Positions 1-64,000 of a stretch of DNA of 64,000 nucleotides are shown here, in pieces. Location of the stretch: assembly GCA_963809345.1 (NCBI GenBank), contig CAWEJF010000006.1:21242-85241 (forward strand), in the 5' to 3' direction. Position numbers and translations under genes: made by a program. How positions within the stretch are numbered: the first letter of the stretch is position 1; each line of letters opens with the position of its first letter. A model generated the notes under the pieces. It did not search any database. It had not been told where the DNA came from and saw nothing but the letters and a program-made list of their open reading frames with translations. This DNA is from Candidatus Aminicenantes bacterium (GTDB taxonomy: Bacteria > Acidobacteriota > Aminicenantia > Aminicenantales > Saccharicenantaceae).

Positions 1-2
1 GG

Positions 3-89
3 AATTTCTCCGTCCTCGCCCAGAACGAGCCCGATTTCGAGGCTCTCTGGGAAGACAAGAAGTTCAAGCTGATCACCAAGCTCGTATGA
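3..89 (+). CDS. 3' end of a CDS entering from the left edge (probable TPR-protein C-terminal tail)
   Basis: Frame from position 3 reads NFSVLAQNEPDFEALWEDKKFKLITKLV* with host-like codons. EPDFEALWEDKKF resembles the DPDFxxLRxDxRF end motif of TPR proteins. Confidence 0.5.
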   Translation, partial: NFSVLAQNEPDFEALWEDKKFKLITKLV

Positions 90-168
90 AACGAAAAACG
101 GCCGGCCCCGAGGGTGCGGGCCAGGAGGGGACACGGGTGTGGCCAGCGAAGGGCGGGAGGGGGAAGCC

Positions 169-564
169 ATGAAACGCAGCGATATCCGCACGTACTTCAA
201 GAACGGCCGGGCCGTCGTCTCGGCCGAGACCTACGCCATCGTCAAGACGAAACGGGCGCTGGTCAACGCGTTCGCCGTCATCAAGGACGACCGCGAGACG
301 ACCTGCGTCATCGACGAGTCCAAGCTCGGCTCGCAGAAGTTCCTGGGCTTCGAGGGCGACTGGCGGATGATCACCTTCGACATGGTCCTGCCGCTCAGCC
401 TGGTCGGTTTCTTCGCCGCGGTCTCCGGGGCCCTGGCCGACGCCGGGGTCAACCTCTTCACCCTTTCGGCGTACACGACGGACCACGTCTTCGTGAAGGG
501 TCAGAAGCTCGATACCGCCGTGAAGTCGCTCGAGAAACTGGGCATGTCCGTCCGGAAGCTCTGA
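169..564 (+). CDS. ACT domain-containing protein (ACT_7/CASTOR-like)
   Basis: Motif ITFDMVLPLSLVGFFAAVSGALADAGVNLFTLSAYTTDHVFV; GGAGG precedes ATG 169. Confidence 0.85.
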   Translation: MKRSDIRTYFKNGRAVVSAETYAIVKTKRALVNAFAVIKDDRETTCVIDESKLGSQKFLGFEGDWRMITFDMVLPLSLVGFFAAVSGALADAGVNLFTLSAYTTDHVFVKGQKLDTAVKSLEKLGMSVRKL

Positions 565-601
565 GCCACGGCGGCCGGGCGCCCGGACAAAGGAGTCTCC
601 C

Positions 602-1555
602 ATGCCGGTCGTCGTCCCCCTCGCCGAGATCAAGAAGGCCCTGGCCGCGATCGATCCCCTGCCGCTCATCGAGGCGGGCTTCGTCGCCTACTCGCGCGGC
701 CGGGCCGTCGTCCCGCCGGTCGGGGAGCTCGTCTTCGACGACCCGCCCGGCGACGTCCACATCAAGTACGGCTACATCAAGGGCGGCGACGTCTATGTCA
801 TCAAGATCGCCTCGGGCTTCGTCGACAACCCGAAGCGGGGGCTCCCGTCCGGCGACGGCCTCATGCTTGTCTTCGATCAGAAGACCGGCCGGCTCGAAGC
901 CCTCCTGCTCGACGAGGGCTATTTGACGAACCTGCGGACGGCCGTGGCCGGCGCCATCGTCGCGAAATACCTGGCTCCGCAGGAGGTGACGGCCGCGGGC
1001 ATTATCGGCGCGGGCGTCCAGGGCCGCATGCAGCTCGAGTGGCTCCGCCGCGTGCGCGCATTCGATGAGGCGGTCGTCTGGGGCATCGACGAGCGGGAGT
1101 TGGCCGCCTACCGCCACGACATGGAGCGGCCCGGCCTGAACGTGCGGACGACGCTCCGGGCCGAGGACGTGGCCGCGGCCGCCAACCTCATCGTGACGTG
1201 CACCCCGTCGATCCGGCCGCTGCTCAAGGCCGAGTGGATCCGCCCGGGAACACACATCACCGCGATGGGTTCCGACACGGCCGAAAAGCAGGAGCTCGAC
1301 CCGGCCATCCTGGCCCGTGCCGACCGTGTCGTCGTCGACAGTCTGAGCCAGTCGGAGCTGCGGGGGGAGGTCTACAGGGCTGTCGCTGCTGGGGCGATCG
1401 GGAGGGAGAGCCTCGTCGAGCTGGGCCGCGTCATCGAGGACCCCGCTCTCCGGCGCGCCTCCGAAGGCGAGATCACCGTGGCCGACCTGACCGGCGTCGC
1501 TGTCCAGGACATCATGATCAGCCAGGCCGTCTGGACGGCTGTCAAGACGCGCTAA
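602..1555 (+). CDS. Ornithine cyclodeaminase / mu-crystallin family protein
   Basis: Motifs HIKYG, LTNLRTAVAG, Rossmann GAGVQG, GSD..KQELD and DLTGVAVQD; AAGGAG SD. Confidence 0.92.
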   Translation: MPVVVPLAEIKKALAAIDPLPLIEAGFVAYSRGRAVVPPVGELVFDDPPGDVHIKYGYIKGGDVYVIKIASGFVDNPKRGLPSGDGLMLVFDQKTGRLEALLLDEGYLTNLRTAVAGAIVAKYLAPQEVTAAGIIGAGVQGRMQLEWLRRVRAFDEAVVWGIDERELAAYRHDMERPGLNVRTTLRAEDVAAAANLIVTCTPSIRPLLKAEWIRPGTHITAMGSDTAEKQELDPAILARADRVVVDSLSQSELRGEVYRAVAAGAIGRESLVELGRVIEDPALRRASEGEITVADLTGVAVQDIMISQAVWTAVKTR

Positions 1556-1695
1556 CGGCCCGTCCCGACCCCCATCACCTCGAGCAGGAGCTCCGCCCCG
1601 GCGAACTTCTCGATCACCCAAAGCCCATAGCGGATGTCGACGCCGATCGAGCGGGAATAATCGGGGCTCCAGGCCTCGGGTCCGGCATCACCGCA

Positions 1696-2805
1696 TCAGA
1701 GGTACTTGCGGATGACGCCGTCCATCGCGGCCATCTGGCTCTCCATCTCGGCGACCATCTTGAACTGGGTCCGGGCCCGGTCGAGGTTGTGGCCCGGGCG
1801 ATGGATCTTGAAGTAGACGTCGCCCTTGAGATGGTCAGTGAGGAAGCGGATGCCGCACTCGAGGGTCAGGAGCTTGGCCGAGAATGCCAGCAGGTCCGTC
1901 TCCGCGGGGACGAGGAAGCCCCGGGCCGCGTCGAGGTAGCCGGCGGCCAGCCGGTCGAACATCCCGATGTCGAAGCCGACCTTGGCGAGGTCCGGCTCGT
2001 CCTCGGCGGCGGTGGCCGCCCCGAGCCGGACCGAGTCGCCGAAGTCGTAGAGGACCGAGCCCGGCATGACGGTGTCGAGGTCGATGACGCAGATGCCATC
2101 GCCGGTGCGGTTGTCGATCATGACGTTGTTGAGCTTTGTGTCGTTGTGCGTGACCCGCTCGGGGATGAGGCCGGAGCCCAACCCGTCGACGACGACCCCG
2201 GTGTCCTTCTCGCGGGCCAGGACGAAATCGATCTCGGGCCTGACCGCCGCGGCTCGCTGGACGGGGTCGAACTCGACCGACGCGAGGAAGACGTCGTAGC
2301 GCTTGCGGGTGTGGTGGAAGTCGGGGATCGTCTCGTGGAGCCGCCCGCCGGGCAGGCGGGCCAGCATCTTCTGGAAATTCCCGAAGGCCTTGGAGGCCGA
2401 GTAGACGTGGCGGAGGTCCTCGACGCGGTCGTAGGTTCTCGCGCCGTCGATGTAGCGGAACATCCTCCAGTAGGTGCCCTCCGGCGTCCGATGGAAGGAC
2501 CTCCCATCGCGCGTCGGGACGATCGTCAGCGACTCCCTGTCGGGGTCCCCGCCGGCGGCGGCGATCTGGGCCCGGGCGAACCCCGTCACCCGCTCGATGT
2601 TCTCCATGAGCCGCTCGGGCTCGCGGAAGACGAGGTGGTTGATCCTCTGGTTGACGTACTTGACCCTACGCCCGGCGTCGTCGAACTCGGAACAGTAGGT
2701 GTCGTTGATGTGGCCGGACGGGATGGGGCAGGAGGAGACCCAGTCGCCGGGGCAATCGAACGCGGCGCAGATCCCGTCGAGCTCGGGCAACGGCTTCTTC
2801 TCCAC
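1696..2805 (-). CDS. APH-family phosphotransferase, N-acetylhexosamine 1-kinase (NahK)-like
   Basis: Motifs GHINDTY, QRINH, HNDTKLNN, CVIDLDTVMPG, YDFGDSVR and RFLTDHL.GD.YF. Confidence 0.85.
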   Translation of the reverse strand: MEKKPLPELDGICAAFDCPGDWVSSCPIPSGHINDTYCSEFDDAGRRVKYVNQRINHLVFREPERLMENIERVTGFARAQIAAAGGDPDRESLTIVPTRDGRSFHRTPEGTYWRMFRYIDGARTYDRVEDLRHVYSASKAFGNFQKMLARLPGGRLHETIPDFHHTRKRYDVFLASVEFDPVQRAAAVRPEIDFVLAREKDTGVVVDGLGSGLIPERVTHNDTKLNNVMIDNRTGDGICVIDLDTVMPGSVLYDFGDSVRLGAATAAEDEPDLAKVGFDIGMFDRLAAGYLDAARGFLVPAETDLLAFSAKLLTLECGIRFLTDHLKGDVYFKIHRPGHNLDRARTQFKMVAEMESQMAAMDGVIRKYL

Positions 2806-2878
2806 GGACGACCTCGGCTCTGGGATCCCCGGCTCTCCCGGGTCAGGCGCCCATTCTAATCAAGCGGACCCGTGCGTG

Positions 2879-4174
2879 TCAACGCGAGGGGCGGGGGCGT
2901 CCGCCGCCCCCGGGCCGGCCCGCGCCGCCCCGTCCGCCGCCGTGACCGCGGTCCCTGCCGCCGGACGGGCCGCCGCCCCTCCGCCCCGATGGCCGCCGCC
3001 GCTCGAGGTGCTGGCCGGCCAGCCTCTCCAGGCTCATGTCCCGGACGAACATGTCGGGCGTCACCGGAAACTCGGGGATCTTCTGCCCGATGAACTTCTC
3101 GATGGCCTCGAGGTGGTCGGCCGTCTTCTCGCTGGCCAGAGTGATGGCCAGGCCCGTCGCGCCGGCCCGGGCCGTCCGGCCGATGCGGTGGACGTAGTTT
3201 TCGCTGTCCTGGGGGATGTCGTAGTTGATGACCATCTCGAGGTCGTCGACATGGAGCCCCCGCGAGGCCACGTCCGTGGCCACGAGGAGAGGAAAGCGGC
3301 CGGCCATGAAATCCTCGATGATCTTCAGCCGCTCGCTCTGGGGCAGGTCGCCGCTGAGGAAGTTGGCCTTGTAACCGTTCGCTTGAAGTTGTTTCGCGAG
3401 CAGGAAGGCCGTGTGCTTCATGTTGGTGAAGATCAGGGCGTTCTTCGGCGTCCGGCGCTGGAGCAGCCCGAGGAGGAGGTTGAGCTTGATGTGGCTGCCG
3501 ACGTGGTACAGCTCCTGGGAGACCGTGTCCACGGTCAGCTGCTCGGGCGTCACTTCGATGAAGGTCGGGGCGTTGAGGTAGGCCTGGGCCACTCGCTGCG
3601 AGAGCTTGTTCAGCGTGGCGCTGAAGAGCATACTCTGGCGATGCTCCCGGTCGGGCATCTGCCGGACGATGTCGCGGAGGTCAGGCAGGAAGCCCATGTC
3701 GAAGAGGCGGTCGGCCTCGTCGATGACGAGGAAGCCACACTCCTTGAAGTCGAGGCGCTTCTTTTCGGCCAGGTCGAGAAGGCGGCCCGGCGTGCCGATG
3801 ATGATGTCCGGGCCGGCCTTGATCTGGGCCAGCTGGACGGCGTAGCCGACGCCGCCGTAAAAGCAGCCGATGTGGAGGCCGAGGGGACGGTTCAGAAGCA
3901 GCGCCTCACCTTCGATCTGGACGGCCAGCTCACGCGTCGGGACGATGATGAGCGCCTTCCTCCGGGCCGCCTTGTGATGCTTGAGCAGGTGCGAGAATAG
4001 CGTGATGAGGAAGGCGGCGGTCTTGCCCGTGCCCGTCTGGCTCTGGACGGCCACGTCCTGCCCTTTGAGCGACTTGTCCAGGGTCTTCTCCTGAACCGAG
4101 GTCAGCTCGGAGTAGCCCCTGTCTGTGATGGCCTGTTGCAGCCTGGGATCTAGGTCGAGTTCGGTAAAAAGCAT
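2879..4174 (-). CDS. DEAD-box RNA helicase (RhlB/RhlE-like) with RGG-rich tail
   Basis: Q motif, QTGTGKT, PTRELA, DEAD, SAT and HRIGRTAR; AGAAGGA SD. Confidence 0.95.
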   Translation of the reverse strand: MLFTELDLDPRLQQAITDRGYSELTSVQEKTLDKSLKGQDVAVQSQTGTGKTAAFLITLFSHLLKHHKAARRKALIIVPTRELAVQIEGEALLLNRPLGLHIGCFYGGVGYAVQLAQIKAGPDIIIGTPGRLLDLAEKKRLDFKECGFLVIDEADRLFDMGFLPDLRDIVRQMPDREHRQSMLFSATLNKLSQRVAQAYLNAPTFIEVTPEQLTVDTVSQELYHVGSHIKLNLLLGLLQRRTPKNALIFTNMKHTAFLLAKQLQANGYKANFLSGDLPQSERLKIIEDFMAGRFPLLVATDVASRGLHVDDLEMVINYDIPQDSENYVHRIGRTARAGATGLAITLASEKTADHLEAIEKFIGQKIPEFPVTPDMFVRDMSLERLAGQHLERRRPSGRRGGGPSGGRDRGHGGGRGGAGRPGGGGRPRPSR

Positions 4175-4359
4175 GTCAATTCCTTCTAGGACCGGGGGTC
4201 AGCGCCGGGGCAGTCTCCTCGGGGAGGGGGCTCTCAGGCAGGAATATTCTTCCGTGACGTCTCTGTCCGATGATCTGATCAAAAAAGTATTTTACCATAA
4301 AGGGGGACTTTCCCTCAAGAAAAAAGCCTCCGGACCCCTCTGGGGGGCCGAAATCCGCC

Positions 4360-4388
4360 TTGACAACCCCCCGACCTTGCCTTATTTT
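4360..4388 (+). promoter_or_regulatory. Sigma70-type promoter of the metallopeptidase gene (near-leaderless mRNA)
   Basis: TTGACA(4360-4365)-17 bp-TATTTT(4383-4388); ATG at 4400 has no SD. Confidence 0.6.
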
Positions 4389-4399
4389 CTCACTCTGCC

Positions 4400-5437
4400 A
4401 TGAGCGGTAAAACCATCCGTTCCCTTGTCAAAGGCTGGGAAACTGTCAGGTTCGAGCTCCTGAAGACCCGGATCTCGGCCCTCGACCTGGCCATCGAGGG
4501 GTCCCCGCTCGAACGCTTCGTCGCCCGCCTCCGCCGGGAGATGGAGGCCAAGGGGTTCCGCTTCAGACCGGAGGTCTATCTTACGGATATCTGGGGCTGC
4601 CCGGACCGGACCCCCGTCATCGGGGTCCCCTTCTACCTGGCCGATGACCGGCTGGCCCGCCTCGAGGAAGAGCAGGCCGGTGACGTCGAAGACCCGAAGA
4701 CGATCATGATGCTCCTCCGCCACGAGGCGGGGCATGCCGTTAACTACGCCTACCGTCTTTGGCGACGGCCGAGCTGGGGGGAGATCTTCGGGCCGTTCAC
4801 CAAGCCCTACCGGGACGCCTTCCGGCCGGACCGGACGAGCCGCCACTACGTCCGCCACATTGCCGCTTACCCCTACGGCCGGACCTACGCGCAGAAGCAC
4901 CCGGATGAGGACTTCGCCGAGACCTTCGCCGTCTGGCTGACGCCGCGCTCTCATTGGCGCGTGCGCTACAGGAGCTGGCCGGTCATCCGCAAGCTCCTCT
5001 ACGTCGACCGGCTGATGAAGGACATCCGCGGCACCGCGCCGGAAAGCCGCCGCGGCCGGCGCCTCCGTCCCGTCGACCGCATGAACCTCACTCTCGCCGA
5101 GCACTATGGGAAGAAGGCCGAGCGCTTCCGCCGCGATGCCCGGGGCTACGTCGACGACAGTCTCCACGACGCCTTCCCGGCCTCGCGCGGCCAGGTCCTG
5201 CGGCCGGCCGTGGCCCTGTTCAAGCGGTATCACGACCGTCTCGTCGAACGGGTCGTCCATTGGTCCGTGCTGACCCCGGCCGAGGCCGACGCCCTCCTCC
5301 GCAAGCTCGAAGCCAGGGCCGCCGCGCTCGGGCTGAGCTACCGGCCGGGGGCCGAAGGGGAGAGGCTGATGGACGTCATGTCGCTCGTCATCGCCCTGGC
5401 CCTCGATTTCGCCTACACCGGCCGGCTGACCGGCTGA
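4400..5437 (+). CDS. Putative zinc-binding metallopeptidase (Peptidase_Mx-like)
   Basis: HExxH as LLRHEAGHAVNYAY, plus a downstream HPDEDFAETFAVWL block. Confidence 0.8.
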   Translation: MSGKTIRSLVKGWETVRFELLKTRISALDLAIEGSPLERFVARLRREMEAKGFRFRPEVYLTDIWGCPDRTPVIGVPFYLADDRLARLEEEQAGDVEDPKTIMMLLRHEAGHAVNYAYRLWRRPSWGEIFGPFTKPYRDAFRPDRTSRHYVRHIAAYPYGRTYAQKHPDEDFAETFAVWLTPRSHWRVRYRSWPVIRKLLYVDRLMKDIRGTAPESRRGRRLRPVDRMNLTLAEHYGKKAERFRRDARGYVDDSLHDAFPASRGQVLRPAVALFKRYHDRLVERVVHWSVLTPAEADALLRKLEARAAALGLSYRPGAEGERLMDVMSLVIALALDFAYTGRLTG

Positions 5438-5447
5438 GACGGGCCGC

Positions 5448-6518
5448 CTAGCGGCCCAAGACCATGGCTTTCGTCGCCGAGTTGAAAATGGGGAGATGCT
5501 TGTCGTAGGGAGGGCCTTCGAAGGCGGCCTTGATGATGCAGTGCAGGAGCTGCGGGTAGGTGATCCCGGCCTGCTCCGCCGAGCGGGCCAGGCCCATGCC
5601 GCTGTCGAGACAGGGATTGCAGTTGACCTCGAGGATGACGGGCTCGCCGTTCTCGTCGAGCCGGATATCGACGCGGCCGTATCCCCAGCCGCCGACGACC
5701 CGGAAGGCCTTGACCGCAGTCTTGCCGATGAGCGCGGACATGGCCGGGTCGACCCGGGCCGGACAAATGACACCGGTCTTTTGGTATTCGACGGACGTCT
5801 CGATCCACTTGGCGGCATACGACATGATGTGCGGGATCTTTCGCGGCAGCTGCGAGTAGTCGACTTCGGCGAGCGGCAGGACCTGGACCTTGCGGCCGCC
5901 GAGGAGTCCGACGTTGAACTCCCGGCCCTGGAGAAAGTGCTGGACGAGGGCCGGCTGCTTGTAGGTCCGGAGGATCTCCCGGGCCTTCTCCTTCAGGGCC
6001 GTCTTCGTATCGACGACGGAATCCCTGTCGAGTCCGATGCCGGCGTGCTCCTGGGCGGCGTGGACGATGAGGGGGAAGGTCCACTTGTATTCGTCGATGT
6101 CCCCCAGCCGCTCGACGATGGCCGTTGACGGCGGGACGGGCAGCCCGGCGCCTTTGAGGAGGCTCAAGGACATGTACTTGTCACGGCTCAGACCCAGGCC
6201 CAGGGCGGGCGACCCGGTCATGGGGTAGCCGAGCATGCGGATGAAGGCGGCCACGCGCATCTCGTAGAGCGCGCCGTGGACGACGTCGTCGTACTGGTTG
6301 AAGACGACGTCGGGCTGGAGGCGGTCGAGCTTCCGCTGGAGGACGGACAGGTCGCCGGCGAGCGGCATGACGGCGGCCTCGTGACGGAGGCGGCGCAGGC
6401 CGCGGGCGATACCGCGGATCATCTGACGCAGGTAATGCAGGCTCCCAGTGTCGGACTTCTCGTCCGGCTGGGAGTCCGTGTAAGCGTTATAGATGAGCGC
6501 GACACGGAGCTTCTTCAT
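5448..6518 (-). CDS. ATP-grasp ligase, D-Ala-D-Ala ligase-like (divergent)
   Basis: PDVVFN, YPMTGS..LSRDK, GREFNV, SYAAKW, GYGRVDIR and LEVNCNP. The conserved PLIVK Lys is replaced by His. Confidence 0.85.
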   Translation of the reverse strand: MKKLRVALIYNAYTDSQPDEKSDTGSLHYLRQMIRGIARGLRRLRHEAAVMPLAGDLSVLQRKLDRLQPDVVFNQYDDVVHGALYEMRVAAFIRMLGYPMTGSPALGLGLSRDKYMSLSLLKGAGLPVPPSTAIVERLGDIDEYKWTFPLIVHAAQEHAGIGLDRDSVVDTKTALKEKAREILRTYKQPALVQHFLQGREFNVGLLGGRKVQVLPLAEVDYSQLPRKIPHIMSYAAKWIETSVEYQKTGVICPARVDPAMSALIGKTAVKAFRVVGGWGYGRVDIRLDENGEPVILEVNCNPCLDSGMGLARSAEQAGITYPQLLHCIIKAAFEGPPYDKHLPIFNSATKAMVLGR

Positions 6519-6593
6519 GACCCTTCCGGAAACCCTCCGGGCCTATTCTAATTTATTCCGAAAGGTTCCCGCAACCCCGCCGACGCGGGCCGG

Positions 6594-7511
6594 TCACACG
6601 TAGTTGGCGGGAGGCCGTGGGAGGCCCGCCGGATCGGACGCGGCCGGTCCCAGGAAATCGACGCCGCAGAGAGCCTCCGTAAGCCGCCAGAGGCGGAGCG
6701 CGGCTTCGGCGCTTCTCGCGTAAGGGCTGGGCTCGACCGGCCGTCCCAGCCGCCAATAATCGCTCACGATCGATGACGGGGGGTCCGCGGCCAGCCGGAC
6801 GATGGCCGAGGCAGCGTCGGCCGGGCTGATGCCCTTTTTTTCGCGGCGCAGCGAGCCGCTGCGGCCGGGCTGGCCGGAGGCATTCTCGCGGCAAGCGGTG
6901 TCGACGGACCCGAGCTCGACTCCCACGGCCCGGAGCGGGAACCGATAGGCCGCGCGCCGGTTGAGTTCCAGGGTGAAGAGGAGGAGGGCCAGTTTCGAAT
7001 GCCTGTAGGCCCGGAGGCCGCTGTATCTCCGCCGGAACATCGGGTCGTCCCAGGCCATCTCCATCCGCCGGTGCGAGCCCGAAGAGACCGTGATGACCCT
7101 GGCCTCCTCGGGCCGGATGAGCGCGGGGAACAGCTCGCGCGTCAGCACGAAGGCGGCGAGATAGTTGACGGCGAACTGGAGCTCGAAGCCGTCCTCGGTG
7201 CCGGTGTACTGGTCCACGACCGTGGCGGCGTTGTGGATGAGCCGGTCGAGCCGGCCTCCGGGGAGTCCGTCCAGGATCCCGGCCGCGGCCCGGCGTACGC
7301 TGGCCATCGACGAGAGGTCGGCGGGGGTGATCCGGACCTCGGCCCCCGGGCGGGACCCGCGGATCTCCTTTTCGGCGCGCCGGCAGGCCTCGGGAGCTCG
7401 TCCGATGCCGATGACCTCCATGCCCGCTGCGGCCAGCTGCTTTGCCGCTTCGAGCCCGATCCCCGACGACGCTTCCGTGATGACGCAGACCTTGCTTGCG
7501 GCACCTCGCAT
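6594..7511 (-). CDS. SDR family NAD(P)-dependent oxidoreductase (retinol dehydrogenase-like)
   Basis: TEASSGIG (variant of TGxxxGxG), YRHSK, FAVNYLA and TVSSGSH. Start placed at ATG 7511 after GAGAGGA. Confidence 0.85.
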   Translation of the reverse strand: MRGAASKVCVITEASSGIGLEAAKQLAAAGMEVIGIGRAPEACRRAEKEIRGSRPGAEVRITPADLSSMASVRRAAAGILDGLPGGRLDRLIHNAATVVDQYTGTEDGFELQFAVNYLAAFVLTRELFPALIRPEEARVITVSSGSHRRMEMAWDDPMFRRRYSGLRAYRHSKLALLLFTLELNRRAAYRFPLRAVGVELGSVDTACRENASGQPGRSGSLRREKKGISPADAASAIVRLAADPPSSIVSDYWRLGRPVEPSPYARSAEAALRLWRLTEALCGVDFLGPAASDPAGLPRPPANYV

Positions 7512-7711
7512 GTCGATCCGTCCTCTCATCTCCAGCTTTCTCGCGGCCCCCGGGCCATTCCGGTTTCCCATCCCCGGGGTCATGATAGACAGGCCGGCGA
7601 GGCGAGTTGTCAAGAAGATGTCAAAGTCCGGTAAAAAGTCCCTTGTGATCTATTCAGGCCGGGCATGACGGATCCGGGGCCCAGACGGCGGACTTCACCA
7701 GCCGCGCGCCC

Positions 7712-7774
7712 CTCGGGTCGAGGATCGTCCGTCACATCCAGGACGCCCACGGCGGCCGGATCGAGCTAAAATGA
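7712..7774 (+). pseudogene. Relic of a histidine kinase HATPase_c C-terminus
   Basis: LGSRIVRHIQDAHGGRIELK* matches the GLGLxIVxxIVxAHGGxI G2-box region. No start codon; in-frame stop upstream. Confidence 0.45.
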
Positions 7775-7804
7775 AGGGGGGCAGGCCGGACGGCCTGCCC
7801 CCCT
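7768..7804 (-). terminator. Intrinsic terminator downstream of the M28 peptidase gene
   Basis: Perfect stem GGGGGGCAGGCCG(7776-7788)/CGGCCTGCCCCCC(7791-7803), followed by TTCATTTT on the minus strand. Confidence 0.8.
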
Positions 7805-7814
7805 CGTCGAAAGC

Positions 7815-9668
7815 TTATCTGTCGGCGAAAGTGTAGATGGTCATGTAGCCGTGCTGGCTGATCTTGGCGATGAGGTCGCCGCTGACCTTCTCCACGCTGT
7901 CGCTCGGCTGGTGGTAATCGGACGTCATGGCCGCCATGTAGTACACATAGGGGACCTTGATCGCGGCGAACGACGAGTGGTCGGAGCCGCCGCCGCCGAC
8001 GCCCAGGGCGTTGAAACGGAAGTACAGGTCAAGGCCGACGTACTGGTTCATCTCCCGGGCGATGTCGGCGAAGGGCGTGCCCTCTGTCAGGTTGACGCTG
8101 ACGAACCAGGGGGCGCGGATCTTCTTGACCAGCTCTTCGGCGCCGGGGACATTGAAGGCCCGGGCCGTGCGAGCGAGCATCTCGGCGTCATAGGGCCGGC
8201 TGATCATGTCGTAGTTGAGGTAGCCGACCGTTTTGGCGATCGGGAAGGCGGGATTGAAAGCGTAGTAGCGCGACCCGAGGAGGCCTTCCTCCTCGCCCGT
8301 CCACAGCGCGAAGACGATCGAGCGCTTGGGCTTGACCGGGCTCGCGGCGATGGCCTTGGCGATGTTCAGGACGCCGACCGAGCCGGAGCCGTTGTCATCC
8401 GCGCCGTTCCAGACATAGCCGTCCCAGGCCCCGTTGTGATCGTAGTGGGCGCCGACAACGAAGTATTCGCCCTTGAGAGTGGGGTCGGAGCCCTCGATGA
8501 TGCCGAGGACATTCGTGCCGCGCACGAGCGCGGTCTTGGACGTCGTGGCGACGGTCATCTTGGCGCCGGGGACGTCCATCGAGGCCGGCTTCATGGTCGA
8601 CTCGATTCTCTTCTTGAGGTCGTCGATCGACTGGCCCGTTCCCACGAGGAGGAAGTCGGCCATCTCGCGGGTGATCTGGGTCGCTGATGCGCCGCCCCGT
8701 CCGCCCATGCCGCCCGCGACGCCGGCGAGAGAGAGCCTCCGCCGGGGCTTGTTGATGATCGGTCTATCGTCGCTGGGCTTCCGGACCATGGACAGGGCGT
8801 TATAAATGGCGGCATCGGTGCCGGCGTTGGACACCTGGACGATGGCCGCGGGCTCGAGCTTGGCGATCGCGTCGAGCTTGTTGAACCGCTGCGGGCCGCC
8901 CCGCATCATCATGGCCATCATGTCGCCCTGCGGCGCGGCCGGGAAGTACTTGTCCTTGAGCTCCTTCTTGGTCTGGAGGGGGGACTTGGGGTCGTCGCGT
9001 CCGGGCGCGTCGCTGAGCAGCAGGACGATCTTGCCTTTGAGGTTCATTCCCTTGAGCTCGTCGAAACCGATGGACGGCTCGCTGATGCCGTAGCCGACGA
9101 AGACGACGGGCGCGGTCACGGTGCCGTCGGCGCCGCCGCCCATACCGCCCATGCCACCCTGGAAGTCGAGACCGCCCTGGAAGGCCCGGGTCTTGACCAC
9201 ACCGCCCCGGCTGACCTCGATGGTGATGTCAGTCTTGGCGTCCGAGGTCTCTTTCATGGCGAATTCCTGGAAATAGGTCCTCTCCCGGGGGGTCTGAGGC
9301 GCCTGGCCCCGGCCGCCCCCCATGCGGAAGCCGCCCATCGTCATGGGCATGTCGCCGGCGGGCTTGACGCCCCACATCTTGAGGAGGGACGCGGCGTATT
9401 CCGCGGCCAGCGCGTAGCCGCGGGTCGCTGTCTCGCGTCCTTCGAGAAGGTCGGACGAGATGTAAGACAGCATCGCCAGGGTGTCCTTGGCGGTGATGGC
9501 TTCTAGGCCGGCCTTGAACTTGTCCGGCGCCGGCTGGGGCTTGTCGACCAGGCTCAGCGCCTTCTGCACATCCTCGAGCTTCATCTGCTGCTGCGGCGGC
9601 GGGCCTTGGGCCCGAAGGCCGACGATCGCGGCGAAAACGAGGACGACGGCGAGAACGTTCTTTTTCAT
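7815..9668 (-). CDS. Secreted M28 family aminopeptidase with PA domain
   Basis: GAHYDH, GADDNGSG, GEEEGLLGS, NYDMI, GSDH and YHQPSD; signal peptide MKKNVLAVVLVFAA; GGAGGT SD. Confidence 0.92.
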   Translation of the reverse strand: MKKNVLAVVLVFAAIVGLRAQGPPPQQQMKLEDVQKALSLVDKPQPAPDKFKAGLEAITAKDTLAMLSYISSDLLEGRETATRGYALAAEYAASLLKMWGVKPAGDMPMTMGGFRMGGGRGQAPQTPRERTYFQEFAMKETSDAKTDITIEVSRGGVVKTRAFQGGLDFQGGMGGMGGGADGTVTAPVVFVGYGISEPSIGFDELKGMNLKGKIVLLLSDAPGRDDPKSPLQTKKELKDKYFPAAPQGDMMAMMMRGGPQRFNKLDAIAKLEPAAIVQVSNAGTDAAIYNALSMVRKPSDDRPIINKPRRRLSLAGVAGGMGGRGGASATQITREMADFLLVGTGQSIDDLKKRIESTMKPASMDVPGAKMTVATTSKTALVRGTNVLGIIEGSDPTLKGEYFVVGAHYDHNGAWDGYVWNGADDNGSGSVGVLNIAKAIAASPVKPKRSIVFALWTGEEEGLLGSRYYAFNPAFPIAKTVGYLNYDMISRPYDAEMLARTARAFNVPGAEELVKKIRAPWFVSVNLTEGTPFADIAREMNQYVGLDLYFRFNALGVGGGGSDHSSFAAIKVPYVYYMAAMTSDYHQPSDSVEKVSGDLIAKISQHGYMTIYTFADR

Positions 9669-9747
9669 CGATACCTCCACCTCAATTTCATGGTCACGTT
9701 TTTAGACGGGGGCCGGCCGGATTTCTTCCGCGCGAGCGCCGGTCGCC

Positions 9748-9776
9748 TTGACTTCCGCCGCCGCCGTCAATATATT
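9748..9776 (+). promoter_or_regulatory. Sigma70-type promoter
   Basis: TTGACT-17 bp-TATATT. Confidence 0.55.
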
Positions 9777-9799
9777 CAGCAGGAATCCCTCGTTGGCGG

Positions 9800-10729
9800 G
9801 TGATGATGGCTCGAGGAACTCTCCTTTCGCGATACCGGGAGCTCCTCAAACCCCTGCCGATCGAGGGCCTGCCCGACCTCCTGATCTTCCGCCCTCTCGC
9901 CTATCCCATCGTCCAGGTCCTGAAGAAGCTCCCGGTCACACCGGACCAGGTTTCCTTTTCGGCGATCTCGACAGGTCTTCTGAGTGGCTTTTGCTTCGCC
10001 CTGGGGACGCCTCTGAGCTTCTCCTTGGCCGGCCTCTTCTATGCCCTCACGGCCGTCCTCGACTGCGCCGACGGGATGCTGGCCCGGCTGAAAAGATCGG
10101 GCACCCCTCTCGGGAGGATCATCGACGGCGCCGTCGACTACACCAACAGCGTGGCCGTCCTGACGGGGTTGGCCATCGGCGTGTCGAGGGCCGGGGTGTT
10201 CCCTCCGCTCGCAGCGTGGGCCGCCACGGCCCTAGCGGGAGTTTCCGTGGCCGTCCACTGCATCGTCGTCGACCATTACCGCTGCCAGTATGCTTTCCAG
10301 GTCTGGGGTACCAGGAGTTCGGTGCTCGACGAGGTCCGTTTCTACGAGGCAACGCTCGGGACACTGCGGGCGGAAGGAGGCCATCACCTGCTGCGCCCTG
10401 TCATGAGGGCCGCACTCGGCTACCACAGGCTCCAGGCCAAGGTCGCTCCGCCGCGGCGGTCGTTCGACGCCCGCGCCTATGCCCGCCTGAACCTGGCGAC
10501 CCTCCGGGCCTGGCAGATGATCGAGCTGTCCGCTCATATCGTGGTCCTCGTCGTCGCCGCCCTGCTCTTCAAGCCCCGCATCTTCTATTTCTATACGATC
10601 GTCGTCGCCAACACCTGGCTCCTGGTCATGATCCCCATCCAATTCTTCGTCAACCGGAGGGTCGCCGTCCTCAGCGCCGAGGCCGTTCCGCCGAAGGATG
10701 GACATGTTCTCGGCGATGGCATATCATGA
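9800..10729 (+). CDS. CDP-alcohol phosphatidyltransferase family membrane protein
   Basis: Signature DCADGMLARLKRSGTPLGRIIDGAVD; several hydrophobic helices. Confidence 0.88.
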   Translation: MMMARGTLLSRYRELLKPLPIEGLPDLLIFRPLAYPIVQVLKKLPVTPDQVSFSAISTGLLSGFCFALGTPLSFSLAGLFYALTAVLDCADGMLARLKRSGTPLGRIIDGAVDYTNSVAVLTGLAIGVSRAGVFPPLAAWAATALAGVSVAVHCIVVDHYRCQYAFQVWGTRSSVLDEVRFYEATLGTLRAEGGHHLLRPVMRAALGYHRLQAKVAPPRRSFDARAYARLNLATLRAWQMIELSAHIVVLVVAALLFKPRIFYFYTIVVANTWLLVMIPIQFFVNRRVAVLSAEAVPPKDGHVLGDGIS

Positions 10730-10778
10730 CCTCGAGGCGCGGGATGCGCCATAAACATCTTTTAAGAGGTTGTCGCCC

Positions 10779-12839
10779 ATGAACGTGAAAAGCTCGCTTC
10801 TCCTCGCCCTCTGTATCGGCCTCCTCGCCCTGGCCGTCGGATGCAAAAAAAAGGAACCGGAGCCCCAGCCGGCCGCGGCCGCCCCGGAATTCCAGTGGCA
10901 GATCGACCAGTTCGCCGACCTGCGGATCCTCCGCTACCAGGTGCCCGGGTTCGAGGCCCTGGCCCCGGCCCAGAAGGAGCTCGTCTATTACCTCAGCGAG
11001 GCCGCGGTATGCGGGCGGGACATCATCTTCGACGAGAACTACAAGGACAACCTCGCCGTCCGCCGGACCCTCGACGCCATCGTCCAAGGGTACAAGGGCG
11101 ACCGGACCGATCCCCGCTGGGCCGAGTTCATGGTCTACGTCAAGCGCGTCTGGTTCTCCAACGGCATCCACCACCATTATTCCAACGACAAGTTCGCGCC
11201 CGGCTTCGATGCCGACTATTTTGCCGCGCTGGTCAAGGGCTCCGAGGGCGTGAGTTTCCCCCTCGCCGAGGGCCGGACTGTCGACGACCTCGTCACATTC
11301 CTGAAGCCCATCCTCTTTGATCCCACCGTGGCCCCGAAGAAGGTCTCCCAGGACTCGACGAAGGACCTCGTCACGAACTCCGCCGTCAACTTCTATGACG
11401 GGGTCACCCAGGCCGAGGTCGAGGCCTATTATAAAGGGATCGTCGACCCGAAGGATGAGACGCCCATCTCCTACGGCCTCAACACCCGCGTCGTCAAGGC
11501 GAATGGCCGCGTTGTCGAGCAAGTCGCAAAGATCGATGGTCTCTACGGGCCGGCCATCGCCAAGATCGTCACCTGGCTGGAGAAGGCCTCAGGTGTCGCC
11601 GAGAACGACCAGCAGAGGAAGGCCATCGACGCCCTCGTCGCCTACTACCGGACCGGCGATCTCAAGACGTTCGACGCGTACAACATCCTCTGGGTCGAGG
11701 ACGTCGCCTCCCTCGTCGATTTCATTAACGGCTTCATCGAGGTCTATAGCGACCCGCTGGGCAAGAAGGCCAACTGGGAGTCGGTCGTCAACTTCAAGGA
11801 CCTGGCGGCCACGAAGCGGGCCGACACGATCTCCGCCAACGCCCAGTGGTTCGAGGACAACTCGCCGGTCGACCCCCGGTTCAAGAAGAAAGAGGTCAAG
11901 GGCGTCTCAGCTAAGGTCATCACCGCGGCCATGCTCGGCGGCGACTGCTACCCTTCGACCCCGATCGGCATCAACCTGCCCAACGCCAATTGGATCCGCA
12001 AAAACTACGGGTCGAAGTCGGTGACCATCGAGAACATCACCTACGCCTACGACCAATCCTCGCTCAAGTCACCGTTCGGCCCCGAATTCACCTATTCCGC
12101 CGAGCTCCTCGAACGGGCCAAGAAGTACGGCCCCCTCGCGGGCAACATCCACACGGACCTCCACGAGGTCCTCGGCCACGGCTCGGGCCAGCTGATGCCC
12201 GGCATCGGGTCGGAGTCCCTCAAGAACTACCACTCGGCCATCGAAGAGTCGCGCGCTGACCTCTTCGCCCTCTACTACATCATGGACGACAAGATGGTCG
12301 AGCTGGGGCTCCTGCCGGATATCGACGCGGCCAAGGCCGAATACGACCTTGATATCCGCAACGGCCTGATGACCCAGTTGACCAGGATCCAGCCCGGCAA
12401 GACGATCGAGGAGGCCCACATGCGCGCCCGGGCCATGGTCGCCCAGTGGGTCTACGAGAAGGGCAAGCCCGAGAATGTCATCGAGCGGGTCATGAAGGAC
12501 GGCAAGACCTATTTCGTCATCAACGACTACGCCAAGCTCCGCGGGCTCTTCGGCCAGCTCCTGGCCGAGGTCCAACGGATCACGAGCGAAGGGGACTACG
12601 AGGCGGCCAAGACGCTCATGGAATCCTACGGCGTCCAGGTCGATCAGGCCCTCCACAAGGAAGTCCTCGACCGCTACGCCAAGCTCCATCTCGCCCCTTA
12701 CGCCGGCTTTGTCAACCCCGTCTACACGCCCGTCGTCGAGAACGGCCGGATCGTCGACGTCAAGATCTCGCTCGAGGAAGGCTACATCGAGCAGATGCTG
12801 CGCTACGGCAGGGACTATGCGTTCCTGCCTGTCCGTTAG
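10779..12839 (+). CDS. Dipeptidyl-peptidase III (M49) lipoprotein
   Basis: Hexapeptide HEVLGH, EESRADL and PIGINLPN; lipobox LAVGC. Confidence 0.9.
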   Translation: MNVKSSLLLALCIGLLALAVGCKKKEPEPQPAAAAPEFQWQIDQFADLRILRYQVPGFEALAPAQKELVYYLSEAAVCGRDIIFDENYKDNLAVRRTLDAIVQGYKGDRTDPRWAEFMVYVKRVWFSNGIHHHYSNDKFAPGFDADYFAALVKGSEGVSFPLAEGRTVDDLVTFLKPILFDPTVAPKKVSQDSTKDLVTNSAVNFYDGVTQAEVEAYYKGIVDPKDETPISYGLNTRVVKANGRVVEQVAKIDGLYGPAIAKIVTWLEKASGVAENDQQRKAIDALVAYYRTGDLKTFDAYNILWVEDVASLVDFINGFIEVYSDPLGKKANWESVVNFKDLAATKRADTISANAQWFEDNSPVDPRFKKKEVKGVSAKVITAAMLGGDCYPSTPIGINLPNANWIRKNYGSKSVTIENITYAYDQSSLKSPFGPEFTYSAELLERAKKYGPLAGNIHTDLHEVLGHGSGQLMPGIGSESLKNYHSAIEESRADLFALYYIMDDKMVELGLLPDIDAAKAEYDLDIRNGLMTQLTRIQPGKTIEEAHMRARAMVAQWVYEKGKPENVIERVMKDGKTYFVINDYAKLRGLFGQLLAEVQRITSEGDYEAAKTLMESYGVQVDQALHKEVLDRYAKLHLAPYAGFVNPVYTPVVENGRIVDVKISLEEGYIEQMLRYGRDYAFLPVR

Positions 12840-12868
12840 ACGTCTCGGAGGATGTCGAGGAGGGGACG

Positions 12869-13123
12869 ATGGCAGAAGAAGAGATCGGGCATATCACCCA
12901 CTTTTTCCCCAAGATCAGCGTGGCCGTGATCGAGGTCACGGCCGCGTCCCTGAAGGCGGGGGAGACCATCCGGATCAAGGGCCACACGAGCGACTTCACC
13001 CAGACCGTGGATTCGCTCCAGCAGGAGCACCTGACGGTCCCCGAGGTGAAGAAGGGCGGCTCCGCGGGACTCAAGGTCAAGGAGCACGTCCGGGAAGGGG
13101 ACAAGGTCTACCGGGTCGAATAA
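12869..13123 (+). CDS. Small translation-elongation-factor-like beta-barrel protein (U32 peptidase C-terminal-like)
   Basis: IGHITHFFPKISVAVI..LKAGETIRIKG..DFTQTVDSLQ..GLKV..VREGDKVY; GAGGAGG SD. Confidence 0.8.
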   Translation: MAEEEIGHITHFFPKISVAVIEVTAASLKAGETIRIKGHTSDFTQTVDSLQQEHLTVPEVKKGGSAGLKVKEHVREGDKVYRVE

Positions 13124-13208
13124 GGCGCCTGATCCCGGGTCGTACGGGGGCGGACCGCTCCCCGCGGTCCTGAGACGGACGAGGGAAGAAAAAAGCCCTC
13201 TTGTCGTC

Positions 13209-13217
13209 TGATATAAT
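13209..13217 (+). promoter_or_regulatory. Extended -10 promoter of the RND operon
   Basis: TG-A-TATAAT; no recognisable -35. Confidence 0.5.
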
Positions 13218-13251
13218 GGTTCTTTAAGTCTAGCATTGCGCGAGGTCCGAC

Positions 13252-14502
13252 TTGGCTAAAGTCAACTGGAACACCGTCTGGAATAAGCTCTGGGCGAAAA
13301 AGGCCCGGCCGTTCACGCTCCTGGCCCTCCTCTTCCTCATCTTCCTGATCTGGCAGATCATTTCCCGGCTCCCGGGCGGCGGCGCGACGGGCGGCCCGCG
13401 CGGGGCTGCGGTCGCCGTCGAGATCGCGGCCGTCGAGCGCGGAAGCATCCGCGACATCGGTACGTTTTCGGGGACCCTGATCCCGAAATCCTATTTCACC
13501 ATCGTCCCGAAGATCTCCGGCCGGCTCAAGGAGCTCTACGTGGACATCGGGGACGGGCTCTCGCGCGGCCAGCTCGTAGCCCTGCTCGAGGACGAGGAAT
13601 ACCAGCAGCAGGTCCTCCAGGCCGATGCCGACCTGGGTGTGGCCAAGGCCAACCTGGAAGAGGCCGCGGCCTCTCAAGAGCTGGCGCAGAAGGAGCTCGA
13701 GCGGGCCCGGACCCTTCACGCGAAAGGCATCCTCTCGGACGCCGAGCTCGAGGCGGCGGTGTCCTCCTTCGGGACGCGTAATGCGCGCCATAAGGTCACC
13801 CTCGCTCAGCTGGCGAACCAGCAGGCGGCCCTGGAAACAGCCAAGGTCCGGCTGTCCTACACCCGGATCCGAGCCGCCTGGGAGACGGGGGGCGATGTCC
13901 GCTTCGTCGGGGAGCGCTTCGTCAATCCCGGGTCCATGCTCTCGTCGAATACGGCCATCCTGTCGGTCATCGAGCTCCAGCCGATCACGGCGGTCATCCA
14001 CGTCACGGAAAAGGACTATTTCCGGCTCAAGTCCGAGCAGCCCGTCCTCCTGACGAGCGGAGCCTACCCGGGGCGGGAGTTCCACGGTGTCGTGGCCCGG
14101 GTCGCCCCGCTCCTTAAGGAGACCTCCCGTGAGGCTCGGGTCGAAGTCGAGGTCGACAACGCCGACGGCGCCCTCAAGCCCGGCATGTTCGTCAACGCCC
14201 GGATCGAGTTCATCAACCGCGCGGACGCGATCATCGTCCCGACCAGCGCCGTCGTCAACCGCGGCGCCCTGCAAGGCCTGTTCCTGGCCGATCTCGAAGC
14301 CAAGAAGGCCGTCTTCCAGCCCGCGACCGTGGGCATCATCGAGGGCGACCGGGCCGAGATCGTCGAGCCGGCCCAGCTTCAGGGCTATGTTGTCACGCTC
14401 GGCCACCACCTCCTCGAGAACGGCACGCCGATCATCCTGCCCGCGGACGCCCCCGGGGCCGCTGCGCCGGCTTCGAAGCAAGATCCTGGAGACAAGCGAT
14501 GA
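13252..14502 (+). CDS. RND efflux periplasmic adaptor (MFP) subunit
   Basis: N-terminal TM, lipoyl/hairpin motifs (PKISGRLKELYVDIGD), LKPGMFV; ATGA overlap with the permease. Start uncertain (TTG). Confidence 0.9.
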   Translation: MAKVNWNTVWNKLWAKKARPFTLLALLFLIFLIWQIISRLPGGGATGGPRGAAVAVEIAAVERGSIRDIGTFSGTLIPKSYFTIVPKISGRLKELYVDIGDGLSRGQLVALLEDEEYQQQVLQADADLGVAKANLEEAAASQELAQKELERARTLHAKGILSDAELEAAVSSFGTRNARHKVTLAQLANQQAALETAKVRLSYTRIRAAWETGGDVRFVGERFVNPGSMLSSNTAILSVIELQPITAVIHVTEKDYFRLKSEQPVLLTSGAYPGREFHGVVARVAPLLKETSREARVEVEVDNADGALKPGMFVNARIEFINRADAIIVPTSAVVNRGALQGLFLADLEAKKAVFQPATVGIIEGDRAEIVEPAQLQGYVVTLGHHLLENGTPIILPADAPGAAAPASKQDPGDKR

Positions 14503-17500
14503 AGCTCTCGGAATTCTCCATCCGCCGGCCCATCTTCACCTGGATGGTGACGCTCGTCGTCATCATCATCGGGCTCGTGTCGCTCTCGCGCCTGCCCGTC
14601 GATCTCATGCCCGAGATCGTCTACCCCACCCTCAACGTCAACGCCTCCTATCCGAACACGGGACCCGAGGAGATCGAGGAGATCATCACCCGGCCGATCG
14701 AGGAGGCCCTGAGCGCCGTGCCCGGGGTCGAAGAGGTCTTCTCCTCCTCTTCGGAAGGCTCGAGCTCCGTCCGCATCATGTTCGCCTGGGGGACCAACCT
14801 CGACGCCGCGGCCGACGACGTCCGGGAGCGCCTCGACCGGATCGTGGGCCGCCTGCCCGACGAGGTCGACCGGCCGACCCTGCGCAAGTTCGACCCGGCC
14901 CAGCAGCCCATTCTGCAGTTCGGGGCCCTCAGCAACCTCGATCCCGTCCAGGCCCGGCGCATCATCGACGAGCAAATCGCCTACCGGCTCGAGCGCGTGG
15001 CCGGGGTCGCCTCCGTCGATGTCTTCGGCGGCCGCCAGCGCGAGATCCAGGTCAACCTCGACCCGCTCAAGCTCAAGGCCCTGGGACTGCCCCTCAACGT
15101 CATCACCAGCAAGATCCGCCAGGAGAACGTCGACATGCCGGCGGGGGTCATCGAGCGGGGCAACTACGAGATCCTTCTCCGCATCCCCGGCGTCTTCACC
15201 AACCTGGACCAGCTCCGGGACACGGTCGTCGCCGTCAGGGACGGCGTGCCCATCCAGCTCCGCGAGATCGCCAGCGTCGATGACACGTTCCAGCGCGTCA
15301 CTCGCGTCGCCCGCATCAACGACAGGGAAGGGATGCGCCTGGCCGTCTACAAGCAGTCGGGCCAGAACACGGTCAATGTCGCCGAGCGCGTCCTGAAGGA
15401 GATCACCGAGATCCAGCGGGACATCCCCCAGATCGAGCTCCTGCCCACGTCGAACAGCGCCGAATACATCCGCCGGGCCATCAACAACGTCGGCTCGTCC
15501 GCCATCTGGGGCAGCGTGCTGGCCATCCTGGCGCTGCTCGTCTTCCTGGTCAACATCCGCAGCACGCTGGTCGTGGCCATCTCCATCCCCATCTCGCTCG
15601 TCGGGACCATCGCCCTGATCTACTTCGGCGGCTTCACCCTGAATACGATGACCCTCGGGGCCCTGGCCCTCGGCATCGGCCAGCTCATCGACAGCTCCAT
15701 CGTCGTCCTGGAGAACATCTACCGCATGGAGGAGGGCGGCGTCCCGCCCCTCAAGGCTTCGATCGACGGGGTGAACGAGGTGGCCGCGCCCATCGCGGTC
15801 GGGGCCATCACGACCTGCGTCGTCTTCCTGCCCATGATCTTCATGCGAGGCATGTCGGGGGTCATGTTCAAGCAGCTGGCCTACGTCGTCAGCTTCGCCA
15901 ACTTGATGGGCCTGTTCGTGGCCCTGACCATGATCCCCATGCTCTCGAGCCGGCTCATCCGCGTCGTCAAACCGGTCGATCCGAACACCCGGAAGCCCTT
16001 GGAGCGGCTGGCCAACATGTTCCTCAACGGATTCCGCAAGCTGGAGAACTGGTACAAGCGGCTGCTCCACAAGGCCCTGGACCACCGCGTCCTCGTCTTG
16101 GGCAGCGTCGCGGCCCTGCTCATCGGCTGCCTGTTCCTCATCCGTCTCGTCGGGACCGAGTTCATGCCGGCGACCGACGAGAACGAGGTCCGCGTCTCGC
16201 TTGAAATGGAGGTCGGGACCCGGCTCGAGGTCATGGGCAAGACGTTCGCCACGGCCACGGAGATCGTCAAGCAGGCCGTGCCCGAGATCGTCAGCCGCGA
16301 GGATAGCTTTGGCGGCGGCGGCTGGCGCAGCGGCGCGAACACGGGCAATATGACCCTCAAGCTCGTGCCGCGGGACAAGCGTTCGCGGTCGACCGAGGAG
16401 ATCGCGATCGACCTCCGCAAGAAGCTTTCCAACATCCCCGGCACGGTCGTCCGGACCCGGGCGAGCGGCGGCCAGATGATGTTCGGCATGCGCGGCGGCG
16501 GCGGCCAGGAGCGGCTCCAGATCGAGATCCGCGGCTACGACCTCGCCATGTCCGAGGCCCTGGCCAGGCAGGTCCAGGAGGTCGTCAAGACGGTCCGGGG
16601 CGTCACCGACACCCGCGTCAGTCGCGAGGTCGGCAATCCCGAGGAGCTCCTCGTCATCGACCGCCAGGCCGCGGCCGACATGAAGCTCTCGGTCAGCGAG
16701 ATCGGCCAGTCCATCCAGACCGTCCTTTCGGGGACCCAGGCCAGCTACTTCCGCGAGGCCGGACGCGAGTTCCGCATCCTCGTCAAGGTCAAGGACTCGG
16801 AGTTCCTGAACGTCCAGGACATCCTCGATCTGACCGTGTCCAACTCCGAAGGCGAGCAGATCAGCCTGCGCAACGTCATCGCCACCCGGCCCCGGCGGGG
16901 GCCGATCCGCATCGAGCGCCGGGACCGCGAGCGCGTCGTGACCGTCTCCGGCGAGATCGCCGGCCGTGACCTCGGGTCGGTCATCGCCGACGCGCAGGGG
17001 GCCCTGCGGTCGATCCCCATCCCCCGGAACTTCAGCATCGGCTTCACCGGCGACTACGAGGAGCAGCAGAAGGCGAACAAGGAGCTGCTGCGGAGCATCA
17101 TCCTGGCCCTCATCCTCGTCTACATGATCATGGCCATGCTCTACGAATCGCTCCGCGATCCCTTCATCGTCATGTTCTCCGTTCCCCTCGCGGCCATCGG
17201 GGTCATCCTGACGCTCTTCCTGACCAAGACGAGCTTCAACATGCAGTCGTACATCGGCCTCATCATGCTCGGCGGCATCGTCGTCAACAACGCCATCATC
17301 ATCGTCGACTACACGAACCTCCTGCGGCAGCGCGACAAGATGCCCATCCGCGAGGCGATCGAGGAGGCCGGGCGGCGCCGGCTGCGGCCCATCCTGATGA
17401 CGGCTTTCACGGCCATCATGGCCACCTTCCCGCTGGCCCTGGGGCTCGGCGAGGGCGGCGAAGCCCAGGCCCCCCTGGCCCGGACGGTCATCGGCGGGCT

Positions 17501-17624
17501 ACTGAGCTCGACCCTGATCACACTCATCGTCGTCCCGGTCGTCTATAACATTTTCGAGGACTTCAGGCGGAAGAAGGAGCACGGCGAGGAAACCAACGGG
17601 GCCGCCAAGATCGCGGACGCGTGA
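14499..17624 (+). CDS. RND efflux permease (HAE1/AcrB-MdtB-like)
   Basis: [34 protein letters not shown] and [10 protein letters not shown]; 1041 aa. Confidence 0.95.
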
Positions 17625-17640
17625 CAGTCGGGGCTGAACA

Positions 17641-17798
17641 CTCGAAGCCGCGATTCTGCGAGACATCTGAGAAGAGTGTTTCTCTCAAGATACTTCCCAG
17701 AATAACGGCTTCGAGCCGCTCCGCCGCCATTCTGGAGCTCCGCTCCGAGGACTTCGCTACGCGCCGATCCCTCGCCGCCTCGAGAGGATTCCCGGCTT
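17641..17798. repeat. Structured intergenic repeat (MITE/REP-like), related to the elements at 39.4 kb and 53.5 kb
   Basis: Inverted repeat CTCGAAGCCG(17641-17650)/CGGCTTCGAG(17706-17715) encloses further stems; shares the TCGCCGCCTCGAGA end motif with the other copies. Confidence 0.55.
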
Positions 17799-17805
17799 CA
17801 TCGGA

Positions 17806-17834
17806 TTGACGCCCCGTCCGATTGCGGCTATTAT
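17806..17834 (+). promoter_or_regulatory. Sigma70 promoter of rsgA
   Basis: TTGACG-17 bp-TATTAT. Confidence 0.6.
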
Positions 17835-17853
17835 GCCCGACGGATCAATTCAC

Positions 17854-18936
17854 ATGATCGATCTCATCGAATACGGCTGGAATGCGACGCTCGCCACGGC
17901 ATTCGGGGCGTGCGCCGACGAGCGGCTTGTCGCCGGCCGCGTCATCAAGCAAGCCCGTGATAGGTCGACCCTCATCACGGCCGAGGGAGAAGTCGCCGGC
18001 GAGGTCTCGGGACGGTACCGTCATCGCGCCCTCGGCCCCGCGGACTACCCGGCCGTCGGCGATTGGGCGGCGGCGCGGCCAGCCGGTGAGGGGCTGGTCC
18101 TCATCGAAGCCCTTCTGCCGCGCCGGAGCACGTTCACGCGGAAAGCGGCGGGAGAGGCCGTCGAGGCCCAGGTCATCGCGGCCAACGTCGATACCGTGTT
18201 TCTTGTCAGCGGCCTCGACGGCGATTTCAACCTCCGGCGGATCGAGCGATACCTGACCATCGCCTGGTCGAGCGGGGCCGGCCCGGTCATCGTGCTCAAC
18301 AAGGCCGATCTCAGAGAGGACCTCCCGGAGGTCATCGGTGAGACCGCGCGCATCGCGCCGGGGGTGCCGATCGTGGCGGTCCGGGCGCTTGCCGAAGAGG
18401 GTCTCGAGGGTCTGACGCCTTATCTCATCGCGGAAAAGACGGTCGCGTTCCTCGGTTCTTCGGGGGTGGGGAAATCGACCATGATCAACCGCCTGCTCGG
18501 AGAGGAGCGCTTCGCGACGGCCTCGATGAGCGACGCCGCCGCGGGGCGGGGCCGGCATACCACGACGGCCCGTGAGCTCATCCGGCTCCCGGGCGGGGCG
18601 CTGCTCGTCGATACGCCGGGCATGCGCGAACTCGGGCTTTGGGCGGATGACGAGGGGTTGGACAAGACCTTCGACGAGATCGACGACCTTGCGTCGCGGT
18701 GCCGGTTCCCTGATTGCGATCACGAACATGAGCCCGGCTGCGCCGTGAGGGCGGCCGTGGAAGACGGGATTCTCGATCGCCGGCGATGGGAAAGTTACCT
18801 CAAGCTGCGCCGGGAGCTGCGGTTCATGGAGCTTAAGAAGGACGAGAAGACCCGCCGGCAACAAGAGAAAGCGGTCGGACGCGACTTCGCCGCCCGGCTC
18901 AAAGAAGTCAAAAAGAACAAGCCGAGTTACCGATAG
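17854..18936 (+). CDS. rsgA: Ribosome small subunit-dependent GTPase A
   Basis: Circularly permuted G motifs NKAD, GSSGVGKST, GRHTT, DTPG; Zn motif CRFPDCDHEHEPGC. Confidence 0.95.
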   Translation: MIDLIEYGWNATLATAFGACADERLVAGRVIKQARDRSTLITAEGEVAGEVSGRYRHRALGPADYPAVGDWAAARPAGEGLVLIEALLPRRSTFTRKAAGEAVEAQVIAANVDTVFLVSGLDGDFNLRRIERYLTIAWSSGAGPVIVLNKADLREDLPEVIGETARIAPGVPIVAVRALAEEGLEGLTPYLIAEKTVAFLGSSGVGKSTMINRLLGEERFATASMSDAAAGRGRHTTTARELIRLPGGALLVDTPGMRELGLWADDEGLDKTFDEIDDLASRCRFPDCDHEHEPGCAVRAAVEDGILDRRRWESYLKLRRELRFMELKKDEKTRRQQEKAVGRDFAARLKEVKKNKPSYR

Positions 18937-18952
18937 GAGAGGGGAGAGGGAA

Positions 18953-19036
18953 TGCCCAGGGTGGGATTCGAACCCACAAGGCCTTACGGCCGCGACATTT
19001 TAAGTGTCGTGCGTATTCCTATTCCGCCACCCGGGC
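18953..19036 (-). tRNA. tRNA-Leu(TAA); CCA not encoded
   Basis: Acceptor stem GCCCGGG/CCTGGGC, anticodon arm CGACA-CTTAAAA-TGTCG, long variable arm GGCC-GTAA-GGCC, T-arm GTGGG-TTCGAAT-CCCAC, discriminator A. Confidence 0.95.
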
Positions 19037-19062
19037 TCACCGCACGTCTCTGAACCTGGTCG

Positions 19063-19091
19063 ATTATACGATAGACATCAGCCTGGGGCAA
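19063..19091 (-). promoter_or_regulatory. Sigma70 promoter of tRNA-Leu
   Basis: TTGCCC-17 bp-TATAAT on the minus strand. Confidence 0.7.
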
Positions 19092-19206
19092 TTGGCGGTC
19101 TTTCCAGCGAGACGCCGAACGGCAGGGCTTGTCTCGTCCGATGTGGGGGTGATGGCGCCATTGTCCGCTGGCCACGCCGCGTGGTATGATCCGCTCGATC
19201 CAGATC

Positions 19207-20340
19207 ATGACTGACACGCCGTCGACCCCCACCCCTTCGAGCGTCGCCCCGCCGTCCCTCAAGGAGCGATTCCTGTCGCTTGATTTCTTCCGCGGGCTGA
19301 CGATGTTCCTTCTCATCGGAGAAAGCACGCTCCTTTACGAGCACCTCCGGGACCCGCACCTCGCCGGAACCGTCCTGGGTTTCGTCGGCACTCAGCTCGA
19401 CCACCATCCCTGGGCCGGGCTTCGCTTTTGGGACCTCGTCCAGCCGTTCTTCATGTTCATCGTCGGCGCCGCCTTGGCTTTCTCCGTGGCCAGGCGCGCG
19501 GAGAGGGGAGAGAGCCGGGCCAAGATCACGAAGCACGTCATCATCCGCTCCCTGACGCTCCTCGTCCTCGGCTGGGCCCTCTATTGTATCGGCCCCGGGC
19601 GCATCACTTTCCGCTTCCAGAACGTCCTGGCCCAGCTCGGCGTGACCTATCCCATCGCCTATTTCCTGATGAGGCGGAAGCCACGGACGCAGATCGCCTG
19701 GAGCTTTGCCTTCATCATCGCGACCGAGGTCATCTACCGCACATTCTGGGTCGCGGGTTACAACCAGTCGTTTGTCCCGGACCACAACTTCGGGTCGTGG
19801 GTGGATATGCTCCTCGGAGGTGAGCTCTCGGCCGGCCACTGGGTCGCCTTCAACGCCATCCCGACGGCGGCCCACACGATCTGGGGCGTGCTTGCCGGGC
19901 AGTGGCTCATGCGCAGCGTCGCGCCGAAGAGGAAGATCGCCTGGCTGGCCGGGCTCGGGGCGGCCGGCGTCGCCGCCGGGTTCGCTCTGACGGCCGTGTC
20001 GCCGATGATCAAGCGCATCTCGACGAGCTCGTTCGTCGTGGCCAGCGGCGGCTTCTGCCTGCTCATGCTCGCCTTCAGCTATGGACTCATCGACGTCCGC
20101 AAGTGGAACAAATGGGCTGTCTTCCTCAACATCGTCGGCATGAATTCGCTGTTCATCTACCTCTTCACGGAGAGCGGAGGCACGGTCTGGGTGAGAAAGC
20201 TCGCCTGGCCGTTCACCATGGCCTTCGCCGGCTGGATCGGCGAGCTGCCGGCGGAGATCTTGACCAGCCTCACCGCCTGGGCCATGCTCTGGTACGTGTG
20301 CTACTGGCTCTTTAAAAAGAAGATCATCATCAAGATCTAA
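19207..20340 (+). CDS. DUF5009 / heparan-alpha-glucosaminide N-acetyltransferase-like membrane acyltransferase
   Basis: SLDFFRGLTM, WDLVQPFFMFIVG, NVLAQLG and KRISTSSFV. ATG 19186 lies inside the -10 box (TATGAT), so start placed at 19207. Confidence 0.85.
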   Translation: MTDTPSTPTPSSVAPPSLKERFLSLDFFRGLTMFLLIGESTLLYEHLRDPHLAGTVLGFVGTQLDHHPWAGLRFWDLVQPFFMFIVGAALAFSVARRAERGESRAKITKHVIIRSLTLLVLGWALYCIGPGRITFRFQNVLAQLGVTYPIAYFLMRRKPRTQIAWSFAFIIATEVIYRTFWVAGYNQSFVPDHNFGSWVDMLLGGELSAGHWVAFNAIPTAAHTIWGVLAGQWLMRSVAPKRKIAWLAGLGAAGVAAGFALTAVSPMIKRISTSSFVVASGGFCLLMLAFSYGLIDVRKWNKWAVFLNIVGMNSLFIYLFTESGGTVWVRKLAWPFTMAFAGWIGELPAEILTSLTAWAMLWYVCYWLFKKKIIIKI

Positions 20341-20792
20341 GCGAGCGGTTCCACCAGGACGGCCGTTCCGTAGCACAGGACCTCGGTCGCGCCCTGCATG
20401 ATCTCCGTCGCGTCGTAGCGCACGCCGATGACGGCGTTGGCCCCGCGTTCGACGGCGTGATTGACCATCATCTCGAAGGCCTCGGCTCGGGTCTGCTCGC
20501 AGAGCTCGGAGAACAGGGTGATGTTGCCGCCGACGATCGTCTGGAGCGACGCCCCGATCGTCCCGAAGACCGAGCGCGACCGCACGGTGATGCCGCGGAC
20601 GATGCCGAACGCTTTGACGATACGATAGCCGTCGATGGTGAAGGCCGTCGTCGTCATCTGGAAGATCTTGGGCGGCAGGGCGGCCTTGGCCCGTTCTTCC
20701 TCCGGCATCCCTTCATAGCAGCCCAGACAGATATCGGCCGTCTTGAAATGATAGAGCGACGGGTAATCCTTGCCGCAGACTTTGCATCTCAT
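20337..20792 (-). CDS. YbjQ/UPF0145 family protein with N-terminal Cys4 module
   Basis: GIVRGITVRSR..R.EAFEMMVNHAVERGANAVIGVRYD..EVLCYGTAV; N-terminal CKVC..CLGC; AAGGAG SD. Confidence 0.85.
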   Translation of the reverse strand: MRCKVCGKDYPSLYHFKTADICLGCYEGMPEEERAKAALPPKIFQMTTTAFTIDGYRIVKAFGIVRGITVRSRSVFGTIGASLQTIVGGNITLFSELCEQTRAEAFEMMVNHAVERGANAVIGVRYDATEIMQGATEVLCYGTAVLVEPLA

Positions 20793-20851
20793 CGGTCGTT
20801 CTCCTTCTTGCCGTTGACGCCCTTGAAGGTCACCCCGATCTTGCGCCGCAC
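20789..20851 (-). CDS. Candidate 20-aa small ORF coupled to the YbjQ gene
   Basis: GGAGG-N5-GTG start, MRRKIGVTFKGVNGKKENDR*, host-like codons; stop overlaps the YbjQ ATG (ATGA). Confidence 0.35.
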   Translation of the reverse strand: MRRKIGVTFKGVNGKKENDR

Positions 20852-20965
20852 GGGAGCCTCCGTTTGCAGCTATCCTACGCCGGTCGGAGTCGCGGGACAA
20901 GCAGGGGAGGCGGGACCGGCCCTCCGGCCTTATCGGGGGGACCGAGAGATGGAGAGACCCGGCGA

Positions 20966-21397
20966 TCAGGTCCGGCCGAGACAGCCCTTGACGTGCTGAA
21001 GGTTCATTTCGAGGATCTTGCGGCAGTCTTCCGTCGCTTCGGAGATGGCCAGGCCTTCTTCGAGGAGCTTCGCGGCCGGATTGAGATCGACGGTCGGGTC
21101 CTGCCGGTGCATCTTGATGATCATATAGGCGGCGTTGTTCTTGCCCCAGGCCACACGGACCGGGCTGTTCAGCCCTTGGGCCTGGCGGGTGTATTCGAGA
21201 TAGTACTGGAGCGCGGGGACGAGGTGGCCGGCCGCGTCGTTCTCTTCGGCCTTGGCCTTGGCGGACAGCCAGCCGTCCCAGGACACCGGCTGGATGCTGC
21301 TGTTTGCCGACGCCGGCGCATCCTGCCCCGAAACCGCGGTGGCGCCCGCCGCGGCCGCGACCATCAGCGCCAAACCCACGAGCAGCGATTTCTTCAT
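20966..21397 (-). CDS. Secreted hypothetical alpha-helical (TPR-like) protein
   Basis: Signal peptide MKKSLLVGLALMVAAAA; amphipathic helices; GGAG SD. Confidence 0.7.
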   Translation of the reverse strand: MKKSLLVGLALMVAAAAGATAVSGQDAPASANSSIQPVSWDGWLSAKAKAEENDAAGHLVPALQYYLEYTRQAQGLNSPVRVAWGKNNAAYMIIKMHRQDPTVDLNPAAKLLEEGLAISEATEDCRKILEMNLQHVKGCLGRT

Positions 21398-21430
21398 ATC
21401 CTTGCTCCGTTACCGAGGCCGCCAGGCCCC

Positions 21431-22042
21431 TTAGAATTGGGCATTGACGCCGGCCGACAACATGCCCTTGTAGCCGTATCCGAACTCGGCGAAGAAGCCG
21501 ACCCTCTGGCCGAACCGGACCCCGATCGCGTTGAGATGGAAGGTCGGAAGGGTCTTGCTGGCCCTTTGCGTATCGGTCTCATCCGTGTACCGTCCCCTGC
21601 GCATCCGGACGCCGAAGCCCGCTCCGGAATAGAGCTGCAAGCCGGGCCTCATGATCCAGTGGTAATCGAGCTCGGCGGCGGCCACGTAGTTGGTCTCCCT
21701 GAAGTCGCCGACGACGAGTTCGGCGTTCTGCCGGACGAGATCGCCTTTGACCGTGTAGCCGCCGATCGCGCCGCCGAAGCCGAAGCGGGAATTGGCCGAA
21801 TAATGGTAGGTCAGGAAGGGTACGCCGCTGTATTTCACGTCATTTTTGGAAAAGTTGCCCAGGGTGATGATGACGAGGAGGACGTCCCCGAAGAGGTCGG
21901 CGGCCTGATCGCTGGACAGGACGCCAAACTGAAAGGACGCGTCATGCTTTCGGATCGGGGCCTGCCCGAAGCCGGCGGCCGGGAGAAGAAACGCGAAGAG
22001 TGTCAGGACAATGGCAGGGCGAAGGACGCTCTTGAGGGACAT
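21431..22042 (-). CDS. Outer-membrane beta-barrel protein
   Basis: Signal peptide, alternating beta-strand pattern, C-terminal FFAEFGYGYKGMLSAGVNAQF ending in Phe. Confidence 0.8.
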   Translation of the reverse strand: MSLKSVLRPAIVLTLFAFLLPAAGFGQAPIRKHDASFQFGVLSSDQAADLFGDVLLVIITLGNFSKNDVKYSGVPFLTYHYSANSRFGFGGAIGGYTVKGDLVRQNAELVVGDFRETNYVAAAELDYHWIMRPGLQLYSGAGFGVRMRRGRYTDETDTQRASKTLPTFHLNAIGVRFGQRVGFFAEFGYGYKGMLSAGVNAQF

Positions 22043-22140
22043 GGACGGGCCTCCTGTACGGCGAAGTCCAACAAAACCATATCTTTAGTCGTGTTCTCCG
22101 GCCGGATATTGAATTCCGCGCTGCTGCGACGAGACACAAT

Positions 22141-22185
22141 AATATCGGCGCTGATATTGAATATATCATCCGCCTGCACGATAAT
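22141..22185 (+). promoter_or_regulatory. Palindromic operator overlapping a sigma70 promoter
   Basis: AATATC-GGCGCT-GATATT (22141-22158) overlaps TTGAAT(22157-22162)-17 bp-GATAAT(22180-22185). Confidence 0.5.
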
Positions 22186-22194
22186 GGCCGGAGG

Positions 22195-22872
22195 ATGAGC
22201 GCCAAAATCCGGTTTCCGGCCCGCAGCCTCGCCGGGATCATCGTCCTCATGGGGATCCTGTTCCTCTCTTCGGGCCGCCTTGATTATTGGCAGGGGTGGC
22301 TCTTCCTCCTCAGCATCCTGGCGTTGGCCATCATATCCTTAGGACTCCTGAAGGACAACGTCGGGCTCGTCGCCGAACGGCTTCGTCCGGGCCGGGGCAT
22401 GAAGTGGTGGGACAAGGGCTACTATCTGATCTCGACGCCGCTCTATTTCACGGCCGTCATTGTCGCCGGGATCGATGCCGGGCGGGGCCACTGGAGCCCC
22501 CCCCCGAAGCCGGTCCTGTACGCGCTCTTCCTGGCCATCTTTGTCCTCGGCCAGTTATTGTTCCTGTGGGCCAAGAAGGTCAATCCGTTCTTTTCGAGCG
22601 TCGTCCGCATCCAATCGGACCGGGGTCAGACCGTCTGCCAAAAAGGCCCCTACAAGCTCTGCCGCCACCCGGGATACCTCGGCGGACTCATGTTCGGCCT
22701 GGCGACGCCCATCGTCCTCGGCTCCTATTGGGCCCTCATCCCCCAGGGCCTCGCCGCTCTGCTCCTCGTCGCCCGGACCTTCCTCGAGGACCGGATGTTG
22801 AAGAGGGACCTTCTCTGGTACGCGGACTATGCCAAGGAGGTCCGCTCGAGGCTCATCCCGGGCGTTTGGTGA
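22195..22872 (+). CDS. Isoprenylcysteine carboxylmethyltransferase (ICMT/PEMT) family membrane protein
   Basis: FSSVVRIQSDRGQTV..GPYKLCRHPGYLG..RTFLEDRML. Confidence 0.88.
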   Translation: MSAKIRFPARSLAGIIVLMGILFLSSGRLDYWQGWLFLLSILALAIISLGLLKDNVGLVAERLRPGRGMKWWDKGYYLISTPLYFTAVIVAGIDAGRGHWSPPPKPVLYALFLAIFVLGQLLFLWAKKVNPFFSSVVRIQSDRGQTVCQKGPYKLCRHPGYLGGLMFGLATPIVLGSYWALIPQGLAALLLVARTFLEDRMLKRDLLWYADYAKEVRSRLIPGVW

Positions 22873-22903
22873 AATGTTCCGATTCCACTCAGGAGGGATG
22901 TCC

Positions 22904-25768
22904 ATGTCCTTGAGTCCACGCCTTCGCGCGCTTCCCCGGCTCCTCCTCGCCGGGCTCTCCGTCGCCTTCGTGCTGCTGGCCCTTCGGCTCCCCGCGGCCG
23001 CGGCCGGGATCACGAGCCCGAAAGAGCAGTTCGGCTTCGCCATCGGTGACGACTACGCGCTCGTCAACTACAAGCAGCTGGTCGCCTACTGGAAGAAGCT
23101 CGACGCCGCGTCCGACCGCATGAGCCTCGTCGAGATCGGCAAGACGGCCGGGGGACGGACGATGGTCATGGCCATCATCACCTCGCCCGGGAATCACGCC
23201 CGCCTCGGCCGCTACAAGGACATCGCCCGCCGGTTGGCCTTGGCCGAGGGGCTGACCGATCCGAGCGCCCGCAAGCTGGCCGCCGAGGGCAAGGCCGTCG
23301 TCTGGATCGATGGCGGGCTCCACGCGACCGAGATCCTCGGCTCGCAGCAGCTCATCGAGCTCGTCTGGCGGATGACGAGCGCCAACGACGCCGAGACCCT
23401 GCGCATCCTCGACGACGTCATCCTTCTCGCCACGCCGGCCAATCCCGACGGGCTCGACCTCGTCGCCGACTGGTATATGCGGGAGAAGGAGCCATCGAAG
23501 CGGTCGATGAGCGGCGTGCCCGTCCTCTATCAGAAGTACATCGGCCACGACAACAACCGCGACTTCTATATGAACACCCAGCCGGAGACGAAGGCCATCA
23601 GCCGTCAGCTCTACATCGAGTGGCACCCGCAGATCCTCTACAATCACCATCAGACCGGGCCGGCCGGGACGGTGCTCTTCGCGCCGCCCTTCCGCGACCC
23701 CTTCAACTACGTCTTCGACCCGCTCGTGCCGATGGGCATCGACCTCGTCTCGGCGTCCATGCACAACCGCTTCGTCACCGAGGGCAAGCCGGGAGCGACG
23801 ATGCGCTCGGGCTCCGGCTATTCGACGTGGTGGAACGGCGGCCTCAGGAGCGCCGGCTATTTCCACAACATCATCGGCATCCTGACCGAGACCATCGGCA
23901 ACCCGACACCGGTCGACATCCCGTTCATCCCGGACCGGCTTCTCCCCAAGCAGGACTATCCCTATCCGATCGCGCCTCAAAAGTGGCATTTCCGACAGTC
24001 CATCGAGTACGCGATCACCGCCGATATGGCCATCCTCGACGTGGCCTCCAAGCACCGCGAGGACTTCCTCTACAGGCGCTATCTTATGGGCAAGCACGCC
24101 ATCGAGCTCGGAAGCAAGGACGCTTGGACCATCGTGCCGGAGACGGTCGCCGAGGTGCAGGCCGCGATTGAAAAAGACAGGGTGGCGGCCCAGGCCCAGG
24201 GGCGGCCGGGGGCCCAGCCTCAAGGCGGCGGACGCGGAGAAGGCGGCTTCGGCCGGGCCCGCGGCGCCGACATCAAGTATTACGAGGCCATCTTCGATAG
24301 GACCAAGCGTGATCCGCGGGGCTACGTCATCCCTTCGGACCAAACCGATTTTCCGACCGCGACCAAGTTCGTCAACGCCCTCATCGAGAGCGGCGTCGTG
24401 GTAGAAAGGGCGAAAGCCGATTTCACGGCCGGGGGCAAGACCTATCCGAAAGGCTCCTTTGTCGTCTCGGCGGCCCAGGCATTCCGGCCGCACGTCATGA
24501 GCATGTTCGAACCGCAGGACCATCCCAACGACATTCCTTATCCCGGAGGCCCGCCGCGGCCGCCCTACGACGCGGCCGGCTGGACGCTGGCCTACCAGAT
24601 GGGCGTCGCGTTCGACAGGCTTCTCGACGACTTCAGCGGCCCGTTCGAGAAGCTCACGGGAGTCGTCAAGCCACCCGCCGGGATCCTGGACGCCGGGCCG
24701 TCCACGGCCGGCTATCTTCTCGACCACCGCGTCAATGACACGTTTGTCGCCGTCAACCGCCTGCTCAAGGCCGGAGGGAAAGTCTACTGGCTGAAGGAAG
24801 CGATGGAGGCGAACGGCAGGACCTACCCGGCCGGCACGATATGGGTGCCGTCCGCATCGGACGCCGGGAGCCTGCTCGGGAAGGCGGCGAGAGAGCTGGG
24901 CTTGGCGGTCCACGGCATCCCGGCCGCTCCCAAGGGCCCGGCGTACGAGCTGAGGCCCCTTCGGATCGGGCTCTGGGACAGCTACGGCGGGTCGATGGCG
25001 TCGGGCTGGATCCGCTGGCTCCTTGAACAGTTCGAATTCCCCTTCGAGCTCGTCTTCGCCCCGGCCCTCGATGCCGGGGGCCTCAACGACAAGTTCGACG
25101 TCCTCATCTTCGTCGGAGGCTCGATCCCTCGTATGCCGTCGGCGGGCCAGGAGGGCGGGGGAGGGATGCGCGATTTCCAGTCGCCGACGCCGGCCAACGT
25201 CCCCGATGAATACAAGTCCCGGATCGGCCGGGTCACGGCCGATAAGACGATCCCCATCCTCAGGCAATTCGTCGAAGCGGGAGGGACCATCCTGGCCCTC
25301 GATTCGGCCACGGTGCTGGCCGAGCATTTCCATCTGCCCCTGACCAACGCGCTGGTCGAAAAGTCGCCCGAAGGGGCGGACGTCGCGCTGCGGTCGGAAA
25401 AATTCTATATCCCCGGCTCGATCCTGCGGGCCTGTGTCGATAACACCTCGCCGCTGGCTTATGGCATGCCGGACACGGTCGATGTTTTCTTCGACAACAC
25501 GCCTGCCTGGATGCTCCTCCCCGACGCCGAGCTCAAGGGTGTCAGGCCCGTGGCCTGGTTCGATGACGGAAAGCTCCTGAGAAGCGGCTGGGCCTGGGGC
25601 GAGACCTATCTGCGCCGGAGCGTCCAGGTCGTGGAGGCGGGCATGGGGGAGGGGAAAGTCTTCCTCTACGGACCCGAGATCGCCTTCAGGGGCCAGCCCC
25701 ACGGCACATTCAAGCTGCTGTTCAACGGGATCTATTACGGCCCCGCGAAAACAATAGTTCTGGAATAA
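22904..25768 (+). CDS. Secreted M14 zinc carboxypeptidase family protein with C-terminal GAT-like domain
   Basis: DGGLHATE, NPDG, DNNRD and NHHQ; signal peptide; AGGAGG SD 7 nt before ATG 22904. Confidence 0.88.
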   Translation: MSLSPRLRALPRLLLAGLSVAFVLLALRLPAAAAGITSPKEQFGFAIGDDYALVNYKQLVAYWKKLDAASDRMSLVEIGKTAGGRTMVMAIITSPGNHARLGRYKDIARRLALAEGLTDPSARKLAAEGKAVVWIDGGLHATEILGSQQLIELVWRMTSANDAETLRILDDVILLATPANPDGLDLVADWYMREKEPSKRSMSGVPVLYQKYIGHDNNRDFYMNTQPETKAISRQLYIEWHPQILYNHHQTGPAGTVLFAPPFRDPFNYVFDPLVPMGIDLVSASMHNRFVTEGKPGATMRSGSGYSTWWNGGLRSAGYFHNIIGILTETIGNPTPVDIPFIPDRLLPKQDYPYPIAPQKWHFRQSIEYAITADMAILDVASKHREDFLYRRYLMGKHAIELGSKDAWTIVPETVAEVQAAIEKDRVAAQAQGRPGAQPQGGGRGEGGFGRARGADIKYYEAIFDRTKRDPRGYVIPSDQTDFPTATKFVNALIESGVVVERAKADFTAGGKTYPKGSFVVSAAQAFRPHVMSMFEPQDHPNDIPYPGGPPRPPYDAAGWTLAYQMGVAFDRLLDDFSGPFEKLTGVVKPPAGILDAGPSTAGYLLDHRVNDTFVAVNRLLKAGGKVYWLKEAMEANGRTYPAGTIWVPSASDAGSLLGKAARELGLAVHGIPAAPKGPAYELRPLRIGLWDSYGGSMASGWIRWLLEQFEFPFELVFAPALDAGGLNDKFDVLIFVGGSIPRMPSAGQEGGGGMRDFQSPTPANVPDEYKSRIGRVTADKTIPILRQFVEAGGTILALDSATVLAEHFHLPLTNALVEKSPEGADVALRSEKFYIPGSILRACVDNTSPLAYGMPDTVDVFFDNTPAWMLLPDAELKGVRPVAWFDDGKLLRSGWAWGETYLRRSVQVVEAGMGEGKVFLYGPEIAFRGQPHGTFKLLFNGIYYGPAKTIVLE

Positions 25769-25775
25769 GAAAGAC

Positions 25776-25849
25776 GGGGTCAAACCTACCCATCGTTACT
25801 TTTGGCCGCCGATGCCCTCTCGGAAGTAACGATGGGTAGGTTTGACCCC
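25776..25849. repeat. Perfect 26-bp inverted repeat (REP-like; possible bidirectional terminator)
   Basis: GGGGTCAAACCTACCCATCGTTACTT(25776-25801) / AAGTAACGATGGGTAGGTTTGACCCC(25824-25849), between convergent stops. Confidence 0.85.
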
Positions 25850-25852
25850 TTC

Positions 25853-26569
25853 TTATAGCTCTCGAAGGAGCATAACGGCGCCCATCACCACGAGAGACGC
25901 GTACACGAGTTTGGTGAAGACGGCCTGCGTCAGCCGCTTGTTCAAGAGCCCTCCGAGAAGGACGCCGAGGACGATCGCTGGAAGAGAATAAAGGTAGGAC
26001 CGAAGGACCGTTCCCGTCCACAGCCCGGCCAGGCCATGACCGGCGAGGATGGCCAGGCCCGTCGGGAGAAAATAGCCCTGGAGCGTCGCGCGGAACGATT
26101 CCGGCGGCCACCCCTTGAGCATGCCGTAAGCGACGATGGGCGGCCCATTCGTGTTGGTGGCGCCGCCGAGCACCCCCGCCGACCAGCCGACGAGCCAGGG
26201 GAACTGCGCCTTCTCACGCGCGAGCCTCGCCCCCGGCTTGACGAGCCCGAACACTCCGTAGAGCAGGATGACGATCCCCAAGGCGATCTTGAGCGGGGCT
26301 TCCGGCAGCCGGGCCAGGCCGTAGACCCCGACGGGGATCCCCAGCAGGGTGGCCACGATCAGGCGGCCGGCCGTCCTAAACTCGGCCTTCCGCCAATCCC
26401 GGGCCAGGATCAGGAGCGAGATCGTCGGTCCCATAAAGGCGACGAGCGGGGTCGCCGTGCGGAGCCCCACGGACATGGCCAGCAGGGGCATGGCCACGAC
26501 CGCGTCGCCGAAGCCCAAGGCGGAACGCACGAAGGCCGCGACGAAGATGACGGCGGCGATGAACGTCAA
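25853..26569 (-). CDS. Sulfite exporter TauE/SafE family protein
   Basis: AFVRSALGFGDAVVAMP..GVLGGATNTNGPP..FRATLQGYF. TTG start overlaps the upstream stop. Confidence 0.88.
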   Translation of the reverse strand: MTFIAAVIFVAAFVRSALGFGDAVVAMPLLAMSVGLRTATPLVAFMGPTISLLILARDWRKAEFRTAGRLIVATLLGIPVGVYGLARLPEAPLKIALGIVILLYGVFGLVKPGARLAREKAQFPWLVGWSAGVLGGATNTNGPPIVAYGMLKGWPPESFRATLQGYFLPTGLAILAGHGLAGLWTGTVLRSYLYSLPAIVLGVLLGGLLNKRLTQAVFTKLVYASLVVMGAVMLLREL

Positions 26570-26865
26570 GACCTCTTCTTCTTCCTGCCCAGGATGCCGC
26601 CGCTCAGGAAGAGGCCGGCGCCGAGGACGAAGCCGAAGTTGTACCAGGTCCCGTTGTTGTGGACCTCGTAGAACCGGACGTTCTTGCTGAAGACCGAAAT
26701 GACGAACGTGACCGGCGAAATGAGGCCGTGCCAGATCCCCATCAGGAACCCGGCGGTGCCGCCCTCGTTGTCGGCCGTTTTCTCGAGGCTGTTGGGGCCG
26801 GGCGCGCATCCGGCCAGGACGAGCGTCGCGATGAGGACCGCGGTCAGAACGATCGAGCGTCTCAT
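26566..26865 (-). CDS. Small conserved membrane lipoprotein
   Basis: Lipobox VLAGC; GFLMGIWHGLISP..YEVHNNGTWYNFGF; GGAGGG SD. Confidence 0.75.
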   Translation of the reverse strand: MRRSIVLTAVLIATLVLAGCAPGPNSLEKTADNEGGTAGFLMGIWHGLISPVTFVISVFSKNVRFYEVHNNGTWYNFGFVLGAGLFLSGGILGRKKKRS

Positions 26866-26960
26866 ACTTCCCTCCATCGGCGAGATAGACGTATTCTAGC
26901 CAAAAACTCCTCCCTCCTCCAGTCCCCCGTCGCCGCGGCCGGCCTTCGCCGCTCCGCGGC

Positions 26961-26989
26961 TTGCCTTCGCCGGCGGATGGAGATAAAAT
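26961..26989 (+). promoter_or_regulatory. Sigma70 promoter of bfr
   Basis: TTGCCT-17 bp-TAAAAT; direct repeat GCCTTCGCCG at 26942 and 26963. Confidence 0.5.
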
Positions 26990-27037
26990 GGTCTTTTCAA
27001 GCCGTAGCCTGAATCACTCATTCCGAAGGAGGTCATT

Positions 27038-27505
27038 ATGAAAGGGGATCCGAAACTCATCAAGGTTCTCAACTCGCTTCTCGCCGACGAGCTGACGGCC
27101 ATCAACCAGTACATGGTCCACTCCGAGATGTGCGACAATTGGGGCTACGACAAGCTCCACAAGACCATCGAGGCCAGGGCCATCGCCGAGATGAAGCACG
27201 CTGAGAAGCTCATCGGACGCATCCTGTTCCTCGAAGGCCTGCCCGTCGTCAGCGACCTCAAAAAGCTGGCCATCGGCGCCGACATCCCCAAGATGTTCGA
27301 GAGCGATCACAAGTTCGAGGAAGGCGCCATCAAGTCCTATAACGAGGGGATCATCCTGGCCGGGAACCTCAAGGACTATGCCACCCGCGAGATCCTGGAG
27401 TCCATCCTCAAAGACGAGGACGGACACATCGATGGCATCGAGGAGATCCAGGACCAGATCGGTCAGATGGGCCTGCAGATCTTCCTGACGACACAGGTGG
27501 GATGA
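27038..27505 (+). CDS. bfr: Bacterioferritin
   Basis: Ferroxidase residues ELTAINQY, EMKHAE (haem Met), EEGAIKSY and EDGHID. Confidence 0.92.
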   Translation: MKGDPKLIKVLNSLLADELTAINQYMVHSEMCDNWGYDKLHKTIEARAIAEMKHAEKLIGRILFLEGLPVVSDLKKLAIGADIPKMFESDHKFEEGAIKSYNEGIILAGNLKDYATREILESILKDEDGHIDGIEEIQDQIGQMGLQIFLTTQVG

Positions 27506-27897
27506 CCCGCTCTCCGTCCTATCTTAGCACCGCCCTCCTTTGGGGGGCGGTCTGGGGCCTGGGCGAAGCGACCCTCGGGCATCTCCTCCATAGGGCCCAC
27601 GTGCCGGGCCTGCCGGGACTGGTCATGGTCCCGTTCGCGGTCCTCGTCATGGGCCGGGTGCTCGTCCGCTCGCCGCGTGCGGGCGCCGTTTTCCTGACCG
27701 GGGTGGTGGCCGCCTCGTTCAAGCTCTTCGACCTCCTGGTGCCCGGCACCGACCTCCTCGCCCTGGCGAACCCGATCCAGGCTATCCTCCTCGAAGCCCT
27801 GGCCGCGACGGCTTGGGTCAAGCTGAAAACGGGGACGCTTCTCTTTTCGAATCAGGGGCGTTTGCCAAAAACAGAAACGTCCCCATTTCTTTCTTGA
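27502..27897 (+). CDS. Hypothetical membrane protein; C-terminus supplied by a palindromic repeat
   Basis: LWGAVWGLGEATLGHLLH..NPIQAILLE helices; ATGA overlap with bfr. Confidence 0.65.
   Translation: MTRSPSYLSTALLWGAVWGLGEATLGHLLHRAHVPGLPGLVMVPFAVLVMGRVLVRSPRAGAVFLTGVVAASFKLFDLLVPGTDLLALANPIQAILLEALAATAWVKLKTGTLLFSNQGRLPKTETSPFLS
27826..27888. repeat. GGGGACG palindromic repeat, copy 1
   Basis: GGGGACGCTTCT(27831-27842)/AGAAACGTCCCC(27873-27884); near-identical to the 57393-57446 element. Confidence 0.8.
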
Positions 27898-27904
27898 GCG
27901 GGAC

Positions 27905-30322
27905 ATGAAGCCGCCGGCGCTCAGGAAGAAGATCGAGACGGCGGCCATGAGCCGTCGCGGCTTCCTCCGTTGGAGCGCCCTTGTCGGGTCGGCCGCCTCA
28001 TCGAGGGGGCTCGCCGCCGGATTCCGGCGCCGCGATCCGCGTCACGCCCTGGTCGAACAGGCGCCGTCCGAGGAGCGCATGGTCCGGACGGGCTGCCCCT
28101 CCCACAACTGCGGCGGGCGTTGCCTGCTCAAGGTCTTTGTCCGAGACGGCCGCATCGTCCGCATCGAGACGGATGACCGGCCGGGCGACACGATCGCCGA
28201 CCCGCAGCTCCGGGCCTGCGTCCGCGGCCGGGCCTACCGCAAACGCCAGTATCACCCCGACCGCCTTCAGGTCCCGATGAAGCGGACTGGGAAGAGGGGC
28301 GAGGGCAAGTTCGAGCGCATCGGCTGGGACGAGGCCCTCGACCACATTGCCGCCGAGTTCAAGCGCGTCAAGGCCGCCTACGGCAACCAAGCGTTCTACG
28401 TTCCGTACGGCACGGGCAGTTACAACCAGATCAACGGCCGCCAGACGGCCCAGCGCCTGATGAACCTCTTCGGCGGCTCGCTCGGCTACTACAATAGCTA
28501 CTCCTGGGCGGCCATCTCGGCGGCTACGCCCACCGTCTACGGCACGAACGTCACCGGCAACCAGCGCCAGGACTGGCTCAACGCCAAGTACATCCTCATG
28601 TGGAGCTGGAACCCGGCCGAGATGCGCGATGGGACGAACAGCGAGTATTTCGTCCAGAAGGCCCGGGAGAAAGGGGCCCGCGTCGTTTGCATCGACCCGC
28701 GCATGACCCTGAGCGCGGTCTCCCTCGCCGACGAGTGGATCCCCATCCGGCCCGGCACGGACGCGGCCATGATGACCGCCATGGCTTACGTCATGGTCCG
28801 CGAGCGCCTCGTCGATGCCGCCTTCGTGCGCACGCACTGCGTCGGCTTCGATGAGACCCAGATGCCGGCCGGGGCCGAGGGCGCCGAAAGCTACACCGAC
28901 TACCTGCTCGGCACGCGCGACGGCGTCCCCAAGACCCCCGAGTGGGCCGAAGCGATCTGCGGCGTCCCCCGCGAGACGATCGCCCGCGTCGCCCGCGAGT
29001 ACGCGACGACGAAGCCCGGCGTCCTCTACCAGGGCTACGGCATGCAGCGCCGCGCCTACGGCGAACAGGCCGTCCGGGCCGGTTGCGTCCTCGCGGCCAT
29101 CACCGGGAACGTCGGCGTCCCCGGCGGCTGGGCCAGCGGCATCGCCCTCCAGGCCCCCGACGGCGGGCCCTTCTGGCTCGTTTTCCCCACCGGCGACAAT
29201 CCCGTCCGGGCCATGATCCCGAGCTTCCTCTGGACCGAGGCGGTCCTGCGCGGCAAGGACATGGGCGAGGCCGACGGCGTCCGCGGCGCGGCCCAGCTCG
29301 ACACGGACATCAAGTGCATCTGGGCCGTCGCCTGCAACGCCCTCGTCAACCAGCACGGCAATGTCAACCGGACGGCCCGCATCCTGGCCGACGAGAAAAA
29401 AGTCGAATTCCTCCTCGTCCAGGACAATTTCCTGACCCCGACCGCCCGGTTCGCCGACATCCTCCTCCCGGTCTGCACGCAGTTCGAGACCTGGGGGCTC
29501 GAGGACGGCTGGAAGTACGGCGACGAGGTCATCCTCATGCCCAAGATCGTCGAACCGCCCTTCGAGACGAAGAGCGATTACCGCATCGCGTCCGAGATCG
29601 CGGCCCGGCTCGGCCTCGAGAAGGAATACACCGAAGGCCGGACCGAGCGCGATTGGGTCGCCTGGTCGCTCGACCGCTACCGGCAGACGCGCTTCCCGGG
29701 CCTGCCATCGCTCGACGAGCTGGAGAAGTCGAACGCCGGTGTTTACTCGCTGCCGGTGACGCGGCCGGCCGTGGCCTTCACCGATTTCCGGCGCGATCCG
29801 GAGAAGCATCCGCTGCAGACGCCCTCGGGCAGGATCGAGATCTTCTCCAAGACGCTCCACGACATGAACCGGCCGGCCGAGATCCCGGCCGTGCCCAAGT
29901 ACATCCAGGAATGGGAGAGCCCCTTCGGGCCGGAGGCGGCGAAATTCCCGCTCTCGGCCATCGGACACCACTATCTCTCCCGTGTCCATTCGACCCTCGA
30001 GGGCGTCGACTGGCTGGAGGAGGCCTTCCCCCAGCGCCTGTTCATCAATCCCGTCGACGCCGCGCCGCGGAAGATCAAGAACGGCGACACGGTCAAGGTC
30101 TGGAACGACCGCGGCGCCGTCGCCGTCAAGTGCCGGCTGACGCCGCGCATCATGCCCGGCGTCGTCGCGCTGCCTCAGGGCGCCTGGTGGACGCCCGACA
30201 AGAACGGGCTCGACCGGCGCGGCTCGGTCAACGTCCTCTCCTCGGAGCGCTGGACGCCGCTCGCCTTCGGCAACGCCCAGCATACGATCATGGTCCAGGT
30301 CGAAAAGGCGGAGGCGGCTTGA
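27905..30322 (+). CDS. dmsA: Anaerobic DMSO reductase family molybdoenzyme catalytic subunit (DmsA/YnfE-like), Tat-exported
   Basis: SRRGFL Tat motif, FS0 motif CPSHNCGGRC..C, Ser-ligand region YNSYSWA, FADILLP, TPSGRIE and VALPQGAW. Confidence 0.88.
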   Translation: MKPPALRKKIETAAMSRRGFLRWSALVGSAASSRGLAAGFRRRDPRHALVEQAPSEERMVRTGCPSHNCGGRCLLKVFVRDGRIVRIETDDRPGDTIADPQLRACVRGRAYRKRQYHPDRLQVPMKRTGKRGEGKFERIGWDEALDHIAAEFKRVKAAYGNQAFYVPYGTGSYNQINGRQTAQRLMNLFGGSLGYYNSYSWAAISAATPTVYGTNVTGNQRQDWLNAKYILMWSWNPAEMRDGTNSEYFVQKAREKGARVVCIDPRMTLSAVSLADEWIPIRPGTDAAMMTAMAYVMVRERLVDAAFVRTHCVGFDETQMPAGAEGAESYTDYLLGTRDGVPKTPEWAEAICGVPRETIARVAREYATTKPGVLYQGYGMQRRAYGEQAVRAGCVLAAITGNVGVPGGWASGIALQAPDGGPFWLVFPTGDNPVRAMIPSFLWTEAVLRGKDMGEADGVRGAAQLDTDIKCIWAVACNALVNQHGNVNRTARILADEKKVEFLLVQDNFLTPTARFADILLPVCTQFETWGLEDGWKYGDEVILMPKIVEPPFETKSDYRIASEIAARLGLEKEYTEGRTERDWVAWSLDRYRQTRFPGLPSLDELEKSNAGVYSLPVTRPAVAFTDFRRDPEKHPLQTPSGRIEIFSKTLHDMNRPAEIPAVPKYIQEWESPFGPEAAKFPLSAIGHHYLSRVHSTLEGVDWLEEAFPQRLFINPVDAAPRKIKNGDTVKVWNDRGAVAVKCRLTPRIMPGVVALPQGAWWTPDKNGLDRRGSVNVLSSERWTPLAFGNAQHTIMVQVEKAEAA

Positions 30323-30323
30323 G

Positions 30324-30941
30324 ATGGTGACGCAGTACGGCTTCTTCTTCAACGCCGCCACCTGCAGCGGGTGCAAGGCCTGCCAGGTCGCCTGCAAGGA
30401 CCGCAACGACCTCGAGCCCGGGGTCCTCTGGCGCCGGGTCTACGAGGTGGCCGGCGGCGGCTGGGAGAAGAAGGGCGAGGTCTGGGTCCCGTCCGTCGTC
30501 GCCTACAACATCTCCATGGCCTGCAACCACTGCGAGAATCCCGTCTGCGGCCTGGCCTGTCCGGTCAAGGCCATCTCGAAGCGCGAAGACGGCATCGTCT
30601 TCGTCGACACGGGCGCCTGCATCGGGTGCCGTTACTGCGAATGGGCCTGCCCTTACACGGCCCTCCGCTTCGATGTCCGCACCAATACCGTCTCCAAATG
30701 CGACTTCTGCTACGACGCGATCGACGCCGGCGGGACGCCGGCCTGCGTCTCCTCATGCCCTCAGCGGGCCCTCGACTTCGGCGACATGGCCGAGCTCAAA
30801 AAGAAATACGGCGACGTCCGCCGGACCTTCCCGCTTCCCGATCCCGCCCAGACCGAGCCGGCCCTCATCATCAAGCCCCACCGCGACGCCGCCCGCGCGG
30901 AGGAGCGGGCCGCCGAAGTCGCCAACTGGGAAGAAGTCTAG
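30324..30941 (+). CDS. dmsB: DMSO reductase iron-sulfur subunit
   Basis: QYGFFFN..CSGCKACQVAC, CNHCENPVC..C, CIGCRYCEWAC and CDFC..PACVSSC. Confidence 0.92.
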   Translation: MVTQYGFFFNAATCSGCKACQVACKDRNDLEPGVLWRRVYEVAGGGWEKKGEVWVPSVVAYNISMACNHCENPVCGLACPVKAISKREDGIVFVDTGACIGCRYCEWACPYTALRFDVRTNTVSKCDFCYDAIDAGGTPACVSSCPQRALDFGDMAELKKKYGDVRRTFPLPDPAQTEPALIIKPHRDAARAEERAAEVANWEEV

Positions 30942-30947
30942 TCTCCC

Positions 30948-31814
30948 ATGCTCAAGGAGTGGCCTCTCGTCGCGTTCACCCTTCTGGGCCAGATGGCCGT
31001 CGGCGTCTTTCTCTGGTTCCATGTCCCCTTCCTCGTCCAGGGCCGTGTGCCATCCTATGGCTGGCGCGTGGCCTGGCTGGTGATTCTGGCTCTCGTCATC
31101 ATGATGACGGGCCTGGCGGCGTTCGTCTCCCTGTTCCATCTCCGCCACCCTTTCCGGGCCCGCTTTGTGCTGAGCAATCTGCGGACTTCCTGGCTCAGCC
31201 GGGAGATCCTCTTCGAGCTCCTTTTTCTTGCCCTCGTCGCACTCGCGGCCTGGGGAGCGTGGATCCGCGCCCCGTGGAGAGAGCTTCATTGGGGCCTGCT
31301 CGTCATGGCCTGCCTGGCCGGCGGCCTCTTCCTGTTCAGTATGGCCAAGCTGTACATGCTCAACTCTGTGCCTGTTTGGAGAGGGGCCTACACGCCGCTT
31401 TCATTCTCCCTGACGACTCTCGTGTTGGGCGCTTTGGCCACGGAGGTCATCGTGCGCGTTATCGTGGGGCCGGGCGCTCTTGATGTGAGCCTGACCGCCG
31501 TCGCCCTGGGCCTCATCATCGCCGAGATCATGCTGGCGGCATTCGCCGCTCCCCGGCACGGCGTCCGCGGCCTCCTCACCGGGCCGTCCCTGCGCCCGGT
31601 CGACGATTCCGCTCGACATTACCATCGGGCCAGGATCGCGTTCCTCGCCGCCGGGCTCGTTTTCCTCGCGGTGGAGATCGTCTCTGGCGCCAACGACATC
31701 CTGAGGGAACGGGGATTGAGCCCGACCCTGCTCCTGGCGTTCCTGCTCATCCTGGCGGGCGAAACGGCCGGCCGGTTCCACTTTTACGGCCTCGTGGCCC
31801 GTCCCGGCGACTGA
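30948..31814 (+). CDS. dmsC: DMSO reductase membrane anchor subunit
   Basis: EWPLVAFTLLGQMAVG, SLFHL.HP.RA and SWLSREI. Confidence 0.88.
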   Translation: MLKEWPLVAFTLLGQMAVGVFLWFHVPFLVQGRVPSYGWRVAWLVILALVIMMTGLAAFVSLFHLRHPFRARFVLSNLRTSWLSREILFELLFLALVALAAWGAWIRAPWRELHWGLLVMACLAGGLFLFSMAKLYMLNSVPVWRGAYTPLSFSLTTLVLGALATEVIVRVIVGPGALDVSLTAVALGLIIAEIMLAAFAAPRHGVRGLLTGPSLRPVDDSARHYHRARIAFLAAGLVFLAVEIVSGANDILRERGLSPTLLLAFLLILAGETAGRFHFYGLVARPGD

Positions 31815-32498
31815 CCGTTTCAGGCCCGGCCCTTGGAACGGGCCTTCGGCCGACGTCCCTTCCGGCTCCCGGACTTGTCCTCCCTCTCGCCCGGGGATCG
31901 AGAGGAGATAAGCTTCGTAGTCCCCGCGTGTGTTGAGGTTGCGGAGCCGGCCGGTTTCCTCGAACCGGACGACAGCCGTCCTGCAGCGGTCATATAAAGG
32001 AAGGACGCTGCGCTCTCCGCCGCCGAGCAGAAACTCGATGTCCGGAACGATCGACCTGCGATAGACCGCGAAGAGCGGCTCATAAAGTCCGGAGGGGCCG
32101 GCGGGCACGGCGATCTGGGCCTCCCGCGCCGCTTGGACGAGCGATCGGAGCAAGGGAACGTCGATGTCCGGAATGTCACACGCGATAACCGCGCAGGCCT
32201 CGTTCCGCGCTGCCTTTAACCCGGACAGGATGCCGCCGAGCGGACCCAGGTCGGGTGTCACGTCTTCGACGATGCGCATAGGTGTGACCGACGCCAATTT
32301 CTGCCCGGGTGACACGCTGATCAGGACCTCGTCGAAATACGGTATGACCTGGCCGAGGACGTGCTCGAGAAGCGTTCTTCCCCCCACGTCCAGCGCCGCC
32401 TTGTCGGCCTTCATCCGCCGCCCTCGGCCCCCGGCCAGGACGACGGCCGTCACCGGCTTCCCCCCGCACCGTATCTTCCTTCTCACGCCGCCCATCAT
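31401..32498 (-). CDS. mobA: Molybdenum cofactor guanylyltransferase with run-on C-terminus antisense to dmsC
   Basis: LAGGRGRRM, GPLGGI, ACDIP, EPLFAVY and NLNT.GDY. No in-frame stop until 31401. Confidence 0.82.
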   Translation of the reverse strand: MMGGVRRKIRCGGKPVTAVVLAGGRGRRMKADKAALDVGGRTLLEHVLGQVIPYFDEVLISVSPGQKLASVTPMRIVEDVTPDLGPLGGILSGLKAARNEACAVIACDIPDIDVPLLRSLVQAAREAQIAVPAGPSGLYEPLFAVYRRSIVPDIEFLLGGGERSVLPLYDRCRTAVVRFEETGRLRNLNTRGDYEAYLLSIPGREGGQVREPEGTSAEGPFQGPGLKRSVAGTGHEAVKVEPAGRFARQDEQERQEQGRAQSPFPQDVVGARDDLHREENEPGGEERDPGPMVMSSGIVDRAQGRPGEEAADAVPGSGECRQHDLGDDEAQGDGGQAHIKSARPHDNAHDDLRGQSAQHESRQGE

Positions 32499-32560
32499 AG
32501 AGCGGCCACGTCTCCAATTCAACTTCTGAGGCCTCGATTCGGCGGAGGTGGCGTGAACGG

Positions 32561-32770
32561 GGCTGAGGGCGTCGTCAGAGTGAGCATCGGCGATGATTTA
32601 GCCGGTCCGAAGCCGGACGAGGGCAGTTTCAGTGGAAACCGCCAAAACGTGTTTGAGCGAGGCGTAGCGGACGCCGAGCGAGTTGTTTTGGCGTCGAGTC
32701 CGGCGCACGGACCGGCGTGAAGAATCATCGCAGCGAACGGAGACGATGCTCGAAGCCCGCAGCCGCCGAG
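32561..32770. repeat. Structured intergenic element (MITE/REP-like)
   Basis: Nested inverted repeats GAGCATCG/CGATGCTC, GCGATGATT/AATCATCGC and GCCAAAAC/GTTTTGGC; minus strand shares GGCTTCGAGC..CTCCG with 17706. Confidence 0.6.
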
Positions 32771-32776
32771 GCCCGC

Positions 32777-32805
32777 TTGACTTCCGGATTTGCGGGCCGG
32801 ATAAT
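32777..32805 (+). promoter_or_regulatory. Sigma70 promoter
   Basis: TTGACT-17 bp-GATAAT. Confidence 0.55.
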
Positions 32806-32825
32806 GGGCGGGCACAATCGACCCC

Positions 32826-33719
32826 ATGCTTCTCAAACAGCAAGAATTCTACCGCTCGCTGACCGCCCTCTCGCCCGGCCTCGTCGAACGCATCCGCCGG
32901 ACGATCGAGGAGGCCGAGAAGAAGTTCTCGGGGAAAAAAGACGCCAAGGCAGGGTTCCTCTGGGAGCACACAGTCCTCGTGGCCGCCCAGGCCTTCCGCC
33001 TGGCCAAAGCGGAGAAAGAGAACCCCGACCTGACCGCCCTTGTCGCCCTTTTTCATGATTCGGGGAAGTTCGCCGGCGGCCGCTACCACGCCGGCGACAA
33101 GCCCGAGGAGGAAGAGGCGGCCCGCATCGCCCGGACCACCCTGGAAGAGGCCGGCCTGAAGATGGCCGATACCGGCCACGTCGTCCGGGCACTCCGCTCG
33201 CTCTACAAGTCCAGCGCGAGCCGTAACCGCCTGGCGGACATCGTCCACGACGCCGACTTCCTGTCCAAGTTCGGCTACCTCGGCGTGGCCAACTTCTTCG
33301 TCAAGTCGGCGCTCCGGGGCCGAAATCTCGAGTCGGCGGCCATGGAATACTTGAGCAAAGAGCTGACCTACGCGGCCGTCCTGCCGGCGAACATGCGCAC
33401 GGCCGCGGCCCGGCGGCTGGCCGTCAAGAAATCGGCCGATACCCTGCGCTTCTACAAGGCCTACATCGGCGAACTCGAGGAGGCCCACGGCATGGACTTC
33501 CGCGTCCGGACGGTCGACGTCCCCAAGGCCGGCGGCCGCGGCCGGCGGGCCAAGGTGACACTCGTCATGCCCGCTTCGTGCGGGGCCTGCGGCGGCAAGT
33601 GGGAGACCGAATTCCGGACCGAAGCGGGGCTCAAGTGCGAGAAGCTCGAGGCCTCGCTCCGCTGCGGCGCCTGCGGCGAGCGGCGCTCGGTCTCCTTCTG
33701 CCTTCCCGAAATGGGCTGA
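32826..33719 (+). CDS. HD-domain phosphohydrolase with C-terminal Cys-rich zinc ribbon
   Basis: WEHT, LFHDSGK and HDADFLSK; two CGACG motifs near the C-terminus. Confidence 0.8.
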   Translation: MLLKQQEFYRSLTALSPGLVERIRRTIEEAEKKFSGKKDAKAGFLWEHTVLVAAQAFRLAKAEKENPDLTALVALFHDSGKFAGGRYHAGDKPEEEEAARIARTTLEEAGLKMADTGHVVRALRSLYKSSASRNRLADIVHDADFLSKFGYLGVANFFVKSALRGRNLESAAMEYLSKELTYAAVLPANMRTAAARRLAVKKSADTLRFYKAYIGELEEAHGMDFRVRTVDVPKAGGRGRRAKVTLVMPASCGACGGKWETEFRTEAGLKCEKLEASLRCGACGERRSVSFCLPEMG

Positions 33720-33741
33720 CGAACGCCCCCAAGGAGGGATC

Positions 33742-34854
33742 TTGAAAACAAGCTCGAAAGCCATCGGAGTCGTTCTGACCGCAACGCTCATCGTCTTCAC
33801 ACTCGTCCTGTTCCTGGCCTGCGGCAGGGGAGACCGAAGCGCCGCCGCGGGCCCGGTCGTCGGGGTCAAGATCTATGAGGCGTCCCCTCCCTTTGACGGC
33901 CTCTTCCGGCAATGGCACGACCTCGGGGTCAACACCCTGTTCGTCAGCGAAGCGCTCCTGCGCGACGCCGGGTTTCGGACCATGGCCAAGGCCGAAGGCC
34001 TCTCGCTCTTCCTGATCTTCCCCGTCTTTCAAAGTCCTGAGGCGATCAAGGACCGCCCCGGGCTGGCCGCGATCACCTCGGCCGGAACGCCGGCCCGCGA
34101 AGAGTGGGTCGAGTTCGTCTGTCCGGCCCGCGAGGACTACCTCAGCCGCAAGATCGAACAGTTGAAAGGCCTTGTCGCAGAAGGCGATCCCACCGCCGTC
34201 AGCCTGGACTTCATCCGGTATTTCGTCTTCTGGGAAAGGGTCACGCCCGACCGCGCTCCGGACTCGTTGCCGCAAACCTGTTTCTGCCCCGTCTGTCTGG
34301 CCGGCTTCGCGGCGGAGATGGGTGTCGCTCTCCCCGTCGAACTCGTTACGACGGCCGAAAAGGCCGGGTGGATCCTCTCGACCCATGCCACCGAGTGGAC
34401 GGAATGGAAGTGCCGGACAATCGCCAGGGCCGTCGAGCGCCTGGCCCGGGCGGCCCGCGAGGTCAACCCCACGGTCAAGGTCAACCTCCACGCCGTGCCC
34501 TGGCGGCAAGATGACTTTGGCGGCGCCGTCCGTGCCGTGGCCGGTCAGGATCTCGTCCGGCTCGCGCCCTATGTCGATCTCATCTCGCCGATGTGCTATC
34601 ACCACATGGTCGGGCGAGATCCGGCCTGGGTCCACGATGTCGTCATGGACATCTCCTCCCGGACCGGGGCGGCGGTCCTGGCCAGCACCCAGGTCTCCGA
34701 AGCCTACGTCAAGGAAGCGCTTTCTCCGGGCGAGTTCCGGGCCGCCGCCGCGGAGGCGCTGAAGCCGCCCTCGATCGGTGTCGTCTTCTGGTCCTGGGAC
34801 GCTCTCTCCAAGTCGCCGGAGAAACAGGCCCTCCTGCGGCGCCTCGTCCATTGA
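33742..34854 (+). CDS. Glycoside hydrolase-like TIM-barrel lipoprotein (GHL10-like)
   Basis: Lipobox LFLAC; FVCP..AVSLDFIRY and DLISPMCYH; AAGGAGG SD with TTG start. Confidence 0.65.
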   Translation: MKTSSKAIGVVLTATLIVFTLVLFLACGRGDRSAAAGPVVGVKIYEASPPFDGLFRQWHDLGVNTLFVSEALLRDAGFRTMAKAEGLSLFLIFPVFQSPEAIKDRPGLAAITSAGTPAREEWVEFVCPAREDYLSRKIEQLKGLVAEGDPTAVSLDFIRYFVFWERVTPDRAPDSLPQTCFCPVCLAGFAAEMGVALPVELVTTAEKAGWILSTHATEWTEWKCRTIARAVERLARAAREVNPTVKVNLHAVPWRQDDFGGAVRAVAGQDLVRLAPYVDLISPMCYHHMVGRDPAWVHDVVMDISSRTGAAVLASTQVSEAYVKEALSPGEFRAAAAEALKPPSIGVVFWSWDALSKSPEKQALLRRLVH

Positions 34855-34898
34855 AAAAAGCCCGCCGATAGATAAGAATAGACGTCTGGAGCGTGAAC

Positions 34899-36014
34899 AT
34901 GGCATACCCCCGACGTCGGACGTCTTCACCTGCCGCCGGAACGGCCGTCCTTATCGCCGTCTTGATCTCCGCAGCCTGCGGGGTCACCCAGGTCCCTGAA
35001 AAACCATCCCGGCCGACGAAGGTCGTCATGGGGTACTACCAGTCCTGGTCCAAGGCCGAGTTCGACCACACCAAGATCGCCTACGAGTACCTGACCCACA
35101 TCGCCCATGCCTTCGCCTGGCCCGACGCGTCGGGGAACCTCGTCGTGCCGGCCGATTATCTCTATCCCGAGCTCAACGCCGCCGCCCACGCGAGCGACGT
35201 CAAGATGATCGTCAGTCTCGGCGGCTGGGGCAATTGCGCCGGCTTCCCGGGGATGGCCTCGACAGCGGCGAACCGGGCCCGGTTCATCGGCCAGCTTGTC
35301 GATTTCTGCAAGGCCAACGCCTACGACGGTGTCGACATCGACTGGGAGTTCGTCTCCAACGATACGGAGAAGGCGAACTTCACCCTGTTCGTCGAGGCGC
35401 TGGCCGCCGCCTTCAAGTCCCAGACGCCGCGCCTCCTCGTGACGACGGCGACACCGTCCGGGAACTATTACGGCCGCTGGATCGATTACGAGCGGCTGGC
35501 CGACGACTTCGACTTCATCGGCTTCATGACCTACGATTATCATGGCGATTGGTCCGACCATTCCGGCCACAATTCCCCCCTCTACACGCCGGCCGGAGAC
35601 GCGTGCGGCTCGGTCGACGCCACCTTCGCCTACGCCCGCAGCCGCCAGGTCCCCCTGGCCAAGCTCCTCGTCGGCGTGGCCTTCTTCGGCCGGTCCTTCG
35701 ACTGCGGCGGGATGGGCCAGCCGTTCACGACGAGCCAGGGTTGGGATTACGCCGACATCCTGGCCCTCCCCAGCGCGGGTTGGACGCGCGTTTGGGACGG
35801 CGAGGCCCAGGTCCCCTACATGCGCCGGACGGACGGGACCATGGTCATCTCCTACGATGACATGAGCTCGGTCGGGCTGAAGTGCCAGTACGTCAAGGAC
35901 AAGACTTCGGCCGGGGTCATCATCTGGGAGCTGAGCGGCGATTTCCGCTCCGGGAACTCCGAGCTCCTCGAGGTCGTCGGGAAGTCCTTCGGCGCCGGCT
36001 CCGGACAAGACTGA
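34899..36014 (+). CDS. GH18 chitinase-family lipoprotein
   Basis: Catalytic DGVDIDWE, MTYDYHG and IIWELSGD; lipobox ISAAC. Confidence 0.92.
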   Translation: MAYPRRRTSSPAAGTAVLIAVLISAACGVTQVPEKPSRPTKVVMGYYQSWSKAEFDHTKIAYEYLTHIAHAFAWPDASGNLVVPADYLYPELNAAAHASDVKMIVSLGGWGNCAGFPGMASTAANRARFIGQLVDFCKANAYDGVDIDWEFVSNDTEKANFTLFVEALAAAFKSQTPRLLVTTATPSGNYYGRWIDYERLADDFDFIGFMTYDYHGDWSDHSGHNSPLYTPAGDACGSVDATFAYARSRQVPLAKLLVGVAFFGRSFDCGGMGQPFTTSQGWDYADILALPSAGWTRVWDGEAQVPYMRRTDGTMVISYDDMSSVGLKCQYVKDKTSAGVIIWELSGDFRSGNSELLEVVGKSFGAGSGQD

Positions 36015-36037
36015 CCATCGCATTCCGAGAGGTGATC

Positions 36038-38371
36038 ATGATGAGATACGCAGGACGTTCGGCGAGAGCGTTCTCCCTCATCCTGGCCGCGACGGCCCTG
36101 CTCGTCGTCGCGGCCGCCCCCGCGACCGCCGCCGCCCCCGCCGCGGACAAGACCAAGGGGTTCTTCCCCGTGTCCGTCTGGTACTCGGGCGGCAAGGCGC
36201 GGGCGCCCATGCTCGAGACCGTGACGCCCCAGTCGCGGGAAGTTTGGAAGAAGGACATCGACCAGATCAAGCGGCTGGGCTTCAACACGGTCCGGACGTG
36301 GATCGAATGGACGGCCTGCGAGAAGAGCGAAGGGACGTACGATTTCTCGGCCCTCGAGCTCCTCACCGACCTGGCCGGCGAGGCGGGCCTACGGGTCATC
36401 GTGCAGGTCTACATCGACTCGGCCCCCGACTGGGTCGGCGTTTCATTCCCCGATTCCAAGTTCGTCTCCTCGAACGGCGTCGCCGTCGAATCGCAGGCCT
36501 CGCCGGGCTTCTGCTTCGACCACGACGGCGTCCAGAAAAGGATCCTGGACTTCTTCAAGGCCGCCGCCCGGGCCGTCAAGGGCAAGCCGGCATTCTACGG
36601 CTGGGACCTCTGGAGCGAGCCCCACATCATCAACTGGGCCGAGGTCTATTACGTCGGGGACCTCTCGTCGGTCCAATTCTGCTACTGCCACTCGACCCAG
36701 GCCCGCTTCCGGGACTGGCTCCGGACAAAGTACGGCACGATCGAGGCCCTGAACAAGGCCTGGTACCGGACGCTCGCGTCTTTCGACGAGGTCCAGCCGC
36801 CGCGCTTCGGCACCATCCTGACCTTCACCGATTACATCGACTGGAAGGAGTTCATCTCCGACAAGCTGGCCGAAGACCTGGCCCTCAAGGCCGCCGCCGT
36901 CAAGTCCGTCCTGCCGGCGACCGTCGTCACCAGCCACTCGGCCGGGCCGGGGATCTTCACCCGGCCGGATTGGTCGGGCACCCCCGACGACCGCAAGATG
37001 GCCGACAGCGTCGATTTCTACGGGGCCTCGATCTACCCCAAGCACGCCTGGACGATCAAGCCCTGGTCGCCCTTCTACCGCTCCTCGGGCCTCGACTTCG
37101 TCCGGTCCATGGGCATCGGCAACGGCGGCTTCTATATCGGCGAGCTCCAGGCCGGCTACGGCGTCTTTGGCATGAAGATGAGCTACCCCGTCGTCGGGGC
37201 GGACATCCGCGATTGGATGTGGAGCACGGTCGCTTACGGCGCCCGGGCCGTCAACATCTACGCCTATTATCCCATGAGCACGGGCTACGAGGCCGGCGGC
37301 TACGGCCTCGTCGAGCTCGACGGCAAGATCACGGAGAGGGCCGAAGCCGGCGGCCGCATCGCCCGGGTCATCACGGCCCAGCAGGACCTCTTCCTCAAGG
37401 CCCTGCCGGCCAAGGCCGAAATCGCCATCCTTTATAATCCGCTGTCGCACATGGTCGGCGGCCAACAGTCCTTCACCGGCGAAGGCCAGACCGTCGGCGT
37501 CAACAACCTGAGCGAATCCCTGCAAGGCGTCCACCGGGCCTTCTTCGAGCGCAACATCCCGGTCGATTTCCTCCACGTCCGCGACCTCGGGACGCCGCGG
37601 GCGGCCGGCTACAAGCTCATCATCGCGCCCTACCCGGTCATGATGTCCCAGCCGCACGTCAGGGCCCTCGTTGAATATGTCCGCGGCGGCGGGACGCTCC
37701 TGACCGAGGCCCGCTGCGGCTGGGTCGACGAGAAGGGCGCCTCGAGCCCGATCGTGCCCGGCGGCGGCCTCGACCAGGTCTTCGGCTGCCGCGAGCGCGA
37801 GCTGACCCCGCTCTCCAAGAGCGGGGTCGTCGAGATCAAGGCCGCCGACGAAGCGTTCCCCCTGCTCAAGCCGGGCGATAAGCTCGACAGCCTCTTCTTC
37901 GAGGAGTCGCTCGACGTCTTCGGGAAATCGAGCCGGGTCGTGGCCGCGTTCCCGGACGGGCGTCCGGCGATCGTGGCCGCGCCCTTCGGGAAGGGCCGGG
38001 CCATCATCGTCGGCTCCTTCCTCGGCTCGGCCTATCATCATTTCAAGAACCCCAACAACGGGAAGCTCTTCGCCGGACTCGCCGATTGGCTCAAGATCTC
38101 GGCGCCCGTGCGGGTGACCTCCTCCGTTCCCGACGCCGTCGTCGAGGGGCGGCTCCTCAAGGGCGACGGCTACTCGCTCCTCTTCGGCTTCAACCGCGGC
38201 GAAAAGGCCGTCATGGCCAGGTTCGGTGTCATGACGGACGCGGCCCGGCCCGCGGCGATCGATATCGAAACAGGTCAGGCCGTGGCCCTCATCCGGGAAG
38301 GGGATCGAGCCGTTCTCGAAAAGGCCCTCGGGCCGGGCGAAGTTTGGGTCGTCCGGGTGTCCGAAAGATGA
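36038..38371 (+). CDS. Secreted GH42 beta-galactosidase-family hydrolase
   Basis: GFNTVR..EW..EGTYDF, acid/base WSEP, nucleophile IGELQAG, trimerisation domain; signal peptide. Confidence 0.85.
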   Translation: MMRYAGRSARAFSLILAATALLVVAAAPATAAAPAADKTKGFFPVSVWYSGGKARAPMLETVTPQSREVWKKDIDQIKRLGFNTVRTWIEWTACEKSEGTYDFSALELLTDLAGEAGLRVIVQVYIDSAPDWVGVSFPDSKFVSSNGVAVESQASPGFCFDHDGVQKRILDFFKAAARAVKGKPAFYGWDLWSEPHIINWAEVYYVGDLSSVQFCYCHSTQARFRDWLRTKYGTIEALNKAWYRTLASFDEVQPPRFGTILTFTDYIDWKEFISDKLAEDLALKAAAVKSVLPATVVTSHSAGPGIFTRPDWSGTPDDRKMADSVDFYGASIYPKHAWTIKPWSPFYRSSGLDFVRSMGIGNGGFYIGELQAGYGVFGMKMSYPVVGADIRDWMWSTVAYGARAVNIYAYYPMSTGYEAGGYGLVELDGKITERAEAGGRIARVITAQQDLFLKALPAKAEIAILYNPLSHMVGGQQSFTGEGQTVGVNNLSESLQGVHRAFFERNIPVDFLHVRDLGTPRAAGYKLIIAPYPVMMSQPHVRALVEYVRGGGTLLTEARCGWVDEKGASSPIVPGGGLDQVFGCRERELTPLSKSGVVEIKAADEAFPLLKPGDKLDSLFFEESLDVFGKSSRVVAAFPDGRPAIVAAPFGKGRAIIVGSFLGSAYHHFKNPNNGKLFAGLADWLKISAPVRVTSSVPDAVVEGRLLKGDGYSLLFGFNRGEKAVMARFGVMTDAARPAAIDIETGQAVALIREGDRAVLEKALGPGEVWVVRVSER

Positions 38372-39339
38372 CCGACGTCTGCGGAGCCGTCGACATCGGC
38401 GGGACCAAGATCGCATCGGCCCTGTTCACGCGGGAAGGGGAGATCTCGGCGGGGGAGAAGGTCGCCATCGACAAGGTCGGGGGCGACGCCGCCGCCGCCC
38501 AAGTCAGGCACGAGATCGTCCAATTGGACGAGGCCGCGCTCAGGGCCGGCGGGCGTCTGGCCGCGATCGGCATCTGTGTTCCCGGCATCGCCTATTCCTC
38601 AAGCGGCAGAGTCTGGGCCCCCAATGTCCCGGGCTGGGACCAGTTCCCACTGCTGGACAAGATCCGAGGCAACGCGCATTCGATCCGTGTCCCCATCGTC
38701 CTCGAGAGCGACCGGAGCGCTTATGTGGCGGGGGAAGCCTGGAGAGGCGCCGCGGCGGGCGCCCGCGACGCGGTCTTCCTGGCGGTCGGGACGGGCATCG
38801 GCGCCGGGATCATCTCCGGCGGCCAGATCCTCCACGGCCACGAGGACATCGCGGGCGCCGTCGGCTGGTTCGGGCTCGACCCCGACTTCAAGCCGGAGTA
38901 TGCGGCCATGGGCTCGTTCGAGGCCGAGGCCTCGGGGAATTCCGTGGCCCGCAAGGCCCGGGAGCGGCTGGCGACGGGCCGGTCTTCGTCGATGCTCGAC
39001 CTGGCCGGGGGCGTCATCGACTCGGTGACCGCGGAGATCGTCGCGGCGGCGGCCCGGGCCGGGGACCCATTGGCCCTCGAGATCGTCGCCGAGGTGGTGA
39101 CCTACCTGGCCATGGGCGTCGCCAATATCGTCAGCCTCCTCAACCCCGAGGTGGTCGTCCTCGGCGGGGGCCTTTTCCAGGCCGCCGACGTCTTCCTCGA
39201 GCCGGTGCGCCGCGAGTTCAAGCGCTGGGCCCAGCCCTTGGCCGCCCGCTCGGTCAGGATCGAGCCTTCCAAACTCGGCGAGGACGCCGGTCTCTACGGC
39301 TGCGGGAAGCTGGCTTGGAATGCCCTCGAAGGCGAATGA
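38368..39339 (+). CDS. ROK family sugar kinase (lacks Cys zinc motif)
   Basis: VDIGGTKI, GICVPG, ESD, GTGIGAG and FEAEASG; ATGA overlap with GH42. Confidence 0.9.
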   Translation: MTDVCGAVDIGGTKIASALFTREGEISAGEKVAIDKVGGDAAAAQVRHEIVQLDEAALRAGGRLAAIGICVPGIAYSSSGRVWAPNVPGWDQFPLLDKIRGNAHSIRVPIVLESDRSAYVAGEAWRGAAAGARDAVFLAVGTGIGAGIISGGQILHGHEDIAGAVGWFGLDPDFKPEYAAMGSFEAEASGNSVARKARERLATGRSSSMLDLAGGVIDSVTAEIVAAAARAGDPLALEIVAEVVTYLAMGVANIVSLLNPEVVVLGGGLFQAADVFLEPVRREFKRWAQPLAARSVRIEPSKLGEDAGLYGCGKLAWNALEGE

Positions 39340-39370
39340 ACAAAGATGGTTCATCTTCTTCTTATACCGA

Positions 39371-39534
39371 TTCCGGGATATCCCTCTCTCCGACTTTGCT
39401 CAGGATATCGCCCCTCGCATCCCCGCGCCCCGGAAACCTCCGTAAACGGTTTCCCCCGCCTCCGGCGGGTCCCCCTTCCCTCACGGGGGCTTCGGGGCGA
39501 TATCCATCGCCGCCTCGAGATGGATTTCCCGGAA
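39371..39534. repeat. Structured ~140-nt repeat element, copy A, with 18-bp imperfect terminal inverted repeat
   Basis: TIR 39371-39388/39517-39534; stem GGATATCGCCCC/GGGGCGATATCC; homologous to 53478-53612. Confidence 0.85.
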
Positions 39535-39601
39535 ATAGGAGACCAACAAAACGGGGATACGTACTTCTGGTAACGATCTCCGAGCAGGAAGGAGAGCTGA
39601 C

Positions 39602-40375
39602 ATGTCGGCCAATAACTATCTCGGCATGATCCAACGGATCCTCGCGGAGATCCAATCGCAGGAGATGAAGCCCATCAAGGCCGCGGCCAAGATCATGGCC
39701 GCGGCGATCCGGAAAAAGGGCCGCGTCTACATGTTCGGCAGCGGCCACTCGGTCATCCCGGTGCTCGACATCTTCCCCCGCTACGGCAGCTTCGTCGGCT
39801 TCTTCCCGCTCTATGACCCGCGGCTCATGTGGACGAACGTCATCGGCCCGGGCGGGGCCCGGGAGCTGCTCTGGCTCGAGCGCCAGGAGGGCTACGCCAA
39901 GGTCTTCCTCCAGAGCTATCCCCTGGAAAAGCGCGACGTCATGCTTGTCTTCTCCCACGGCGGATTGAACGCGGCGGGCATCGATATGGCCCTCGAGGCC
40001 AAGGCCCGCGGCCTCAAGGTCGTCACCGTCTCGTCCCACGCCAACGTCAAGATCGGCAAGCGCTCCCACTCGTCGGGCAAGATCCTGTCCGAGATCGCCG
40101 ACGTGGCCATCGACAACCATGTCCCGCCCGAGGACGCCCTCGTCGACGTTGGCCAGCTCGAGCGCGTGGCCGCGGGCTCGACCGTCGCCGCCGTCTCGAT
40201 CGCCATGGCCCTCGTCGCCGAGACGGCGGCCGTGATGGCCAAGACGGGCAAGGTCCCGCCGACCTTCGTCTCGCCCAACGTCCACGGCGTCACGCCCGGA
40301 CACATGGCCGGCGTCTACCAGGCCTTCACCGAGTTCACGTACGCCCGGCCGTTCAAGGCCCGGCGCAAGGCGTGA
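39602..40375 (+). CDS. SIS-domain sugar-phosphate isomerase family protein
   Basis: VYMFGSGHS, FSHGGLNAAGIDMA..AKARG..VVTVSS and AAGSTVA. Confidence 0.88.
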   Translation: MSANNYLGMIQRILAEIQSQEMKPIKAAAKIMAAAIRKKGRVYMFGSGHSVIPVLDIFPRYGSFVGFFPLYDPRLMWTNVIGPGGARELLWLERQEGYAKVFLQSYPLEKRDVMLVFSHGGLNAAGIDMALEAKARGLKVVTVSSHANVKIGKRSHSSGKILSEIADVAIDNHVPPEDALVDVGQLERVAAGSTVAAVSIAMALVAETAAVMAKTGKVPPTFVSPNVHGVTPGHMAGVYQAFTEFTYARPFKARRKA

Positions 40376-40383
40376 GGCCGGCG

Positions 40384-41589
40384 ATGGCTGCCGCGAACGC
40401 GTCCGAACGTCCGGCCTCCGACGTCGCCCGTCTCCAGTTCTCGGCCTGGGCCGGGATCTTCATCTTCGGCATCGTCATGGCCATCCTGGGGGCCATCCTG
40501 CCCTCGCTCTTCGAGCGCATCGGCTTCGGAGCGGGCGCGGCCGGCAACCTCTTCCTGACGATGAACTTCGCTATGCTCGTCACGACCCTGTTCTTCGGAC
40601 CGCTCGTCGACCGCTTCGGCTTCAAGGCGGTCCTGGCCGTCTCGGCCCTGCTCGTGGCCGCGGCCTTCTTCCTTCTCTCGCGGGCCTCGAGCTACGGACT
40701 CGTCCTGGGCGCCGCGGTCATCCTCGGCCTCGGAGGCGGCGGCCTCAACGGCGGCACCAACGCCCTGACGAGCGATCTTCACGAGGGCAAGGAGCGCGGT
40801 ACGGCGCTGAATGTCCTCGGCATCTATTTCGGCTTCGGCGCGCTGTTGATCCCGTTCCTCATCGGCACGCTTCGGGACGCGCTCGGCGTCGGACGGATCC
40901 TCGTCCTTGCCACGGTCCTCAGCCTGGTGCCGTTCGTCGTCTACGCTGTCCTTCGCTTTCCCAGGGCCAAGCATGGCCAAGGGTTTCCGATCAAGTCCGC
41001 CGCGTCGATCGCCCGCAGCCCGCTCCTCTGGCTCACGGCGTTCATCCTCTTCTTCCAGTCGGCCAACGAGTTCACCGTCGGCGGCTGGATCTCGACCTAC
41101 CTCCAGACAACCTTCGGGGTCGGCGCCGCGGCCGCCGCGCTCATTCTCGCCGGGTACTGGGCGGCCATCATGTCGGGCCGGCTGCTTTCGAGCCGCCTCG
41201 TGCGGGCCGTCCGGAACGAAACGCTCATCCTGGGAAGCGCGGTCCTGGCCCTGGCCGCGGCCCTTCTCATGGCCTTGGCCCCTTCGGGGGTGCTGGCGGC
41301 GGCGGGCGCCATTATCATCGGCCTCGGCTTCGCCGCGATCTACCCGACGACCCTGGCCATTGTCGGGGAGAGATTCGCCGCCTTTACCGGCACGGCGTTC
41401 AGCGTCGTCATCGCCGTTGGCCTCGTCGGCGGCATGATCGCCCCATGGCTCGCCGGCAAGATCGCCGAGGCCTCGAGCCTGAGGCAAGGGCTCATCATTC
41501 CGGTCGTCAACTGCGCCATGATCGTCCTCCTGACGGTCCTGGTCGGCCGGGAGACGCGGAAACCTACCAAGGAAGCGAGGCCGTCATGA
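40384..41589 (+). CDS. MFS sugar transporter (FucP/GluP-like)
   Basis: About 12 hydrophobic helices; GPLVDRFGFK motif A; YFGFGALL.P. Confidence 0.88.
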   Translation: MAAANASERPASDVARLQFSAWAGIFIFGIVMAILGAILPSLFERIGFGAGAAGNLFLTMNFAMLVTTLFFGPLVDRFGFKAVLAVSALLVAAAFFLLSRASSYGLVLGAAVILGLGGGGLNGGTNALTSDLHEGKERGTALNVLGIYFGFGALLIPFLIGTLRDALGVGRILVLATVLSLVPFVVYAVLRFPRAKHGQGFPIKSAASIARSPLLWLTAFILFFQSANEFTVGGWISTYLQTTFGVGAAAAALILAGYWAAIMSGRLLSSRLVRAVRNETLILGSAVLALAAALLMALAPSGVLAAAGAIIIGLGFAAIYPTTLAIVGERFAAFTGTAFSVVIAVGLVGGMIAPWLAGKIAEASSLRQGLIIPVVNCAMIVLLTVLVGRETRKPTKEARPS

Positions 41590-44372
41590 ACCTTCGGACC
41601 AGAGCCTTCGCCACAACCCGGACGATCGCCTTTGCCGTCGTCCTCATCGGTGCCGTCATGATGTCGTGGGCCGCCGCCGCCCCTGCCCAGGACGCGGCGA
41701 CGGCCGCCGCGCGCAATGAGCTCACCGGCAAGTACGCCCAGCTCCTCGCCGAAAAAGGGATCACGGACGACGCCGGCCGCGAGATCGACGGGCGTCTCGA
41801 CCAGCTCTTCGCCTCGGTCCGCGCGTCCGGCGCCAGGACGGCCAAAGAAATCGTCAGGGCCGCCCTCGACGCCATGAATTATTCCGCCTTCAACCTGGCC
41901 GGCTTCCCCCAGGCCGCTTTCGACCGGCCCATCGGGACGAAGCTCGAGACGTTTGGCCGGACCATCGCCCCGGGAGACATCGAAGCCCGGGCCGAGGGGA
42001 GCGCCTGCCCCGTCGGCGGCATCGGCGCCGGCGGCTTCGAGCGGCTCATGAACGGCAACTTCTCGACCTGGTTCCTCAAGCTCGGCTGGATGGTCGAGGA
42101 CACCGTCTGGGCCGACCAGTTCCACGTCTTCATCAAGTCGGGAGGCAAGACGACCTCAAGGACCCTGTCGACGACCGCCCCGCCCACCGGCTCGGGCCTG
42201 GGCACCTGGGCCTGGAACTACCCCGCCGGAAAGGGCGACTACTATGCCCTCTATCCCAAGTCCGGCTTCTCCTACGAGGAGAACGCCGATCTTCCCGTCA
42301 AGCTGGCCGTCGTCCAGTTCTCGCCAATCATCTCCGGCAACTACAAGGAAACGAGCTACCCCGTGGCCGTCTATAAGTGGATCGCTCGCAACCCGACCAA
42401 GCTCCCGGCCGAGGTCACGATCCTCCTGACTTGGGAGAACATGATCGGCTGGGAGGCGGTCCGGGCCCGCGCCGCGGCCGGCGAGACGCCGCAAGCCTCT
42501 TTTGTCTGGGACCGCATGAGCGCCGGGAACGTCAACGAGTCCGTCGATGACGGGCGGACGAAGGGCATCCTGTTCCGCAAGCAGGGCCAGGACGTGAGGA
42601 CCGGGAACGCCATGGCCGGGTCCATGGCTATCGCCGCTCTCGAAAACCCGGGCCAGTCGCGCGTCTCAGTCCAGGCGGCCTTCGATCCCCGCGGCGACGG
42701 CGCCGACATCTGGACGAAGTTCGCCGCCGACGGAACGCTCGATACCGCCCGCGCCTCCGCCACCGCTCCGGCGGGTCAGGGGACGGGCGCGGCCGTGGCC
42801 GTCACCTTCACCCTCAAGCCCGGCGAGCGCCTGGAAGTGCCCTTCGCCATCGCCTGGGACTTGCCGTACTATGAATTCGAGGCCGGGGCCAAGCACAAGA
42901 AGAAATACACGGCCTTCTTCGGCGCGGCCGGGACGAACGCCTTCCGCATCGCCGCCGAGGCCCTGGTCCGGGCGGGGGAGTGGGAGAAGGCGATCGACGC
43001 CTGGCAGAAACCCAGCCTGACGAACCCGGCCCTTCCGGACTGGTTCCGCCAGGCCCTGCTCAACGAGCTCTACGTCCTCACCGAGACGAGCATCTGGGAC
43101 GCGACGACCGATCTCCACACCTATCTCGAGAGCGCCGACTATCTCATGTACGGGACGACCGACGTCGATTCCTACTGCTGGCATGTCCTGCGCCTCTGGC
43201 CCGAGCTCGAGACGAAGAACATGAGCTATCTCGCGGGCACCATCCCTCTCGAAGACGCGTCCTACCGGGCTTTCCAATACGCCGTCCAATTTCCCAAAGA
43301 GATCCCCGCGGACAAGATGGGCTACTACTGGAACACCATCAAGACCGCGGGCATGGTCCCCCACGACCTCGGCTCGCCGCGCAAGCGCCCGTGGGTCATT
43401 CTGAACGGCTTCGATTGGCAGAATGCGAATGTCTGGAAGGACATCAACCCGAAGTTCCCGCTCCGCGCCTACCGCGACTTCCTGGCCACCGGCGGCGTGG
43501 ACATCGGCTTTCTCATGCGCATGTTCCAGGCCTCCGTCGTCGCCCTCGACACGCTCGAATCCCGCTTCGGAGACCGGGTCACCCACGTGCCCCTCAACGA
43601 GGGCATCCCCGACCAGACCTACGACACCTGGAAGATGAAGGGCGAAAGCGCCTACGTCGGCCTGCTCTGGCTGGCCGGCCTCAAGGCGACCGTCCGTATG
43701 GGCGAGACGCTCTCTTCGCGCGGGCTCTATCGGGCCGGGGACTTGGATATCCCTGAAATCCTAGTAAAATATAAAGGTTGGTTCGAGTCGGGCCGCGCCT
43801 CCCTGCGCAAGCTCTGGGACGAGCGGGCCGGCTATTTTCATATCGACGCGACGATGGACGATATCATGACCGACCAGCTCTTCGGCGTCTGGTACGCCGG
43901 CATGCTCGGCCTCGAGGCCGACGGCCGCGATCCGATCGTTCCTCCCGTCGACGTCCAGCGGGCCCTGCGGACGGTCTACGAGAAGAACGTCCTCGGGTTC
44001 GGCGGCGGCGTCATGGGGGCGGTCAACGGCCGCAAGGCCGACGGCAGCCAGCTCCGCAGTCAGCAGGGCGACGAGGTCTGGGTCGGCACGGCCTACGCCT
44101 TCGCCGCCGACCTCGTCCTCAACGGCCTCGTCGACGAGGGCATGCACACGGCCTACGGGCTCTACCACGTCGTCTACAGTCCCTTCGGTCAGGGCTACTT
44201 CTTCAAGACGCCCGAGGCCTATCTCGATCCGAACGAGGCCCTGTGGAACGACCCCGCCGCGAAGTACGGCGAGAAGACGTTCCGGGCCATGAAATACATG
44301 CGCCCCGGCGCGGTCTGGGCGCTTTACGAAGCGATCAGGAAGAATGCAGGAAAAGCGGGGCAGGACCATTAG
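41586..44372 (+). CDS. Secreted GH116 (GBA2-like) glycosidase
   Basis: PVGGIGAG, YLESADY, PHDLGSP, WKDINPKF, EGIPDQTYDTW and DEVWVG; signal peptide; ATGA overlap with MFS. Confidence 0.9.
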   Translation: MNLRTRAFATTRTIAFAVVLIGAVMMSWAAAAPAQDAATAAARNELTGKYAQLLAEKGITDDAGREIDGRLDQLFASVRASGARTAKEIVRAALDAMNYSAFNLAGFPQAAFDRPIGTKLETFGRTIAPGDIEARAEGSACPVGGIGAGGFERLMNGNFSTWFLKLGWMVEDTVWADQFHVFIKSGGKTTSRTLSTTAPPTGSGLGTWAWNYPAGKGDYYALYPKSGFSYEENADLPVKLAVVQFSPIISGNYKETSYPVAVYKWIARNPTKLPAEVTILLTWENMIGWEAVRARAAAGETPQASFVWDRMSAGNVNESVDDGRTKGILFRKQGQDVRTGNAMAGSMAIAALENPGQSRVSVQAAFDPRGDGADIWTKFAADGTLDTARASATAPAGQGTGAAVAVTFTLKPGERLEVPFAIAWDLPYYEFEAGAKHKKKYTAFFGAAGTNAFRIAAEALVRAGEWEKAIDAWQKPSLTNPALPDWFRQALLNELYVLTETSIWDATTDLHTYLESADYLMYGTTDVDSYCWHVLRLWPELETKNMSYLAGTIPLEDASYRAFQYAVQFPKEIPADKMGYYWNTIKTAGMVPHDLGSPRKRPWVILNGFDWQNANVWKDINPKFPLRAYRDFLATGGVDIGFLMRMFQASVVALDTLESRFGDRVTHVPLNEGIPDQTYDTWKMKGESAYVGLLWLAGLKATVRMGETLSSRGLYRAGDLDIPEILVKYKGWFESGRASLRKLWDERAGYFHIDATMDDIMTDQLFGVWYAGMLGLEADGRDPIVPPVDVQRALRTVYEKNVLGFGGGVMGAVNGRKADGSQLRSQQGDEVWVGTAYAFAADLVLNGLVDEGMHTAYGLYHVVYSPFGQGYFFKTPEAYLDPNEALWNDPAAKYGEKTFRAMKYMRPGAVWALYEAIRKNAGKAGQDH

Positions 44373-44436
44373 CGTGACCTCGCAGCGGACGGGCGCCGCT
44401 CGCTGGCCGTGGATCGTCCCCGCCATCGTCCACCAG

Positions 44437-44465
44437 TTGAAGGAATGGCGGAAAACGACTACATT
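44437..44465 (+). promoter_or_regulatory. Sigma70 promoter of the GWxTD cassette
   Basis: TTGAAG-17 bp-TACATT. Confidence 0.5.
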
Positions 44466-44483
44466 GGAAAACTGAGGCTGATC

Positions 44484-46538
44484 ATGATCAAGAAACTGAT
44501 GCCGGCCGCTCTTCTGATAGCCCTTCCTGCTTTGCTATCTTTCGGCGCTGGCCAGAAGGTCGCCCTGCCCGACAGGTACAGGACTTGGCTCGATGAGGAG
44601 GTTGTCTATATCATTACGCCGCACGAACGGGATGTATTCCTTCAGCTCCAATCCGATAAGGAACGGGACATCTTTGTCGAGGCCTTCTGGAAACACCGAG
44701 ATTCCACACCCGAGACGCCCCGAAATGAGTTCAAGGAGGAGCACTATCGCCGTCTGGAATACGCCACAACGTTTTATGGGCGGAGCACGCCCCTTCCCGG
44801 GTGGCGTACAGATCGTGGCCGAATGTACATCATCCTCGGCGCTCCGAAGACGATCGAGCAGTTCGACAACACCAGCGGCGTTTACCCGGTCGAGATCTGG
44901 TTTTATCTGGGAAATCCGGAGCTCGGGCTTCCGACAGGTTTCAACCTCATCTTTTTCAAGCGGGCGGGGTTAGGGGATTATACGCTTTATTCGCCGGCCA
45001 ACGACGGACCTAAGAGTCTCATCGCCGACTCCATGGAAAATTTTCGGGATGACCAGTCTGCCTACAAGGCCCTTCAGCAACTCGCGCCGAATCTCGCACC
45101 GCAAACGTTGAGCCTGATCCCCGGCGAGTACGGTTCTGCCGGCAGAGGGTCTCTGGCCTCGGACAGGCTGATCGCCGAGATCAGCCGCTCGCCCCAGAAA
45201 AGGGTCCAAGTCGAATACGCTGACGCCATCCTCAAGTTCAAGGATATCGTCGAGGTCGAATACACTGCCAATTATATCGGCAGCGATGCCAATCTCCAGG
45301 TCATCGAGGATGTTTCCGGCACGTTTTTGGTCCATTATTCGATCGAACCGGCCAAGATTTCCGTGGAGGGCAGAGACGGAAAGTATGAGGCGCTCTTCCA
45401 GCTCGTGGGTCGCGTCTCCGACGCCCAGGGCCGGACGGTCTTCCAGTTTGACAAGAATTTTCCCTTCAACTTGACCTCGGCCGAGCTCGAAGATGTCCGG
45501 GCCAAGTCCATTTCCATCCAGGATGCTTTCCCCCTTACTCCCGGTACCTACACGTTCGATATCCTCTTGAAGAACGTCCTGTCCAAGGAATTCACAGGCG
45601 CCGAGCAGACGGTCATCGTTCCCGGACCCGGCGGGGCGGTCCGGATGAGTCCTCTCCTTCTGGCCTATGGGGTCGAAACGAGGCCGTCGCCCCCCGGCGA
45701 GCGTGTGCCCTTCAAGACCGGCGACCGCCAGCTGCTCTGCCAAACACGAAAGACGTTCAGTGCCAAGGAATCGGCCGTCCTTTTCTTCCAGATCTACAAC
45801 CTGACCGAAGAGCTCAAGACTTCAGGGACACTCCGCTACGATTTCTTGCGGGAGGACAAGGACTTCCTGACGAGAACGAACCGGGTCGCGGACGCTCGGC
45901 GGGGGGCGGACGTCTTCGACGTCCAGCCGCTCGCGGCCTTCTCGCCAGGCTATTACCAAGTCCGGGTCACCCTTCTTGACGGTCAGGATCATGAGGTGGC
46001 AAGCGCCAAGGCGAACTTCGAGATATCGCTCGCTGCGGGGGTCCCCAGGCCCCTGATTCTGGCGAAGGTCGTCCCGGCAATAAGGACCGAAGATGATCTG
46101 TTCACAACCGGCGTTCAGCTCCTGAACATAGGAGACCTCGAGGCGGCCCGAAACCGTCTCGCCGACGCGCACGGCCGCAACCCGGCCCGGCCCGATATTG
46201 CCATCGCCTATAGCCAAGCCCTCCTCCGTTCCAACGCGTTTCGCCGCGCTAAAGAAGTTCTCGTCCCGTTCGCCGGCGGGCCGGAACCGGTAGCCGACGT
46301 TCTGGCTCTGTTGGGCCGGGCCTGCCTCGCCCTCGGGGACTACTCGGAAGCTGTGACCCATTACAACGCCTATCTCACCCGGTTCGGGGCGAACATCGAA
46401 ATCCTGAATGACTTGGGGACATGCCAGTTCCAGCTCGGGAACAGGGAGGAGGCCGTCAAGACCTGGACGAAATCTCTGGAGCTCAGCCCGAACCAGGACA
46501 AGATTCGGACGCTTCTCGAGTCCCTCAACAAGAAATAG
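44484..46538 (+). CDS. GWxTD domain-containing protein with C-terminal TPRs
   Basis: WLDEEVVYIIT, FWKHRD and GWRTDRGRMYIILG; TPR helices at the C-terminus; signal peptide. Confidence 0.92.
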   Translation: MIKKLMPAALLIALPALLSFGAGQKVALPDRYRTWLDEEVVYIITPHERDVFLQLQSDKERDIFVEAFWKHRDSTPETPRNEFKEEHYRRLEYATTFYGRSTPLPGWRTDRGRMYIILGAPKTIEQFDNTSGVYPVEIWFYLGNPELGLPTGFNLIFFKRAGLGDYTLYSPANDGPKSLIADSMENFRDDQSAYKALQQLAPNLAPQTLSLIPGEYGSAGRGSLASDRLIAEISRSPQKRVQVEYADAILKFKDIVEVEYTANYIGSDANLQVIEDVSGTFLVHYSIEPAKISVEGRDGKYEALFQLVGRVSDAQGRTVFQFDKNFPFNLTSAELEDVRAKSISIQDAFPLTPGTYTFDILLKNVLSKEFTGAEQTVIVPGPGGAVRMSPLLLAYGVETRPSPPGERVPFKTGDRQLLCQTRKTFSAKESAVLFFQIYNLTEELKTSGTLRYDFLREDKDFLTRTNRVADARRGADVFDVQPLAAFSPGYYQVRVTLLDGQDHEVASAKANFEISLAAGVPRPLILAKVVPAIRTEDDLFTTGVQLLNIGDLEAARNRLADAHGRNPARPDIAIAYSQALLRSNAFRRAKEVLVPFAGGPEPVADVLALLGRACLALGDYSEAVTHYNAYLTRFGANIEILNDLGTCQFQLGNREEAVKTWTKSLELSPNQDKIRTLLESLNKK

Positions 46539-46606
46539 CGGTTTGTGCTGGCGGTGCTGTTGAAAACCATCGCTCAAAGCGGTATCGTTGGGTTCTTTAC
46601 AAGAAT

Positions 46607-48958
46607 ATGAGAATAACGAAACGGATCATCGCGGGCGCGGCCGGGGCGCTGATCCTCGGCGCCTGCCTTTGGCTCTTCCTACGCCCTGAACCGGATCCGG
46701 CCCGCCGGGTCGCCAAGCTCTGGGCTTCCCGGGGCGTCGATAAGCCGAATGTCATCCTCATTACTCTCGACACCACCCGGGCAGATCATCTCGCCTGCTA
46801 CGGCTATCCCGACGTGAGGACGCCCAACCTGGATGCTCTCGCCGGCCGGGGGGTTCTGTTCGAGCAAGCAGCCACGTCATCCCCGCTCACACTCCCCGCC
46901 CATTGTTCGATCATGACCGGAATGTATCCGACCTACCACGGCGTCCGGGTCAACGGGAATACAGCGCTCAGCCAGGAACAGACCACGATCGCTGAGGTCC
47001 TCTCATCCCGGGGCTACCAGTGCGGGGCCTTTATCGGGGCCTTCGTTCTGGATGGCCGCTGGGGGCTTAATCAGGGCTTCCAGCATTACGACGACCAGTT
47101 CGACCTGAAAAAATATAAGCACATTGACCTTGGAGCGGTCCAAAGACCCGGCAGCGAGGTGATGGACGCTGCTCTCACCTGGCTGGATGGGGAAAAGTCC
47201 CACCCCTTCTTCGCCTGGATCCATCTTTACGATCCCCATGCCCCCTATGAGCCGCCGGAGCCTTACTATTCCGAATATAGCTTGCGGGGGAGGATCGGCC
47301 TCTACGACGGCGAGATCGCCTCGATGGACGAACAGATCGGACGGTGCGTCGCCTGGTTAGAGAAGAACGGCCTGAGTCGGAACACTGTCATCGTCCTCGT
47401 CGGCGACCACGGTGAAGGACTGGGGAGCCATGGGGAGGGAACTCATGGCTATTTCATCTATGACTACGCTGCCCACGTCCCCCTTATCATCTCGACTCCC
47501 CTTCGGGGTCTGCAGGGCGTCCGCGTTTCCTCGCAGGTTCGAGCGGTTGATGTCTTTCCGACGATCCTTGGGCTTATCGGGGCCGAAAGCCGGGCCGGCG
47601 TCCAAGGCCGGTCGACCCTCCCGCTGATGTTCCAGCCGAAATCCCAGAGGGAAGATCCCGCCTATGGAGAATCCATGGCGCCCAGCATCCAGTTCGGTTG
47701 GAGCCCGCTCAAGTTCCTGAGGACGACACGATACAAGTATATCGATGCCCCAAGGGCCGAGCTTTACGACATCGCCCAGGACACCGACGAACAAATCAAC
47801 CTCTGGGGGGACCGTCCGGATATCGCCCGGCGGATGAAGGCCGAACTGGACCGGCTGACGACAGAAACCAGCCGTGGGGCCCCGACCCCCCAAGCGGCTG
47901 ACCTGGATAAGGAGACCGTAGAGAGGTTGGCCGCTCTCGGCTATGTCGGAACGCCGACCAGCATGAAAAAGCCTTCCAGCAGCGATCCACGGGCGCTGGC
48001 CGATCCCAAGGATAAGCTCCCCGTTTTTATCTCGATCCAGGAGGCCGGCGAACTGATCACGCAAGACCAATATGCCGAGGCCGCCGAGAAGCTGGAGGCG
48101 GCGCTGAGGGGCGAGCCGGCGATGCCGCAGGCCCTGCTCCAGCTGGCCACTTGCTATACGGAGTTGGGCCGGATCGAAGAGGCCAAAACCAAGCTCGATT
48201 CGGTTCTGAAAGACGATCCCGAGAATGTCCAGGCGCTTATCAGCTTCGCCAACATTCTTCTCAGCGAAGGAAAGAATGAAGACGTCCTGGCCCTCTGCAA
48301 ACGAACGCTGTCTGTGGACGAAAGAAGCGTGCAAGCTTATATGCTCATCGGAGAGGTCTATATGGGTGAGCAGGACCATGCCGCGGCCCTGCCCTATCTC
48401 GAAAGGGCGGCTGAGATCCAACCGAAGCTGACCCGTAACCGCCTCAACCTGGCCGCCGCGTTGGTCGGGGTCAAGCAATATGCCCGGGCCGAAACGATGC
48501 TGAAGGACATTGTCCGGGAATTCCCGAAATCGCCGCGGGCGAGATACAACCTGGGGCTTCTTTATGAAGAGCAGGGAAGGCTCGAAGAGGCCAAGGCCGC
48601 CTATGCCGAAGAGGCCGCAGCTTTCCCCTGGGAATTCCAGGCCTGGTTCAATCTGGGCAAGATCCTCTTGAAGTTCGGTGACCTGAACGGATACATGGAG
48701 AACATGCGGCAGGTGGTCAAAGTGGCCCCCCGGCAGCCCGAGGGATACCTGTTTCTCGCTCGCGGCCTGCTCCGCATGGAGGCGCCGCTCGACGAGATCC
48801 AGGGGCTCGTCGAAAAAGGGCTTGGTGTGGCCGAGACGTCCGAACTCCAGGCCTTCGGCTATTTTCTCCTGGCGGATATCTATGAACGGCGGCATCAGCC
48901 GGAGAAGATGACTGAGGCCCTGCGAAAAGCCAACTCGTTGAAAGCTAAAAAGGAGTGA
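46607..48958 (+). CDS. Sulfatase-like (alkaline phosphatase superfamily) hydrolase with TPR repeats
   Basis: LITLDTTRADH, PLTLPAH..TG, WIHLYDPH, YDGEI..MD and GDHGE; N-terminal anchor; TPR tail. Confidence 0.88.
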   Translation: MRITKRIIAGAAGALILGACLWLFLRPEPDPARRVAKLWASRGVDKPNVILITLDTTRADHLACYGYPDVRTPNLDALAGRGVLFEQAATSSPLTLPAHCSIMTGMYPTYHGVRVNGNTALSQEQTTIAEVLSSRGYQCGAFIGAFVLDGRWGLNQGFQHYDDQFDLKKYKHIDLGAVQRPGSEVMDAALTWLDGEKSHPFFAWIHLYDPHAPYEPPEPYYSEYSLRGRIGLYDGEIASMDEQIGRCVAWLEKNGLSRNTVIVLVGDHGEGLGSHGEGTHGYFIYDYAAHVPLIISTPLRGLQGVRVSSQVRAVDVFPTILGLIGAESRAGVQGRSTLPLMFQPKSQREDPAYGESMAPSIQFGWSPLKFLRTTRYKYIDAPRAELYDIAQDTDEQINLWGDRPDIARRMKAELDRLTTETSRGAPTPQAADLDKETVERLAALGYVGTPTSMKKPSSSDPRALADPKDKLPVFISIQEAGELITQDQYAEAAEKLEAALRGEPAMPQALLQLATCYTELGRIEEAKTKLDSVLKDDPENVQALISFANILLSEGKNEDVLALCKRTLSVDERSVQAYMLIGEVYMGEQDHAAALPYLERAAEIQPKLTRNRLNLAAALVGVKQYARAETMLKDIVREFPKSPRARYNLGLLYEEQGRLEEAKAAYAEEAAAFPWEFQAWFNLGKILLKFGDLNGYMENMRQVVKVAPRQPEGYLFLARGLLRMEAPLDEIQGLVEKGLGVAETSELQAFGYFLLADIYERRHQPEKMTEALRKANSLKAKKE

Positions 48959-48961
48959 ATC

Positions 48962-49945
48962 ATGAGATATCGGATTGGTCAAAAGATCTTCTTGCTTGTC
49001 GTCTTGATCGGTTCGGCCATGATCCTTCCCGGCTTCGGCCAGTACCGCGAATACTACGTTTTTGGAAACGTCGTGGATACCCAGAAGAATCCTCTGGACG
49101 GAGTCGAGATCACCGTCCGGGACGTTCTCTCAAATCGAAGCTTCACGGTCAAGACGAAAAAGGACGGGGCGTTCAAGTTTGCCGGTTTGCCTCATGCCAC
49201 GTACAAAGTCGTTTTTAAGAAAGAGGGCTATGCCGTCAAGGAGGATGATTGGAAGCTTGCGACGCCGCAAGATACCATGAAGAGAATGGAAATCCCTGCC
49301 GTCGTGTTGGCCTCGCAGGCCCAGGTCGCGGAGGCGGGGCGTCTCAAAGAAATGGAGGGAGAGGTCAAGGAGGCGTTCGGCAAGATCGGACAACAAAAGG
49401 ATTATGACGGGGCCATCACCCTCCTAAAAGATGTGCTGGCCAAGAACCCCAACGATACCAACGCGCTCTACCTGATTGGATTGAGCTACTCCAAGAAAGA
49501 GATGTACGCGGAGGCCATCGCGGCCTTGGGCCAGGTCGTTGATCTGGTCCCGAAGTTCCCTCCCGCTCACTTTGAACTGGCGGTCTGCTACCAAAAGCAG
49601 GGGGAGAAAGAAAAGGCCCTCGATCTTTACCAAAAAACACTCGAGCTCGACCCCGGGAATCCGGATGCCGCCTATAACGCCGGCCTGATCCTCTTTGGCC
49701 TCAACCGCGTCGACGAGGCCCTGGCGAACTTCGAGCGGGCGCGGAAAGTCAAGCCGGGCGATCCGGAATATCTGGAGATGGCCGGGCGCTGCTATATCAA
49801 CCAGGGGAACTTTTCCAAGGCCATCGAATACCTGGAGCAGGTCAAAGGCCTCCTGACCGACCCGGAAAGGGTTAAATCCCTGGACGATCTGATCGCCAAA
49901 CTCAAAGAGCAAATCAAGAAGTCGCCTCATCGAGTCCGGAATTAG
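48962..49945 (+). CDS. Carboxypeptidase-regulatory-like beta-sandwich plus TPR protein
   Basis: GNVVD..NPLDGVEITV..GAFKFAGL..KKEGY, followed by several TPRs; signal peptide. Confidence 0.85.
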   Translation: MRYRIGQKIFLLVVLIGSAMILPGFGQYREYYVFGNVVDTQKNPLDGVEITVRDVLSNRSFTVKTKKDGAFKFAGLPHATYKVVFKKEGYAVKEDDWKLATPQDTMKRMEIPAVVLASQAQVAEAGRLKEMEGEVKEAFGKIGQQKDYDGAITLLKDVLAKNPNDTNALYLIGLSYSKKEMYAEAIAALGQVVDLVPKFPPAHFELAVCYQKQGEKEKALDLYQKTLELDPGNPDAAYNAGLILFGLNRVDEALANFERARKVKPGDPEYLEMAGRCYINQGNFSKAIEYLEQVKGLLTDPERVKSLDDLIAKLKEQIKKSPHRVRN

Positions 49946-49954
49946 AATATCGGC

Positions 49955-49983
49955 TTGACAAGAGGAAATCAAAATTATATTTA
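49955..49983 (+). promoter_or_regulatory. Promoter of the TonB receptor gene
   Basis: TTGACA followed by an AT-rich -10 region (TATATT/TATTTA). Confidence 0.45.
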
Positions 49984-50140
49984 GAAGACAGAATATTTCA
50001 CGACATCATGGACATCGAGAGATCCGGACAGGAGGAAAACCAAGGAGAAATGAGACAAACACGGAGCGTGCGGTTGCTTCTGATGGCCAGTCCGGATGAA
50101 GCAGGGGTTCAAGGGAAGAAGGTCTGAAGGAGAACGGATC

Positions 50141-53100
50141 ATGCACAAAACGCGAAGATTTGCCTTGATGATCTTCGTCCTCGGGCTCGGTTTTTTTATC
50201 ATGAACGTGAGCGTTGCCCGGGCCCAATCCATCCTCGAGGGCAAGATAACGGGAACGATCACCGATGATAATGGCGAGCCCCTTCCCGGAGCGAGCGTAG
50301 AGATCACGAGCCCCGCCTTGATGGGGAAGCGTTCCGCCGCCACATCGGCGAAGGGGACATTTGTCTTCCTCAGTCTGCCCAGCGGGAGCTATAAACTCAC
50401 CGCGTCCTTGCCCAGTTTCAAGACCGTCACTCAGGAAGGCATTGGAGTGAGGGCAGGCGGCTCCGTCGTCATCAACCTGGCCTTGCCGGTGGGGGCGATC
50501 GAGGAGACGGTGACGGTGACCGGCGAGGCGCCTATCGTCGACGTCAAGAACTCGAACATCGACGCCAAGATCGACCAGGCCATGCTGGCCAAGCTGCCGA
50601 CCAGCCGCGATTCGTTCTATGACCTGTCGCTCTCGACGCCAGGCATGTTCGACGTGGGCAAGAACGTCATGGGGAGTCCGACCGCCTACGGCGGGTCGAC
50701 CTCGGAGAATATCTTCCTGGTGAACGGGCTGGATACGACCGACCCGGCCGGTTCGGGCTACGGCTCGATGATCAAGGTGAATTACGACAACGTCCAGGAG
50801 GTCCGCCTTATCGCCCTTGGCAGCAAGGCGGAATACGGCAACTTCTCGGGCGTGGCCATCGACGTCATCACCAAGTCCGGCAGCGACAAGTTCATGGGCT
50901 CGGTGAGCGCCTACAGCCAGCTCGGCACGCCCAAAGGCCAAACGCTCACAGCCGGCGAATTGGGCCGGGATTGGCTGTATCTCGAACCCGGGGACGATTA
51001 TCGGTCCTATCCCAAGTCGAACGTCGAACTAGACCTGACCTTGGGCGGCCCGTTCTTTTCGGACAAAGTCTGGTTCTTCGGAGCGCTCAACTACCTGAAC
51101 GGCCGAAACAAGGAGCTCAACTGGGAGCCCATCTCTCGATCCACCGGAAGGTACGGCGACTTCAAGCTTACCAGCACGCCTATCAAGAACAACCATGCTT
51201 GGATCTCATATCATTATGAGAACAACAACGGCGGGGGGATAACCGACGGGAGCCTGGACTGGGATCCCTCAACGGCCTATGATTACTATAGCCAAAGCCA
51301 CTCGGTCTCTTCCCAATGGCAATGGTTCCCCAGTACGGCGACGTTCCTCTCGGTGAAACTCTTGGGCTTTTGGGTCAATGACAGAAACCAGCTTCCGGCC
51401 GACGCCCCGAACCACCCGGGGTATGTCAATTGGTGGAAGGGCGTGCCCTTCGATTCCATGGTCGGCGGGGCCTTCTCAGGGGCGAACAAACGCCTGACCA
51501 GCCGGACGACCCTACAGGCTGACCTGTCGCATTATGCCGAGAATTTCCTCGGCGAACACGATATCAAGCTCGGCGTTCAATACACTCGGGGCCGCCTGAA
51601 GAGCACGAGCGGGTCCTTTTTCGGAGAAGAGCTCATCGATCCGAATACCGATGAGAACCTCGGCTTCTTCGGGGTGTATCCCAGCGCGTACCCCTATCGC
51701 TGGACCTATAAGATCGAATACCTCCAGAGCTGGTACTATGACTACGACGGCTTGATGTTCTATACCTACAAGAATTATGACAAGCCCCACCGCACGGTCC
51801 GGACGTCCGACGGCCTGGGCTTCTTCTTCGACGATCAATGGTCGCCGACTAAACGCCTGACCTTGAACCTCGGCCTGCGCTACGACAAGATGACCGCCAA
51901 GTTCGGCCCGGGCCAGATGCTGGAACAGCCGACCTCTCCCGCGGCCTGGCAGGACCCGCTCACGGTAACGCGCGATCGCGAGGGCTCGAACAACCTGTTC
52001 GACTTCAATAACTGGTCCCCGCGAGTCGGTCTCACCTACGCGCTGACCCCGGACCGGAAGACCGTTTTCCGGGCCAGTTTCGGCCGGTACTATACCCCCA
52101 TCGGCGTTGAGAGCTTCGGGGGCGGCGGGCCCGATCTGGACCGCACCTATACGCTCAAGGAGTATTATTCCATTCCCTGGGACGGTCTCGACCTGAACGG
52201 AGATGGCTACATCGCAGGCAGCGAGTTCGCCAACGCCGCCCGTAAGATACCCAGCTTGACCCCCATCAATGCCGTGTTGGACAACGGCGACTGGCTGAAC
52301 GTCTTTGAGTTCAGTGATCCTTCCTGGCAACGGAAGGTCCAGTCCGGCATGAAAAACCAGCATACGGACCAATGGACCGTCAATCTCGAGCGCGAGCTCT
52401 TCAAGAATTTCTCGGTATCGGCCACCTACATCAACCGGGTGACCAAGGATGTCATCGTGCAATGGCCCCTGAATGAGGTCACTCTGGAGCCCTGGGAATA
52501 CGAGATCAAGACCCAGATCGTCAACGGCCAGGAGGTCTCCCTTTACAGTGTTGTCCTGAAGGATTATGACGGCAGCGGCGGCCCTCCCAACGGCGATGAC
52601 ATCCAGTGGATCTACCGCCACCAGGACAACGAGTGGCGCAACATGCCGGACATGCCGATCCAGGCCGGGGGGCCGGACGTCAAGGCCGAGCGCAGGTTCC
52701 GAGGTCTCCAGGTGACCTTTAACAAACGCTATGACAACCGCTGGCAGTTGATGGGCTCTCTCCTGTTCAACAAATCGACCGGGTTTGCGGGCCGCAACAA
52801 ACGCCAAGACCAGGATTACAACATGGAAGGCACGAACATCTGGTCCGATACATGGCTGGGCGGCCTCAACCAGACCATCAACAACATGACCGGCCCGATG
52901 CCGTTCACCCCGCGCTTTGAATTCAAGATAAACGGCAACTACACTATCCCCAAGATCGAGGTCGACCTGGGCCTTCGCTTCCGCCTGCACACGGGCCGTC
53001 CCGTATGGGTCCTGTCGTCATTCCGCCAGCTCGATCCGTACAATTATGACGGAGCTACTGAAGAGGAGCGGGCGCATTGGCCGATCATCCTCCAATCAGG

Positions 53101-53380
53101 GATGGAAGGCCAGATCGTGGCCCAGGATCCCACCAAACCATTGTATATGCCCATCCTGAGCATCCTGGACTTGCGACTGGAAAAGAGTTTCAGTGTCGGC
53201 CGCGGCAAGATACGGGCCATGCTCGATGGGTTCAACATTCTCGGCAGCAAGGCCGTGACCAACGCCATGGTCAAGAAGGTTCCAGTTCCGGACTCGGACA
53301 TTCTGCTCAGGGATGTCGGTCGGGTCGTCGGCTTAGTCAATCCCCGCTACTTCCGTCTGGGCCTTATGTACTCTTTCTGA
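50141..53380 (+). CDS. TonB-dependent receptor, Oar-type with N-terminal carboxypeptidase-regulatory-like domain
   Basis: ITGTITDDNGEPLPGASV, plug AEYGNFSGVAIDVITKSG, LTLNLGLRYD, WSPRVGLTY; C-terminal GLMYSF. Confidence 0.92.
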   Translation: MHKTRRFALMIFVLGLGFFIMNVSVARAQSILEGKITGTITDDNGEPLPGASVEITSPALMGKRSAATSAKGTFVFLSLPSGSYKLTASLPSFKTVTQEGIGVRAGGSVVINLALPVGAIEETVTVTGEAPIVDVKNSNIDAKIDQAMLAKLPTSRDSFYDLSLSTPGMFDVGKNVMGSPTAYGGSTSENIFLVNGLDTTDPAGSGYGSMIKVNYDNVQEVRLIALGSKAEYGNFSGVAIDVITKSGSDKFMGSVSAYSQLGTPKGQTLTAGELGRDWLYLEPGDDYRSYPKSNVELDLTLGGPFFSDKVWFFGALNYLNGRNKELNWEPISRSTGRYGDFKLTSTPIKNNHAWISYHYENNNGGGITDGSLDWDPSTAYDYYSQSHSVSSQWQWFPSTATFLSVKLLGFWVNDRNQLPADAPNHPGYVNWWKGVPFDSMVGGAFSGANKRLTSRTTLQADLSHYAENFLGEHDIKLGVQYTRGRLKSTSGSFFGEELIDPNTDENLGFFGVYPSAYPYRWTYKIEYLQSWYYDYDGLMFYTYKNYDKPHRTVRTSDGLGFFFDDQWSPTKRLTLNLGLRYDKMTAKFGPGQMLEQPTSPAAWQDPLTVTRDREGSNNLFDFNNWSPRVGLTYALTPDRKTVFRASFGRYYTPIGVESFGGGGPDLDRTYTLKEYYSIPWDGLDLNGDGYIAGSEFANAARKIPSLTPINAVLDNGDWLNVFEFSDPSWQRKVQSGMKNQHTDQWTVNLERELFKNFSVSATYINRVTKDVIVQWPLNEVTLEPWEYEIKTQIVNGQEVSLYSVVLKDYDGSGGPPNGDDIQWIYRHQDNEWRNMPDMPIQAGGPDVKAERRFRGLQVTFNKRYDNRWQLMGSLLFNKSTGFAGRNKRQDQDYNMEGTNIWSDTWLGGLNQTINNMTGPMPFTPRFEFKINGNYTIPKIEVDLGLRFRLHTGRPVWVLSSFRQLDPYNYDGATEEERAHWPIILQSGMEGQIVAQDPTKPLYMPILSILDLRLEKSFSVGRGKIRAMLDGFNILGSKAVTNAMVKKVPVPDSDILLRDVGRVVGLVNPRYFRLGLMYSF

Positions 53381-53402
53381 TCCGGCCCACCGATCGATCT
53401 CC

Positions 53403-53437
53403 AGAGCCTGGAGGGTCAGCACCCTCCAGGCTCTTTT
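53403..53437 (+). terminator. Intrinsic terminator of the TonB receptor gene
   Basis: AGAGCCTGGAGGG/CCCTCCAGGCTCT stem followed by TTT. Confidence 0.8.
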
Positions 53438-53458
53438 CTATTTCGTCGCTGAGTCGAT

Positions 53459-53625
53459 GGGCCTTCTCCGGGGCGGCCCTCTCTCCGGCTTGGCTCAGGG
53501 TATTGCCTCTAGCTCCCCGACCCCGGGAACCCGTTCGTGCGGTTCCCCCCGCTTCGCGGGTCCCCCCTCCACCACGGGGATCTTCGAGGCAACACCCGTC
53601 GCCGCCTCGAGAAAAAGCCCCGGAG
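53459..53625. repeat. Structured ~140-nt repeat element, copy B
   Basis: Aligns end-to-end with 39383-39520; flanking IR CTCCGGGGC/GCCCCGGAG. Confidence 0.85.
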
Positions 53626-53650
53626 CGGGCGTGGACCAAAAGGCCGCAGA

Positions 53651-54500
53651 TCAGCCCCCCTGCAGCAGTCGATCTATCCTGACCAGGGCGTAGCCCCTGG
53701 CCTTGAGCTCCCTGATCAGGTCGCCGAGGCGAAGGTAGAACTTGTCCGTTCTCTCCGGGTCCGTCCCGATGTGGATGAGAAGGATGAAGCCGTTGAGGCC
53801 GTGGGGGTCCTATCTGCTCGTAGGCGAGGATGCGGTCGTAGATCGTCTGTGACGGGAGATACTCGGGCATGGACGGCGTCGTGTAGTCGGCGTTGGAGGA
53901 CGTTCCGGGTGTGAAATTGAAGAGGACGAGCCCTATCTCGCGCGACCAGGCCGCGATGTCCCGGTTGTACCATTCGTAGGGCGGTATGAAGAGGTGCCGC
54001 CTTTCGCGGGCGATGCCGAACCGCTCCATCTCCCGGAAATTCGCCTCGATGTCGGCCCGGAATGACTCGCGGCTGACGAGCGTCTTCTCGCGGTCGTCCC
54101 AGGGGCAATAGAGAAGGTGGCGGTCCGAGTGCGGTCCCAGATAGTGGCCGTCCGCGACGAGCCCCCGGATGACGGGCTCGAATTCCGGCGTCCGGTAGAA
54201 ATCGCCGGTGAAGAAGAAACCCGCTTTGACGCCCTCCTCGCGGAGGACCCGGCGGATATGATCGCCGCCGTCGCCGAACGAACCGCCGGTAAAAATGAGG
54301 GCCATCCGAGGGAGGGATGTGTCGGCCCGGACGATGCCGTCGTGGTCGCAGAGAAAGACCCGACAGGGATCGGCGGCGCCGGCCTTCGGCCCGTCCGCCC
54401 GGCAGCCCGGGGCGAAAAGGGCCATGACGAGGGCCAGACCGGCCGTCAGGCCCCCGGCGGCAGCCGGCCGGCGGCGCGGCGGCCGGCGGGTCCGGGTCAT
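53651..54500 (-). pseudogene. NodB polysaccharide deacetylase-family lipoprotein with a +1 frameshift near 53810
   Basis: Frame 1: lipobox APGC, GPHSDRH and FIPPY. After one extra base the next frame gives DPHGLNGFILLIHIG..GYALVRIDRLL*. Confidence 0.8.
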
Positions 54501-57307
54501 TTCTCGGCGGCCCGGACGTTCCAGCCCCTGATCTTGACGACCGGAAGCTCGCCGCCCAAATCCTCGGTGTTGAAGAGGCCCGAGATCTTGCGCGTCTCCT
54601 TCGGCAGGAGCGTGATGTAGTTGTCGTCGAGATAGATCGGCAGGACGACCTCTCCGGACGTGTCGCGGACGACGCGGATCTCGATCATCAGGGCCAAATC
54701 GTCGGAGGGGTTCTCGAGCTCGACCGTGACCCTCGTCACCGGGCCGTCCTTCGAGGTCTTGTCCTTGACCTTGACGATCACCGGCTTGAGGGCGTTCAGG
54801 GCCGTGAGGTCGGCGAAGTCCTTGATGGGCGTGACATACCAGGTCCCGTTCTCCTCGTCGAGCGTCTCGGGCTTCGCCGACAGGCAATAGAAGTTCGCGT
54901 CGACGAGCTCATTCTTGCCCTTGAAGACGCGCAGGTCGAGGAAGTACGTCGGCGAGATGCCGGCCGGGAGGCGGAGGACGTCGATCGCCTTGACCTCGTC
55001 CGCGAGGAGCCCGAAGTCGACCGATTTCGAGACGACCTCCTTGAGGCCGAAGTCGAGGACGCGGATCGTGGCCCTGAGCTTGGGGGCGGGGGTCGCCGAG
55101 TTGTTGACCGCGGCGATCTCTTGGTTGCCGTAATTGTAGACGAGGTGGATGGGCTCGCCGGCCTTGCGGGCGCCGTAGAAGGCGCCGTTCGGCTGCAGGT
55201 AGTAGTCGTACAGCTGCCACCAGAGCTTGGGCCAGGCCGAGTTGTACATCCACTGGATGACGCCCGTCGCCTTATACTTGCTGGCGACGAAGGCCTCGAA
55301 CATGCCCCGCATGGCCTCGTAGTTCAGGAACTGGGCCTTGCGGAGGTAGTCCTCGAGGTCCTTGGCCGGGCCGAGGCGCTTGTCCATGGCCTCGTTGTAG
55401 CGCTTGAGGTCCTTGAACATGCCGCGGCTGCAGTGGAACTCCCAGAAGTCGTTGATGGGCCAGAGCTTGTCTTCCGGCATCATCTTTCGCAGGCTCTCGA
55501 GCGGCGGGACCTGCGGTCCGGGACCGGTCTCGGTGTTGAAGCCGTAGGCGCCGCCGTTCTTCGTGTCAACGTACCAGTAGACTGGCGGGACATAGTCGTA
55601 GGGGCCGAGCATCTTGACCCCCGACGGCCCCGTGATCTCGCTCGTCTTGCCCTTGGTCGAGACGAGCGTCGGCCGGGTCGGATCGATCTCTTTCATGATG
55701 GCGATGTAGCGGCGCTCGAGGTCGGGGTGGGGGACCATGTCGCTCGCCTCGGCCCAGACGAAGATCGAAGGGTGGTTGCGGAGCCAGAGGACCTGCTGCT
55801 TCCAGGAGTCGGCGGCGAGGTCGATGAGCTCCGGCGTGCTGATCCCGCCGTAGGGCTCGTCGGCGGGCCGGCCGAGATAGTCGGTCCATTCCCACTGGCA
55901 GCTCCATCCGACCATGACGAGAAGGCCGTTCTCGTCGCAGAGGTTGTAGAGGTCCTGGCTCGTCCCCCAGAAGCCCTCGAGCCGGAGGGTGTTGAGGTTC
56001 ATATGGCGGGCATAGAGGACCTCGGCTTGGAGCTTGCGGCGCTTGACGTCGAGGAGGAGGTCGTCGGCCCAGCCCCCGCCCCGGATGAGGATCTTGCGGC
56101 CGTTGAGCAGAAAGCCGCGGTAGCCCGCTTCCGTGCGGTAATCGGCGATCTCCCGGATGCCGAACCGGACGGTCCGTATATCCGAGGGCATGATCTGAGG
56201 CATGCCCGGCATCTTGCGGAGGTCCTTGTCCCGGGCCTTTTCCTCGCCCTTGGCGCGGGGCGTCTCGGGGACGGCCTCTTCGCCGCCCTTGTCCTTTTTC
56301 TGGATGAAGGAGAGCGACATGAGGTAGAGCTCGGGCTTGCCCAGGTCGTGGGTCCACCAGACCCGGGGGTCCTTGATGACGAGCTCAGGGGTCGTTTCGG
56401 GGGTGAGCTCGATCTTTTTCGTTTCGTGCGGGCGGAGGGTCACCTCGCGGGAGAAGCTCACGCCCTCGGTCCGGCCCCGGAGACTGCCGGTGACATCGGC
56501 GTCGGCGTAATTCACGAGATCGGCCGTGACGGTCAGCCGGGCCTCTTTGTTGGCCGGAATATCGAGCTTGGTGATGACGAAGGGGTTCTCGATCGAAACG
56601 TCGCCCGTGGCCCGGACCCGGACCTCTCGGAAGAGGCCCATGGCCCTGTCGGGAGGAGCCGGGTTCCAATCGACCCAGCCGATCGTGGGCTCGCCCGCCT
56701 TGGGCGGGAAGACCTCGACGGCCAGGACGTTCCTTTCGGAGCGCTTGACGTCCGCCGTCACGTCGATGAAGAACCGGCGGTAGGCGCCGTATGTCTCCGA
56801 GGCGTCGGCGATTCTCTTCCCGTTGAGCCAGATGTTGGCCCGGTAGTTGATGCCGTCGAATTCGAGCCGGGTCCGGCCGAGCCCAGGGGCCATGGGCACG
56901 GTGAACTCCTTGCGGTACCACCAGGAGACCTGGAACGGCGCCGTCGGGACGTTCTCGAGGTTCTTGCCGAAGAAGATGTCCGGATAGACGTTGTTCTCGA
57001 CGAGCGTCCCGAGGACGGTCGAGGGCACGACGGCCGGATACCAGGATTCGATCTTGAAGCCGGGGACCGAGATCTGGTCTCCTGTCCCTTTGGCCTTCTC
57101 GGAGGACTGAATATACCAGAGGTCGCTGAGGTTGGCGCTGAGCTCGATGGGCATCCCCATCTTGGCCCTCGGCTCGGGCCTGTTCTGCATCTGGGACGAA
57201 TATTGGGCCGGGCTGGCGGGGGGAAGCGCGGCCAGGACGGCCAGAAGGCCGGCGGCCGCGGCGAGCTTGGCGGAGATCCCGAGGGAACGATTGCGGTTGG
57301 TCGTCAT
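54497..57307 (-). CDS. csxA: Secreted GH2 exo-beta-D-glucosaminidase (CsxA-like)
   Basis: GINYRANIWLNG, IRGGGW, NHPSIFVWAEASD (Asp acid/base), GPYDYVPP and FNTETGPG (Glu nucleophile); signal peptide. Confidence 0.85.
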   Translation of the reverse strand: MTTNRNRSLGISAKLAAAAGLLAVLAALPPASPAQYSSQMQNRPEPRAKMGMPIELSANLSDLWYIQSSEKAKGTGDQISVPGFKIESWYPAVVPSTVLGTLVENNVYPDIFFGKNLENVPTAPFQVSWWYRKEFTVPMAPGLGRTRLEFDGINYRANIWLNGKRIADASETYGAYRRFFIDVTADVKRSERNVLAVEVFPPKAGEPTIGWVDWNPAPPDRAMGLFREVRVRATGDVSIENPFVITKLDIPANKEARLTVTADLVNYADADVTGSLRGRTEGVSFSREVTLRPHETKKIELTPETTPELVIKDPRVWWTHDLGKPELYLMSLSFIQKKDKGGEEAVPETPRAKGEEKARDKDLRKMPGMPQIMPSDIRTVRFGIREIADYRTEAGYRGFLLNGRKILIRGGGWADDLLLDVKRRKLQAEVLYARHMNLNTLRLEGFWGTSQDLYNLCDENGLLVMVGWSCQWEWTDYLGRPADEPYGGISTPELIDLAADSWKQQVLWLRNHPSIFVWAEASDMVPHPDLERRYIAIMKEIDPTRPTLVSTKGKTSEITGPSGVKMLGPYDYVPPVYWYVDTKNGGAYGFNTETGPGPQVPPLESLRKMMPEDKLWPINDFWEFHCSRGMFKDLKRYNEAMDKRLGPAKDLEDYLRKAQFLNYEAMRGMFEAFVASKYKATGVIQWMYNSAWPKLWWQLYDYYLQPNGAFYGARKAGEPIHLVYNYGNQEIAAVNNSATPAPKLRATIRVLDFGLKEVVSKSVDFGLLADEVKAIDVLRLPAGISPTYFLDLRVFKGKNELVDANFYCLSAKPETLDEENGTWYVTPIKDFADLTALNALKPVIVKVKDKTSKDGPVTRVTVELENPSDDLALMIEIRVVRDTSGEVVLPIYLDDNYITLLPKETRKISGLFNTEDLGGELPVVKIRGWNVRAAEK

Positions 57308-57325
57308 GAGGCCTCCCAAAGAAAG

Positions 57326-57342
57326 GATATAACTATTATATC
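57326..57342 (-). promoter_or_regulatory. Palindromic operator overlapping the -10 box of the GH2 gene
   Basis: GATATAA-CTA-TTATATC; minus-strand TATAAT at 57335-57340. Confidence 0.55.
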
Positions 57343-57392
57343 GGAAACTCACCGGCCTGGCCAAACCTTTGCCCCGCTAAAATACCCCCCTA

Positions 57393-57446
57393 AAATGGGG
57401 ACGCTTCTATTTTATTTCCGAGGGAAAAATAGAAGCGTCCCCATTT
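57393..57446. repeat. GGGGACG palindromic repeat, copy 2 (perfect 21-bp arms)
   Basis: AAATGGGGACGCTTCTATTTT / AAAATAGAAGCGTCCCCATTT with a 12-nt loop. Confidence 0.88.
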
Positions 57447-60322
57447 CTTATCAACAGGGTCAGGATGCCGAAGGCGGGGGCATCGAGCGGACTTGAGACG
57501 CGTGGCCCCTCGGCCCCGGAGAGGCCGCTGAGAAAGACACGGCCGTCCCTGTAGGCTTGGCCGGAGAGGAGGAGCTTCTCCGGCTGGGACGAGGCGTTGA
57601 GGAGCCGCAGGAGCCAGGCCCGGCCGTCGGCGGCGGGTTTGAGCGACATAACGACGAAGGCCGGCGAGTCGACAGCCAGCGGAAACCGGGGCAAGGGGGA
57701 GGCGGGATCGGCTGGGACGGGGACAAGCGGAGTGGCGGCTTCCAAGCCGAGCTTCTTGGCCGTGGCCGTGTCCGAGCCGCGGTGTGGCGTCACAGCATAG
57801 CGCAGGATGACCGGCCCTTCCTGGTCGGCCTTGAAGTTCGTATGCCAGTAGTTGTTCATGACATAGGAGAACAGGTGGGTGGACGGCGCGAGCTCTTGAA
57901 GCCAGACCCGCCGTTCGCCCTGGCGCGGGGTCTCGTCCGTGACGGCGCCGATCTCGACGAGCGGGGCGTCGAGCGATGTCCAGGTCAGGCCGAAGCCCCC
58001 GCCGGAGATATCGACGCTGTCACGCGCGCAGAAGAAATCGCGGCAGGCCCCGGCGATCTGGTCGGTCTCCGGGCGGACGAAGCCCCAGCCGACGTCGACG
58101 CGGGCCGCGCCGCCGGGAAGGGCAAAGGGGAAGGCGATGTGGACGCTCTCCTTTTCCCGGACCTTTTCCTTGTCGATGGTCACGGCGATCTCGAGCCGCG
58201 GCAAACCGTCGACGAGCCGATATTCGCGCACGAGTCCCTTCGCTCCCGGCGCGTCCGAGTCCACGATGAGCGAGGCGACGAGAGGTCCCGGCTCGCCGAT
58301 CCGGATCTTGATGGCTGAGGCCGTCCGGGCGGTCTTCGGATCGACCCCGGGGACGTAGATATAGTGGGCGAGGCCCGATCGCTCAGCCCGGTCCACGAGC
58401 TCGCGGGCTGGGGTCGAGCCGTGCGTCCAGCGAAGGCTCTCCACTGCGCCCGTCTCCGGACCGATGGCCGCGCCGATCGTCGCATTCGATAAGACAGACC
58501 CGGTGACGCCGGCCCCGCCCTTTTTCGGGCCTGGCCCAGCGTCGACGGTGTACCGCTTGGCGCCGAAACCCGGCACCGCCGAGGCGAGGAACGCCAACTC
58601 GCCCGTCCGGAGCCGCTGCGATGGCACGACCGCGCCCCCGCTATCACGGACGAGGTCGCCGGCGGCGCTCATCGCGGCGGGGACGGTGACAAGATCCGTT
58701 CGTTCCCAAGAGCAGGTGTTGACGACATCGATGGCCTTCCCGGCCGCTCTTGAGGCTTCCGTGCGGCCTCTTCCTGCCGCCGCTTCGAAAAGCTCGCGGG
58801 ACAGCCGTTCGGCCCTGTCGGCGAAGGCCTTCTTGTATTCCCATTGGGCCCGCGGTCCCTCGCCGTCCGGGTTCGAGACGCTGTCGGACGCGCCCCAGGT
58901 GTGCTCGCTGAAAAGCACGACCTGGCGCCAGTCCTCCTCGTCCTTCGCCGCCGGGAACCCGTCCCGGCCCAGGATGGACCATAGCGCCTCCGCTTGGACG
59001 AGCCGTTCCGCCGCGGCGCGGCTCATGGCCGTTTCCCTGGCCGTCGAGGCCGCCCCGTCCTCCCAGTAACCGGTGAAGTCGCCGCGGACCTCCGGGATCG
59101 CCGCCCCGTGCCGCCGTTCGAACTCGGCGAACATCTCCGAGGCCGTGGCGATGACGATGCGGGGCGAGACGTACTTCTCGTTCCAGCTCCGGACCGTGTC
59201 GGCGAGGTCCGCGTCCGGCGGCCCGTTGTCGCCCCCGACCGTGTAGCGCACCTGGACCATGGAGTATGGGTAGCTCTTCTCGGCGAGCTCGTCCATGTAC
59301 TCGAAGACGCGGTACGGCGGGGCCTTGACGAGGGAGCCCATGTTGAGGCCGTGGAACCACGAGTAGCCGCGGCCGGCCATCCAGAAGAGGACCCGCTCCC
59401 GGCCCGACGGCGAGCGCCAGTAGAACGGCTTGTCGCCCCAGGCTTTGAGCGCCCAACCGATCCTGTCCCCGCCGTCGAACAGGCTCGGCATGTAATTCGG
59501 CCCGCTCGAGACATACTTGATCCCGGCCAGGGCCAAGGCCGGAACGAGCGACCAGGATTGGCCGGGGATATCGGTCACCATGACGGAGTCCACGGGCACG
59601 CCGGCAAGCCGCCCGAGCCCCCGGGCGAAGTCGGTCAGATGGATGAGCTCCTCGGGATGACAGAGGCCGGTCAGGACGCCGGCCAGCGTCGCCTGGAGCC
59701 CGATCGTTCCCTTGCGCAAGCCATCGATGAGCGCCTCCTTGTCGGCTTCTCCGGCCTGCCGGAAATAGGTCTCGATGGCCCAGGCCTGTTCCGTGTTCCA
59801 TTTGAATCGCGCGCCCTCGGGGTAGGCGGCCGACTTCCCGGCCAGGGCGATCGCTTCCTTGATATATCGCCAGTGGTTCTTTTCGACGACGGGCTGCGGG
59901 TCGGAATAGCCGATGTCGACGTGGGAGTGGGGGAGAAGCCAGATCTCCCGGGGCACGACCGGCTTGACCGTGAGCGCGCCGCCCCGGACGGAGCCATCGT
60001 CGAGAACGACTTCGAAAGTGACAACGCCCTCGCTAGCGACGGCGGGGATGAGGAACTCCAGGGCATTGTACCCGAGCTTCAGTTCGAGCCGCGCTTTTTC
60101 CGTGCCGCAAGTGACGAGCGCCCCCCCGGGAAGGGCGAGGTGGCTGATCTCGACGCGCACGATCTGGAACGCCCGGCCGTCCTTCCGGACCAGGGCCTGT
60201 TCGCTCCGGGCCCGAACGTCGCGGCGGAGGTCGTCGCGGAAGACCATGTACCAATCGTTCGAGCTGGCCTTTTCCCCGATGACCCTGAGCGTGAGGGGCC
60301 GTCCCGGCCGCCTCATCTTCAT
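57407..60322 (-). CDS. GH38-like alpha-mannosidase family protein
   Basis: HSHVDIGY, FKWNTE, MVTDIPG and YWEDG; start overlaps the GH29 stop (ATGA); no signal peptide. Confidence 0.82.
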   Translation of the reverse strand: MKMRRPGRPLTLRVIGEKASSNDWYMVFRDDLRRDVRARSEQALVRKDGRAFQIVRVEISHLALPGGALVTCGTEKARLELKLGYNALEFLIPAVASEGVVTFEVVLDDGSVRGGALTVKPVVPREIWLLPHSHVDIGYSDPQPVVEKNHWRYIKEAIALAGKSAAYPEGARFKWNTEQAWAIETYFRQAGEADKEALIDGLRKGTIGLQATLAGVLTGLCHPEELIHLTDFARGLGRLAGVPVDSVMVTDIPGQSWSLVPALALAGIKYVSSGPNYMPSLFDGGDRIGWALKAWGDKPFYWRSPSGRERVLFWMAGRGYSWFHGLNMGSLVKAPPYRVFEYMDELAEKSYPYSMVQVRYTVGGDNGPPDADLADTVRSWNEKYVSPRIVIATASEMFAEFERRHGAAIPEVRGDFTGYWEDGAASTARETAMSRAAAERLVQAEALWSILGRDGFPAAKDEEDWRQVVLFSEHTWGASDSVSNPDGEGPRAQWEYKKAFADRAERLSRELFEAAAGRGRTEASRAAGKAIDVVNTCSWERTDLVTVPAAMSAAGDLVRDSGGAVVPSQRLRTGELAFLASAVPGFGAKRYTVDAGPGPKKGGAGVTGSVLSNATIGAAIGPETGAVESLRWTHGSTPARELVDRAERSGLAHYIYVPGVDPKTARTASAIKIRIGEPGPLVASLIVDSDAPGAKGLVREYRLVDGLPRLEIAVTIDKEKVREKESVHIAFPFALPGGAARVDVGWGFVRPETDQIAGACRDFFCARDSVDISGGGFGLTWTSLDAPLVEIGAVTDETPRQGERRVWLQELAPSTHLFSYVMNNYWHTNFKADQEGPVILRYAVTPHRGSDTATAKKLGLEAATPLVPVPADPASPLPRFPLAVDSPAFVVMSLKPAADGRAWLLRLLNASSQPEKLLLSGQAYRDGRVFLSGLSGAEGPRVSSPLDAPAFGILTLLIRNGDASIFPSEIK

Positions 60323-61779
60323 CCCGCCACCCTCGCGCCCGCCTTGGCCGCTTTGAGCTTGAAGACCCAGGCGTCCTTGCAGGGAGGCTTCTCGACGGCG
60401 GCGCGCGGCAGGGTCAGCAGCGCGCCCCGGCCGACCTTCTCCCAGCGCACGGGCTCGCGGACCCCGAGCATCCGGACGACGCTCCCGGCCTCGGGCGCGA
60501 TGGACGTCAGCATCAGCTTTGGCGGCGGAGCGGACTCGCCGTCCCCGGCGAGGACGATGGCATAGACCGTGCCGTCCGCGAGGGAAGTGAAGCAGGTCTG
60601 GGCCTCTCTGTAAGGGGCGATCGGCCGCGTGCCGTAGATGGCCTCGCCGTTGACGCGCATCCACTCCCCGATCTCCTCGAGCCGGACGAGCGATTCGGCG
60701 GGCAGCTCTCCCTCGGGGCTGGGCCCGATGTTGAGCAGGAAATTGCCGCCCTTGGAGACGATGTCGACGAGAAGATGAACGAGCCGGCGCGTCGATTTGT
60801 AGGCGTCATTCGGCTTGAACGACCACGAGTTGCCCATGGTCATGCAGGTTTCCCAGGCGTAGGGGAGGGGCTTCTCGGGGACCTCCTGTTCGGGCGTCCG
60901 GTAGTTCTCGTAGCGCCCGGTGACGGTCCGGTCGACGATGAGGATCCCCGGCTGGAGGCGACGGGCCATGGCCGCGATCTTCGGCATGTCGATGTCCATG
61001 TTCTTCGGGTTCTTGACGAAATGCCCGGGAGCGATCTCGGTCATCGGTTGGGGCCGGACCCAGCCGCCGTCGAACCAGAGGACGTCGAGCGGGCCGTACC
61101 CGGAGGCGAGCTCCTCGATCTGCCGGAAGGTGAAATCGCGGAAGCGCTGCCAGCGGTCCGGGTACTTGTCGATGCTGTAGTTGACGTTCCGGTCGGGCGT
61201 CGCCCATTCAGGCGCCCAGAAGTCGGGGTGGTGCCAGTCGGGCTTGGAGAAGTAGGCGCCCACGCCCATCCCCCGGGCCCGGAAAGCGTCGAAAATGGCC
61301 TTGGCGACGTCGGCACGGGGGTCCGTGCGGAACGGCACATCCGGTCCTGTGATGCGGTAATCCGTTTGCCGCGTGTCGAACATGGAGAAACCGTCATGAT
61401 GCTTGGTCGTGAAGACGACGTAGCGCATGCCGGCCGACTTGGCGGCCGCGGCCCACGCCGCGGGATCGAACTTCGTCGGGTTGAAGGTGCGCGGCAGGGC
61501 CTCGTAGGCCTTCTTGTAGGCGCAGTAGTCGTCCATCGTGCGGCGGCACCAGGGCTCATCCTCGGAGCAGAGGGTCCAGGACTCGACGACACCCCACTGA
61601 CTGTAGGGGCCCCAGTGCATCATGAGGCCGAACTTCCAATCCTGCCAGCGGTCGAGTTTGGCCAGGACGAGGGGGTCGGTCTCCCGGTCGGCGTCGGAGA
61701 CCTGGGCGGACGCGGAGATGGATAAGGTCGCCAGGACGATCCCGGTGACGATTGACGAGACGAGGCCGGCGGACTTCAT
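60319..61779 (-). CDS. Secreted GH29 alpha-L-fucosidase
   Basis: KFGLMMHWG, TTKHHDGF, LWFDGGW, WETCMT and SKGGNFLLNIGP. Confidence 0.93.
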   Translation of the reverse strand: MKSAGLVSSIVTGIVLATLSISASAQVSDADRETDPLVLAKLDRWQDWKFGLMMHWGPYSQWGVVESWTLCSEDEPWCRRTMDDYCAYKKAYEALPRTFNPTKFDPAAWAAAAKSAGMRYVVFTTKHHDGFSMFDTRQTDYRITGPDVPFRTDPRADVAKAIFDAFRARGMGVGAYFSKPDWHHPDFWAPEWATPDRNVNYSIDKYPDRWQRFRDFTFRQIEELASGYGPLDVLWFDGGWVRPQPMTEIAPGHFVKNPKNMDIDMPKIAAMARRLQPGILIVDRTVTGRYENYRTPEQEVPEKPLPYAWETCMTMGNSWSFKPNDAYKSTRRLVHLLVDIVSKGGNFLLNIGPSPEGELPAESLVRLEEIGEWMRVNGEAIYGTRPIAPYREAQTCFTSLADGTVYAIVLAGDGESAPPPKLMLTSIAPEAGSVVRMLGVREPVRWEKVGRGALLTLPRAAVEKPPCKDAWVFKLKAAKAGARVAG

Positions 61780-61839
61780 CGGGGCCCTCCTGCGAGGCGG
61801 CTTACCCGGGCATTATAGCAAACCCGGGCCGCGGGGGAT

Positions 61840-63168
61840 TCAGGGAACTTTCTTCCCCGCCGCCTTGGCGGCCTTCGCTTGGTGATCGAAAATGATATTG
61901 GCCATCAGGTCGACGCCGATGGGGATGGCGGCCTCGTCGGCGATGAAGGTCGGGGAGTGGACGGCCGTCGCCTCGAGCTCCGGCGGAACGACGCCCAGGT
62001 TGAACATCACGGCCGGGGCGATCTTGCCGAAATAGCTGAAATCCTCGCCACCCATCTCCGGCTTCTGCTCGACGAGGGCCGCTTTCGAGCCCAGGACGCG
62101 CTCGGCCGTGGCCAGGGCACCGGCGGTCAGGGCCGGGTCGTTGTAGACCGAGGCCGTCCCGATCTTGAAATCCAGGCTAAACGGGGCCCCTGCCGCCTCG
62201 CAGATCCCTGTGACCAGGCGGGTGATCTTCTCCTTAAGCGCCTGACGCTGGGCCTCTCCGTAGCTCCGGGCGGTGGCCTCGAGCTTGGCCGACTGCGGGA
62301 TGATATTACGAGCGCTCCCGGCGTGGAAAGAGCCGACGGTGATGACAGTATCGTTACGGACGCTGATCTCCCGGGAGATCATGACCTGGAGAGCGGTAAC
62401 GATCTCGGCGCCGACGACGACAGGGTCGACACAAAGATTTGGGTTTGCCCCATGGCAGCCCTCGGAATCGATCCTGAGGTCGAAGTCGTCGACATTCGCC
62501 GTCATAAAACCGGAAGTGTAGCCTATCTTGCCGGCCTTAAGGGTGTCGTCGACATGGTAAGCGAAGAAAGCCTCGGGGACGATGTCCCTAAATGCGCCCT
62601 CCGTGATCATCGGGGACGCCCCACCTCCCTCGATTTCCTCGGCGGGCTGAGCGACGAAGACGACCGTGCCGGGAAGTTCCGCCTTGACGGAGGCCAGCAC
62701 GGCGGCGACGCCGAGAAGGACGGTCGTGTGGATATCGTGCCCGCAGGCGTGCATGACCCCCGTCTCGCGGCCTTCGACGACGGTCTTCTCCTTCGAAGCG
62801 AAGGGGAGACCGGTCTCTTCGGTAATGGGCAGGGCGTCCATGTCGCCGCGCATGGCTACAACGGGACCGGGCTTGCCGCCCTTGAGGATGGCGATGACGC
62901 CCGTCTTGGCGTAGCCCGTCCGGACATCGAGGCCGAGCTTGCGGAAGTAGTCGGCGACGATGGCGGACGTCCGCGTCTCCTGGAGGCCGAGCTCGGGGTG
63001 GCAGTGGATGTCCTGCCGGATAGCGATGAGCTCCGGAGCGAGCTTGTCGGTCAGGGCCTTGACCTTCTTCTCGAGCGGTGTTGCGGGATACGCGGCGGCC
63101 CGGACGACGGGCGCGACGGCGAGAACGGTGAGAATCAGGACCGACGCTGCGAGCGGACGTTTCTTCAT
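61840..63168 (-). CDS. Secreted M20 family amidohydrolase
   Basis: HPELG, RGDMDALP, MHACGHD, QPAEE, GGEDFS and HSPTF; signal peptide; GAGGAGG SD. Confidence 0.92.
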   Translation of the reverse strand: MKKRPLAASVLILTVLAVAPVVRAAAYPATPLEKKVKALTDKLAPELIAIRQDIHCHPELGLQETRTSAIVADYFRKLGLDVRTGYAKTGVIAILKGGKPGPVVAMRGDMDALPITEETGLPFASKEKTVVEGRETGVMHACGHDIHTTVLLGVAAVLASVKAELPGTVVFVAQPAEEIEGGGASPMITEGAFRDIVPEAFFAYHVDDTLKAGKIGYTSGFMTANVDDFDLRIDSEGCHGANPNLCVDPVVVGAEIVTALQVMISREISVRNDTVITVGSFHAGSARNIIPQSAKLEATARSYGEAQRQALKEKITRLVTGICEAAGAPFSLDFKIGTASVYNDPALTAGALATAERVLGSKAALVEQKPEMGGEDFSYFGKIAPAVMFNLGVVPPELEATAVHSPTFIADEAAIPIGVDLMANIIFDHQAKAAKAAGKKVP

Positions 63169-63236
63169 GGATTCCTCCTCAAAGATCACGGAGGGCTATG
63201 GTAGCCGAAACGGGGGTGCCCTATCAAACCGTGTTT

Positions 63237-63267
63237 AAAAAAACCCCCATCCCTCAGGGGATGGGGG
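63237..63267 (-). terminator. Intrinsic terminator of the candidate sRNA
   Basis: CCCCCATCCC/GGGATGGGGG stem followed by T7 on the minus strand. Confidence 0.8.
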
Positions 63268-63366
63268 CCCATCGAGGAGGAGAAAAGGTGCAAGGAGGGC
63301 CTGGAGAGGAATCCCCGTATCCGCCCCGTTTTTCGCAATAGCCTTGGATGAGGCCCTCCTTGCGAT
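63237..63366 (-). ncRNA. Candidate ~130-nt small RNA
   Basis: Promoter TTGACC(63401-63396)-17 bp-GAGAAT(63378-63373), 13-bp 5' stem, CU-rich linker, terminator. Confidence 0.5.
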
Positions 63367-63457
63367 AGCCCGATTCTCCCAGGCGAGGGCGGGCCGGTCA
63401 ATCGCCTGAAGCGGGGGTTGCCGAGGTGAATTGCCCTCCTCGGCGAGGTGATGCCGG

Positions 63458-63486
63458 TTGACCCCTTCTTTTTAAATCAGTATGAT
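63458..63486 (+). promoter_or_regulatory. Sigma70 promoter of the GMP synthase B gene
   Basis: TTGACC-17 bp-TATGAT. Confidence 0.65.
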
Positions 63487-63513
63487 GAGGCGAAACAACA
63501 GAGGGAGGCCCCC

Positions 63514-64000
63514 ATGAACGTCAAGAAATTCATCGAAACCCAGATCGAAGAGATCAAGAAGACCGTCGGCTCGGGCAAAGCCATCTCGGCCCTGTCCGGC
63601 GGCGTCGACAGCTCGGCCTGCACCGTCCTCGCTTACAGGGCCCTCGGCCCGCAACTCAAGTCGGTCTTCATCGACCACGGCCTCATGCGCGCCGGCGAGC
63701 CCCAGGAGATCGCCAAGATCTTCGCCGGCCTGGGCATCGCCGTCGACATCGCCGATAAAAAGAAGGAATACTTCGCCGCCCTCAAAGGCAAGGCCGACCC
63801 CGAAGAGAAGCGCAAGGCCTTCCGCTACGCCTTCTATAGCTCTTTCGGCAAAGAGGTCCTCAAGAGCAAGGCCCGCTACCTCATCCAGGGAACGATCGCC
63901 GCCGATATCATCGAGACCCAGAAGGGTCTCAAGACGCAGCACAACATCCTCGAGCAGATCGGCATCGACCCCGAGGAGGGCTTCGGCTTCAAGGTCATCG
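63514..64000 (+). CDS. guaA: GMP synthase ATP-pyrophosphatase (B) subunit, stand-alone; truncated by the window
   Basis: PP-loop SGGVDSS, FIDHGLMR, DPEEKRK, QGTIAAD and KTQHN; no N-terminal glutaminase domain; GGAGG SD. Confidence 0.85.
   Translation, partial: MNVKKFIETQIEEIKKTVGSGKAISALSGGVDSSACTVLAYRALGPQLKSVFIDHGLMRAGEPQEIAKIFAGLGIAVDIADKKKEYFAALKGKADPEEKRKAFRYAFYSSFGKEVLKSKARYLIQGTIAADIIETQKGLKTQHNILEQIGIDPEEGFGFKVI

Follow-up and report, generated by a model that had tools for sequence, protein, structure and literature searches.

A structured repeat with compensatory changes in Candidatus Aminicenantes is very probably a foldback MITE with ISL3-type ends

Candidatus Aminicenantes is an uncultured but widespread sediment lineage. 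A 64,000-nucleotide stretch of one of its genomes (hereafter the window) holds two non-coding segments whose helices differ by paired changes, and the question raised by the locus is what kind of element leaves such a pattern. The original prediction, made from the sequence alone, had described an element of ~140 nt present twice, and had read it as an undescribed structured RNA or as the single-stranded DNA (ssDNA) substrate of an HUH-type mobility system. The window's assembly is a metagenome-assembled genome (MAG) of 3.1 Mb in 17 contigs, 85% complete and with 64% GC. On the evidence set out below, the element very probably belongs to a family of non-autonomous DNA transposons (MITEs) that has not been described before and is native to Candidatus Aminicenantes (order Aminicenantales).

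The two copies, termed A and B, align end to end (39360-39545 against 53455-53640) with a mean column identity of 82%, and all of the compensatory changes that had been listed between them were found in the sequence. The outer stem reads GGATATCGCCCC/GGGGCGATATCC in copy A (39403-39414 / 39494-39505) and GGGTATTGCCTC/GAGGCAACACCC in copy B, the differences comprising three double changes and one A-C that is G-U if read on the minus strand. The inner stem changes from GGAAACC/GGTTTCC in copy A (39432-39438 / 39448-39454) to GGGAACC/GGTTCCC in copy B, whilst the CCCGCC/GGCGGG and CCCCG/CGGGG stems are the same in both. The fold is likewise real, with z-scores of -5.1 to -6.3 for both copies on both strands and none of 200 shuffles equal to them. 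Copies A and B appear to represent two old subfamilies (A and B), and would differ by paired changes because of this. The gene context was also as claimed: copy B lies between convergent genes and copy A between co-oriented ones, in the spacer of a ROK-family gene (stop 39339) and a SIS-domain gene (start 39602), where it starts eight bases 3' of the ROK stop codon. The extent of the element needed revision, the earlier coordinates covering its inner part only. The features of the two sites are as follows.

38086..39339, plus strand: ROK-family gene upstream of copy A (Pfam PF00480, E = 5e-47)
39339..39346, no strand: probable target-site duplication, left copy, AACAAAGA (from the sequence; the empty site in G009 reads ...GAATGGTAAAAGAAAACGGGGACACG)
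39348..39544, plus strand: the entire MITE of copy A, 197 bp (alignable with 24 further copies of the genome; profile match C6:60601-60785; empty site in close relatives)
39348..39377, plus strand: left terminal inverted repeat of copy A, GGTTCATCT[TCTTCTTATAC]CGATTCCGGG (family consensus GGTTCATCTCCCGATTCCGGG)
39389..39516, plus strand: structured core of copy A (fold; match to covariance model R1 at C6:60630-60757, 128 bits; pair counts)
39403-39414 / 39494-39505: helix P2 of the copy A core
39432-39438 / 39448-39454: hairpin H2 of the copy A core
39455-39460 / 39464-39469: hairpin H3 of the copy A core
39528..39544, plus strand: right terminal inverted repeat of copy A, CCCGGAAATAGGAGACC (family alignment)
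39545..39552, no strand: probable target-site duplication, right copy, AACAAAAC (from the sequence and the empty site in G009)
39602..40375, plus strand: SIS-domain gene downstream of copy A (Pfam PF13580, E = 2e-40)
50096..53380, plus strand: gene for a TonB-dependent, Oar-like outer-membrane receptor, upstream of copy B
53403..53434, plus strand: terminator-like hairpin and T-tract of the receptor gene, with copy B just past the site
53459..53637 (left end approximate), plus strand: copy B, an old member of subfamily B, its terminal repeats decayed and a target duplication no longer recognisable
53484..53608, plus strand: structured core of copy B
53650..54887, minus strand: polysaccharide deacetylase gene, converging on copy B

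Copy A is itself degenerate, with 11 nt inserted in its left terminal repeat and ~4 nt lost from the right one, and its duplication is imperfect (AACAAAGA / AACAAAAC, 6/8 identical and one base out of register). Within its core, CCCCG (39421-39425) and CCCCC (39471-39475) are rivals for pairing with CGGGGG (39484-39489).

Far from being present twice, the element has 43 blastn matches in its own genome, and a profile search gave 61 matches that merged into 52 loci. When 25 full copies were aligned together with their flanks, the ~140 nt proved to be the interior of a larger unit: the canonical copy is 189 bp long, bounded by GGTTCATCTCCCGATTCCGGG and CCCGGAAATGGGAGATGATCC, with terminal inverted repeats of 21 bp, GG(T/C)TC(A/T)TCTCCCGATTCCGGG. 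Target duplication was assessed in 32 elements with two recognisable ends, drawn from the window's genome and its relatives. The 8-mers flanking the element are identical at 6 or more of 8 positions in 23 of them, against 1/32 for a control made of the next 8 nt outward, and the flanks are 88% A/T in a genome of 64% GC. Duplications of 8 bp that are the same on both sides include TTTTTTAA, AAAAAAAA and TTTTTTTT, often right after a GC-rich stem, and non-homopolymer duplications (ATAAAGAA, ATATTATA, AAAAGTAA) were seen as well. The element goes into A/T-rich targets, 8 bp of which are duplicated, and in many cases the target is a terminator's T-tract.

Elements fall into length classes of 69-103, 180-209 (canonical) and 220-340 bp, all too short for a transposase gene. 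The family has what defines a prokaryotic MITE: it is short, without a transposase gene, with inverted ends, a duplication of fixed length and dispersed copies. In the long class (at least eight copies in the window's genome) the H2-H3 part is swapped for a different structured insert, hairpin-rich and ~190 nt long, and the family is therefore modular. Long variants (235-321 bp) retain the terminal repeats, P1/P2 and the CCCCCTTCCCTCACGGGGG segment; in G000 they lie at C2:154059-154377, C13:130161-130481, C15:91910-92215, C3:184335-184641, C9:40499-40799 and C7:94484-94718. The mini-elements (69-103 bp, with intact duplications) were considered as proof of a mobile shell and dropped, since deletion after insertion looks alike. 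Near the end of contig C257 of G025 (L118 2042-2362), the element and ~20 nt of flank stand in tandem, either as a real tandem duplication or as an assembly artefact.

Comparison with empty sites, which the original prediction had proposed, bore out that the element moves. The end of the ROK gene was used as a probe across the genus, and the orthologous locus was recovered from 23 of 42 genomes. In nearly all of these 23, including the closest relative (flank 90% identical), the ROK-SIS spacer is 17-110 nt long and has no element; the site of copy A is vacant in G031, G036, G009 and most other relatives, and copy A is therefore a lineage-specific insertion. The same spacer in G007 has received an independent insertion of subfamily B in the opposite orientation. 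A second orthologous locus, C5:83398, was compared across 31 species: ~7 have the element in full length there, ~5 have a partly deleted one, and in the others it is missing or something else stands in its place. Identity with the copy in the window's genome is 0.66-0.91, the third codon positions of the adjacent gene giving 0.68-0.82, and core identity does not track species distance, a pattern that suggests turnover or conversion among copies and not vertical constraint. Purifying selection at this locus found no clear support, core identity being about that of the third codon positions and unlinked to species distance. Species also differ at other sites that they share, in the interior of the element or in its orientation. 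One intergenic site, G000 C9:631993-632167, is occupied in G007 (L047 1480-1652) by a closely related element in the opposite orientation, either because the element inverted in place between its arms or because two insertions occurred independently. Downstream of C5:83398 (L094-L123) a motif, ATGTGCTATGATGGGC, has been kept by nearly every genome of the genus; it resembles an extended -10 box and lies just 3' of the element's site, the remainder of the spacer being unalignable.

The family is a general feature of the genus. It was found by blastn in 37/37 genomes of the genus and is almost absent outside it at blastn sensitivity, and the terminal repeat, with 2 mismatches or fewer allowed, occurs in 41/42 genomes at up to 50 sites per genome, the reversed control giving 0. 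Exact matches among 185,579 species genomes number 67, all of them in MAGs of Candidatus Aminicenantes/Aminicenantales, a few of which carry evidently automatic labels; several MAGs that GTDB places in this genus are titled Terriglobales, Eubacteriales or Planctomycetales. A covariance model, another of the checks that had been proposed, extended the range of the core considerably. The model (R1), built from the 126-nt core, detected it in 82/151 genomes of Aminicenantales, in 28/60 genera and in all nine families sampled, and many genomes had at least 23 scored matches. In two families (f7, f8) the central ~70 nt are almost unchanged and the outer ends differ, and the helix homologous to P2 has compensated changes (CAGGAAGCCGCCC/GGGCGGCTTCCTG); the shell there (loci L213-L232) has ends GGAAGCATCTCC...GGAGATGCTTCC and an inner GTGATTC motif. 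The best two matches outside the genus lie near copy A in sequence (~95%; G122:C292:8801-8929 and G141:C143:2623-2750, loci L198 and L200). They stand on 3-9-kb contigs of MAGs from other families, and are the result of either recent horizontal spread or mis-binning.

The whole element is predicted to fold into a rod in which arms 1-56 pair with arms 134-187, closed by a branched tip. The tip consists of H2, H3 and either a long-range CCCCCG/CGGGGG helix (P3) or a local CCCCC/GGGGG hairpin (H4), so that the central ~75 nt comprise two local hairpins and a C-rich segment. That covariation would be lost once more copies were aligned had been named as a possible refutation; it survives. In 45 cores, 94.2% of cells are paired. 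Double changes (75 cells) were seen at 16/37 pairs; the corresponding counts are 7.7 for shuffles and 4-9 for slid controls. Most of the covarying pairs belong to P2 (10 of its 12 base pairs), whilst P3 has three, H2 and H3 one each and H4 none. The H2 pair 44/62 is AU in 32 sequences and GC in 11, and the H3 pair 68/76 is GC in 43 and AU in 2; between P3 and its alternative H4 there is little covariation to choose, little in the former and none in the latter. At C5:83398, 18/52 pairs are doubly changed among seven orthologues (0/500 shuffles reach this figure; slid controls 3-7), with many transversion pairs and almost no G-U intermediates. Even in copies with unrecognisable terminal repeats the arms remain complementary in a copy-specific manner: cognate arms pair at -34.7 kcal/mol versus -23.0 for non-cognate ones, and in 24 cases the right arm that belongs to the copy comes first or second among 57. 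Conservation is high in the stems of H2 (0.93) and H3 (0.96), against 0.58 in the H2 loop and 0.59 in the terminal repeats. A strand test was balanced (99 G-U versus 117 A-C cells), and the two strongest single-pair asymmetries oppose each other, one P2 pair favouring the minus strand and one P3 pair the plus strand.

A search of Rfam 15 at gathering and permissive thresholds gave a tRNA, at another place in the window, as its sole match; on the element, the best sub-threshold match was anti-hemB at 16.5 bits against a cut-off of 49.5 bits. H3 was considered as a relative of a CRISPR repeat (CCCCGC..GCGGG) and set aside, there being no CRISPR array in the assembly. The minus strand of the core, e.g. 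at 39421-39489, holds five or six runs of G3-G6 (GGGGG, GGGAAGGGGG, GCGGGGG, CCGGGG, GCGGGG), and the C/G runs are the most conserved columns of the core; a G-quadruplex or i-motif formed by them is conceivable.

The positions of the copies relative to genes were counted for 45 solid copies, using crude ORF-based gene calls (2303 genes, 86% coverage). Convergent spacers hold 24/45 copies where 19-21% were expected (p 2e-7 to 1e-6), and divergent spacers hold 5/45, where their length would predict 26% (p = 0.011); of the copies in tandem spacers, 10 run in the direction of the genes and 6 against it. This bias is consistent with an element that inserts into terminator T-tracts, with counter-selection of insertions that disrupt promoters, or with a combination of the two, and the counts give no sign of a strand-specific transcript. 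Neither a promoter nor a hairpin-plus-T-tract terminator was found inside copies A and B. Canonical copies that sit in T-tracts precede the duplicated T-run, and some could terminate transcription, to judge from the sequence.

Which enzyme might move the element was approached through its ends. Eleven complete ISL3 elements of the order, 1306-1394 bp long, start with GGTTCATC.., GGTTCTCTTCC.. or GGCTCTTC.. and are flanked by perfect 8-bp A/T-rich duplications, e.g. TTTTAATT, ATAAATAT and AAAAAGGC on both sides; one of them, GGCTCTTCGTGATTCCGAG in G127, has the terminal octamer and an inner GATTCCG in common with the MITE end. Mobilisation of the MITE by an ISL3-type enzyme is proposed with moderate confidence because of the eight shared terminal bases, the one shared inner motif and the length of the duplication. 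The ISL3 transposase domain (PF01610) has no match in the window's genome, and is present in 3/41 genomes of the genus and 46/151 of the order. No transposase was found in the 67 public loci with the terminal repeat, nor an autonomous element with the same full-length repeat in the three ISL3-bearing genomes of the genus or in 29 loci of the order, where the repeats match the MITE over the first 8 nt only, plus GATTCCG in one. Insertion sequences are often lost from MAG assemblies. Two candidate partners were rejected: a pair of inverted terminal repeats 2.1 kb apart in G005 encloses ordinary host genes, and the 1.6 kb that separate two MITE halves (C3:211011-212617) are an IS110-family element inserted in a long-variant copy. 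The latter insert (L031 1841-2875, minus strand) encodes a 344-aa DEDD_Tnp_IS110 / Transposase_20 protein and lies between GACTCAG and ATATTTATCAG. IS110 elements target repeats, and the MITE interior may be a preferred IS110 site.

Taken as a MITE, the element would be moved by an ISL3-family DDE transposase acting in trans and recognising the terminal repeats. It has multiplied to ~50 copies, is present or absent at orthologous sites, gathers downstream of genes and decays by deletion. Its RNA-like covariation would follow from the long foldback, a change in one arm being removed or matched in the other, either through selection on the hairpin form (ssDNA, cruciform or read-through RNA) or, alternatively, through templated repair or conversion from arm to arm. 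The compensatory changes are genuine, and a foldback transposon can produce them alone; no RNA gene is established by them. The two-copy RNA originally envisaged thus gives way to a dispersed mobile repeat with the anatomy of a MITE, whilst the opinion that it is not a simple riboswitch was correct. The link to a mobility system was also right, although the proposed HUH-type ssDNA substrate was not borne out, the anatomy being that of a DDE-type MITE with ISL3-like ends. It is highly improbable that the element is the hairpin substrate of an HUH (Y1) transposase of the REP/REPIN-RAYT or IS200/IS605 type, for which its strongly palindromic sequence and two Y1_Tnp (PF01797) matches encoded in the genome might speak. 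Those matches, at C9:891129 and C9:492356, were the outcome of a search for the associated RAYT gene that had been suggested, and neither adjoins a copy. HUH/RAYT or IS200-type elements have no inverted-repeat ends and no such target duplications, and the 21-bp inverted repeats and 8-bp duplications of the copies are the wrong anatomy for them; moreover, the ends match those of ISL3 elements. That the similarity of A and B and their compensatory pattern arose by chance or from faulty assembly is next to inconceivable: nothing favours this beyond the genome being a MAG, hundreds of copies occur in dozens of independent assemblies, and the shuffle and slide controls exclude chance.

Seen simply as selfish DNA, the element still leaves three observations unexplained, namely the contrast between the H2/H3 stems and the H2 loop, the near-invariant central junction across the order under different outer ends, and the pairing kept in copies whose terminal repeats are unrecognisable. 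These give some room to an unlikely reading in which the core (~75-126 nt: P2, P3/junction, H2, H3 and the C-rich strand) would have a function of its own as a structured nucleic acid, carried by the MITE as cargo and maintained by selection on hosts or element lineages. Such a cargo could be an RNA at gene 3' ends, on either strand (stabiliser, insulator, terminator or decay barrier), or alternatively a site, folded as ssDNA or bound by a protein, on which the element would depend in cis. Covariation in the local hairpins H2 and H3, outside the terminal repeats, is in its favour, as are stems kept whilst the H2 loop varies, the occurrence of the core in 28/60 genera, the same centre within the different-looking ends of f7 and f8, the enrichment at gene 3' ends and the fold z-scores of -5 to -6. 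It is opposed by the lack of strand asymmetry and the apparently random orientation to transcription (10 versus 6), by the lack of a promoter or hairpin-plus-T-tract terminator within copies A or B, and by the C5:83398 locus, where most species lack the element or have it partly deleted, the identity of the element is close to that of third codon positions without tracking species distance, and transversion double changes with few G-U intermediates fit templated copying as well as selection. If the cargo reading were true, this would be a rare structured module spread by a DDE-type MITE through a whole bacterial order.

The non-autonomous transposon remains the preferred reading, and the claim of novelty has to be qualified with it: no Rfam family matches the element, but its ends match an IS-end family, which the original prediction had itself named as speaking against novelty. 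The family is new and its kind is known, that of a foldback MITE with ISL3-type ends; a search of the literature on Aminicenantes repeats found no paper. Like the Correia elements of Neisseria (CREE/NEMIS) and ERIC, BOX and RUP, it is small, palindromic, multi-copy and intergenic, with subfamilies that differ by internal indels. Once transcribed, those elements form long hairpins with an effect on mRNA processing. Correia elements are able to invert (review PMC10969869), and the orientation flip at an orthologous site parallels this. Identity with a Correia element was nevertheless rejected, Correia duplicating TA and the present family 8 bp, with sequence, host phylum and presumed transposase all unrelated. 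As in REP/REPIN-RAYT systems, abundant GC-rich extragenic palindromes lie between convergent genes and the hairpin is kept by paired changes; REPs differ in having no terminal inverted repeats or target duplications and in needing a Y1 (HUH) enzyme. The ISL3 elements of Aminicenantales (G057, G137, G089, G127 and others) have the same GG(T/C)TC(A/T)TC ends and 8-bp A/T-rich duplications, yet they are 1.3 kb long, encode a PF01610 transposase and have repeats that diverge past the first 8 nt. A close parallel in kind is the 187-bp MITE of Microcystis aeruginosa PCC 7806, which has 8-nt duplications and GGCTCTTCG ends and was attributed to ISL3 by its authors (PMC11448079). Both are ~190 bp long and non-coding, duplicate 8 bp, start with GGCTCTTC like ISL3 elements, fold into stem-loops and occur in tens of mostly intergenic copies (PMC11448079). 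Sequence similarity ends at the terminal octamer, however, and the inverted repeat is 21 bp here against 9 nt in Microcystis, with arms that pair over ~55 nt. The family described here further differs in its strongly A/T-rich target at terminator tails, in an interior that is modular and conserved order-wide, and in that a partner transposase was sought and not found.

For annotation, these sequences should be masked as repeats in Aminicenantes genomes and not called as sRNA genes. Copy A places a hairpin of ~-80 kcal/mol between the ROK and SIS genes, and with ~50 copies per 3-Mb genome at terminators and in operon spacers, mRNA 3' ends could be affected, as far as their placement indicates. 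There is also a warning as to method: clean covariation, even among orthologues, can stem from a foldback transposon, and covariation alone is therefore no proof of an RNA gene. Finally, a second small palindromic repeat, GGGGACAYGTACC..GGTACRTGTCCCC, unrelated to the MITE, has one degenerate copy at 39553-39580 of the window. It is also found in the ROK-SIS spacer of relatives (L072, L079, L082, L086), with up to five tandem copies in G026, and its motif occurs only five times in the window's genome.

Follow-up and report, generated by a model that had tools for sequence, protein, structure and literature searches.

Near one end of the window (the whole 64,000-nt stretch of Candidatus Aminicenantes DNA analysed here), a short intergenic segment separates guaA from the gene of an M20 amidohydrolase. 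A first-pass annotation, made from the letters alone, proposed that this segment encodes an undescribed regulatory sRNA exposing an anti-Shine-Dalgarno (anti-SD) tract. Two questions follow: is there an RNA gene at this locus, and what could its product, which we call RNA-1, do?

Architecture of the RNA-1 locus

The minus strand was read over window positions 62400-64000, and all features listed for RNA-1 were located on it at the coordinates below, which also give the flanking promoters and the divergent gene.

63458-63999, plus strand: guaA with its promoter, the divergent neighbour; encodes a stand-alone GMP synthase ATP-pyrophosphatase, ATG at 63514, truncated by the window end
63458-63486, plus strand: guaA promoter, TTGACC-17-TATGAT (promoter scan)
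63404-63455 (about 55 nt), minus strand: block upstream of the sRNA promoter, between two divergent -35 boxes, ..TCACC..AATTCACC..CAACCCCC..GGCGA
63373-63401, minus strand: RNA-1 promoter of sigma-70 type (promoter scan), with -35 TTGACC at 63401-63396, a 17-nt spacer, TGG (TGn) at 63381-63379 and -10 GAGAAT at 63378-63373
near 63366, minus strand: predicted RNA-1 start, about 7 nt past the sigma-70 promoter
63351-63363, minus strand: P1 5' arm GCAAGGAGGGCCT, SD-like, in a perfect 13-bp helix with 63302-63290
63341-63350, minus strand: CAUCCAAGGC segment, nearly invariant and conserved in nearly all copies; a junction strand or small hairpin loop
63303-63327, minus strand: P2 hairpin GGGGcGGA-UACGGGGAU-UCCuCUCC, present in the MFE fold
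63290-63302, minus strand: P1 3' arm AGGCCCTCCTTGC, holding CCCUCCUU, the anti-SD-like sequence common to the family, which the 5' arm masks here
63274-63288, minus strand: exposed CU-rich anti-SD tract CCTTTTCTCCTCCTC / CCUUUUCUCCUCCUC (the CUCCUCCUC tract), unpaired in the MFE fold
63237-63268, minus strand: intrinsic terminator (fold and terminator scan), hairpin 63268-63243 with its 3' arm entering U7/T7 at 63243-63237
63198-63227, minus strand: M20 promoter TTGATA-18-TACCAT, separate from the sRNA (promoter scan)

The promoter scan found three promoter-like sites in the 800-nt region, where 0.1 would be expected in shuffles, and gives guaA and M20 each a promoter of its own. The former gene is identified by TIGR00884 (guaA_Cterm, 340 bits against a cut-off of 338.75) and the latter by TIGR01891, as an M20 amidohydrolase gene on the minus strand with its ATG at 63168. 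The sRNA promoter described in the first-pass annotation, TTGACC-17-GAGAAT with an extended TG, is present at 63401-63373 of the minus strand.

The predicted fold agrees with the structural part of that description. The arms of the proposed 13-bp stem (GCAAGGAGGGCCT, 63363-63351; AGGCCCTCCTTGC, 63302-63290) pair perfectly and enclose 48 nt, and P1 is an intramolecular SD/anti-SD duplex in which AAGGAGGGCC is paired to GGCCCUCCUU. The 22-nt joining region CAUCCAAGGCUAUUGCGAAAAA, which includes CAUCCAAGGC, has a mean unpaired probability of 0.71, and the CU tract at 63288-63274, claimed to be single-stranded, has one of 0.88. The terminator stem, described as 10 bp followed by T7, contains 10 Watson-Crick pairs plus one G.U (11 pairs), a CUGA loop and the T7 at 63243-63237. 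Folded as a whole, the 132-nt transcript reaches -62 kcal/mol (z = -3.2 against shuffles).

On the plus strand, an ORF at 63285-63341 (VQGGPGEESPYPPRFSQ) behind GAGGAGG is antisense to the P1 3' arm and P2. This 17-aa ORF, opened by GTG, had been pointed out before; it does exist, but it is no conserved coding frame, and relatives carry indels of 1-3 nt. A small protein was rejected for this ORF and for a 71-aa ORF on the minus strand alike, as neither is conserved and both meet non-triplet indels in relatives.

Conservation and covariation across Aminicenantales

BLAST finds the 181-nt RNA-1 unit once in its own genome and also in 20 further genomes of the genus, with identities of 79-88%. 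Two covariance models were built, R1 from 20 genus copies (P1 of 12 bp, P2 of 8 bp) and R2 from 49 diverse copies. Among 246 Aminicenantales genomes, R1 matches 136 and R2 matches 187, mostly with one strong match per genome; the R2 matches include 96 of 121 high-quality genomes and 54 of 68 genera. When 401 genomes were sampled across the phylum, all 11 genomes matched belonged to Aminicenantales, and the RNA-1 model gave no match outside the order.

The alignment of 49 copies carries a clear record of compensatory change. Paired cells amount to 95.9%, against 58-65% in slid-alignment controls, and double-sided changes are found in 11 of the 20 pairs (seven of the 12 modelled in P1, four of the eight in P2), a level that none of 500 shuffles attained. 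The outer P1 pairs covary, with GC, AU and CG types, and the central 8 bp of P1 (GGAGGGCC/GGCCCUCC) are nearly invariant, without covariation. In some families P2 is replaced by a longer hairpin with a GNRA loop cap. A further hairpin, GCCU-CAUCCA-AGGC, and a possible UCGCAA:UUGCGA helix were set aside, the evidence for them being thin and alignment-dependent.

The features exceed what chance would produce, the unit recurs in relatives with compensatory changes, and we regard RNA-1 as very probably a real, functional non-coding RNA gene. The first-pass annotation had named an Rfam search and conservation with covariation in relatives as checks. Both speak for its proposal of an undescribed, independently transcribed sRNA gene: no Rfam family covers the RNA-1 core, and RNA-1 recurs with a conserved promoter and a covarying structure, independently of M20. 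As judged from sequence, the family is new and specific to the order Aminicenantales, and it is of a kind already known, that of bacterial regulatory sRNAs with anti-SD character.

The Rfam search (Rfam 15, E <= 1) covered window positions 60000-64000 and 13 diverse homologous loci and placed no family over the RNA-1 core in any of them. Its only match was to RF02278, the Betaproteobacteria toxic sRNA (63285-63237, 29.1 bits, E 0.005, gathering score 50). The likeness consists of a CUCCUC tract with a terminator hairpin and U run behind it, whereas the internal hairpin of the model is skipped in RNA-1 and the taxon is another. This identity was rejected: the score is below the gathering score, model positions 10-28 are replaced by 3 nt, and the RNA-1 core is left uncovered.

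Within the window's own genus, RNA-1 is kept in about 23-28 of 42 species and lost from about 14-19. The gene has been cleanly deleted from many of these species (L114, for example); in L115 only the P1 3' arm, GGCCCTCCTTGCACCC, is left, and L110 carries a guaA 99% identical to that of the window, yet has no RNA-1. RNA-1 is therefore dispensable in many species of the genus, which counts against a housekeeping RNA. Identity with 6S or SRP RNA was ruled out by size, fold and dispensability: 6S RNA is a rod of about 180 nt with a central bubble, found in essentially all species, whereas the family described here is about 90-130 nt long, forms a multi-helix junction and is deleted in species of the genus. 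The 6S model RF00013 has no match in 25 Aminicenantales genomes, the window's own included, so that the order either lacks a 6S RNA or has one that has diverged strongly.

Promoter, strand and 3' end in the family

Of 98 distinct RNA-1 copies, 92 have a sigma-70 promoter (TTGnnn, 16-18 nt, nAnnnT) directly upstream, and in 84 of these the spacing is 17 nt; shuffled upstream sequences score equally well in 6% of cases. The -10 hexamers differ among copies (GAGAAT, GATATT, GACGAT and others) in the manner of genuine -10 boxes. On the minus strand, GNRA tetraloops (GAAA, GCGA, GAGA) cap the variable hairpins, and a wobble test counts 28 G.U against 19 A.C, which mildly favours the minus strand and is weak taken alone. 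The promoter and the GNRA loops, both on the minus strand, fix the strand of RNA-1. They also disfavour a function on the opposite strand, as a leader or riboswitch of guaA, and this candidate was rejected.

The 3' end is far more variable. A stable hairpin follows the CU tract in all 17 genus copies examined by per-sequence folding, with at least seven different stem sequences, and across the family a hairpin with a T-rich tail is found in only 11 of 98 copies; in 30 of the 98, a T-rich run comes directly after P1. No copy has a better terminator than that of the window. The complete promoter-to-terminator unit previously described thus holds for the window copy, but a strong terminator is no feature of the family. 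The same division applies to the exposed CU tract as a seed region: it is accessible here, but CTCCTC or CCTCCT occurs in the tail of only 29 of the 98 distinct copies, all of them in the window's own family, and sister genera have UCACCUCCUC in the tail at the position of the CU tract. Both the strong terminator and the CUCCUCCUC tract are confined to the family or genus.

The block upstream of the promoter can be aligned across families as TCACCTTTAGAGGTGA..AAATCATC..AATCCACCC..AAAGGCGATTGAC, and includes TCACC-N6-GGTGA. Within it, (T/C)CACC stands 11 nt upstream of GG(C/T)GATTGAC, an arrangement also found in the promoter of a second RNA, RNA-2, described below. The block at 63404-63455 is probably the binding region of a transcription factor common to RNA-1 and RNA-2.

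Neighbouring genes and possible roles in cis

The position of RNA-1 next to M20 raises the possibility that it is a leader, attenuator or riboswitch of that gene in cis. The two share their orientation, with RNA-1 about 70 nt upstream of M20 in the window and in most genomes of families f1 and f2; in many relatives the U tails of the hairpins are weak, which makes read-through possible, and the CU tract complements the SD of M20, GAGGAGGA. The window copy ends, however, in a strong U7 terminator, and M20 lies downstream of RNA-1 only in f1 and f2, the next gene being a different or a convergent one elsewhere. A promoter also lies between RNA-1 and M20. The first-pass annotation had given M20 this promoter of its own (TTGATA-18-TACCAT, 63227-63198), and it is conserved in relatives as TTTGAA-17-TACGAT, including species from which RNA-1 has been deleted. 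We consider control of M20 in cis extremely unlikely. The varied, often convergent downstream genes and this intervening promoter agree with the earlier view that an attenuator was the less likely reading, and a riboswitch or cis leader was rejected in general, as no downstream gene is consistent.

The association with guaA is wider. RNA-1 is located divergently upstream of guaA in 64 of 80 guaA loci, across families, and is found without an adjoining guaA in about a quarter of the sampled loci.

Two features of the flanking DNA may be recorded here. At about 20 loci outside f1 (L069, L070, L073, L082, L085 and some 15 others, in families f6 and f7), a conserved module lies 50-90 nt downstream of RNA-1 and reads ACAATATATTG, about 16 nt, ATACGATATATAG, 7 nt, TTGTCAAG and a T run. 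This module, which resembles a bidirectional promoter, persists also at loci whose next gene is convergent. The forward half is the counterpart of the window's M20 promoter (63198-63227), and the reverse half (an A-tract, TTGACA, 17 nt, TATTTT) is directed back at RNA-1 and guaA; the reverse half is absent from the window and its genus. The second feature is an inverted repeat of variable length, GGGGTCAAACCTA...TAGGTTTGACCCC, between guaA and RNA-1 in L002, L110, L112, L116, L117, L123 and L136. The window has a single arm of it at about 63456-63466, and the guaA -35 box TTGACC lies inside one arm.

RNA-1 might then act on guaA, as the cis-antisense or transcription-interference partner of a long guaA leader that would start, in other families, from the convergent downstream promoter. 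The frequent guaA neighbour fits this idea, as does the reverse promoter facing RNA-1 in the loci outside f1. Several observations argue the other way: that promoter is missing from the window's genus, guaA has a proximal promoter of its own, a good share of RNA-1 loci are not beside guaA, and RNA-2 resides in an unrelated context, next to genes for an ABC ATPase and an agmatinase-like protein. An action on guaA is accordingly very unlikely in our estimate.

A sibling RNA with a 16S-like tail

RNA-2 was found through a weak match of the RNA-1 model elsewhere in the same genome (C13:222751-222835; 25.5 bits, E 4.5e-4).

G000:C13:222692-222835 (locus L190, own genome, outside the window), plus strand: RNA-2, an sRNA gene of about 92 nt

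It has the layout of a textbook sRNA gene, with a promoter (GGCGATTGACC-N14-TGn-GATTCT), a GAAA-capped hairpin in the 5' domain, GCCAAGGUUGUGAAAA, and a terminator hairpin followed by a U run. Within the genus, RNA-2 is conserved in 38 of 42 genomes; 30 of 36 other genomes of the genus, among them species without RNA-1, carry it at 78-92% identity. A dedicated model places it in 117 of the 246 Aminicenantales genomes, at loci distinct from those of RNA-1. Its neighbours are the ABC ATPase and agmatinase-like genes, not guaA.

The two RNAs have much in common. Both are preceded by the extended promoter GG(C/T)GATTGAC-N14-TGn-GAnnnT (GGCGATTGACC-N14-TGn-GAnnnT) with YCACC and further motifs upstream, and both contain the CAUCCAAGGC motif (also present in distant RNA-2 copies), a UUGYGAAAA linker and the P2 hairpin GGGAG.AGGA-GGAU-UCCU.CUCCC. 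RNA-2 is probably co-regulated with RNA-1. The motif GGCGATTGAC, taken as the mark of a regulon, is found at nine places in the genome, close to the chance expectation, and clearly marks only the two sRNAs.

The two RNAs differ in how the sequence after P2 is held. In RNA-2 of distant families, P2 is followed by the 3' tail CCCUCCUUUC(A), which has no SD-type arm to pair with as in RNA-1; in four copies that were folded, its unpaired probability is 0.34-0.69. In nine of 16 copies the tail reads CCUCCUUUC, a sequence identical to the 3' end of the window genome's own 16S rRNA, GGAUCACCUCCUUUCA. The P1 3' arm of RNA-1, CCCUCCUU, is homologous to this tail and is paired with an extra 5' arm, AAGGAGGG (RAGGAGGGCC). 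By this pairing, RNA-1 would be comparable to an RNA-2 that carries its own SD to mask the anti-SD. Family f1 has gained another tract farther downstream, which is unmasked and reads CUCCUCCUC here and UCACCUCCUC in sister genera.

These relations change the footing of the anti-SD idea put forward for the window copy. It gains from a sibling whose tail, in other families, is the 16S 3'-end sequence CCUCCUUUC(A), but that tail is only partly free. The idea keeps support while its basis shifts, because the family-wide anti-SD is the masked P1 3' arm and the CU tract is a lineage-specific addition.

A candidate trans-acting anti-Shine-Dalgarno sRNA

Our preferred reading, to which we assign a probability of roughly 45%, is that RNA-1 is a trans-acting anti-SD sRNA, possibly assisted by Hfq. 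From the features above we infer its expression, its action in trans, its anti-SD pairing and its dependence on Hfq. RNA-1 (about 130 nt here) would be transcribed independently from its sigma-70 promoter, P1 would fold and enclose the CAUCCAAGGC segment and the second hairpin, and in the window's genus the RNA would extend into the single-stranded CU tract and then a Rho-independent terminator. The CU-rich, 16S-3'-end-like sequences would base-pair in trans with target mRNAs at their ribosome-binding sites and block 30S binding there, probably with the help of Hfq. The acting sequence in the window's genus would be the exposed tract at 63288-63274, and the masked P1 3' arm would act only once P1 had been opened. 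RNA-1 and RNA-2 would form a co-regulated pair that shows 16S-3'-end-like sequences to mRNA SD regions. The anti-SD mechanism, as one part of this reading, is put forward tentatively, with somewhat more doubt than confidence.

A candidate partner for such an RNA is encoded in most of these genomes. Hfq (PF17209) is matched in 39 of 41 relatives, in 31 of them above the cut-off, and in the window genome with 30.3 bits against a cut-off of 27. A scan for RNA-1 targets as perfect complements of 10 nt or more found at most 12-mers, none beyond chance.

The stability of P1 opens another reading. CCCUCCUU is held in a very stable helix of 12-13 bp, and for this reason it may never be free in RNA-1. 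Since the P1 core and CAUCCAAGGC hardly vary, RNA-1 might instead bind a protein or the ribosome, or be unmasked by a ligand; the invariant core could reflect recognition of the duplex by a protein or the ribosome. The folded P1 duplex and CAUCCAAGGC might then be bound as a unit by a protein or the 30S platform, making RNA-1 a decoy or sponge that does not pair with mRNA. The almost complete invariance of the central 8 bp and CAUCCAAGGC across the order, next to a covarying outer P1, is consistent with this, as are a helix too stable to be opened easily and a complement scan without a target above chance. However, CsrA, the classic partner of sponge RNAs, was not found: PF02599 is above its cut-off in none of the 41 relatives, and tblastn of the window genome detected none. 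Furthermore, RNA-2 has no 5' SD arm, and most of its distant copies keep the anti-SD at a 3' tail that is only partly paired, which points to a function as a single strand. We regard recognition of the folded duplex as unlikely.

Unmasking could also be the work of a small molecule. The junction core (P1, variable hairpin and P2) might bind a metabolite, perhaps a guanine nucleotide, and release the anti-SD arm, so that RNA-1 would be a ligand-sensing trans-acting sRNA. A multi-helix junction with invariant joining nucleotides and GNRA-capped, variable peripheral hairpins would suit such a role, as would the linkage to guaA. In one clade a changed P1 apex pair is accompanied by a possibly matching change in CAUCCAAGGC, which could reflect an alternative pairing and is alignment-dependent. 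Yet gene adjacency is the sole clue to a ligand, the alternative pairing comes from one small clade and a choice of alignment, and RNA-2 has the same core without a masked arm. Ligand sensing of this kind appears very improbable indeed.

A broader variant of mimicry would have RNA-1 and RNA-2 act as mimics of the 16S 3' end that titrate SDs at large, with RNA-1 auto-inhibited, locked by its SD and released when its core senses a metabolite, a protein or temperature. Although rather improbable, this variant would, if true, make RNA-1 a switchable, riboswitch-like trans-acting sRNA that is co-regulated with an unmasked sibling.

Relation to known regulatory RNAs

The nearest parallels to the preferred reading, a trans-acting anti-SD sRNA, are found in other phyla. 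The csRNAs of Streptococcus (CcnA-E) are sibling sRNAs that depend on CiaR. They too are small (about 90-150 nt), have promoters with a common, unusual upstream element, and carry SD-complementary sequences beside stem-loops and a terminator; they differ in belonging to another phylum and in having no homology in sequence or structure to the RNAs described here, of which one masks its anti-SD in an SD:anti-SD helix. RsaE/RoxS of Firmicutes is a conserved trans-acting sRNA with short UCCC loop motifs. It would be comparable in that its unpaired C/U-rich motifs pair with G-rich ribosome-binding sites and in that it has its own promoter and, like the window copy, a terminator, but it is not homologous, and the Aminicenantales RNAs copy the 16S 3' end, CCUCCUUUC, instead.

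Among the Hfq-dependent sRNAs of enterobacteria, several are divergent from a related gene (GcvB/gcvA, OxyS/oxyR, MicF/ompC). RNA-1 resembles them as a stand-alone gene divergent from a conserved neighbour, with a terminator and U tail in the window copy and an hfq gene in the genome; its neighbour guaA is biosynthetic, however, and not a regulator. A CsrA sponge of the CsrB/RsmZ type was rejected, CsrA being absent and RNA-1 having only one hairpin with a GGAU loop.

Implications for Aminicenantes

Aminicenantes are known mainly from metagenome-assembled genomes (MAGs), and a literature search found no paper on their non-coding RNAs. RNA-1 and RNA-2 constitute an order-wide pair of putative sRNA genes with a common promoter element and covarying structure, which makes them annotatable by covariance models in hundreds of MAGs. 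The repeated clean loss of RNA-1 within one genus provides a natural experiment on its role. Mimicry of the 16S 3' end, held outside an SD-type helix in one sibling and masked in the other, suggests a simple control of translation initiation, and the pair would offer a first handle on post-transcriptional regulation in Aminicenantes.
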